Below are positions 1 to 29,393 of a stretch of 29,393 bases of DNA, piece by piece. Origin of the DNA: Bdellovibrionota bacterium (GTDB taxonomy: Bacteria; Bdellovibrionota_C; UBA2361; OMII01); NCBI GenBank assembly GCA_044356215.1, contig JBIKWQ010000043.1, positions 1 through 29,393 of the forward strand. The letters run 5' to 3'. The notes beneath the pieces were generated by a model that saw only the letters and a list, made by a program, of their open reading frames with translations, did no database searches and was not told the DNA's origin. Position 1 is the first letter of the stretch; each line of letters starts with the position of its first letter. The translations under genes and the position numbers were made by a program.

Positions 1-135
1 GCTGCTGGGATAATAAGTAAAATATTTTTACCACAGAGGACGCAGAGGACACAGAGAAAACCACATAATTGCCCCAAAATGGCCGTTCTCTGTGTCCTCT
101 GCGTCCTCTGTGGTGATAAAGAACTGCGGCGCCCT
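1..135 (-). mobile_element. MITE-like nested palindromic element, copy 1 (truncated by window start, reverse orientation)
   Basis: Perfect 29-bp inverted repeat ACCACAGAGGACGCAGAGGACACAGAGAA (30-58 / 86-114). End sequence ACTGCGGCGCCCT at 123-135. Colinear with the reverse complement of 6312-6472. Confidence 0.8.
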
Positions 136-151
136 GAATTAGTAACAGCGC

Positions 152-181
152 AAAAAAAAGCGCCCCATTAAGGGGCGCTTT
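152..181 (-). terminator. Rho-independent terminator of the outer-membrane protein gene
   Basis: Stem AAAGCGCCCC (157-166) / GGGGCGCTTT (172-181), 5-nt loop, U-tract on the minus strand, about 27 nt after the stop. Confidence 0.85.
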
Positions 182-208
182 AAAGTAACTCGCTATTTAA
201 AGCGATAA

Positions 209-799
209 TTACATAGCCAAGCGAACGCCCACTAGGAGCGCAACGTTTGTCTCAGCATCAACGCTAACACCGCCCTTGAGAGCTACGTTCTCAGCGACAG
301 TCTTCAACAGAGCACCGCTATAAGTCCAGTGGCCACCCTGTGGGTTGTAGATACCGTTAACGTTGTCATAGAGAGCGTCAAGATTTCCCTCTAATGTGTC
401 TGTTAAGAGGTAACGGAGTCCAACGCCTGTGTAAACTCCATTATCACTTGAATCACCACGAGAATCATCGATGTTGATGTGCGTACCACCAACACGACCA
501 ACTAGGTTCACACCATTGCAGAACTCGTACCAGCCAGCAGCTCCGTAACGGAAGAACGACTGATTTATGTTCGAGTTGTCAAACCCAGAGTTAGCGTAGT
601 TATAACCGCCCTCTAGAGCGAAGTTGTCAAGAACTCCGTATGAAAGCTTAACATCCGCGCCGTTTGAATCATTAAGATCCGAATCGATGTGAGTCCACTG
701 ATAGGCTACATCGGCGTAGGTATACTTCATCAATGGGTCAGCTGACGCAGTCTGCGCGCCACAAGCGAACAACAGGGCGGCAAGAAGTACTTTCTTCAT
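209..799 (-). CDS. Outer-membrane beta-barrel protein (OMP_b-brl / Ax21-like)
   Basis: Start moved to ATG 799 (MKKVLLAALLFACGAQTASA signal peptide, GGAGA RBS). Alternating aromatic/Gly beta-strand pattern (YTYADVAY, GVYTGVGLRY). Confidence 0.8.
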   Translation of the reverse strand: MKKVLLAALLFACGAQTASADPLMKYTYADVAYQWTHIDSDLNDSNGADVKLSYGVLDNFALEGGYNYANSGFDNSNINQSFFRYGAAGWYEFCNGVNLVGRVGGTHINIDDSRGDSSDNGVYTGVGLRYLLTDTLEGNLDALYDNVNGIYNPQGGHWTYSGALLKTVAENVALKGGVSVDAETNVALLVGVRLAM

Positions 800-877
800 A
801 TATTTCTCCGATAAACACTTTTTAAACAGGGCCGACGGCCCGGGCCAAGCTAAGTAGCTAGGCCGCCTGAGTGAACA

Positions 878-899
878 TCCTGAAAACAAGTTTTCAGGA
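878..899. promoter_or_regulatory. Perfect palindrome upstream of the OMP gene
   Basis: TCCTGAAAAC-AA-GTTTTCAGGA, 10-bp arms. Confidence 0.45.
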
Positions 900-963
900 C
901 AACTGTTTCACCAAGCAATGGGGATGCTAGCACCTAGTAATGAGCTTAGGTAGAGGTTCTTTT

Positions 964-2067
964 TTAGGTTAGAATGCAGTATTGACATGCTGGATAAGGC
1001 GTGTCCACCCCAAATCCAAAAACAGTCTCATGCTCATACACCTCACCAGGACGTAGGACACAGCTAGGAAAGTTTGGCTGATTGATAGAATCAGGGAAAT
1101 ACTGGGTCTCAATACAGAATCCTGAATGCTTTTGATAAACCGCCCCGTTTTTGCCCCGTTGGTCGCGCAGGTGGTTGCCGGTGTAAAACTGCGCGCCGGG
1201 CTTAGTGCTGGTCACAGTTAGCGTTCTCCCAGATTTAGCTTCGCTGATATGCGCTACTGGCCTGAGCTCTCCAGGATCGCCATCGATTATGTAGTTATGA
1301 TCGTATCCGATCCCTACACTAGCGATCCGCGCGCCGATCGTTATCGGATTTAAGAAATCAAAAGGAGAGTTAGCTACCTCCGCTATCTCGCCTGTTGGAA
1401 TCTGGGTTTCATCGACAGGGAGATATGAATGAGCGAACAGCTTAAGAGAGTGATCGAGTACCGAGCCGCTTGAGTGGCCAGCTAAATTAAAATACGAATG
1501 GTTAGTTAGATTAAGCGGAGTTGGCTTGTTAGTTGTCGCGCGGTAAGTAATCCTTAATTGATTGGCGTACCCAACAGAGTAGGTCACTTGAGCTTTAACT
1601 TCTCCCGGATACCCCTCGTCACCATCAGGGCTAGTCATATCCAAAACCAAATTAACTCTATCGTTGTGTTGCTCAGCTCGGGCGCTCCACACCTTCCTGT
1701 CGAAACCATTAAGCCCACCGTGAAGGTGATTGACTCCGTTGTTAACCGCTAAGGTGTAAGTTTCACCGTCTAGCGTAAAGATCCCCTTAGCGATCCTATT
1801 GGCGAACCTTCCGGTGATAGTGCCAAAGAAGGGGTGTCGTGCCTCGTATTGTTCAAGGGAGTCATAGCCCAGAACAAGATCGTCGCTGACGCCGTTTTTA
1901 TCTGGAGCTTTAATCGTTTGGATTATTCCTCCCCAGGTGAGGATCTCAACTGAGAAGCCGTTGTCATTAGCGAGGGTATATAGATCGATCTCCTCGCCGG
2001 TTGAGAGCTTTCCAAAAGAGGATTTTGAGATCGTTGGTGAGGTATGAGATGAGGTTGGTTTTGTCAT
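964..2067 (-). CDS. galM: Aldose 1-epimerase (galactose mutarotase)
   Basis: GRFANRI, HLHGG, NLTNHSYFNL, GYDHNY, QFYTGN and FCIETQYFPDS motifs. Confidence 0.95.
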   Translation of the reverse strand: MTKPTSSHTSPTISKSSFGKLSTGEEIDLYTLANDNGFSVEILTWGGIIQTIKAPDKNGVSDDLVLGYDSLEQYEARHPFFGTITGRFANRIAKGIFTLDGETYTLAVNNGVNHLHGGLNGFDRKVWSARAEQHNDRVNLVLDMTSPDGDEGYPGEVKAQVTYSVGYANQLRITYRATTNKPTPLNLTNHSYFNLAGHSSGSVLDHSLKLFAHSYLPVDETQIPTGEIAEVANSPFDFLNPITIGARIASVGIGYDHNYIIDGDPGELRPVAHISEAKSGRTLTVTSTKPGAQFYTGNHLRDQRGKNGAVYQKHSGFCIETQYFPDSINQPNFPSCVLRPGEVYEHETVFGFGVDTPYPACQYCILT

Positions 2068-3254
2068 AGGCTCCTTATAAGATCTCTAAGTTCGGAAAAA
2101 GGGAGGACTTCAACGGCGCCTAGTTTGTAGCGTCTCGGCGATTGGCATACGCAGAAATGAGGCACTTTTGGGTAGTCTTGCGCGAAACGTTTTAGATTGG
2201 TGACGTGTTTCTCTTCGGGGGCTGTAGAAGATTTTATCTCGATCGCCGCCAGTGGGCGTCCCGCTCCGCGTGAAACGATAAGATCTACCTCAGCATGACT
2301 ATTCGTTCTCCAGTGAGAGAACTTAAGATCGAGAGTCTCGTAGTCGTTAATTCGAAAGCACTCCTGAATTACACGGGCTTCGAACATCTTTCCGAAACGA
2401 GACGAGCTCTCAACCGTGTCTATCCCCAACTCTCCGCGTAGCGCAGAGGCCACACCATTATCAAAAAGAATGAGTTTCGGAGAGGTACGTAGCTGTTTTG
2501 TCCGGGACGCGTGCCATCCCGGTAATCTCCAAGCTAGCAAAGTATCCTCTAGGATATCGATGTACTCAGAGACTGTTTGAGAGCTAACCCCAGCGTATGC
2601 CGCAATAGTTGATGCGTTAATAATCTCCCCGTGGTACTGGCCCGCGACCTCTAAAAACTTCGCGAAAGCATCAACTTTTCTCACGAGAGCTTCCTGTTGA
2701 ATCTCTTCCTTGAGATACGTTGCTACATAGGACCGAAGGGAATCTTGCGGTCTTTCATTATCTATGATGATCCCTGGTAGACTGCCAATTTGGGCGTTTT
2801 CGGATGTGCTTTGGGGAAACTCTGACTGAAGTAAAGGATGTAATCGCAGAGTGATTGCTCTTCCGGCTAGAAGATTGGAGCCTAGGCGGCGTAGCTTCCG
2901 CGCGCTTGAACCCGATAGAAGGAAACGAACTCGACCTTGAAATCGTTCGTAGAGAGAATGGACCTCATCGAGTATAGCAGGGACTTTCTGAACTTCATCG
3001 ACAAAGACAAGGGCCGATTTAGCCTTTTGGAGATGACTTTCAACCTCACCTCGAAATAACTCAGGCCTCTTAAGGAACCGTTGATAAGTATCGTTCTGTA
3101 GAAGATCGTAGCGGAGGACATTCTCTCCAGAAGCTTCAAGTTTGTTGAGATATGCGGAGCAGAGCCGCGTTTTACCGACTCCGCGAGCTCCAAAGAGCAA
3201 AGCGGAAGTTTTTTTACCTAGAGATTTAGACAGTTTAAGAGATCTTAAAACCAT
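2064..3254 (-). CDS. AAA+ ATPase (AAA_14) with DUF4143 / PD-(D/E)XK C-terminus
   Basis: Walker A GARGVGKT, Walker B VFVDEVQ, SGSS..LAGRA, C-terminal EVDL...AIEIKS. Start placed at ATG 3254 (MVLR). Stop overlaps the galM start (ATGA). Confidence 0.9.
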   Translation of the reverse strand: MVLRSLKLSKSLGKKTSALLFGARGVGKTRLCSAYLNKLEASGENVLRYDLLQNDTYQRFLKRPELFRGEVESHLQKAKSALVFVDEVQKVPAILDEVHSLYERFQGRVRFLLSGSSARKLRRLGSNLLAGRAITLRLHPLLQSEFPQSTSENAQIGSLPGIIIDNERPQDSLRSYVATYLKEEIQQEALVRKVDAFAKFLEVAGQYHGEIINASTIAAYAGVSSQTVSEYIDILEDTLLAWRLPGWHASRTKQLRTSPKLILFDNGVASALRGELGIDTVESSSRFGKMFEARVIQECFRINDYETLDLKFSHWRTNSHAEVDLIVSRGAGRPLAAIEIKSSTAPEEKHVTNLKRFAQDYPKVPHFCVCQSPRRYKLGAVEVLPFSELRDLIRSL

Positions 3255-3285
3255 ACTTGAAAAATGTAATACGTTTTCCAAGTAT
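3253..3285. promoter_or_regulatory. Palindromic operator-like site overlapping the AAA_14 start codon
   Basis: ATACTTGAAAAA (3253-3264) N9 TTTTCCAAGTAT (3274-3285), 11/12 symmetric. Confidence 0.55.
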
Positions 3286-3398
3286 AGTAAAGAAATTTTT
3301 GTAAGTGTCTTTTATACAACTAAAGACTGAGCAGCTCATGAGTTTGATGCTCTGGAGTTTCTGGCCCCGCTCTCTGTGCATATCCCAAAAACCTACTT

Positions 3399-4850
3399 TT
3401 ATGGTTTCGACCTAGTCAGCATCTTTTGCACTACTTCTGGACGATACTTATTAAGAAGTAGAGACCACAAAATTGAAATACCTAAGCAACACCCGATTAA
3501 GGCTGGAGCTGTTGATACTAGCCCCTCCTTGGATGAGCAATCTCTGATCGTAAAGAAAATGATGTATCCAAAGATAATCGCGTCAATGAGCGACAAAACG
3601 AGAATGAAAAATCGTTCCTTCGATGAAGCGCCCAGAACTCTGTAATTTGTCAGTCCAGCTAATGCGACAAGGAGATATAAAAACACAGCAATAGTGCCGA
3701 ATGTAGTGGCTGAATATTCAAATGCCAACTTAGGGTCATTAATGCAGGCTAGCGCTAGTCCCATAACAACGGTGAGGAGATAACAAGCACTATTCCCACC
3801 GCGAGGAACCCCTGTGGTCGAGCAGGTTCGGGCGATTGATTGTGGCAAAACGCCGAAGCGCGCGAAGGCAAATAGATTTCGGGAGCCAGCTCCGAAGGAT
3901 GCCAACCCAGACGAAATCGTACTTATTAAGAGAACCAAAAAGAGAAAAAGTCGTCCAAAGTCACCAAATACAGACGGAGCCACCTTGTCAAAAAAAGGGC
4001 TTGGTAAGGCCGCTAAATCGGAAAGTGAAATGTCCGAAAGCGGTCCGCCTTTGTAGCACGCAGCCACAAGAGCAAAATAGCTCAAGAGAAACATACCCCC
4101 TGTGAGGACAGTAGAGAGCCAGACTGCCTTCACATACGATGACGCAGCGTTCTTAGTTTCCTCCGAAAAAGGTATGCCGGATTCAAATCCTACGAACATC
4201 AAGACGCCAAACAACGCCGCGGTTCCAAACGCACTAAAAGAGAAGTTCGCTGGATGAATCATGCTGTCAAGCATCTCTACACTGAGAGTGCTCTTGCTGA
4301 GCAGAGCTATGCCCATCGCGACAAATAAAAGCACCTCTCCGATACCAAAGGTAAAGAGCACCTTTGAGATGATGTGAACTTTCCTGCCAGAAAGTAAAAA
4401 AACTATCAGGCTCAATAGCTGTGAGAGCGCGACGACCTCCCAGAAGCTCAGAGTTCGCCCTAACCAAGCCTGAAAACCAAAGCCGATAAAACCAAAGATC
4501 GTGATTGACGTGATAAGTGGCTCGTAGAAAAAATCCAACAACCCTGCCGCAGTTCCCGCACACGGTCCGAAGGCCGGCGGGAGAATTGAAAAGTAACCCC
4601 CAGCTCCAGACCAACGCGCCTGTAACTTAGAATGCAAATATACTGAGGGAAATACACCAAGGCATGACATGACTATCGCCAAGCAAGCGGCCGTGTTTGC
4701 ACCGTTCAAAATAATTGCCGCTGTAAAGATAACCGCTACAGCAGGAGCAATATGCGCTACTGACTGAGCCATCTGCCCAAGGACGGCTATCGCATCCTTG
4801 GCCAGCGAATTGTTGCCATGTGGTGGGTTCATATCGTGGAACAGTCGCAC
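3399..4850 (-). CDS. APC-family amino acid permease
   Basis: About 12 hydrophobic segments, IAPA in TM1, AGGYF, FVGFESG..FSEE, SRNLFAFAR.G.LP. Alternative start at ATG 4832. Confidence 0.85.
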   Translation of the reverse strand: MRLFHDMNPPHGNNSLAKDAIAVLGQMAQSVAHIAPAVAVIFTAAIILNGANTAACLAIVMSCLGVFPSVYLHSKLQARWSGAGGYFSILPPAFGPCAGTAAGLLDFFYEPLITSITIFGFIGFGFQAWLGRTLSFWEVVALSQLLSLIVFLLSGRKVHIISKVLFTFGIGEVLLFVAMGIALLSKSTLSVEMLDSMIHPANFSFSAFGTAALFGVLMFVGFESGIPFSEETKNAASSYVKAVWLSTVLTGGMFLLSYFALVAACYKGGPLSDISLSDLAALPSPFFDKVAPSVFGDFGRLFLFLVLLISTISSGLASFGAGSRNLFAFARFGVLPQSIARTCSTTGVPRGGNSACYLLTVVMGLALACINDPKLAFEYSATTFGTIAVFLYLLVALAGLTNYRVLGASSKERFFILVLSLIDAIIFGYIIFFTIRDCSSKEGLVSTAPALIGCCLGISILWSLLLNKYRPEVVQKMLTRSKP

Positions 4851-5003
4851 AGTTGAAGAGGTTGTAACAGCGAAATTCGCATTTTGGGTCTAAGGAGAGT
4901 GCCCTGAGAAGAGCTAAGTTGAGAGAGGAGGCATCGTGCATCCAGACCTCCGATTATCCTCTCGGGATAATCCTAAAAAGGGCAGTGTATTATCCCTTGA
5001 TAC

Positions 5004-5032
5004 ACTTCGAATTATCGATTGAAATTCGAAGT
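5004..5032. promoter_or_regulatory. Palindromic operator-like site in front of an AAA_14 remnant
   Basis: Perfect ACTTCGAATT-N9-AATTCGAAGT. TTGATA lies just upstream (4997-5002). Confidence 0.5.
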
Positions 5033-5116
5033 CTACTGAGCCGTCTATGTAAACCGTTAATATCTAATAGCTTTTTATTGTTTGGTGCCCGCGGTACAGG
5101 GAAAAGTACGATTGTA
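5033..5116 (+). pseudogene. N-terminal remnant of an AAA_14/DUF4143 ATPase
   Basis: Translates (L)LSRLCKPLISNSFLLFGARGTGKSTIV, matching SALLFGARGVGKT of 2064-3254. The position equivalent to the start codon is CTA. The frame stops at 5170. Confidence 0.75.
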
Positions 5117-5217
5117 AGCCCGCTGCTCCACTCGAAATGGTACTTGACCCCGCAGCCTCGGGATAAGTAAAAATAATCAGCCAAATTCTTCCTCATTAAA
5201 AGTATCATAACTCCCCC

Positions 5218-6309
5218 ATGAAACCACTTCTTACTTCCTTACTTCTCCTCGCGACGAGTCTCTCAGCTCTAGCGGTAGCCCAAGAGCAGCCATCCACAGC
5301 TCCTAATATCAAGATCGGCGCGGTTCTTCCTTTAAGTGGTGCCGCGAGTAATTTCGGCACACTCGCCAGACGCGGAATTGAGCTCGCTGTGGAGGATTTA
5401 TCTCCAGCGGATCGCGCCAGGACCTCGGTTGTCTTTGAAGACGATGGATTATCAAATGCCCGCTCGGCGACCGTGGCGAACAAGTTGCTGAATGTTGATA
5501 AGGTCGACCTCTTACTCACTTGGTCCTCGGGTACTGGGATGACGGTGGCCGGTATCTCTGAGGCGAAGAAGGTTCCGCACCTCTCAATCGCCACCGATCC
5601 AGCGATCGGAAAAGGTAAGCGATATTCATTCACCTATTGGCCGATCGCCGAGGATGAGGCTAAGCGGCTCTACGATCACTTAGTCAAAGTTGGTGTGACC
5701 AAGGTCGCACTTATATATCAGATTCATAATGGGATCCTGGCGATTACCGATGCCTTTCGAGAATATGCCGCGCGCGAGGGAATTGTGAAGATAGCTGCGC
5801 TTGAGGAGGTGTCAGGAGACACAACTGATTTTAAGGGGGTGCTACAGAGGTTAAAGGCGAAAGGAGAGATACAGGGGCTGATACCAGTGTTCTTTCCAGG
5901 GCAACTCTCAGTGGTGCTAAAGCAGGCCCGGGGAGTAGGTATAAACGCGCCGTTTTTCGGGTTCGAGACCTTTGAGGATAAAGATGAGATAAAGGCAGCG
6001 GGTGGTCTTTTAAGCGGAGCTGTGTATGCAACAGGTGGGGATCCGCAGGCGGATTTTATCAAGCGTTATTTAGATAAGTATCCAGGAGAGTCTTACTACA
6101 CAGTCAATCAAGCCTACGACATTGTCAAACTCTTTGTAGCCGCGACCAAGGAGCATAAAGACCCAGAATCAGTGGTAAGCTTTCTTAAATCCGTGAAGGA
6201 CCTCGCAACATCATCAGGTTCGGTGAGTTATGTTGATGGAAATAGGTTTAGGCTGCCGACGGCTTTAAAGAGAATTAATGGAGCAGGGGAGGCGGAGGCT
6301 GTCGATTGA
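5218..6309 (+). CDS. ABC transporter substrate-binding protein (LivJ/branched-chain, periplasmic type I)
   Basis: Signal peptide, IKIGAVLPLSG.A..G...RRGIELA, VFEDD, TDFKGVL, AYDIV. No permease genes nearby. Confidence 0.9.
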   Translation: MKPLLTSLLLLATSLSALAVAQEQPSTAPNIKIGAVLPLSGAASNFGTLARRGIELAVEDLSPADRARTSVVFEDDGLSNARSATVANKLLNVDKVDLLLTWSSGTGMTVAGISEAKKVPHLSIATDPAIGKGKRYSFTYWPIAEDEAKRLYDHLVKVGVTKVALIYQIHNGILAITDAFREYAAREGIVKIAALEEVSGDTTDFKGVLQRLKAKGEIQGLIPVFFPGQLSVVLKQARGVGINAPFFGFETFEDKDEIKAAGGLLSGAVYATGGDPQADFIKRYLDKYPGESYYTVNQAYDIVKLFVAATKEHKDPESVVSFLKSVKDLATSSGSVSYVDGNRFRLPTALKRINGAGEAEAVD

Positions 6310-6311
6310 TC

Positions 6312-6472
6312 AGGGCGTCGTAGTTCTTTATCACCACAGAGGACGCAGAGGACGCAGAGAACGACAATTTTATTGGCCCTTATGGGTTTTTCTCTGTGTC
6401 CTCTGCGTCCTCTGTGGTAAAAAATATTTGGCTTATTATTCCATCAGCTTACTAAAAACACTGCGACGCCCT
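6312..6472 (+). mobile_element. MITE-like nested palindromic element, copy 2 (complete)
   Basis: Outer TIR AGGGCGTCGTAGT / ACTGCGACGCCCT (12/13). Inner arms 6333-6361 / 6390-6418 (28/29). Confidence 0.85.
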
Positions 6473-6557
6473 AAATTGTCCCTCTCCGGCTTGATTTGAG
6501 CGGTCGAAAAATCGACAATGAACGAGGGCGCTTGGCATCTACCTGATTTTTAGGTCT

Positions 6558-7940
6558 ATGACAGAAAACAACTCCAAAACTGGTGAAACAGCAGAGCCGA
6601 AAAAACAGGGTGTGTACATCCGCACATTCGGTTGCCAGATGAATGAGCACGACACTCAGAAGCTCTACAAGATCTTAGAGAAGGATTACCAGCCGGTTGA
6701 TGCTCCGGAGAAAGCTGACCTGGTACTTATCAATACTTGCAGCATCCGCGAAAAAGCCGAGCAGAAGCTCTACAGCGTTCTCGGTGAGATGAAAGGAATC
6801 AAGAGAACGCGCCCCGAGATGATGGTCGGTGTGTGCGGTTGTGTGGCGCAGCAAGAGGGACAGGAGATATTAAAGTACGGACGCGGGGTGGACTTTGTGT
6901 TTGGCACTCACAACCTCTCTTTGGTACCTTCGTTGATCCAGTTGAGAAAAAATGGGGCGCCACCACAAGTCGCTGTGGACTATCGCGAGGAGTGGGAAGA
7001 CCTGCCTTTAGGGTTCGCCGAGAATGATCCAACCAGAAACGGCCAGCGACAACACGTAACAGCTTTTATCTCTATTAGTCGTGGATGTAACAAGAACTGT
7101 TCATATTGCATCGTTCCGACAACACGCGGCCCGGAAGTTTCGCGCGCCGTCGATGAGATTGAGCGTGAGGTTCGCATCGCGGCGCACCGTGGTACGCGTG
7201 AGATAATGTTACTGGGTCAAACTGTAAATTCTTATGGGCGTGATTTAAACCCACGGATAACTTTCGTTGAGTTAATAGATCGCTTATCGCTGATTGATGG
7301 GATTCAACGGATCCGCTTTATATCTCCACATCCACAAGAGGTCCGTCAGGATTTTATAGATTGTGTCGTAACAAATCCGAAGGTATGTCGGCATATTCAT
7401 ATGCCTCTACAATCGGGGAGCGATACGATCCTAAAGGCGATGAATCGCAATTATCGCCGCGATAGGTATCTCTCGATTATCGACGCGCTTAAATCTCGTG
7501 TGCCTGATATGGCGATAACAACCGACATAATAGTTGGGTTCCCAGGAGAGACCTCTAAGGATTTTGAAGAGACTCTTGAGGTGATGGATCTAGTTCAATT
7601 CGACAACAGTTATTCGTATGCATTTTCTCCAAGGCCTGGGACGATCGCCGCTGGTATGGCGGAGACGGTCACGCATGAGGAGAAGCTTGAGCGCTTGGCG
7701 ATCCTGCAGGCGAAGCAGGAGGAGATCATGGCTAAGCGGCTAGACCTGTGGGTTGGTCGTGAGGTCGAGGTATTGGTGGACAACAGAAATCTTCACCGCG
7801 AGGATTGTTTCCAGGGACGGATCTCGCAGGGGATTATGTTGAATTTCGATAATACTTATCCTGATATTAAGCTAGGCTCTCTGGTTAAGACCCGTGTTAC
7901 TGGTAGAAAGAGATTTACTTTGGTGGGTGAGCCAGTTTAG
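6558..7940 (+). CDS. miaB: tRNA-2-methylthio-N6-dimethylallyladenosine synthase
   Basis: TFGCQMN, NTCSIRE, GCVAQ, radical-SAM CNKNCSYC, DIIVGFPGET, C-terminal TRAM-like region. Confidence 0.95.
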   Translation: MTENNSKTGETAEPKKQGVYIRTFGCQMNEHDTQKLYKILEKDYQPVDAPEKADLVLINTCSIREKAEQKLYSVLGEMKGIKRTRPEMMVGVCGCVAQQEGQEILKYGRGVDFVFGTHNLSLVPSLIQLRKNGAPPQVAVDYREEWEDLPLGFAENDPTRNGQRQHVTAFISISRGCNKNCSYCIVPTTRGPEVSRAVDEIEREVRIAAHRGTREIMLLGQTVNSYGRDLNPRITFVELIDRLSLIDGIQRIRFISPHPQEVRQDFIDCVVTNPKVCRHIHMPLQSGSDTILKAMNRNYRRDRYLSIIDALKSRVPDMAITTDIIVGFPGETSKDFEETLEVMDLVQFDNSYSYAFSPRPGTIAAGMAETVTHEEKLERLAILQAKQEEIMAKRLDLWVGREVEVLVDNRNLHREDCFQGRISQGIMLNFDNTYPDIKLGSLVKTRVTGRKRFTLVGEPV

Positions 7941-7984
7941 CGTTTTGTGTAGTGGCAAAGTTAATGTAGCGAGTGCGTAGAGAT

Positions 7985-8431
7985 ATGACTCAGTGGATGC
8001 ATTTTGCGGTATGGGCGGTCGCTGGACTCGCTGCTTACAAAACATTAATTAAGTACATCAGCGGTGTGGCGGCTCCCGTCTTAATTATGACGATTGTCAG
8101 TTTCTTTTACTTCCTTTCATGGCTGACAGTGCTGCTAACTCTGCATCTTGATAGGGTGGCGTTCCAGAAAGTTGCCTTTGATACCCGTAATTTAGTTCTG
8201 GTTCTGGGATTGGCAGTAGCGTTTTTTGTATCGGATTATTTCTTGCTTAGGTCTTATTTAGCTGGCGCTAAGCTATCTGTAATGACGGTCCTGATGGGAC
8301 TTTCGATGGTTGTGGTCGTACTATTAGGATTTATCCTGTTCCGCGAAAAATTGACGATCCTTCAAGTTCTTGGCGCTGCGCTCGGAGTGGTATCTTTCGC
8401 GCTCCTGTCACTGAGCGAGAAGGCCTCTTAA
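7985..8431 (+). CDS. EamA/DMT-family half transporter
   Basis: Five hydrophobic helices ending LGFILFREKLT..Q.LGA.LG. Start is ATG 7985 or GTG 7973. Confidence 0.8.
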   Translation: MTQWMHFAVWAVAGLAAYKTLIKYISGVAAPVLIMTIVSFFYFLSWLTVLLTLHLDRVAFQKVAFDTRNLVLVLGLAVAFFVSDYFLLRSYLAGAKLSVMTVLMGLSMVVVVLLGFILFREKLTILQVLGAALGVVSFALLSLSEKAS

Positions 8432-8548
8432 TCACTTGCTGCTATCTATACGGGGTGAATAAGATCCGGAATTGGCTCCTAGTCAATATTCAGGAGTTCT
8501 GTGCAGGAATCATGCTTCGCTGTTGGGTCTAGTTTTTGCCGCGATATA

Positions 8549-8575
8549 TATTTTTTAACACAGAGGACGCGGAGG
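8549..8575 (-). repeat. Fragment of the MITE-like family (single partial arm)
   Basis: TATTTTTTAACACAGAGGACGCGGAGG matches the reverse complement of the copy-4 right arm and flank (about 15317-15342). Confidence 0.6.
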
Positions 8576-8635
8576 GAAGGGGGAGTGTTAGGAAAAATAA
8601 ATAAGAAGAGTTCTCTCTGTTGCTCGACGTATTAT

Positions 8636-9475
8636 CTACCCCCTCTGCCTAACCACCTCATAAAGCAGGATCGACGCCGCGCAGCTTACATTTAGCGAAG
8701 ATAACGCGCCTCCTATCGGAATCTTTACTACAGAGTCGCAGATCTCCCAGTATCCCCGCGACATACCAACCGTCTCGTTGCCCATAATCAGGACAGTAGG
8801 ACGAGTAAATGATTGCTCAGTTATAAGCTTCTCAGTCTTTCCGCTGCTGCCTACAACTTGATAGTCATAACCACGATCCCGAGCTGACTTAACCCAATCT
8901 GCTATCTCTAAGTGCGAAGCAGCCGTAGCAACCGGCATGGCGAATATCGCTCCCATACTCCCACGCACAACATAGGGATCATAAAGATCCACAGCGTGGC
9001 CAGTTACGATCACACCATCGGCGCCAAACGCGTCGGCGGACCTTAGTGAAGAGCCCAGGTTCCCAGGGCTGCTCGGTCGATCGAAGACAACTATTAGCCC
9101 CCCGTCTTTCGCTTTGATATCAGCGGGGGTTAACTTACGGGCCTCGACTATCGCTAAAAGCTCCGATGTCTCGTCCTTGTCGCTTAAGTCCGCCATCAAC
9201 TCCGGAGCTAGCTCCCACAGCTCGGTCGCCACATTCCCTTTAATCAGCTCCTCTGCCCAACGGGATAGGGAGCGCCCAGAGGCAAAGAGCAGTGCCTCTA
9301 TGGCCCAACCGTGCTTTACAGCGAGGTTTATCTGAGCCACCCCCTCAACCAGGAACTGTCCAGCACGGGTCCGTTTCTCACGATTACGCTTAATAACCTC
9401 AGCACGTTGAAAAAAGTTATCGCGTTTTAATACCTTACGCTCTCTTGCTGGTTTTGAAGATCGGCTCGATGTCAT
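8636..9475 (-). CDS. TrmH/SpoU-family RNA 2'-O-methyltransferase
   Basis: FLVEG, PGNLGSSLRSADAFG, RGSMGAIF, MGNETVG, KIP...SSLNVSCAASILLYE. Confidence 0.93.
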   Translation of the reverse strand: MTSSRSSKPARERKVLKRDNFFQRAEVIKRNREKRTRAGQFLVEGVAQINLAVKHGWAIEALLFASGRSLSRWAEELIKGNVATELWELAPELMADLSDKDETSELLAIVEARKLTPADIKAKDGGLIVVFDRPSSPGNLGSSLRSADAFGADGVIVTGHAVDLYDPYVVRGSMGAIFAMPVATAASHLEIADWVKSARDRGYDYQVVGSSGKTEKLITEQSFTRPTVLIMGNETVGMSRGYWEICDSVVKIPIGGALSSLNVSCAASILLYEVVRQRG

Positions 9476-9617
9476 CTCTAGCTGCTCTAAGCACCTGATT
9501 ATACGTTTCTATCGCCAAAATCCGCCCTTTTTTCGGCGGATTGCAACCGATGATTTGCCTGGCAAAACAAATCAACTAAAATTATTGACTTTTTTTAATC
9601 ACTTTGCGCAATCACTT

Positions 9618-9646
9618 TTGACAGACTTACATCCTACTGTTTAAAT
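9618..9646 (+). promoter_or_regulatory. Sigma70-type promoter for ihfB
   Basis: TTGACA-17 nt-TTAAAT with a TG extension. Confidence 0.55.
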
Positions 9647-9652
9647 GATCAA

Positions 9653-9737
9653 GTGCCTGTAGTGTTCGGTGGTTAGGTCGTTTGGTGAGCTGCTTCAAAC
9701 TGAAGCGAGCTAGTCTAAGCGACATGAACGGAGGCAC
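9653..9737 (+). ncRNA. Structured 5' leader or small RNA upstream of ihfB (unassigned)
   Basis: Nested stems GTGCCT/AGGCAC, GTTC/GAAC, GTCGTTTGG/CTAAGCGAC, AGCT/AGCT, GCTTCA/TGAAGC. Begins at the predicted +1. Confidence 0.4.
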
Positions 9738-9788
9738 AGAGTTTTATTTAGCGAATTCATCCCAGTACCTTTTTGGGGGGTAAAGATA

Positions 9789-10097
9789 GTGAACAAATCG
9801 GAATTAATCGAAAAGTTAGCGCAGCGTTGTGGTATCAGCATTATTCAAGCTGAAGAGGTAGTTACTCTTATATATCGCAAGATGCGTGACACATTGGTTT
9901 CGGGCGGCCGTATAGAGATCCGCGGATTCGGCAGCTTCGTCGTAAAAGAGTACGGAGCCTATGAGGGTCGTAATCCTAAAACCGGTGAGAAGATCGCCGT
10001 TCCACCGAAAAAACTTCCTTTTTTCAAGGTAGGTAAGGAGCTTAAGGAGCGGATCGATAGCGAGGCAGCTAAGAGCGCTGGCGAGGGCGAGCGTTAG
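9789..10097 (+). CDS. ihfB: Integration host factor beta / HU-family DNA-binding protein
   Basis: MNKSELIE, RIEIRGFGSF, GRNPKTGE, PFFKVGKELKERI. Confidence 0.88.
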   Translation: MNKSELIEKLAQRCGISIIQAEEVVTLIYRKMRDTLVSGGRIEIRGFGSFVVKEYGAYEGRNPKTGEKIAVPPKKLPFFKVGKELKERIDSEAAKSAGEGER

Positions 10098-10105
10098 AAT
10101 AATTT

Positions 10106-10378
10106 ATGTCCAATTCTCCGAGAAATACGGGCGCGCCGCAGTATCGGCGCGTCCAAGTTAGTCGTGTAATTTCAAGTCGCTATGCAGGTGATTCAAGACC
10201 CGACTCATGGGATCTGCGCCAGGCAGGAATTGACACGGTCGAAGTCAGCGGAGGCGAGGTTCTAAAGCTCGCTAGTACCCCGATGCAGTCTCCTCCTAAA
10301 CCAGGTTGGGTCCTTATGCTCACTGGCGGTGATAAAGAGGGATACTCCTGGACGCTCTACGGGATGAGTAGGCGTTAA
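10106..10378 (+). CDS. Hypothetical protein (90 aa)
   Basis: ATG 8 nt after the ihfB stop, globular beta-rich composition. Confidence 0.65.
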   Translation: MSNSPRNTGAPQYRRVQVSRVISSRYAGDSRPDSWDLRQAGIDTVEVSGGEVLKLASTPMQSPPKPGWVLMLTGGDKEGYSWTLYGMSRR

Positions 10379-10568
10379 TTCACTTTAATTCATAAATAAC
10401 AGTGCTCGTTTAGGGGCCTTCTAGCATCCTATTATTCATGAGCGCGGCAAAATCGCTTGGAGCTACCTTCGGTCAGTAGGTATACTAAAGGGGTGCTCCG
10501 GAGTTTAACGCGCGCGGGCGTTAATGTGACGCCTTTAGGTTTTAATTGAGGTTAGGCAGGAGAATCAT

Positions 10569-10760
10569 ATGGACTCACGTCAAGGTCAAGAGAGCGGCGA
10601 AACTGTTACAGTTCAAACGACTATCGGAGATCTGATCGAAGCGATCACCGACGTAGCTATGCAGGCCGGAAAGACTGAAGAGGAGTGTTACCGCCTAGCT
10701 TCATTTACCATCGAGAAGCTTCTCCGAGAGAAGCGCCACAAAGACATCCTAGAAGCGTAG
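10569..10760 (+). CDS. Small hypothetical protein (63 aa)
   Basis: AGGAG RBS, candidate promoter TTGGAG-18-TATACT (10457-10486), followed by a hairpin. Confidence 0.7.
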   Translation: MDSRQGQESGETVTVQTTIGDLIEAITDVAMQAGKTEEECYRLASFTIEKLLREKRHKDILEA

Positions 10761-10761
10761 G

Positions 10762-10798
10762 AAGTCAGGGCATCCAGCCGGGATGCTTGCTTGATTTT
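10762..10798 (+). terminator. Probable terminator hairpin
   Basis: GCATCC/GGATGC core (10770-10786) with an extendable stem and a T-rich tail, directly after the stop. Confidence 0.45.
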
Positions 10799-10854
10799 CA
10801 GCACTCTGGCACTCTTTTACCTCATAATTATATCCCCTTAAGGTAAGAGAGAAG

Positions 10855-11859
10855 ATGGTTAAAGAAGCCCCAGTCATCGCGATCGTCGGAGCTACCGGTC
10901 TAGTAGGTAGCGAGATGTTGGTTATAACCGAGGAGCGCGGGATTCCGTGTTCTGAGATGCGTCTCTTAGCCTCCAAGGACTCAGTCGGAGAGGTTTATAA
11001 GTTTCATGATAAAGAGGTCGAGGTAGCGGAGCTGAAAGAGGATTCTTTTGATGGGGTTGATTTTGCGCTTTTTGGAACATCTGCCGAGCTGTCAGCTAAG
11101 TTCGCTCCTATAGCTGTGAAGGCTGGCGCGGTCGTGATCGATAACTCAAGCCATTTCCGCATGGATCCTCAGATTCCTCTAGTAGTTCCTGAGGTGAATC
11201 TTTCTGCAGTAACTAAGGACACAAAGATAATAGCCAACCCTAACTGCTCTACTATTCAGCTAGTTACTGTTTTGAACCTGATTCATGAGCTCGCGGGGCT
11301 AAAGCACGTTGTAGTCTCGACTTATCAATCCGTATCAGGAGCTGGTAAGAACGCGCTCGATGAGTTGTGGAGTCAGACGATCGCTATCTGTAATCAGCAG
11401 GAGATGACTCAAGAGGTATTTCAACATCAGATCGCATTTAACTGCATACCACAGATCGATCTCTTCCTTGAGGACGGATACACCAAAGAGGAGCACAAGA
11501 TTATTAAGGAGAGTAGGAAGATTCTGGGGATTCCGGATTTACGGATTACGGCTACGGCTGTGAGGGTGCCTGTTTTCTTCAGTCATGCGGAGAGTGTTTT
11601 TGTTGAGACCGAACGAGAGCTTTCACCCGATGATTTCGTAAAGGGACTATCTGCCAAATCTGGTATCGTTGCACGTGGAGCAATGGAGCAGTATCCGATG
11701 CAGATCGATATCGCCGGACAAGATGAGGTGTATGTTGGGCGTATTCGCAAAGATATATCTGTGGACCACGGATTATCGTTCTGGATAGTGGCGGACAACG
11801 TTCGTAAGGGTGCCGCTCTTAACGCTGTGCAGATAATGGAGCGGCTGCTATCGCGGTAA
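10855..11859 (+). CDS. asd: Aspartate-semialdehyde dehydrogenase
   Basis: VGATGLVG, DNSSHFRM, IANPNCST, STYQSVSGAG, RVPV, DNVRKGAALNAVQI. Confidence 0.96.
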   Translation: MVKEAPVIAIVGATGLVGSEMLVITEERGIPCSEMRLLASKDSVGEVYKFHDKEVEVAELKEDSFDGVDFALFGTSAELSAKFAPIAVKAGAVVIDNSSHFRMDPQIPLVVPEVNLSAVTKDTKIIANPNCSTIQLVTVLNLIHELAGLKHVVVSTYQSVSGAGKNALDELWSQTIAICNQQEMTQEVFQHQIAFNCIPQIDLFLEDGYTKEEHKIIKESRKILGIPDLRITATAVRVPVFFSHAESVFVETERELSPDDFVKGLSAKSGIVARGAMEQYPMQIDIAGQDEVYVGRIRKDISVDHGLSFWIVADNVRKGAALNAVQIMERLLSR

Positions 11860-11913
11860 CTATAATTTTCCGTTTGCGATCACGCGCCGTGAATAGGATA
11901 TAAAGATCACTAT

Positions 11914-12687
11914 ATGGTGCGGCAGATAAAATTGGTGGTCGAGTATAACGGGCATAATTTCCACGGTTGGCAGAAACAACCGGGCCTGCGAACTATTCAA
12001 GGAGAATTAGAGAAGATAATCTCTGTTGTGTTAAGGAGTCCGTCCGGGACCCTGCACGCTGCTGGACGCACAGACGCCGGGGTGCACGCGCGGGGACAGG
12101 TAGTTACATTTCGCACCGAAGCTGAGGTTGATTTATATCGGCTTGCGAATGGAGTTAGTCACCTAATGAAGGGTGAGCTTTCTGTTGTGAAAGCTGAGTT
12201 TGTGCCGCTCGAATTTCATCCGGGGATATCATCAACTCATAAGCAGTATTCGTACCGAATTCTTAATCGAGCGACGCCAGCTGTTTTAGACGCGCACCGT
12301 TTGTGGCACATCGCGCCGAAATTAGACTTAGAGCGGATGAGGGAAGACGCTCGACTATTAATCGGCACGCGAGATTTCTCAGCTTTCCGTGATTCAACCT
12401 GTACGGCCACATCGCCGGTTAAGACGATCTATGATTCATACTTTGAGCGAGATGGAGATCTGATAACTTATTACGTTGTAGGCACCGGATTCTTAAAGCA
12501 GATGGTGCGTAATATTATTGGGACCTTAACTGATATTGGACGGGGACGATTGAGAGCTAGGAGCTTTAAAGAGATTATAGAATCTCAGGATCGCAGATTG
12601 GCGGGAGTCACTGCTCCTCCGCATGGCTTAACGATGGACTGGGTGTCGTATGGAGAGGTTAAAGATACGGGGCTACTAGATCTTTGA
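11914..12687 (+). CDS. truA: tRNA pseudouridine(38-40) synthase
   Basis: YNG.NFHGWQ.Q, AGRTDAGVHA.GQ, GFLKQMVR.I.G, TAPPHGL. Classic asd-truA order. Confidence 0.96.
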   Translation: MVRQIKLVVEYNGHNFHGWQKQPGLRTIQGELEKIISVVLRSPSGTLHAAGRTDAGVHARGQVVTFRTEAEVDLYRLANGVSHLMKGELSVVKAEFVPLEFHPGISSTHKQYSYRILNRATPAVLDAHRLWHIAPKLDLERMREDARLLIGTRDFSAFRDSTCTATSPVKTIYDSYFERDGDLITYYVVGTGFLKQMVRNIIGTLTDIGRGRLRARSFKEIIESQDRRLAGVTAPPHGLTMDWVSYGEVKDTGLLDL

Positions 12688-13474
12688 ATGCGTCGAGGCA
12701 GCTAGGGTAGTGCTCGCGGAGTCTGCACAGGAAGGTAGTTTTAGGGGAGGTTCCGAGTGTGTCGTTTATCTCGGGATTCTCGCGCATCCATTTATCGAAG
12801 GTCCCTATCGACTTTAGTATTTCCGGGAGTGATTCGTGGGGTTGATTGTTTATCCAGGCGAATAAAAGATTGGTTCTGCGGGCCCCAGGGTACATCGCAT
12901 GTATAAAGCGCTGATTGCTTTCGATCGCTATACTGGTGTTGGGGTGATAATCATCTCCTAGCCCATCTATAAGGAAGCAAATTCGAGCACTAAGGGAGTA
13001 GTCCTTGAGATCGATGGCAATGCGCCGCTGATCGTCTGAGTACTTGACATCTTCCCTTTGAGCAAAAAGAATCCGAGCCCAGTTCTCTGGCGTAGTGTTG
13101 ATATATGTCCTGATAAAGCTGGTTGGGTCGCTTGGATCAAGGGGAAGATTTAGTTTCGCGGCTTGCTCTAGATCTGTGGGGGTTAGTTGGCGCAAGGTCC
13201 GGTCGATAAGTTTCCGAAGGTGGACATTCTCCCCACTTAAATCAATACTTTCCAATGCACGCAGCAGATCAGGATCCGCGCCTGCCGCTTGAATAAGACG
13301 CTGCTGGGCCACGACCACATTTGCCGCTGGCGTGCTTCGCCACTCTGGCAAAGGCGTGTTAATAGCTTTAATGAAATCTTCACCAACCACACGACCTATG
13401 AGGGCCTCTGCGGGGGTGGAATACTGAGAGTTAAACATCGGCGCGATTATACTGAATCTCAGCTGGATAGTCAT
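12659..13474 (-). CDS. Hypothetical protein
   Basis: 271-codon ORF with helical composition. Overlaps the truA 3' end convergently by 29 bp. Start may be ATG 13438. Confidence 0.6.
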   Translation of the reverse strand: MTIQLRFSIIAPMFNSQYSTPAEALIGRVVGEDFIKAINTPLPEWRSTPAANVVVAQQRLIQAAGADPDLLRALESIDLSGENVHLRKLIDRTLRQLTPTDLEQAAKLNLPLDPSDPTSFIRTYINTTPENWARILFAQREDVKYSDDQRRIAIDLKDYSLSARICFLIDGLGDDYHPNTSIAIESNQRFIHAMYPGARRTNLLFAWINNQPHESLPEILKSIGTFDKWMRENPEINDTLGTSPKTTFLCRLREHYPSCLDAFKDLVAPYL

Positions 13475-13591
13475 GATGCGAGGCTCACATTTTTGTGAAT
13501 CAAGTAGGTGAAAAAAGAGTTTATTTGCCGGGACAACCGCCTAAGGGTTGTAGTTGAGGGGGGCCAACTCAAACGTCTTCCGCCTTGGCGG

Positions 13592-13742
13592 TAGGCGTCG
13601 CAGTTCTTTATCACCACAGAGGACGCAGAGGACACAGAGAACGGCCATTTTATGGGCAATTATAGAGTTTTCTCTGCGTCATCTGTGGTAGAAATATTTT
13701 ACTAATTATCCCAGCAGCTAACCAAAAACACTGCGACGCGCT
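13592..13742 (+). mobile_element. MITE-like nested palindromic element, copy 3
   Basis: Same sequence as copy 2 but the right arm lacks one 9-bp unit. Flanked by the direct repeat GCCTTGGCGG (13582-13591 / 13743-13752). Confidence 0.85.
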
Positions 13743-13793
13743 GCCTTGGCGGAATGCTCCGAGTGATTGTTTTTCTATAAACTTCCGTCGGGC

Positions 13794-14108
13794 CTATGCA
13801 GCCAGTCGACTGGCGCGAGTAAAAGTGACTTTGGTTTTAAAGCCAAGGGAATAAAGAATTCGAAGTAATAGATCGGTCGACATTCCAGCGGTATTTCCGT
13901 TTAAAATCGCCGTGACGCGCGTTCGTGAAGCCTTCGCTAGCTTGGCAACCTCTTCGTGAGTCAATTTCTTCGCCTTGACAGCGTCGATGATCTTCTTATT
14001 AAGCTTAGCGCGAAATTCGATCTCTATCGCTTCGATTGGATCAATTTCCAGCAATTCGGCAAGTTCTTTTGTGCTCCTTGCGCTATAAATCCTAAGTCGC
14101 TTTTTCAT
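13794..14108 (-). CDS. XRE-family HTH antitoxin (HigA-like)
   Basis: LTHEEVAKLAKASRTRVTAILNG...STDLLLRILYSLG helix-turn-helix. Overlapped by a toxin C-terminal remnant. Confidence 0.85.
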   Translation of the reverse strand: MKKRLRIYSARSTKELAELLEIDPIEAIEIEFRAKLNKKIIDAVKAKKLTHEEVAKLAKASRTRVTAILNGNTAGMSTDLLLRILYSLGFKTKVTFTRASRLAA

Positions 14109-14172
14109 TTGTTAGCATCTCCTTTAAACGTTTCCTGGCAAGATCGATCTCGTCCCGCGGGGTCTTCTGAGT
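14092..14172 (-). pseudogene. C-terminal remnant of a HigB/RelE (Gp49-like) toxin
   Basis: Reads TQKTPRDEIDLARKRLKEMLTNEKAT*, the typical Gp49-like C-terminus. In-frame stop upstream at 14203-14205 and no start codon. Confidence 0.8.
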
Positions 14173-14203
14173 CGTATGACGCAGAGTATGGCGTGCCTTA
14201 TGT

Positions 14204-14391
14204 TAGGGAAGGCCGGCAAAACCCCTCCCTACTGCGAAAGTGGATCTTGAGCTGCTCTTCGATTTTCGAGATGGGAAAAAATCCTCAATGTATCACAGGG
14301 GATACACCTGCGGTTTTTTCCCATCTCGAAAATCGAATATCAACTCAACCTCCACTTTCTCGCTACGGGTAGGTTTTGCCGGCCTTCCTTA
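14204..14391. mobile_element. Long foldback (palindromic) element, second family
   Basis: Ungapped imperfect palindrome with perfect 17-bp (14207-14223 / 14372-14388) and 24-bp (14258-14281 / 14314-14337) stems. TA at both ends. Confidence 0.7.
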
Positions 14392-14413
14392 GTTAAGCAT
14401 CCATCCTTGCTCC

Positions 14414-15136
14414 TCACCCCTCCGGACTCCAACCAGTCACCCCCGAATAAATATCAACAAATAGCCTAAATTGCGCGGCGAATAATTCGCTGATACCCTG
14501 CGCGCCGTTAAAGGCCCACGCTAACGCTAGCGAGAGTGTTAATAGATTCCAAACGCAGATGTAGGTGACACCAACTCCGTAACCGCCGCGAATTAATGTG
14601 ATATCGGTCTGTGCCGGAGAGACATCGCGGGCGTTCATAAGTAGATCTATTCCGTACGCGATGCCGACTATAATTACGGTTCTCTGTGAACCTGCTGTCC
14701 CCAAAGCGAAAGAGAGAAGGGCGCCTAAAAAGGTAAAGACCGGCAAGATATAGGGTGCTAGCGCGATAAACGCGTTGTAGTGGGCGGTTTTCTTTGTGTA
14801 CTCGTATTGCAGGCTTCCAGAGTTTTTGTTGACCTCCATCTTCTTGTTGCGGTTCCCGACGAGGTTCGAGACGATCCCGTGCTTCCACTCGTGGATCAAA
14901 ACCGATATGTGGCCTCTTATAAATCGGAGAGCGATGAACAAGCCAACTAAGAAAGACGTGCCAAATATTATGACGGTCAAAATATCGGCGTGCGTTATCT
15001 GGCTGATGGCGGTTCTAAAGAAAAGAACGCTCGTTGGTAAAAGAAGGCACAGGGACAGGAGAAAAGCGAAGCCGCCGACCGTATCGGCGCTGGTGTCTTT
15101 TATCTCTTTGGCTTTTTTATCTCGGGATGTCCACAC
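14414..15136 (-). CDS. M50-like membrane metallopeptidase
   Basis: HEWKH (HExxH) after TM helices, IALAPY and a downstream TD motif. Confidence 0.7.
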   Translation of the reverse strand: MWTSRDKKAKEIKDTSADTVGGFAFLLSLCLLLPTSVLFFRTAISQITHADILTVIIFGTSFLVGLFIALRFIRGHISVLIHEWKHGIVSNLVGNRNKKMEVNKNSGSLQYEYTKKTAHYNAFIALAPYILPVFTFLGALLSFALGTAGSQRTVIIVGIAYGIDLLMNARDVSPAQTDITLIRGGYGVGVTYICVWNLLTLSLALAWAFNGAQGISELFAAQFRLFVDIYSGVTGWSPEG

Positions 15137-15227
15137 TCTAAATCCGTTGTCGCGCGTATAAAAATATAGCGAGAGCCCTCATAGTAATATAGCATCAGTG
15201 ATTGAACCAGGTGGGTGTTTTGGCCCT

Positions 15228-15387
15228 AGGGAGTCGCAGTTCTTTTTCACCACAGAGGACGCGGAGGACACAGAGAATTGGCCGTCTTATTGGCAATTAT
15301 ACAGATGTCTCTGTGTCCTCCGCGTCCTCTGTGTTAAAAATATTTTGCTTATGACCCAGTAGCTTATCAAAGACACTGCGGAGCACC
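15228..15387 (+). mobile_element. MITE-like nested palindromic element, copy 4
   Basis: TA|GGGAGTCGCAGT left end, degenerate right end ACTGCGGAGCACC, perfect 26-bp inner arms 15251-15276 / 15308-15333. Confidence 0.8.
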
Positions 15388-15428
15388 ATTTTGTCCCGTT
15401 TTACCAACCATATCGTCCTTGCGGTTTT

Positions 15429-16325
15429 ATGATGAATCCTAATCTTAGAGAGCCATGGATCGAAAATGTAGGTGGTCGTCCATCTTTTGAGCAGGAGCTT
15501 GAGTTTAGTTATTGTTCTTGGTGCCTTAATCACGCGGAACTGATTGGGACTCTCATTCCTAAAGATAGACTCAATCGCGCGCTCGATTATCACGCCGATA
15601 GAGATCACGTAAGGATCGTTACCGGCCTCCCCGACGGTTTTCTCAATTGGGTAGCTTGGAGCGGGATTGAACCTGATCTTATTAGGTCGCGAATTGCGGA
15701 GATATCTCGAGATATCTCAGATTGGCTTGGTCCGGTTCGTAGACCTTGTGAGTGGAGTGTGCTTGGGACTCAGCCTCATCGCAACAAGTTAATCTCTGAG
15801 TTAGAGGAGCAGGGGTGGCGCTACTTTTGGTCAGTTCCAGGGATGACGTGTGATCTATCCGGAGGCTATGAATTTGAGCTTTCTGGGGATTTTGAGCTGC
15901 GGAGTGTCAGGAGTGAATCCCAGTCTCGCGATTGGCTTAAGCCTTTTATGGACGGATTTGAAATCAGCATAGAAGGGGAGGGACACTTTGAGCGACTCTT
16001 TAGTAGGATCTGTATCAATGATGATTATCCGTTTCGCAATTACACTCTTTATCGTCAGGAAACTCCCATCTCGAGTGGCTCGCTCTGTTTTCGTTACGGA
16101 GTGGCGGTGATCTTTAATATAGCAACCATCTTTGGCGCGCGATGTCAGGGAGCCGGAACTCAGATGGTCAGAGCTCTAAAAAAAGAGGTGAGCCGGTTAG
16201 GTTATCAGAATATTAGTTTATTCGCGCAGGCCGAGGCGCAGTCTATATATCTAAGAGAGGGCTTTAAGCCTAATTCCTGTTGGTGGGGGGTGTATCGGAG
16301 GGAGTTGGGAGGTGAGGGAGGCTAA
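15429..16325 (+). CDS. GNAT-family N-acetyltransferase
   Basis: C-terminal IFNIAT...R.QG.G acetyl-CoA motif and IY.REGF. Confidence 0.75.
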   Translation: MMNPNLREPWIENVGGRPSFEQELEFSYCSWCLNHAELIGTLIPKDRLNRALDYHADRDHVRIVTGLPDGFLNWVAWSGIEPDLIRSRIAEISRDISDWLGPVRRPCEWSVLGTQPHRNKLISELEEQGWRYFWSVPGMTCDLSGGYEFELSGDFELRSVRSESQSRDWLKPFMDGFEISIEGEGHFERLFSRICINDDYPFRNYTLYRQETPISSGSLCFRYGVAVIFNIATIFGARCQGAGTQMVRALKKEVSRLGYQNISLFAQAEAQSIYLREGFKPNSCWWGVYRRELGGEGG

Positions 16326-16458
16326 GTGAGATATGAACCTAAAAATCGTGCGCGGACAATCCCTAAATAGCCTTTGCATGTAGCGGTCGGGTACGTTGAT
16401 TTTGGGTGAGAACAGATATACCGAGATTCAAGCTCTATTAAGCTGCGCTTTCGTTCGC

Positions 16459-17157
16459 CTACTCCACCGTTAGTAACTGCTCAAAAAATCCACCGAGCTG
16501 CCTCTGCTGATCAACAAAGTGGATCTCAAGGATCCAGTCCCTGGGTTTCCCATTTTGGTCGGGATCCCTCATTTTGGTCTGGTTGTCAGGGTGAATGTAA
16601 TTAAGGTACTCATCTCCCTGAATCCGCTCATGCGGGAAACTTCCTATTAGGTGTCCACAGTGAGCCTGTGGAAATTTCCAGCCGCGTGCCTCGGCGAGCC
16701 CAATAATAAAGTTAAATAGTTGCGCGCCGGTTATATCTGGAGTTTGGTCGTAGTGCTTTTTGCCGAGCTGCCATGCTTCCTCAATCTCTCTTTGAATTTT
16801 TAGTTTTAGTGGATCGTTTCCTAGAACGTAAGTCCGTCCGAAGTCCGCCTCCCAATCCTCAAATACAGGTCCGAAATCAAAGAATAGGATGTCATCATCC
16901 TGAATCATTAGGTCAGGAGGATTTTCGCGGTAGGGGTGAACGGTGTTGGCTCCCGACCGAACTATTCGCTTGTGCCAGTATTTCTTGATTCCATACATCT
17001 CAAGGGCTAGGTCGTACATCTCAGTGTTAAGGGTCTTCTCTGAGATCCCGGATCGAATCAGCCCGCGTCGCTCGGCCTCCTCAAACAGTTTAGCTGCCTT
17101 TGTTTCAGCATCTCGTAGTCTGGTGTGTCTCTCGGATTCTTCAGTGTTAGAATTCAT
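16459..17157 (-). CDS. M24-family metallopeptidase
   Basis: DFGP...EADFGRTY, CGHLIG..PHE, WILEIH, FFEQL metal ligands. Confidence 0.9.
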   Translation of the reverse strand: MNSNTEESERHTRLRDAETKAAKLFEEAERRGLIRSGISEKTLNTEMYDLALEMYGIKKYWHKRIVRSGANTVHPYRENPPDLMIQDDDILFFDFGPVFEDWEADFGRTYVLGNDPLKLKIQREIEEAWQLGKKHYDQTPDITGAQLFNFIIGLAEARGWKFPQAHCGHLIGSFPHERIQGDEYLNYIHPDNQTKMRDPDQNGKPRDWILEIHFVDQQRQLGGFFEQLLTVE

Positions 17158-17247
17158 TTTGTCGGGCTCTCGTGATTAGGGCAGTTTCAAACGAGGTTAC
17201 TTGTCTTGGTCGCGTTGCGCAAGGAATACGCCCCTCTGTTATAAATC

Positions 17248-17337
17248 GAGCAGCATAGGCATAAAAACAAGCTATCCTGCTCAAAAAGCGATTCCAAAAA
17301 TGAGCAGTATAGAGTAAAATAAGAGCCATAGCGCTCG
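17248..17337. promoter_or_regulatory. Array of GAGCAGnATAG half-sites in a divergent promoter region
   Basis: GAGCAGCATAG (17248), inverted CTATCCTGCTC (17272), GAGCAGTATAG (17302), degenerate inverted site near 17327. TATAAT at 17369. Confidence 0.45.
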
Positions 17338-17394
17338 TTTTTTGCATCGATTAATTTGATGCGAGTCGTATAATATTGAAAGCACACGGTTTAT

Positions 17395-18831
17395 ATGGCT
17401 GGACGGACTAGAAATAAACAGGGCCTAGTATTTGTTGGCCGCCGGGATGAACTTTTACAGTTTGAACAGCTCAAGGAAGATGCGGGAGCGAAGATCCTCG
17501 TGGTTTATGGTCGACGACGTGTCGGCAAGACCACTCTGATCCATAAAGCGTTTTCTGATCGAAGATTGCTCAAGTTTGAGGGAATCGAGGGGAGACCACC
17601 TCGGATCCAACGAGAGAATTTTTTGCAAGAGATGTCCCGACATTTTAACGATCCGTCTCTGGCAAAGCTTCGTGTTGATTCATGGCGTGATGTATTTATT
17701 GAATTAGCTAAGCGTGTCTCGCGAGGAAACGTAACCCTCTATTTCGAGGAGGTTCAGTGGTTGTCGTCTTACAAGGACGATCTGATAGTTGATCTGAAAT
17801 ACGCCTGGGATAACTATCTAAAGCAAAACGATCGCTTGATTCTCATTCTTTGTGGCTCAGCTCCTTCGTTTTTGATCGAGAAGGTCGTGATGTCGAAAGC
17901 ACTTTACAATCGCTCAAACTACACATTTCCTATCGGAGAGCTCACCATCAAAGATGTACGGGATCTTATGGGGCCTTCAATCTCCAAAGATAACGCGCTG
18001 GACGTCTACCTATCAGTTGGAGGCATCCCTGAGTATATTAAGTACGTCACGAGTGAATCGTCCGTCTATCTCTCGTTATGCAGACACGCTTTTTTGCCGG
18101 GTGGTTTTTTCGTCGATGAGGCCGATCGGGTCTTTGTTAGCTCTTTGGCGAACAATCCCCACTATAAGGCTATAGTAGGATACCTAGCACGACACGGGGC
18201 TCGTTCTAAGAGCGAAGTAATGAAAGATTTGAGAATTCCATTGGGTGGCGCGGCTACTCGTGTATTCGGGGATCTGAAGCAATCAGGATTTGTCAATTCG
18301 TTCGCCAGTTTGAAGCATGGACATTCGGGCCGAAATGCCAGATATTTTCTGGCAGATAACTACCTAAATTTTTACTACTCGTTTATACATTCGCAAGTTC
18401 GCGATATCTCCTCGCGTCGATTCGCTCGAAATCCAAACGCCGCGATGCCCATTCAAAGCTATCGCCAATGGCTTGGCTACTCATTTGAGCGTTATTGCTT
18501 AACTCGCGCTCATCAATTGGCGGCGACTATGGGGTTCGCCGCGGTTCGTTACGACTATGGCCCGATGTACAAACCTGATGGAGCCAAAGCCCAGATTGAC
18601 CTTGCTTTCCGCAGGGCGGATAAGGTCCTAACGATCTGCGAGATAAAGTATCAAGCCGACCCGGTCGGCATGGACATCGCCCACGAATTCGAGCGGAAGG
18701 TTAGGTTAATAGCGAGTAATCGAAGAGAGAGTATACAGAGGGTGTTAATCGCCCCTGGGGGAGTGACCCCGAATGTAAGATCAGGCGGGTATTTCGATGT
18801 CATTTTGGGCCTCGATGATATCTTCTCGTAG
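17395..18831 (+). CDS. Archaeal-type AAA ATPase (ATPase_2) with DUF234 / PD-(D/E)XK-like C-terminus
   Basis: FVGRRDEL, YGRRRVGKT, YFEEVQW, LCGS, GGIPEY, QIDL...CEIK. Confidence 0.9.
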   Translation: MAGRTRNKQGLVFVGRRDELLQFEQLKEDAGAKILVVYGRRRVGKTTLIHKAFSDRRLLKFEGIEGRPPRIQRENFLQEMSRHFNDPSLAKLRVDSWRDVFIELAKRVSRGNVTLYFEEVQWLSSYKDDLIVDLKYAWDNYLKQNDRLILILCGSAPSFLIEKVVMSKALYNRSNYTFPIGELTIKDVRDLMGPSISKDNALDVYLSVGGIPEYIKYVTSESSVYLSLCRHAFLPGGFFVDEADRVFVSSLANNPHYKAIVGYLARHGARSKSEVMKDLRIPLGGAATRVFGDLKQSGFVNSFASLKHGHSGRNARYFLADNYLNFYYSFIHSQVRDISSRRFARNPNAAMPIQSYRQWLGYSFERYCLTRAHQLAATMGFAAVRYDYGPMYKPDGAKAQIDLAFRRADKVLTICEIKYQADPVGMDIAHEFERKVRLIASNRRESIQRVLIAPGGVTPNVRSGGYFDVILGLDDIFS

Positions 18832-18870
18832 AAGTTGCCCCCTCAACCCCATCCCTGATACATTCTCCCT

Positions 18871-19716
18871 ATGAAATGGTCAGGACGAAAACAGAGTGAT
18901 AACGTTATCGATCGCCGCGAGAGTTCCGGCGCTGGAATGTCAACGTCTCGTCGGGGCGCGGGTCCAAAGCTAGGGCTTGGGGGCGTCGTGGCGATTGGCT
19001 TAGTGGTGTACTTTTTAGGTGGTGACCCACGAATCGTCCTCTCCCTGTTACAAGGGCAGATGACTCAGCAGGTGGGGATGCCTAGTCAGGGGCAGATGCC
19101 TCGTTCAAATTTTGATTCGGATGACACTAAGGGGCTAGTTTCAGTTACCCTGGCCGATTTAGAGGATCGTTGGCAGAAGATATTTCAGAGCCTCGGTCGG
19201 AGCTATACAGAGACACCTCTAGTTCTCTTTCGAGGTGCCACAGATACCGCTTGCGGTCTCGGTCAACGAGCATCGGGGCCGTTTTATTGCCCGGCTGATA
19301 AGCGGGTGTATCTCGACTTAAGCTTTATGGATGATCTTCTAAAGCTTGGCGGCAAAGGGGACTTCTCTCTGGCGTATGTGGTAGCCCATGAGGTCGGGCA
19401 CCATGTGCAAACACTTCTTGATCCTCAACGGATGCGTGGCCGTAGTAATCAGAGCGATGCGATCGCTATTGAATTGCAAGCCGACTGTTACGCTGGTTTG
19501 TGGGCGCACTACGCTAATCAGGAGCGCGATTTCCTAGAGCCAGGGGATATCCAAGAGGGGTTGGCTACTGCAGCTGCGGTAGGGGACGATCACATTCAAC
19601 GCTCAGCCGGACAGGCTGTTTCACCAGAGTCATTTACCCACGGAACCTCGGAGCAGAGGCAGCAAGCTTTCATGCAGGGATTCCGCTCCGGAGATATTCG
19701 AGGCTGCCAGTTCTAG
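18871..19716 (+). CDS. ypfJ: Neutral zinc metallopeptidase (YpfJ-like)
   Basis: MKW.GR.QS.NV.DRR, GPFYCPAD, AHEVGHHVQ, ELQADCYAG, FTHGTSEQR. Confidence 0.92.
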   Translation: MKWSGRKQSDNVIDRRESSGAGMSTSRRGAGPKLGLGGVVAIGLVVYFLGGDPRIVLSLLQGQMTQQVGMPSQGQMPRSNFDSDDTKGLVSVTLADLEDRWQKIFQSLGRSYTETPLVLFRGATDTACGLGQRASGPFYCPADKRVYLDLSFMDDLLKLGGKGDFSLAYVVAHEVGHHVQTLLDPQRMRGRSNQSDAIAIELQADCYAGLWAHYANQERDFLEPGDIQEGLATAAAVGDDHIQRSAGQAVSPESFTHGTSEQRQQAFMQGFRSGDIRGCQF

Positions 19717-21437
19717 GATTGACTCGGTTGCTTAACCTGTGGCTCTCGCGGAAGAGCTTTGACGTGCCAGTTCCGATTTCCTAGTGCCATGAGCGCGAGA
19801 TCGAAATCTCTATCTGGTAACAATTCAAACGGAACCAGAAGAGCGAAACGATAAGCTTTTTCGTTCGGGGCTACGGTGACTGGTGCCGCGCCAGCAGGAA
19901 GAAGATCTCTGCCTCTCACAGATGGAAGGCATAGACGCCTATTCCAGCTCTCGGAACCCGTCCCGATGGCGAGAAGACATACGGAACGTGGAGTGACGAT
20001 CTGCTCCGCTTTAATCGATACGTCTCCCCTAATGAATATAAAGCTCCGATCCTGTGCGTATTGCTCAATGTTGATTATCAGATCTGCGCTTTGTTCCGGA
20101 AGAGTAAGATCTCGCTCAAGAAAACGCTTCAAATACGCTGTCGGATCTGGTGAGTAGATTCCCAATCGTGACGCTCTTTGAAGAACGTAATCTGTTACCT
20201 GTCTTGGTGGAAACTCAGCGAGGGTAATCGTTGGATCGAATCGATATGCAACCAGCTCGCGAGCGAGCTTGAGATTAAATGGAGTAACTGTTTTTGGAAT
20301 ATCGGAGTAACTTCGAAGCGCCAATGCTCCGGTGATTAAAAGAGCTGTCCCCCATACTATCCATCTGAGTTTACTCGCGGTGATAATCAACGCGGTGAAG
20401 ATCGCTGCCCATGCAGTTGTCGAGTATACCTGATAACGTGAGAGTAGGGCGTGCTCGATCCCCCCTTCAGAGAATCGCAAGAGCGCGGAAGAGCCACCCG
20501 CGCATACCGACAGGATGAATACGGCGAAAAGGGGAGGGTATCTCCATAGTCGAATGTAGAGCGAAATGGCTATCAAACAAGCGCCTAAAACACACGCCAC
20601 AATCGGGTCGGAGATATTAAAAGCGTTGCCGACGAAAGCGAGCGGATAAGAAAACAGGCCCTTTAGGGAACTCTCTTTGTCTAGAAAATCTCTGATGTCA
20701 GAACGGAGTAGTGAATTCGAGCCGATCGAATAAATTCGAATAAGCCCTAAAATTCCGGCACCAACGACGAGGCCCCAGGTGATCTTACTTCTCTTGAATT
20801 TCAAAATAGTGAATAAGCACACCAAGGCAGCGACGAATAAGCCGGCACCACCAAAGAAGGCCGCCGCCGCGCCGATTAACAGAGCACTTGCTATAGCTCC
20901 GCGTTCAAGAGCGATTAGTGATACAAGGGCCATTAACGGTAAGAATCCATGAATATAAGCGCTTGTGGCCCAGAGATAACTCCCCCAAACAGCGGGCTGA
21001 GTCAGCAAAATAAGGGTCGGGAGGTTTAGAAGGAGGCTAACTGCGAGAGTTACGCGAAGATAGCGCGTGAGCCAAAACACTAGAGTAAGAGAGACGAGGA
21101 TCGGAGATAGAGAGGCGACTACGGCTAAGAAGGAGAACGATACAGATCCGAATAGATAGTATGAGGTTAGAACCGCTAGTTTCAACAAGAGGGTTGGAGC
21201 CTCGTTGTATGAGGCAAATAGAAGCGATATATCTCTGTGTTCCAGCCAGTCAGCTAAGAATGTTAGGCAACTGTTGTAGTCATCGGCGAAGGGAAAAGGG
21301 TGGTGGAGTTTCCATGAGGTCAACAGCCAAAGAGAGGTCAAGAGTAACCATATTGATATTGCGATTAGCAACCAAATTCTTTGAGTTGTCTCTCGCTTTG
21401 ACGCGCATTTGAATTCGGCAAGTAGTCTCTGAATCAT
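19713..21437 (-). CDS. Polytopic membrane protein, possible GT-C-fold glycosyltransferase
   Basis: About 12 TM helices, PFADDY after TM1, SRY motif, soluble C-terminal domain. Confidence 0.6.
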   Translation of the reverse strand: MIQRLLAEFKCASKRETTQRIWLLIAISIWLLLTSLWLLTSWKLHHPFPFADDYNSCLTFLADWLEHRDISLLFASYNEAPTLLLKLAVLTSYYLFGSVSFSFLAVVASLSPILVSLTLVFWLTRYLRVTLAVSLLLNLPTLILLTQPAVWGSYLWATSAYIHGFLPLMALVSLIALERGAIASALLIGAAAAFFGGAGLFVAALVCLFTILKFKRSKITWGLVVGAGILGLIRIYSIGSNSLLRSDIRDFLDKESSLKGLFSYPLAFVGNAFNISDPIVACVLGACLIAISLYIRLWRYPPLFAVFILSVCAGGSSALLRFSEGGIEHALLSRYQVYSTTAWAAIFTALIITASKLRWIVWGTALLITGALALRSYSDIPKTVTPFNLKLARELVAYRFDPTITLAEFPPRQVTDYVLQRASRLGIYSPDPTAYLKRFLERDLTLPEQSADLIINIEQYAQDRSFIFIRGDVSIKAEQIVTPRSVCLLAIGTGSESWNRRLCLPSVRGRDLLPAGAAPVTVAPNEKAYRFALLVPFELLPDRDFDLALMALGNRNWHVKALPREPQVKQPSQS

Positions 21438-21502
21438 ACAGAGAGACTAACAGCTCCCGACAGCTAGAGCAGCCACCTAAACAGCAGGTTCGTCTCAGGT
21501 TT

Positions 21503-22081
21503 CTAAATTAAGGAGTGTAAGGCTCCCCACGCTTCTTGAAGATTTACATCTTTAAGACGTCTGCTCCGCCTTGGCGCAGACAAAACTCTCCTCTTCTGAT
21601 AACATAAGTTAGTTGAGCTGTGGATATAGGATTCGTAATGACGAAGCTCCAGTGCAAGCTGTTTTAAAAGATAGCAAGCAGATGCGATGTCGTTCTCGGT
21701 CCTGGGGGTAAACGAAGTCGGTAGCTTATGAGGCGTGTGCATACCAGGAGCGAGAGTTTCTCTAAAAAAGAATGGGGATCGTTGATACCTCTTGACGATA
21801 ATCCCAGAGCCAGAGTCCTCAAGCATTGCTGCAAACCCGACCAAGTGCAGAGCTGTTTCAGGTGCTACAGTGAGGATATACTGAGATGAGCCGTAAGCGG
21901 CATCGGGAAGCTTGTGACGTATGAACCCGTAATTCAGCGCAAGGTTTCCCGCCTCTCTTCGAATGTCGAGACCGAGACACCACATCTGTAGGTTGAAAAG
22001 TTCTTCAAAATCTCTGCCGAAATCGCCTGAGAACGACCATCTTTTAATCTTATCGTGTCCTTGCTTAAACAGTTCCACCAT
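21503..22081 (-). CDS. Hypothetical protein in the COG0523 operon
   Basis: Starts 24 nt after the GTPase stop. QMWC.G.DIRR..GN....YGF segment. Confidence 0.7.
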   Translation of the reverse strand: MVELFKQGHDKIKRWSFSGDFGRDFEELFNLQMWCLGLDIRREAGNLALNYGFIRHKLPDAAYGSSQYILTVAPETALHLVGFAAMLEDSGSGIIVKRYQRSPFFFRETLAPGMHTPHKLPTSFTPRTENDIASACYLLKQLALELRHYESYIHSSTNLCYQKRRVLSAPRRSRRLKDVNLQEAWGALHSLI

Positions 22082-22105
22082 ATCGTTTAGTCGCCTCGAG
22101 TTGGG

Positions 22106-23323
22106 CTACAAAGGATCCTCGTCCTGTAAATTCCACGGCGAAAATGGATCGGGATAAGATGTCCAAGCTAACTCTCCTTCAGCTAGCTCACTATCCGAAA
22201 GTAGGCACTGGTCAAGCATTCGTATCAGGGACTCTTTATTCATCTCGATCCCGATTAGAACTAGCTCCTGCTTGCCGTTAATAGGAGCTGCCCGCGAGCC
22301 ACCTGGAACGTCACTGTCTGTACGAGGTACCCAGAAACCTGCTGGCTCGGTTCGGCACGAGCCCCCAGACTGCGACCACGAGCCAGCGATTCGAGGCCTA
22401 GAGGCGAGCCAGAAGAATCCTTTTGATCGGATTACTCCGGGCCAGTCCCCTTTGATGCAATCAGCAAATCGAGCTGGATGAAACGGACGGTCGCGTCTGT
22501 AGACAAAACTTGAGATCCCATACTCCTCGGTCTCGGGAGTATGAGCTCCTGATAGCTCCTTTAACCATCCAGCGCTATGTGATGCCTTTTCGAAGTCAAA
22601 CAGTTTTGTGTTGAGGATCTCCCGTACGGGTATTTTGCCGAACTCGGTGCGTATGATCCGAGCTCCTGGATTAAGCTTCTTGATTATACCCTCTACAATG
22701 ATGAGATCTTCTGGCGCAATCAGGTCAGTTTTGTTGAGGAGGATAACGTTAGCGAACTCAACCTGATCTACTAGGAGATCAACTAGAGTCCGGTCATCCC
22801 CATCCTGTACTCCGAGGCCCAGGGCTAGCAGATCGTCCTGTGATTGTAAATGCTCAAGGAAATTAGAGGAATCAACCACTGTAACCATAGTGTCTAAGCG
22901 AGCCACAGCAGAGAGAGTATCCCCATGTTCGTCTGTATAAGCGAAGGTTGCTGCTACGGGCATCGGCTCACCAATGCCCGTTGATTCAATTAACAAGTAG
23001 TCGTATTTCTCGGCTTGAGCGAGCTCCGCAACCTGCTCGATCAGATCCTCACGTAAAGTACAGCAGATACAACCGTTTGAAAGCTCGACTAGCTTTTCCT
23101 GACTCCGGTCTATGCGAGCGTCGCCACGCTCTACCAACTGAGCATCGATGTTGACCTCGCTCATGTCATTCACTATCACCGCGACCTTAAGCCCCTCTCT
23201 GTTTCTGAGCGTATGATTAAGCAGAGTAGTCTTACCCGACCCAAGGAACCCGGAGAGAACCGTGACTGGAAGACGGGCGCGCCGTTTTGATTTAGATTGG
23301 GATTTATAAGAGGATGAATTCAT
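22106..23323 (-). CDS. zigA: COG0523 zinc metallochaperone GTPase (ZigA/YciC-like)
   Basis: [55 protein letters not shown], CobW_C domain. Confidence 0.9.
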
Positions 23324-23337
23324 AATGACCTTCTAGC

Positions 23338-23352
23338 TGCAACTGGGTTGCG
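23338..23352. promoter_or_regulatory. Zur-like operator 1
   Basis: TGCAACTGGGTTGCG, 14 nt upstream of the GTPase ATG, directly after the -10. Confidence 0.75.
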
Positions 23353-23354
23353 TT

Positions 23355-23383
23355 AAGGTAAGCGGACACAGATAAATAGTCAA
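23355..23383 (-). promoter_or_regulatory. Sigma70 promoter of the COG0523 operon
   Basis: Minus strand TTGACT-17 nt-TACCTT. Confidence 0.6.
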
Positions 23384-23492
23384 TAGGTTTCGCCGGGCTA
23401 GGGGCCAATGGTTCCAGGTGCATAGCGTTTGAGGTTTATGGTAGGATTGAAAAGTTGAAGGTTCGGTTGATTCGTATAAACAGTTGATAGCT

Positions 23493-23864
23493 ATGAGAAA
23501 CACACAGGCACGACAGTTGATTATCGAGTTTCTAGAAGGCTGCAGTCAGCCGACGTCAGCGAAAGAGATTGTAGCGCACGTTTCAACGACCCGCCGAGAT
23601 ATAAACAAGTCAACAGTATATCGCTTTATAAAAGCGCTTACAGACGATGGTAAGTTAGCTACGATTCAGATACCTGGTAAGGGCGCAGTATATGAGATGA
23701 GAAGCAAAGCGCCGCACTACCACTTTAGTTGCGAACAGTGTGAGAAAGTGATGTGCATGGGAAAGGAGAGTTCTCAGATTAAGAAGCTAGTTCCGAAGGG
23801 CTATTCTATATCTTCGGAGGATTTGGTGCTCTCCGGGTTGTGTCCTTCGTGCAGAGATTCGTAA
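23493..23864 (+). CDS. Fur-family regulator, probably Zur
   Basis: INKSTVYR, HYHFSCEQC, C-terminal GLCPSC. Divergent from the COG0523 GTPase. Confidence 0.88.
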   Translation: MRNTQARQLIIEFLEGCSQPTSAKEIVAHVSTTRRDINKSTVYRFIKALTDDGKLATIQIPGKGAVYEMRSKAPHYHFSCEQCEKVMCMGKESSQIKKLVPKGYSISSEDLVLSGLCPSCRDS

Positions 23865-23940
23865 CTACTCACAGGATTTTTTTGATCGTCGCAGTCATAG
23901 CATCGCTAAGTAGGCTATTTTAGCACTTTTTCTTTCTTGT

Positions 23941-24027
23941 CACCCCCTAGTCGGGGGTGCCTTTATCTGGTGAGTAGTTATTATCTCCACCCCGCTTTGC
24001 TCCGCAAAGCCGCCCCTTAATAGGGGC
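23941..24027. repeat. Cluster of three GC-rich hairpins (REP-like or terminator)
   Basis: CACCCCC/GGGGGTG, GCTTTGC/GCAAAGC and GCCCCT/AGGGGC between convergent genes. Confidence 0.5.
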
Positions 24028-24157
24028 TAACGTTATTGCGGCATAATTTGCTGAATGGTTACACAGATTCTAAGAGATGATCGGCAAAAGGTCGAGATTG
24101 CGGGGTTTTGCAACGTGTCTATAGCTGGCGGCTATCCCTTGTTTTATATGCTCTCTA

Positions 24158-26452
24158 CTAGAAATTCTCCCCTTCTTCGGGAATCAGATAATCATCATCT
24201 GTATATGGAGCGTCCTCGCTCTTAGCTTGGAAAATGTCGAGGGATTTACCTGGGCTTCGGTTTGAGGCATTTGAGATCTTTCCGGATGCTGACGTCTTCG
24301 CGGCAACGGCGGAGGCGCCGGCAGCAGCCGTGCTCTGTGTGGTAGCCGACCCGCTAGAGCCTCCAGTAGGACCACGCTTGGCACGTTTCTTAAGCGCTTT
24401 GAGCCCTTTGATTTTGGGCTTTCTATTATCGACTGAATTTTCTCTCTTCTTTCTTCGGCTAGTAGCGAGGCGAATACGTGAAGACCCGGTACGTTCGGAT
24501 GCCCGAAACTCAGAGATCCCATCGTACTCTTCTTCACTCAGAGCCTCGAGGACTCTAGTCGCGAGATCTAGTTGTCGCATGGCCGTGATTGAAGACGAGT
24601 CGGATCGCTTTGCTCTGATCGCATTCGCGACCACTCTATTTAGCCTATCTACTATTGATCCCCGCAAGCCAGCATCCTTTTGGCTCTTTAGTTCTTTTGT
24701 CATAGGCCGAATAGTCGCGGATCTAACACTGATTTTATCAGCTGGACGTTCCGAGCCTTTTATCGCTCTCGACTCTTTAAGTTGTGCATTATGGTATCGC
24801 CTACTAATGCCTGACTCCTCGGACTTTACAGATTCTCTTCTCTGAGGTGGGCTTTGCCGCGTGGGGATGGTATGCCGGTCTCTAGAGATCGGGGTGCTGC
24901 TAGCGATGTCAGACCTCCGAGTTGAGAGGATATCTACATTTTCGCGATTGGGTGCCTCCCTCCTGGGCTGATAGTTGACACTTCGTGAAGCGAGCTGCCC
25001 CTGTGGGTGGATTGATGCGCGTGTTCGGCCGTTGGTAAGGTCTGATGACTGCTGACCAGCTTGGAATTGTCTCCTGGAAGATTCAACTAAGCCCTGATTT
25101 ACGGTTCGACTTGAGGTCAAAGGAGGCTCAGGAGCCCTAGTACTAGCCCCTGTTAATCGCGCGGTGCTTCTAGAGCTAATGTCACTTTTTATCACGCGGC
25201 TTGAATGTTGAGAAGTGAGTGGCTGCGACTCTTTGAGGAGTCTTGTAGTGTCTTTTGTTAGTCTCTCGGAAGCCCATCCCATGAAGCGTTCCTGGCGTTG
25301 CGTGTTGGCTGAGGGTTTATGTTCGGTGATAGCTAACCTAGAGCTAGGCTTAACAGCGCCGTTTTGACGGATAGGATCGGATCTCTGTGTGTCAGCTCGA
25401 GCACTGATCGCCGGCGAGCCGACTGCATTTGTATTCGAGAAAGCAGATCGCTGGTTAGGGTACGTTGAGGTGTATAGTGGAGAGCTGTTTTTGGTTGCGA
25501 GAGATCTTGAAGTCTGTTCAGTTAACTTAGCGGCTTCAGAAGTGTTCCCTGGAGTGGGCTTGATTCGTCTTTGCGCTCTTTGTGCAGATGAAGGATCTCG
25601 TGCCGGTGCGGTGTTCGAGGGGATGTTGTGCAGGCTTAAAGCATCTGATCTTGTATCGGGTTGGTTTAAACGACTTCGTGGAGAGCTACTTTCGTTTGGG
25701 TAAGATCTTACAGCCTGTTCAGTAAACTTAGTAGCTTCAGAGGCGCTTCTTGGATTAGGGTCGATTCGTTTTGGCTCGCTTAGTGTAGCTGGAGTCTCTC
25801 TTGTAGCCGCGACTTGCGAGGGTATGCCGCTTAGGACTAACTGAGCAGATTGCGTAACTGTTTGTACTGATGGCGTCCGTAAAATACTCCCTGAGTCTGG
25901 CTGGTATGTAGATGCACTTAAAGTCCTGTCTCCCGCATAACTAATTGTCCTATCAGTAGGGCCGAAAGGACTGGATTGGGACTGGGAATTGCTATTTAGC
26001 CATTTGCGCTGTTCTGGTTCAGTAGACTTAGAGATTGAAACATCACTGCCCGATCTTAGTGAACGATCGACGCTGGCTCTAACTTCAATACCCCCTCTAT
26101 CCGCTTGGATCGGTGAGGTATATGGATATCGAGACTCCACCTTTTCTACTGATGAGCTCACAATCGGGCTGATGTGATGATTATCTCTCCTGACAGGCTC
26201 TGCGGCAACGCTAGCATCTGGGGATCGGGCAGTCTGAGTTGCCTCGTTTGTACCTCTCCTTCTCGATCCTGGAGAGGGAGGAACGCCTCCCGATGTCCCT
26301 TGTTCATCGTTAGATTTGGCCACCGTTTTGGGTGTGCAGCCAGGGCAACTACAAGCCTCGCCATGTTGAGCTTCAGTATTTTTCGTCGGACTTTTCTCCC
26401 GAGTGAACCGGAGAAGACTAAGTAGATTTAGGGTGTGTTCTCTAGGTGGCAT
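24158..26452 (-). CDS. 764-aa Ser/Arg/Thr-rich, probably disordered protein
   Basis: Long open frame, in-frame 201-bp internal duplication, N-terminal HGEACSCPGC, starts 19 nt after the upstream gene. Confidence 0.7.
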   Translation of the reverse strand: MPPREHTLNLLSLLRFTREKSPTKNTEAQHGEACSCPGCTPKTVAKSNDEQGTSGGVPPSPGSRRRGTNEATQTARSPDASVAAEPVRRDNHHISPIVSSSVEKVESRYPYTSPIQADRGGIEVRASVDRSLRSGSDVSISKSTEPEQRKWLNSNSQSQSSPFGPTDRTISYAGDRTLSASTYQPDSGSILRTPSVQTVTQSAQLVLSGIPSQVAATRETPATLSEPKRIDPNPRSASEATKFTEQAVRSYPNESSSPRSRLNQPDTRSDALSLHNIPSNTAPARDPSSAQRAQRRIKPTPGNTSEAAKLTEQTSRSLATKNSSPLYTSTYPNQRSAFSNTNAVGSPAISARADTQRSDPIRQNGAVKPSSRLAITEHKPSANTQRQERFMGWASERLTKDTTRLLKESQPLTSQHSSRVIKSDISSRSTARLTGASTRAPEPPLTSSRTVNQGLVESSRRQFQAGQQSSDLTNGRTRASIHPQGQLASRSVNYQPRREAPNRENVDILSTRRSDIASSTPISRDRHTIPTRQSPPQRRESVKSEESGISRRYHNAQLKESRAIKGSERPADKISVRSATIRPMTKELKSQKDAGLRGSIVDRLNRVVANAIRAKRSDSSSITAMRQLDLATRVLEALSEEEYDGISEFRASERTGSSRIRLATSRRKKRENSVDNRKPKIKGLKALKKRAKRGPTGGSSGSATTQSTAAAGASAVAAKTSASGKISNASNRSPGKSLDIFQAKSEDAPYTDDDYLIPEEGENF

Positions 26453-26471
26453 ATGGGTGATACCATCAATC

Positions 26472-27260
26472 CTAGCAAAGCTTTTTTAGGTTTTTTGCAA
26501 ATGCTTTAACGTCGACCGTACTTTCATCCAGAGGATCCACCAAATGTTTAGTGACAAGTTCGTTATCTACCATGTACTCCAATTCCCCTCCGAAGAATTG
26601 GGCCCATTCGATCAGACTACTCTTTGTAGCTCCCTCAGAAGTGGCGACTGCCTCTATTATTCCCTTTAGCCTCGCCACCGTCCAGGCTGCCTCTTCTGGG
26701 CTGGACTTTAGGGCCGCTTGGTAAATCTCGTGAAGCATCGCCCTATATGGAGCTGCAGCAAGAATCCACAGCCGCAGAGCCGAATGAGGTTTAAGCAGTT
26801 CTTTCCGTTGCTCCGTTATTAGATCTTTAAGAGCGGCAGTGACTTCACTGCTGTCCAAAACGCTTAATGTGGCCCCAAACATGGGTGCCAATTGTTCGAT
26901 GGTCAGTTTTGATCCATCTCTAAATTCGCCTAAAATCCTCCGAAAACTAGCTGACTCTTGTTCCCCCATGATTCTTCCCCCTGCGAGTATGGCCCCAGCA
27001 AAAGTCTTGACGGAAACGTTACGACTGGCAGCCTCCCTTGCCCCGCCATTTAAAAGAGCCGCTACCTGATCAGCCGTTGCCTCTATGACAGAAGAACCGC
27101 TCTGGTGTCCCATCAGATGGAGCGGCTCGCCTGGCTCTCTATCAGGAAAAACTAATTTACCGCGCTTTATCAGAATTAAATCTCGTGCCGTGGTCGAGTT
27201 GACGATAGCTGCATGACATTCTGTAGGTAAAACGTTTTCAACTCTTGTTGAGGTCCCCAT
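26472..27260 (-). CDS. Hypothetical protein (262 aa)
   Basis: GAGGAG RBS 8 nt before ATG 27260. Globular helical composition. Confidence 0.75.
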   Translation of the reverse strand: MGTSTRVENVLPTECHAAIVNSTTARDLILIKRGKLVFPDREPGEPLHLMGHQSGSSVIEATADQVAALLNGGAREAASRNVSVKTFAGAILAGGRIMGEQESASFRRILGEFRDGSKLTIEQLAPMFGATLSVLDSSEVTAALKDLITEQRKELLKPHSALRLWILAAAPYRAMLHEIYQAALKSSPEEAAWTVARLKGIIEAVATSEGATKSSLIEWAQFFGGELEYMVDNELVTKHLVDPLDESTVDVKAFAKNLKKLC

Positions 27261-27339
27261 GATACTACTCCTCATTGAATGGCTGTTGAGCCTGTCAGAT
27301 TTAGTGTTGGTCAAAACAATAGCGGAAGAATGCACTTAG

Positions 27340-27354
27340 TGCAACTAGGTTGCG
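27340..27354. promoter_or_regulatory. Zur-like operator 2
   Basis: TGCAACTAGGTTGCG, 14/15 identical to operator 1, with shared nTAAG flank and an equivalently placed -10 (TAACTT, minus strand). Confidence 0.7.
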
Positions 27355-27556
27355 ATAAGTTATTGTGGAAGTTTATTAGAAGAGGCATTCCAAGTATGTA
27401 CTACCTGGTACATGGTAGAGTTTAAGTATAATGATTTGAGTCAGTTCCGTCCGTTAATTTGCCCCTGTGAAAATACCGACAACAACACCCTCAGTTCTTG
27501 TCTCGCCTCTCCCGAGATAGTTACCGACAATGCAGGAACGTGGTAGAATGCTAGAG

Positions 27557-28102
27557 ATGAGGGAGAAAGTTACACCAGAGCGGTTGCGAATATTCATGCG
27601 GGAGATCTCCAGACGTACCCAGGGGGAGGGATGTGTGTATTTTACAGGGGGCTCAACTGCTCTCTTGTTAGGCCTCCGTGAGCAAACAATCGATGTTGAT
27701 ATAAAAGTAGATCCTGAGCCTAGGGGTATCTTTGAAGCCATTGCCAATCTTAAGAATGAACTCAGCCTTAACGTTGAGCTTGCGTCACCTGATGATTTCA
27801 TTCCCGCTCCGCCCGCGTGGCAGGACCTGGCGACGCCGATCGAGAAGATAGGGAGCATCTCATTTTTTCATTATGATTTATGCATGCAAGCCTTAGCGAA
27901 AATAGAGCGTGGATTCAGTCAGGATTTAGCCGACGCACGCGGGCTTGTTGAGAAAAAATTTATAAGCATAGAAAATTTAAAGAAAAGATTCGCCCAGATT
28001 GAGGGCCGATTTATTCGATATCCTGTTATCAACCCCGATGAATTCAAAGCAAAGCTCGAGGCTTTTATTTCCTCTTTTAGCGAGGAGCTCCATGACCAGT
28101 AA
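27557..28102 (+). CDS. DUF6036-like nucleotidyltransferase
   Basis: YFTGGST..LLG.R..TIDVDI (GG..DxD NTase motif), KIERG...DL.D. Start placed at ATG 27557. Confidence 0.75.
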   Translation: MREKVTPERLRIFMREISRRTQGEGCVYFTGGSTALLLGLREQTIDVDIKVDPEPRGIFEAIANLKNELSLNVELASPDDFIPAPPAWQDLATPIEKIGSISFFHYDLCMQALAKIERGFSQDLADARGLVEKKFISIENLKKRFAQIEGRFIRYPVINPDEFKAKLEAFISSFSEELHDQ

Positions 28103-28409
28103 AGAGGTGCTAGATCCCAAGATTCCTGGCAGCGATATTGTAGCTAAAGGATTGGAGGATATTAAAAGCCAGAGAATCACGGCATATTCTCTCTTACTGC
28201 AAGTCGCGGCGCCTCGTCTTAGGCGTCTCGATATAGAAATTCCTAGCCTCCCGGGCCTCAAGAATCCGGAGGATGTCCCTTACGAGCATCAGCTCTACGA
28301 GCTAATAAAGGGCGCTGGTGGACACGGACTATACAACGCCCTGTGTAGCCGAATCGCGAGTTTCGCGTCTTCGTTGGAGGCGCGTAAGTCGCGCACCGAA
28401 AAGAGTTAA
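28092..28409 (+). CDS. Small helical partner protein of the nucleotidyltransferase
   Basis: GAGGAG RBS, ATG 28092 overlapping the NTase 3' end, 105 aa. Confidence 0.7.
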   Translation: MTSKEVLDPKIPGSDIVAKGLEDIKSQRITAYSLLLQVAAPRLRRLDIEIPSLPGLKNPEDVPYEHQLYELIKGAGGHGLYNALCSRIASFASSLEARKSRTEKS

Positions 28410-28448
28410 GGACCCGATATCTTCTCCGTTGAATTGTTGTCCAATGCG

Positions 28449-28892
28449 CTACTCGTAATAGGCACCCTTTGCCTTACCGCTTATGTACTGAAATCCAAAT
28501 GCTATGCGCGGTGCATGGCCATCTGATAACGGCGGTAGCGCTCCTTCGGGAAACCAACCAATCTCAGTGGTTTCATCAGATGGTGATGGATTACCGGTGA
28601 CAATTTCTGCGTGAAACAACAAATGTATAAACTGATTGTCTTTCCAAGGGTAATTTATGTATTCGTATCGCAGGGAACTCCAAACCCCGAGAAGCTCTCT
28701 TATCTGTACAACGTACCCAGATTCCTCCTGGCATTCACGTATAGCGCATTCTTGTGGAGTTTCTCCAAGGTTTTGGCAGCCACCGGGCAGCGCCCAAAAC
28801 CCATTATCTGAACGGCGAATCAACAAGACTTGATTCTTCGAATCGGTGACAAAAACATCGCAACCACAAAATGGAGTGACTGGTTTAGGCAT
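28449..28892 (-). CDS. Nudix hydrolase
   Basis: Nudix box GGCQNLGETPQECAIRECQEESG. Confidence 0.92.
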   Translation of the reverse strand: MPKPVTPFCGCDVFVTDSKNQVLLIRRSDNGFWALPGGCQNLGETPQECAIRECQEESGYVVQIRELLGVWSSLRYEYINYPWKDNQFIHLLFHAEIVTGNPSPSDETTEIGWFPEGALPPLSDGHAPRIAFGFQYISGKAKGAYYE

Positions 28893-28983
28893 ATTGATTT
28901 AGCAGTACCACGTTTAAATGAATTCAGCAAAGTACCTTCGGTAATCCTCTTCAAGGGAACTAGCTAACGAATCAACAACCCAA

Positions 28984-29393
28984 GGATAGGAAAACCAATC
29001 ACTTTTTTGTAAGTAGTTGACGTGCGGTAGTGGGCCGATGATGTTTCTGGCGCGATTGACCAAAGTCGGGCCGAGATGCGTGGTTAGTGACGCCACGCTG
29101 GGTTTTCTAGAGTCCAGGCGGAGCGGGCAAGAGCGACCTAAGTCGCGAAAAATAGCATTTCACATACATCCCACCTGCTCCGTCTCTGTGGAAGCGGATT
29201 TTAGAAGTCATCAGGCGCGGGCTCAAATGAGTCGTAGGAGGGTAGTTCATCGAGAGCCTCGGTGGTGTCGATGAACGTAGGGATCGGTGGAGGCGCTCTA
29301 AAGTCAGCGATCCCCTGCGACTTCATGATGTCCTTGATTGAGTGTTCGTCTTGAATGAAGGCGATGATACGCATCTGTGCTTTGCATTTGGGG
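28984..29393 (-). mobile_element. IS91/ISCR-like rolling-circle element, oriIS end (partial)
   Basis: Transposase C-terminus followed about 200 nt later by GATTGGTTTTCCTATCC on the minus strand, resembling ISCR oriIS ends. Confidence 0.65.
29201..29392 (-). CDS. IS91-family (Y2) transposase, C-terminal 63 aa (truncated by window end)
   Basis: PKCKAQMRIIAFIQDEHSIKDIM..G...RAPPP...DDF*, typical of the C-tail of IS91-like transposases. Absent from the ORF track. Confidence 0.75.
   Translation of the reverse strand, partial: PKCKAQMRIIAFIQDEHSIKDIMKSQGIADFRAPPPIPTFIDTTEALDELPSYDSFEPAPDDF

Follow-up and report, generated by a model that had tools for sequence, protein, structure and literature searches.

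Two closely similar palindromes flank the gene of a Fur-family regulator in a Bdellovibrionota bacterium from freshwater (GCA_044356215.1), raising the question of whether one metal-responsive repressor governs the two operons behind them, one of which is an orphan operon made of genes of no described family. The palindromes, each 15 nt long, are located about 4 kb apart at 23338–23352 (box 1) and 27340–27354 (box 2) of contig JBIKWQ010000043.1, whose positions 1–29,393 form the window, that is, the whole 29,393-nt stretch of DNA analyzed here. The 20-mers at the two sites are identical at 18 of 20 positions. A sequence-only reading had placed both boxes at these sites, a Fur-family gene between them, and two minus-strand operons behind them, one with a COG0523 gene and a gene for a 192-aa protein, the other with genes for a 262-aa protein and a 764-aa disordered protein; our analysis recovered all of these features. 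We conclude that the two boxes are probably operators of a Zur-type Fur-family repressor, as predicted, such that loss of metal would lead to transcription of both operons.

The boxes are rare. In the window, TGCAACNNNGTTGC with at most one mismatch gives four matches, corresponding to the two sites read on both strands, against an expectation of 0.32, and none of 100 shuffles of the window reached four. Across the 3.24-Mb genome (131 contigs), the exact TGCAAC-N3-GTTGC occurs at five sites, the fifth (C44:6545) falling within a gene for an RlmI-like methyltransferase. The pattern YGCAACNNNGTTGCR fits four genomic sites, the two window boxes and two on contig C59, and its reversed control pattern fits none. 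This rarity, together with the position of two of the four sites on either side of the regulator gene, supports the reading of the boxes as real operators. A rule that the three bases at the center prefer YNR was considered and dropped, because the box beside the regulator of one relative (G051) has GCA there. The genome scan did not return the znuABC, rpmE2 and folE2-type targets that had been anticipated: no box was found before a ribosomal-protein, folE2-type or other classical zinc-independent paralogue, nor at the single ZnuA-family transporter of the genome, which adjoins a DtxR-family regulator.

The boxes also hold a fixed position relative to promoter elements. Box 1 (TGCAACTGGGTTGCG) is a candidate operator over the transcription start region of the zigA-like COG0523 gene (hereafter zigA), whose candidate promoter (23355–23383, minus strand) comprises a −35 element TTGACT (23383–23378), a 17-nt spacer and a −10 element TACCTT (23360–23355). 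Box 2 (TGCAACTAGGTTGCG), the candidate operator of the orphan operon, is located 80 nt upstream of the ATG of its first gene, p262, and a −10-like hexamer TAACTT (27357–27362, minus strand) ends 2 nt before it. The claim that each box follows a −10 element is borne out to the extent that a TAnnnT hexamer lies 2 nt upstream of both on the minus strand, but a simple sigma-70 scan (threshold 9 of 12) listed neither promoter, and no recognisable −35 element was found for box 2, which counts against the promoter/operator reading there. In an alignment of 12 zigA promoters, the exact box lies at the same place in 11, the twelfth (G077) having one-mismatch boxes, and all but one (L055) have TTGAC[A/T/G] 25–26 nt before the box. 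This fixed geometry likewise supports a real operator. Consistent with the proposal that the orphan operon shares the operator, box 2 is conserved: each of the eight genus genomes with a p262-family gene has an exact box upstream of it, and this link is kept despite changed gene order and orientation in congeners.

The gene behind box 1 (22106–23323, minus strand) encodes a COG0523 GTPase metallochaperone of 405 aa with cobW (PF02492, E 1.9e-54) and CobW_C (PF07683, E 1.8e-21) domains and the sequence GCICC as its CxCC motif. Its best NCBIfam model by a wide margin is ZigA (NF038288), with 550.6 bits compared with 140 for CobW; since this score is below the cut-off of 600, we name the protein ZigA-like rather than ZigA. 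Fifteen further genomes of the family have orthologues with 68–79% identity. The second gene of the operon, p192 (21503–22081, minus strand), encodes a 192-aa protein with no Pfam or NCBIfam match; at 14 of 19 loci it comes immediately after a zigA orthologue. The p192 family comprises about 45 clusters, every one named 'hypothetical', and residues W34, C35, G37, D39, R98, P103, Y149, E150 and W185 are invariant in 40 sequences. Searches of the PDB with the confident AF2 model of p192 (pLDDT 89, pTM 0.88) gave no clear match (Foldseek best E 0.13; best Z 6.6 in a wide VIA search), a result that is evidence for neither a new nor a different fold; in the ESM Atlas, no usable match was obtained for p192 or p262. 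In these loci p192 is a conserved operon partner of zigA, and its product may be either a client or a cofactor of the chaperone. We also considered whether the long COG0523 paralogues found in relatives contain a fused p192-like domain and rejected this, as none of seven such proteins matches the p192 profile.

The orphan operon begins with p262 (26472–27260, minus strand). Its start is placed at the ATG at 27260, with AGGAG 8–12 nt before it, giving 262 aa where the mechanical ORF has 287 aa. The family comprises 19 clusters among 1.84 billion representatives; within the order, a single-sequence search retrieved one relative alone (G065), and the others required a profile search. In an alignment of 21 sequences, mean column identity is 28% and residues C15, H16, H48, G51, H52, S160, R163 and E190 are invariant, and some members carry extra His/Cys tails. 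The conserved positions suggest that p262 is a putative metal-binding protein acting through Cys15, His16, His48 and His52. Its AF2 model (pLDDT 72) contains helical repeats at residues 60–232, forming an alpha-solenoid body. Foldseek against the PDB gave generic HEAT/ARM-like matches (best E 0.25), and nearly all VIA rows were HEAT, ARM or TOG proteins, with a best Z of 9.7 that is below the informative level for helical repeats.

The second gene, p764 (24158–26452, minus strand), encodes a basic, Ser/Arg-rich disordered protein (16% Ser, 11% Arg, pI 10.5) with only three Cys, all at residues 35–40, and no Pfam or NCBIfam family. Four features are conserved among its orthologues: a His/Cys cluster at the N terminus, the motif F/Y-x-GWA-[ED]-R, a helix at the C-terminal end and the sequence KSLDIFQAK-DD. 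A counterpart of 589–818 aa follows the p262-like gene in each of the seven other genus genomes that have one, and both proteins evolve fast, with 16–45% identity among congeners. A complex prediction for p262 with residues 585–764 of p764 scored 0.00, which we take neither for nor against interaction. G009, a genome from another family of the order, combines a p262-like gene in a single operon with a zigA homologue of 49% identity and a gene of the NicO/DsbD_2-like kind. The distributions of p192 and p262/p764 are largely complementary: of 17 genus genomes with at least one of these two units, only two contain both. The three proteins therefore do not constitute one obligate three-protein module, contrary to what the sequence-only reading had proposed. 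All three proteins belong to no described family, and no description of them was found in the non-subscription literature on Bdellovibrio Zur or on COG0523, Zur and disordered proteins. It is possible, though doubtful, that p262 founds a new Cys/His3 metal-binding alpha-solenoid family and, with p764 as its obligate disordered partner, serves ZigA in the capture or re-allocation of zinc during starvation, as an alternative to p192.

The regulator gene between the boxes, which we call type A, is located at 23493–23864 on the plus strand and encodes 123 aa from its ATG, the ORF opening at TTG 23484; PF01475 matches residues 4–111 (E 1.7e-17). Its best solved relative is Mycobacterium tuberculosis Zur/FurB (E 3.3e-8). 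H75, H77, C80, C83, C117 and C120 are invariant among 15 aligned sequences and C88 is nearly so, and the two CxxC pairs C80/C83 and C117/C120 correspond to the structural Cys4 site of Zur. Against chain 2o03_A, the HxH pair of what we take to be the sensing site of M. tuberculosis Zur is kept, and the positions presumed to be D62 and C76 are occupied by Ala and Arg; two of these four positions are thus retained, which counts against the zinc reading. The subfamily-specific, nearly invariant C88 and the invariant E68 could serve as substitute sensing ligands. The regulator gene is separated from the end of p764 by a dispersed repeat of about 200 bp (23862–24073), which contains a terminator-like hairpin (23941–23959). 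In blastn against the genome, the repeat gives 65 rows, including its own self-match, spread over about 50 contigs. The repeat is missing from contigs of a strain 2–5% divergent in two lake runs (joint 23862>24073). Contigs from four lake DNA runs contain the locus in the same gene order.

The distribution of the regulator bears on what binds the boxes, and the type A protein is most likely the repressor in this genome. Orthologues with at least 43% identity occur in 12 other genomes of the order, and 12 of the 13 type A loci have at least one exact box, the remaining one (G077) having two one-mismatch boxes; at the loci of more distant Fur-family genes no exact box was found (0 of 14). In the 10 congeners with a type A orthologue, 22 of the 28 exact sites listed are on the regulator's contig. 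This co-occurrence supports the 'local Zur', yet it need not be the only binder: seven congeners (G046, G047, G048, G050, G056, G060 and G061) keep the box at zigA, two of them also at p262, without an intact type A gene, which in G046 is a remnant; another regulator can therefore use the box. Such persistence is what would be expected if the boxes were bound by the Fur paralogue on contig C16 or by a non-Fur factor, with the local regulator gene as a bystander or one of the targets. However, a second Zur-like type, type C, is present in six of these seven genomes, whereas G047 (84% complete) shows only a gene fragment, and a type C relative in G022 (grouping with type C at support 100/100) adjoins the box and the zrgA operon. 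The C16 paralogue (type B) is the only other Fur-family gene of this genome; its locus has no box and its promoter carries an inverted repeat of its own, CAATAGC-N7-GCTATTG. Furthermore, of the 36 genomes in the family, 16 have zigA; all but one of these 16 also have type A and/or type C, none of the 11 genomes with type B alone has zigA, and the 7-1-7 palindrome is the usual Fur-family site. Binding by the paralogue or by a non-Fur factor is thus very unlikely, and these comparisons support the boxes as a conserved operator linked to Fur-family, Zur-like regulators and zigA.

With a Zur-type repressor as the favored binder, we infer zinc as the sensed metal from gene context, namely the ZigA model and the boxed COG0523, ZrgA and TonB genes in relatives. 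There, the box precedes two further COG0523 paralogues and a NicO/DsbD_2-like membrane protein gene; in G022 it stands before an ABC system together with its ZrgA-family gene, and in G013 before a TonB-dependent receptor gene. Zinc scarcity induces zigA in Acinetobacter baumannii (PMC11834433), and ZrgA has a part in zinc acquisition (PMC9817125). The promoters at which the Zur-type operator is found, zigA here and the COG0523 paralogues, ZrgA-family gene and TonB receptor gene in relatives, are those of zinc acquisition or sparing. The same repressor and operator could instead respond to cobalt, nickel or another metal, and the COG0523 and orphan proteins would in that case serve this metal. 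Chaperones for cobalt and iron also belong to COG0523, the ZigA score is below its cut-off, and the regulator keeps only half of the canonical sensing positions. Nickel or cobalt would also fit the NicO/DsbD_2-like gene, which comes after the regulator gene in G062, G058 and G077 and after zigA in G009. Distant Fur-family genes with the same box lie beside CbiMQO, TauE, MerC-like or ArsP_2 genes; a CbiMQO transporter suits cobalt or nickel, and these neighbors do not point to zinc in particular. The wide lead of the ZigA model over CobW, the boxed ZrgA-family zinc uptake gene, the several boxed COG0523 paralogues and the prediction of the same box at znuABC-zur of Desulfovibrio in the zinc section of PMC545781 nevertheless make another metal quite improbable. 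For the orphan operon, a further explanation is that it is controlled by the box and unrelated to metal handling: a rapidly evolving accessory cassette, such as a pair of structural or stress proteins, on a starvation-responsive promoter. The low complexity, basic composition and few Cys or His of p764 and the rapid divergence of both proteins agree with such a cassette, as does the presence of genes not obviously linked to metal in Zur regulons elsewhere (PMC8248653). It is unlikely in view of the Cys/His positions invariant across the p262 alignment, the His/Cys tails of some members, the N-terminal His/Cys cluster found in every aligned p764 orthologue, and the joint operon with a zigA homologue in G009.

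The positions, geometry, rarity and conservation of the sites with these genes are observations; for the binder, the metal and the role of each protein, we infer the following scheme, in which a Zur-type repressor controls both operons. A metal-loaded repressor dimer, presumably with zinc, would sit on the 7-1-7 palindrome TGCAACY-N-RGTTGCR. With its first base 2 nt past the −10 hexamer, the palindrome spans the transcription start, so that RNA polymerase would be excluded. At low metal, the repressor would leave and the zigA–p192 and p262–p764 operons would be transcribed. ZigA would then act as a GTPase metallochaperone with p192 as its client or cofactor, and the HEAT/ARM-like body of p262 may offer a protein-binding platform. 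The protein p764, always encoded right after p262, is presumed to be its co-worker, perhaps in metal hand-off or allocation.

COG0523 metallochaperones are widespread, and their partners and clients are mostly unknown. The locus provides three candidates, p192, p262 and p764, tied to zigA by the shared operator and operon structure. If p262 and p764 do serve ZigA in the doubtful manner set out above, they would add to the COG0523 system an accessory layer not seen before, and the mostly complementary occurrence of p192 and p262/p764 beside zigA would indicate two interchangeable ZigA partners or client sets. In addition, a single genus pairs the same box with two distinct types of Zur-like regulator, making this lineage a natural system for regulator replacement on a conserved operator.

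Comparison with known systems reveals that the closest operator is that of Desulfovibrio. Rodionov et al. (2004; PMC545781, Zinc section, Table 5) predicted the Zur_D box ATGCAACNNNGTTGCAT, a 17-bp palindrome, ahead of znuABC-zur in two genomes of Desulfovibrio, and the consensus given in the sequence-only reading is indeed in print there. Box 1 with its flanking bases, (c)TGCAACtggGTTGCG(t), agrees with it at 12 of 14 specified bases, and box 2, (g)TGCAACtagGTTGCG(a), at 11 of 14; the inner TGCAAC-N3-GTTGC is exact in both. While the box precedes znuABC-zur in Desulfovibrio, here it precedes zigA-p192 and the orphan operon, and the ZnuA-family transporter is boxless. Relatives retrieved with one peptide pattern from the regulator alignment belong to Bdellovibrionota and mostly to Chloroflexota, with no Desulfovibrio among them. 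A Zur box type predicted for Desulfovibrio is now extended to Bdellovibrionota. The p262 model resembles His/Cys-tailed metallochaperones and HEAT/ARM adaptors in its Cys/His positions, the tails of some members and its predicted alpha-solenoid body, but it has no sequence relationship to these families and its fold matches are generic.

In Bacillus subtilis, the Zur-YciC/ZagA system likewise involves a COG0523 GTPase induced in zinc scarcity. The present locus differs from this system and from Zur-ZigA of A. baumannii in operator sequence and regulator subfamily, and we know of no counterpart of p192 in either. It resembles the A. baumannii system (PMC11834433) in that its COG0523 gene is closest to the NCBI ZigA model. 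The Vibrio Zur regulon comprises zrgABCDE and genes of the VSP-II island (PMC9817125, PMC8248653). A ZrgA-family gene also occurs in G022, where it and its ABC system are transcribed away from a Zur-like gene and the box occupies the interval between the two. Unlike Vibrio, the present genome has no box-linked zrgA, and its accessory genes p192, p262 and p764 are of no described family; for such a gene set, the Vibrio regulon provides a precedent, namely that Zur can control unexpected accessory genes.

The genome comparison argues that the box is a genuine operator, conserved among relatives, of a Zur-type regulon, and that three uncharacterised protein families linked to the metallochaperone ZigA are among its predicted targets. 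The two 15-nt palindromes, TGCAACTGGGTTGCG (box 1, 23338–23352) and TGCAACTAGGTTGCG (box 2, 27340–27354), lie where the sequence-only reading had placed them, and the 20-mers that it gave are identical at 18 of 20 positions. The gene content that it described is likewise borne out. Box 1 is followed on the minus strand by a ZigA-like COG0523 gene (22106–23323), whose product combines a cobW with a CobW_C domain and reaches 550.6 bits against the NCBIfam ZigA model (cut-off 600), and by the gene for the family-less 192-aa protein p192 (21503–22081, minus). Box 2 is followed by the orphan operon of p262 (262 aa; 26472–27260, minus), whose ATG start is preceded by AGGAG and is shared by its homologues, and, after 19 nt, p764 (764 aa; 24158–26452, minus), a basic, Ser/Arg-rich protein of pI 10.5 with only three cysteines, all within residues 35–40. 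Between the operons lies a Fur-family gene (23493–23864, plus), convergent with p764.

Several further features surround these genes. A dispersed repeat of about 200 bp (23862–24073), possibly MITE-like, separates the regulator gene from the end of p764; it gave 65 blastn rows, one being the query itself, over about 50 contigs of the genome, with five copies near full length (84–89% identity). Near-identical DNA to the window was found in lake-water runs, and the repeat is missing from contigs of a 2–5% divergent strain (two lake runs). Within 18871–21437 are encoded a YpfJ-type putative zinc metallopeptidase (PF04228, E 6e-89) and a 574-aa multi-pass membrane protein to which no family was assigned. 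A DUF6036 nucleotidyltransferase-like gene (27530–28102) is divergent from box 2, 176 nt away.

The box is rare in the genome. None of 100 shuffles reached the box count of the window, and exact TGCAAC-N3-GTTGC sites number five in the 3.24-Mb assembly. Four of them fit YGCAACNNNGTTGCR, for which the reversed control pattern gave none, and two of these four flank the Fur-family gene within 4 kb. The fifth exact site, inside an RlmI-like methyltransferase gene, is probably a chance occurrence. The remaining two sites stand ahead of remnants on another contig, C59 (L001, 2497–3546): at one, only the N-terminal 186 aa of a PLP-dependent decarboxylase are encoded; the other precedes an 89-aa FmdB-like protein that has lost its first CxxC, together with a Cys-rich ORF. 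This small gene pair shows 98–99% protein identity to genes of G058, a relative in which the counterparts precede a COG0523–WD40 operon, whereas ZigA shows only about 70%, which suggests that the small genes are a remnant of recent transfer or rearrangement. The genome scan proposed by the sequence-only reading turned up none of the targets that it expected: no box precedes a ribosomal-protein or folE2-type paralogue, and the only ZnuA-family ABC transporter (contig C45, L005, 833–3107), divergent from a DtxR/MntR-family regulator, has no TGCAAC box and may be a manganese or dual metal system.

The promoter geometry fits a repressor site. In the minus-strand reading, TACCTT (23360–23355) and TAACTT (27362–27357) end 2 nt before box 1 and box 2, respectively, in keeping with the −10 element suggested for each box. 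A simple consensus promoter scan listed neither promoter. The box 1 hexamer is partnered by TTGACT at 17-nt spacing; no recognisable −35 was found at box 2. Among 12 aligned zigA promoters taken from relatives, 11 carry TTGAC[A/T/G] 25–26 nt upstream of the box. The box therefore lies over the stretch that immediately follows the −10 hexamer, the classical place for repression by occlusion.

For the orphan operon, searching with the p262 sequence alone recovered one relative; synteny and a profile search extended the family to 9 of the phylum's 124 genomes, namely eight of this genus plus G009. Each of the eight congeneric p262-family genes has an exact box ahead of it, mostly within about 120 nt, and is followed by a gene for a disordered protein of 589–818 aa whose C-terminus matches the p764 one (tblastn E 1e-9 to 5e-26). 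The order and orientation of this operon relative to zigA and the regulator vary among genomes, yet the box stays with it, which argues against a chance occurrence. In G056 (L161), an Hsp20-family gene (3643–4272) precedes the box of the orphan operon, and the gene for the disordered protein is followed by a CAAX-protease-like (Rce1-like) one (7625–8587). The G009 member, with a His/Cys-rich stretch at its start, shares its operon with a NicO/DsbD_2-like gene and a homologue of zigA (49% identity), an arrangement that links p262 to COG0523 independently. Upstream of that operon (L166, 415–470) are repeated TTGCAA words including TGCAAATTACTTGCA, perhaps an AT-rich form of the box.

Both families are rare, with 19 p262 clusters among 1.84 billion representatives and four clusters in a search with the p764 C-terminal region. 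Across 21 p262 members at 28% mean column identity, C15, H16, H48, G51, H52, S160, R163 and E190 are invariant, and some members add H-x-C-G-P-x-C-x-x-H tails. C15, H16, H48 and H52 look like a metal site, and this Cys/His signature is the most directly testable lead. The AF2 model of p262 (pLDDT 72) places an alpha-solenoid over residues 60 to 232, with generic HEAT/ARM-like structure matches only. All aligned p764 orthologues keep the N-terminal His/Cys cluster, an F/Y-x-GWA-[ED]-R motif, a basic patch, a C-terminal helix and a KSLDIFQAK-DD motif.

p192 is encoded in 18 of the phylum's 124 genomes and directly follows a zigA orthologue at 14 of 19 loci, 12 of these 14 having an exact box ahead of zigA; in two genomes of another family it instead follows a CbiA/ParA-like NTPase and a rhodanese. 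W34, C35, G37, D39, R98, P103, Y149, E150 and W185 are common to 40 p192 sequences, and the confident AF2 model (pLDDT 89, pTM 0.88) had no clear match in the PDB. Within the genus, p192 is found in 11 genomes and p262 in eight, both together only in the present genome and G056. The low-zinc module that had been proposed is therefore not an obligate unit of all three proteins; p192 and p262/p764 may rather be alternatives.

The regulator gene between the boxes, type A, has orthologues (43–74% identity) in 12 of 90 other genomes of the order. An exact GCAAC-N3-GTTGC box accompanies 12 of 13 type A loci, the thirteenth (G077) having two one-mismatch boxes; at 14 loci with Fur-family genes more distantly related, no exact box is present. 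Of 28 exact sites listed for the ten congeners with type A, 22 share a contig with the regulator gene, pointing to a small, largely local regulon. The present genome encodes two Fur-family proteins. The other, type B, has 131 aa and an HHHHHFHC motif, and its gene shares an operon with that of a TonB-dependent receptor on contig C16 (L003, 1–1950). This locus has no TGCAAC box; beside a TTGACC hexamer, its promoter carries a different inverted repeat, CAATAGC-N7-GCTATTG, which is probably a separate operator of iron type. A third type in the genus, type C, is marked by an HHHHHLVC motif; types were assigned by identity, length and score, with sequences inspected for a subset only. zigA is present in 16 of 36 genomes of the family and in none of the 11 type-B-only genomes. 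Fifteen of the 16 have type A and/or C; the exception, G047, is 84% complete and shows a gene fragment only. Seven zigA genomes without intact type A (G046, G047, G048, G050, G056, G060 and G061) keep perfect boxes, six of them, all but G047, having type C, and G046 a type A remnant. The G022 regulator, which adjoins a box and a zrgA operon, groups with type C (100/100 support). Together with the distribution among zigA genomes, this indicates that types A and C both appear to use the box as operator; of these, only type A is a candidate in the present genome. It retains the Cys4 site and the HxH pair, and C88, specific to the subfamily, is nearly invariant. Two positions that we take to belong to the sensing site of M. 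tuberculosis Zur are missing.

Other box targets in relatives bear on the metal. Besides zigA–p192, the box precedes two more COG0523 paralogues, of which one has a WD40 protein gene after it. It also precedes genes for a ZrgA-family protein and an ABC system in G022 and for a TonB-dependent receptor in G013, and an operon encoding PLP-dependent enzymes. In three relatives, the gene after that of the regulator encodes a NicO/DsbD_2-like membrane protein. Box-controlled operons of G029 (L052, 1405–6509) and G022 (L055, 59–2808 and 9560–11062) encode a class-V aminotransferase, a CbiA/ParA-like NTPase, Orn/DAP/Arg-type PLP decarboxylases and a PALP–rhodanese fusion, which together could constitute a pathway for a small metal-binding molecule. 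The same box accompanies distant Fur-family genes in Clostridiales, Sphingomonadaceae, Zobellia and Anaerolineales records, where these genes neighbour various metal transporters including CbiMQO. We infer zinc as the metal of the regulon. Zinc scarcity induces A. baumannii zigA (PMC11834433), ZrgA contributes to zinc acquisition (PMC9817125) and zinc-bound Zur is the repressing form (PMC6103462), and the Zur consensus predicted for Desulfovibrio that the sequence-only reading gave is found in print (PMC545781).
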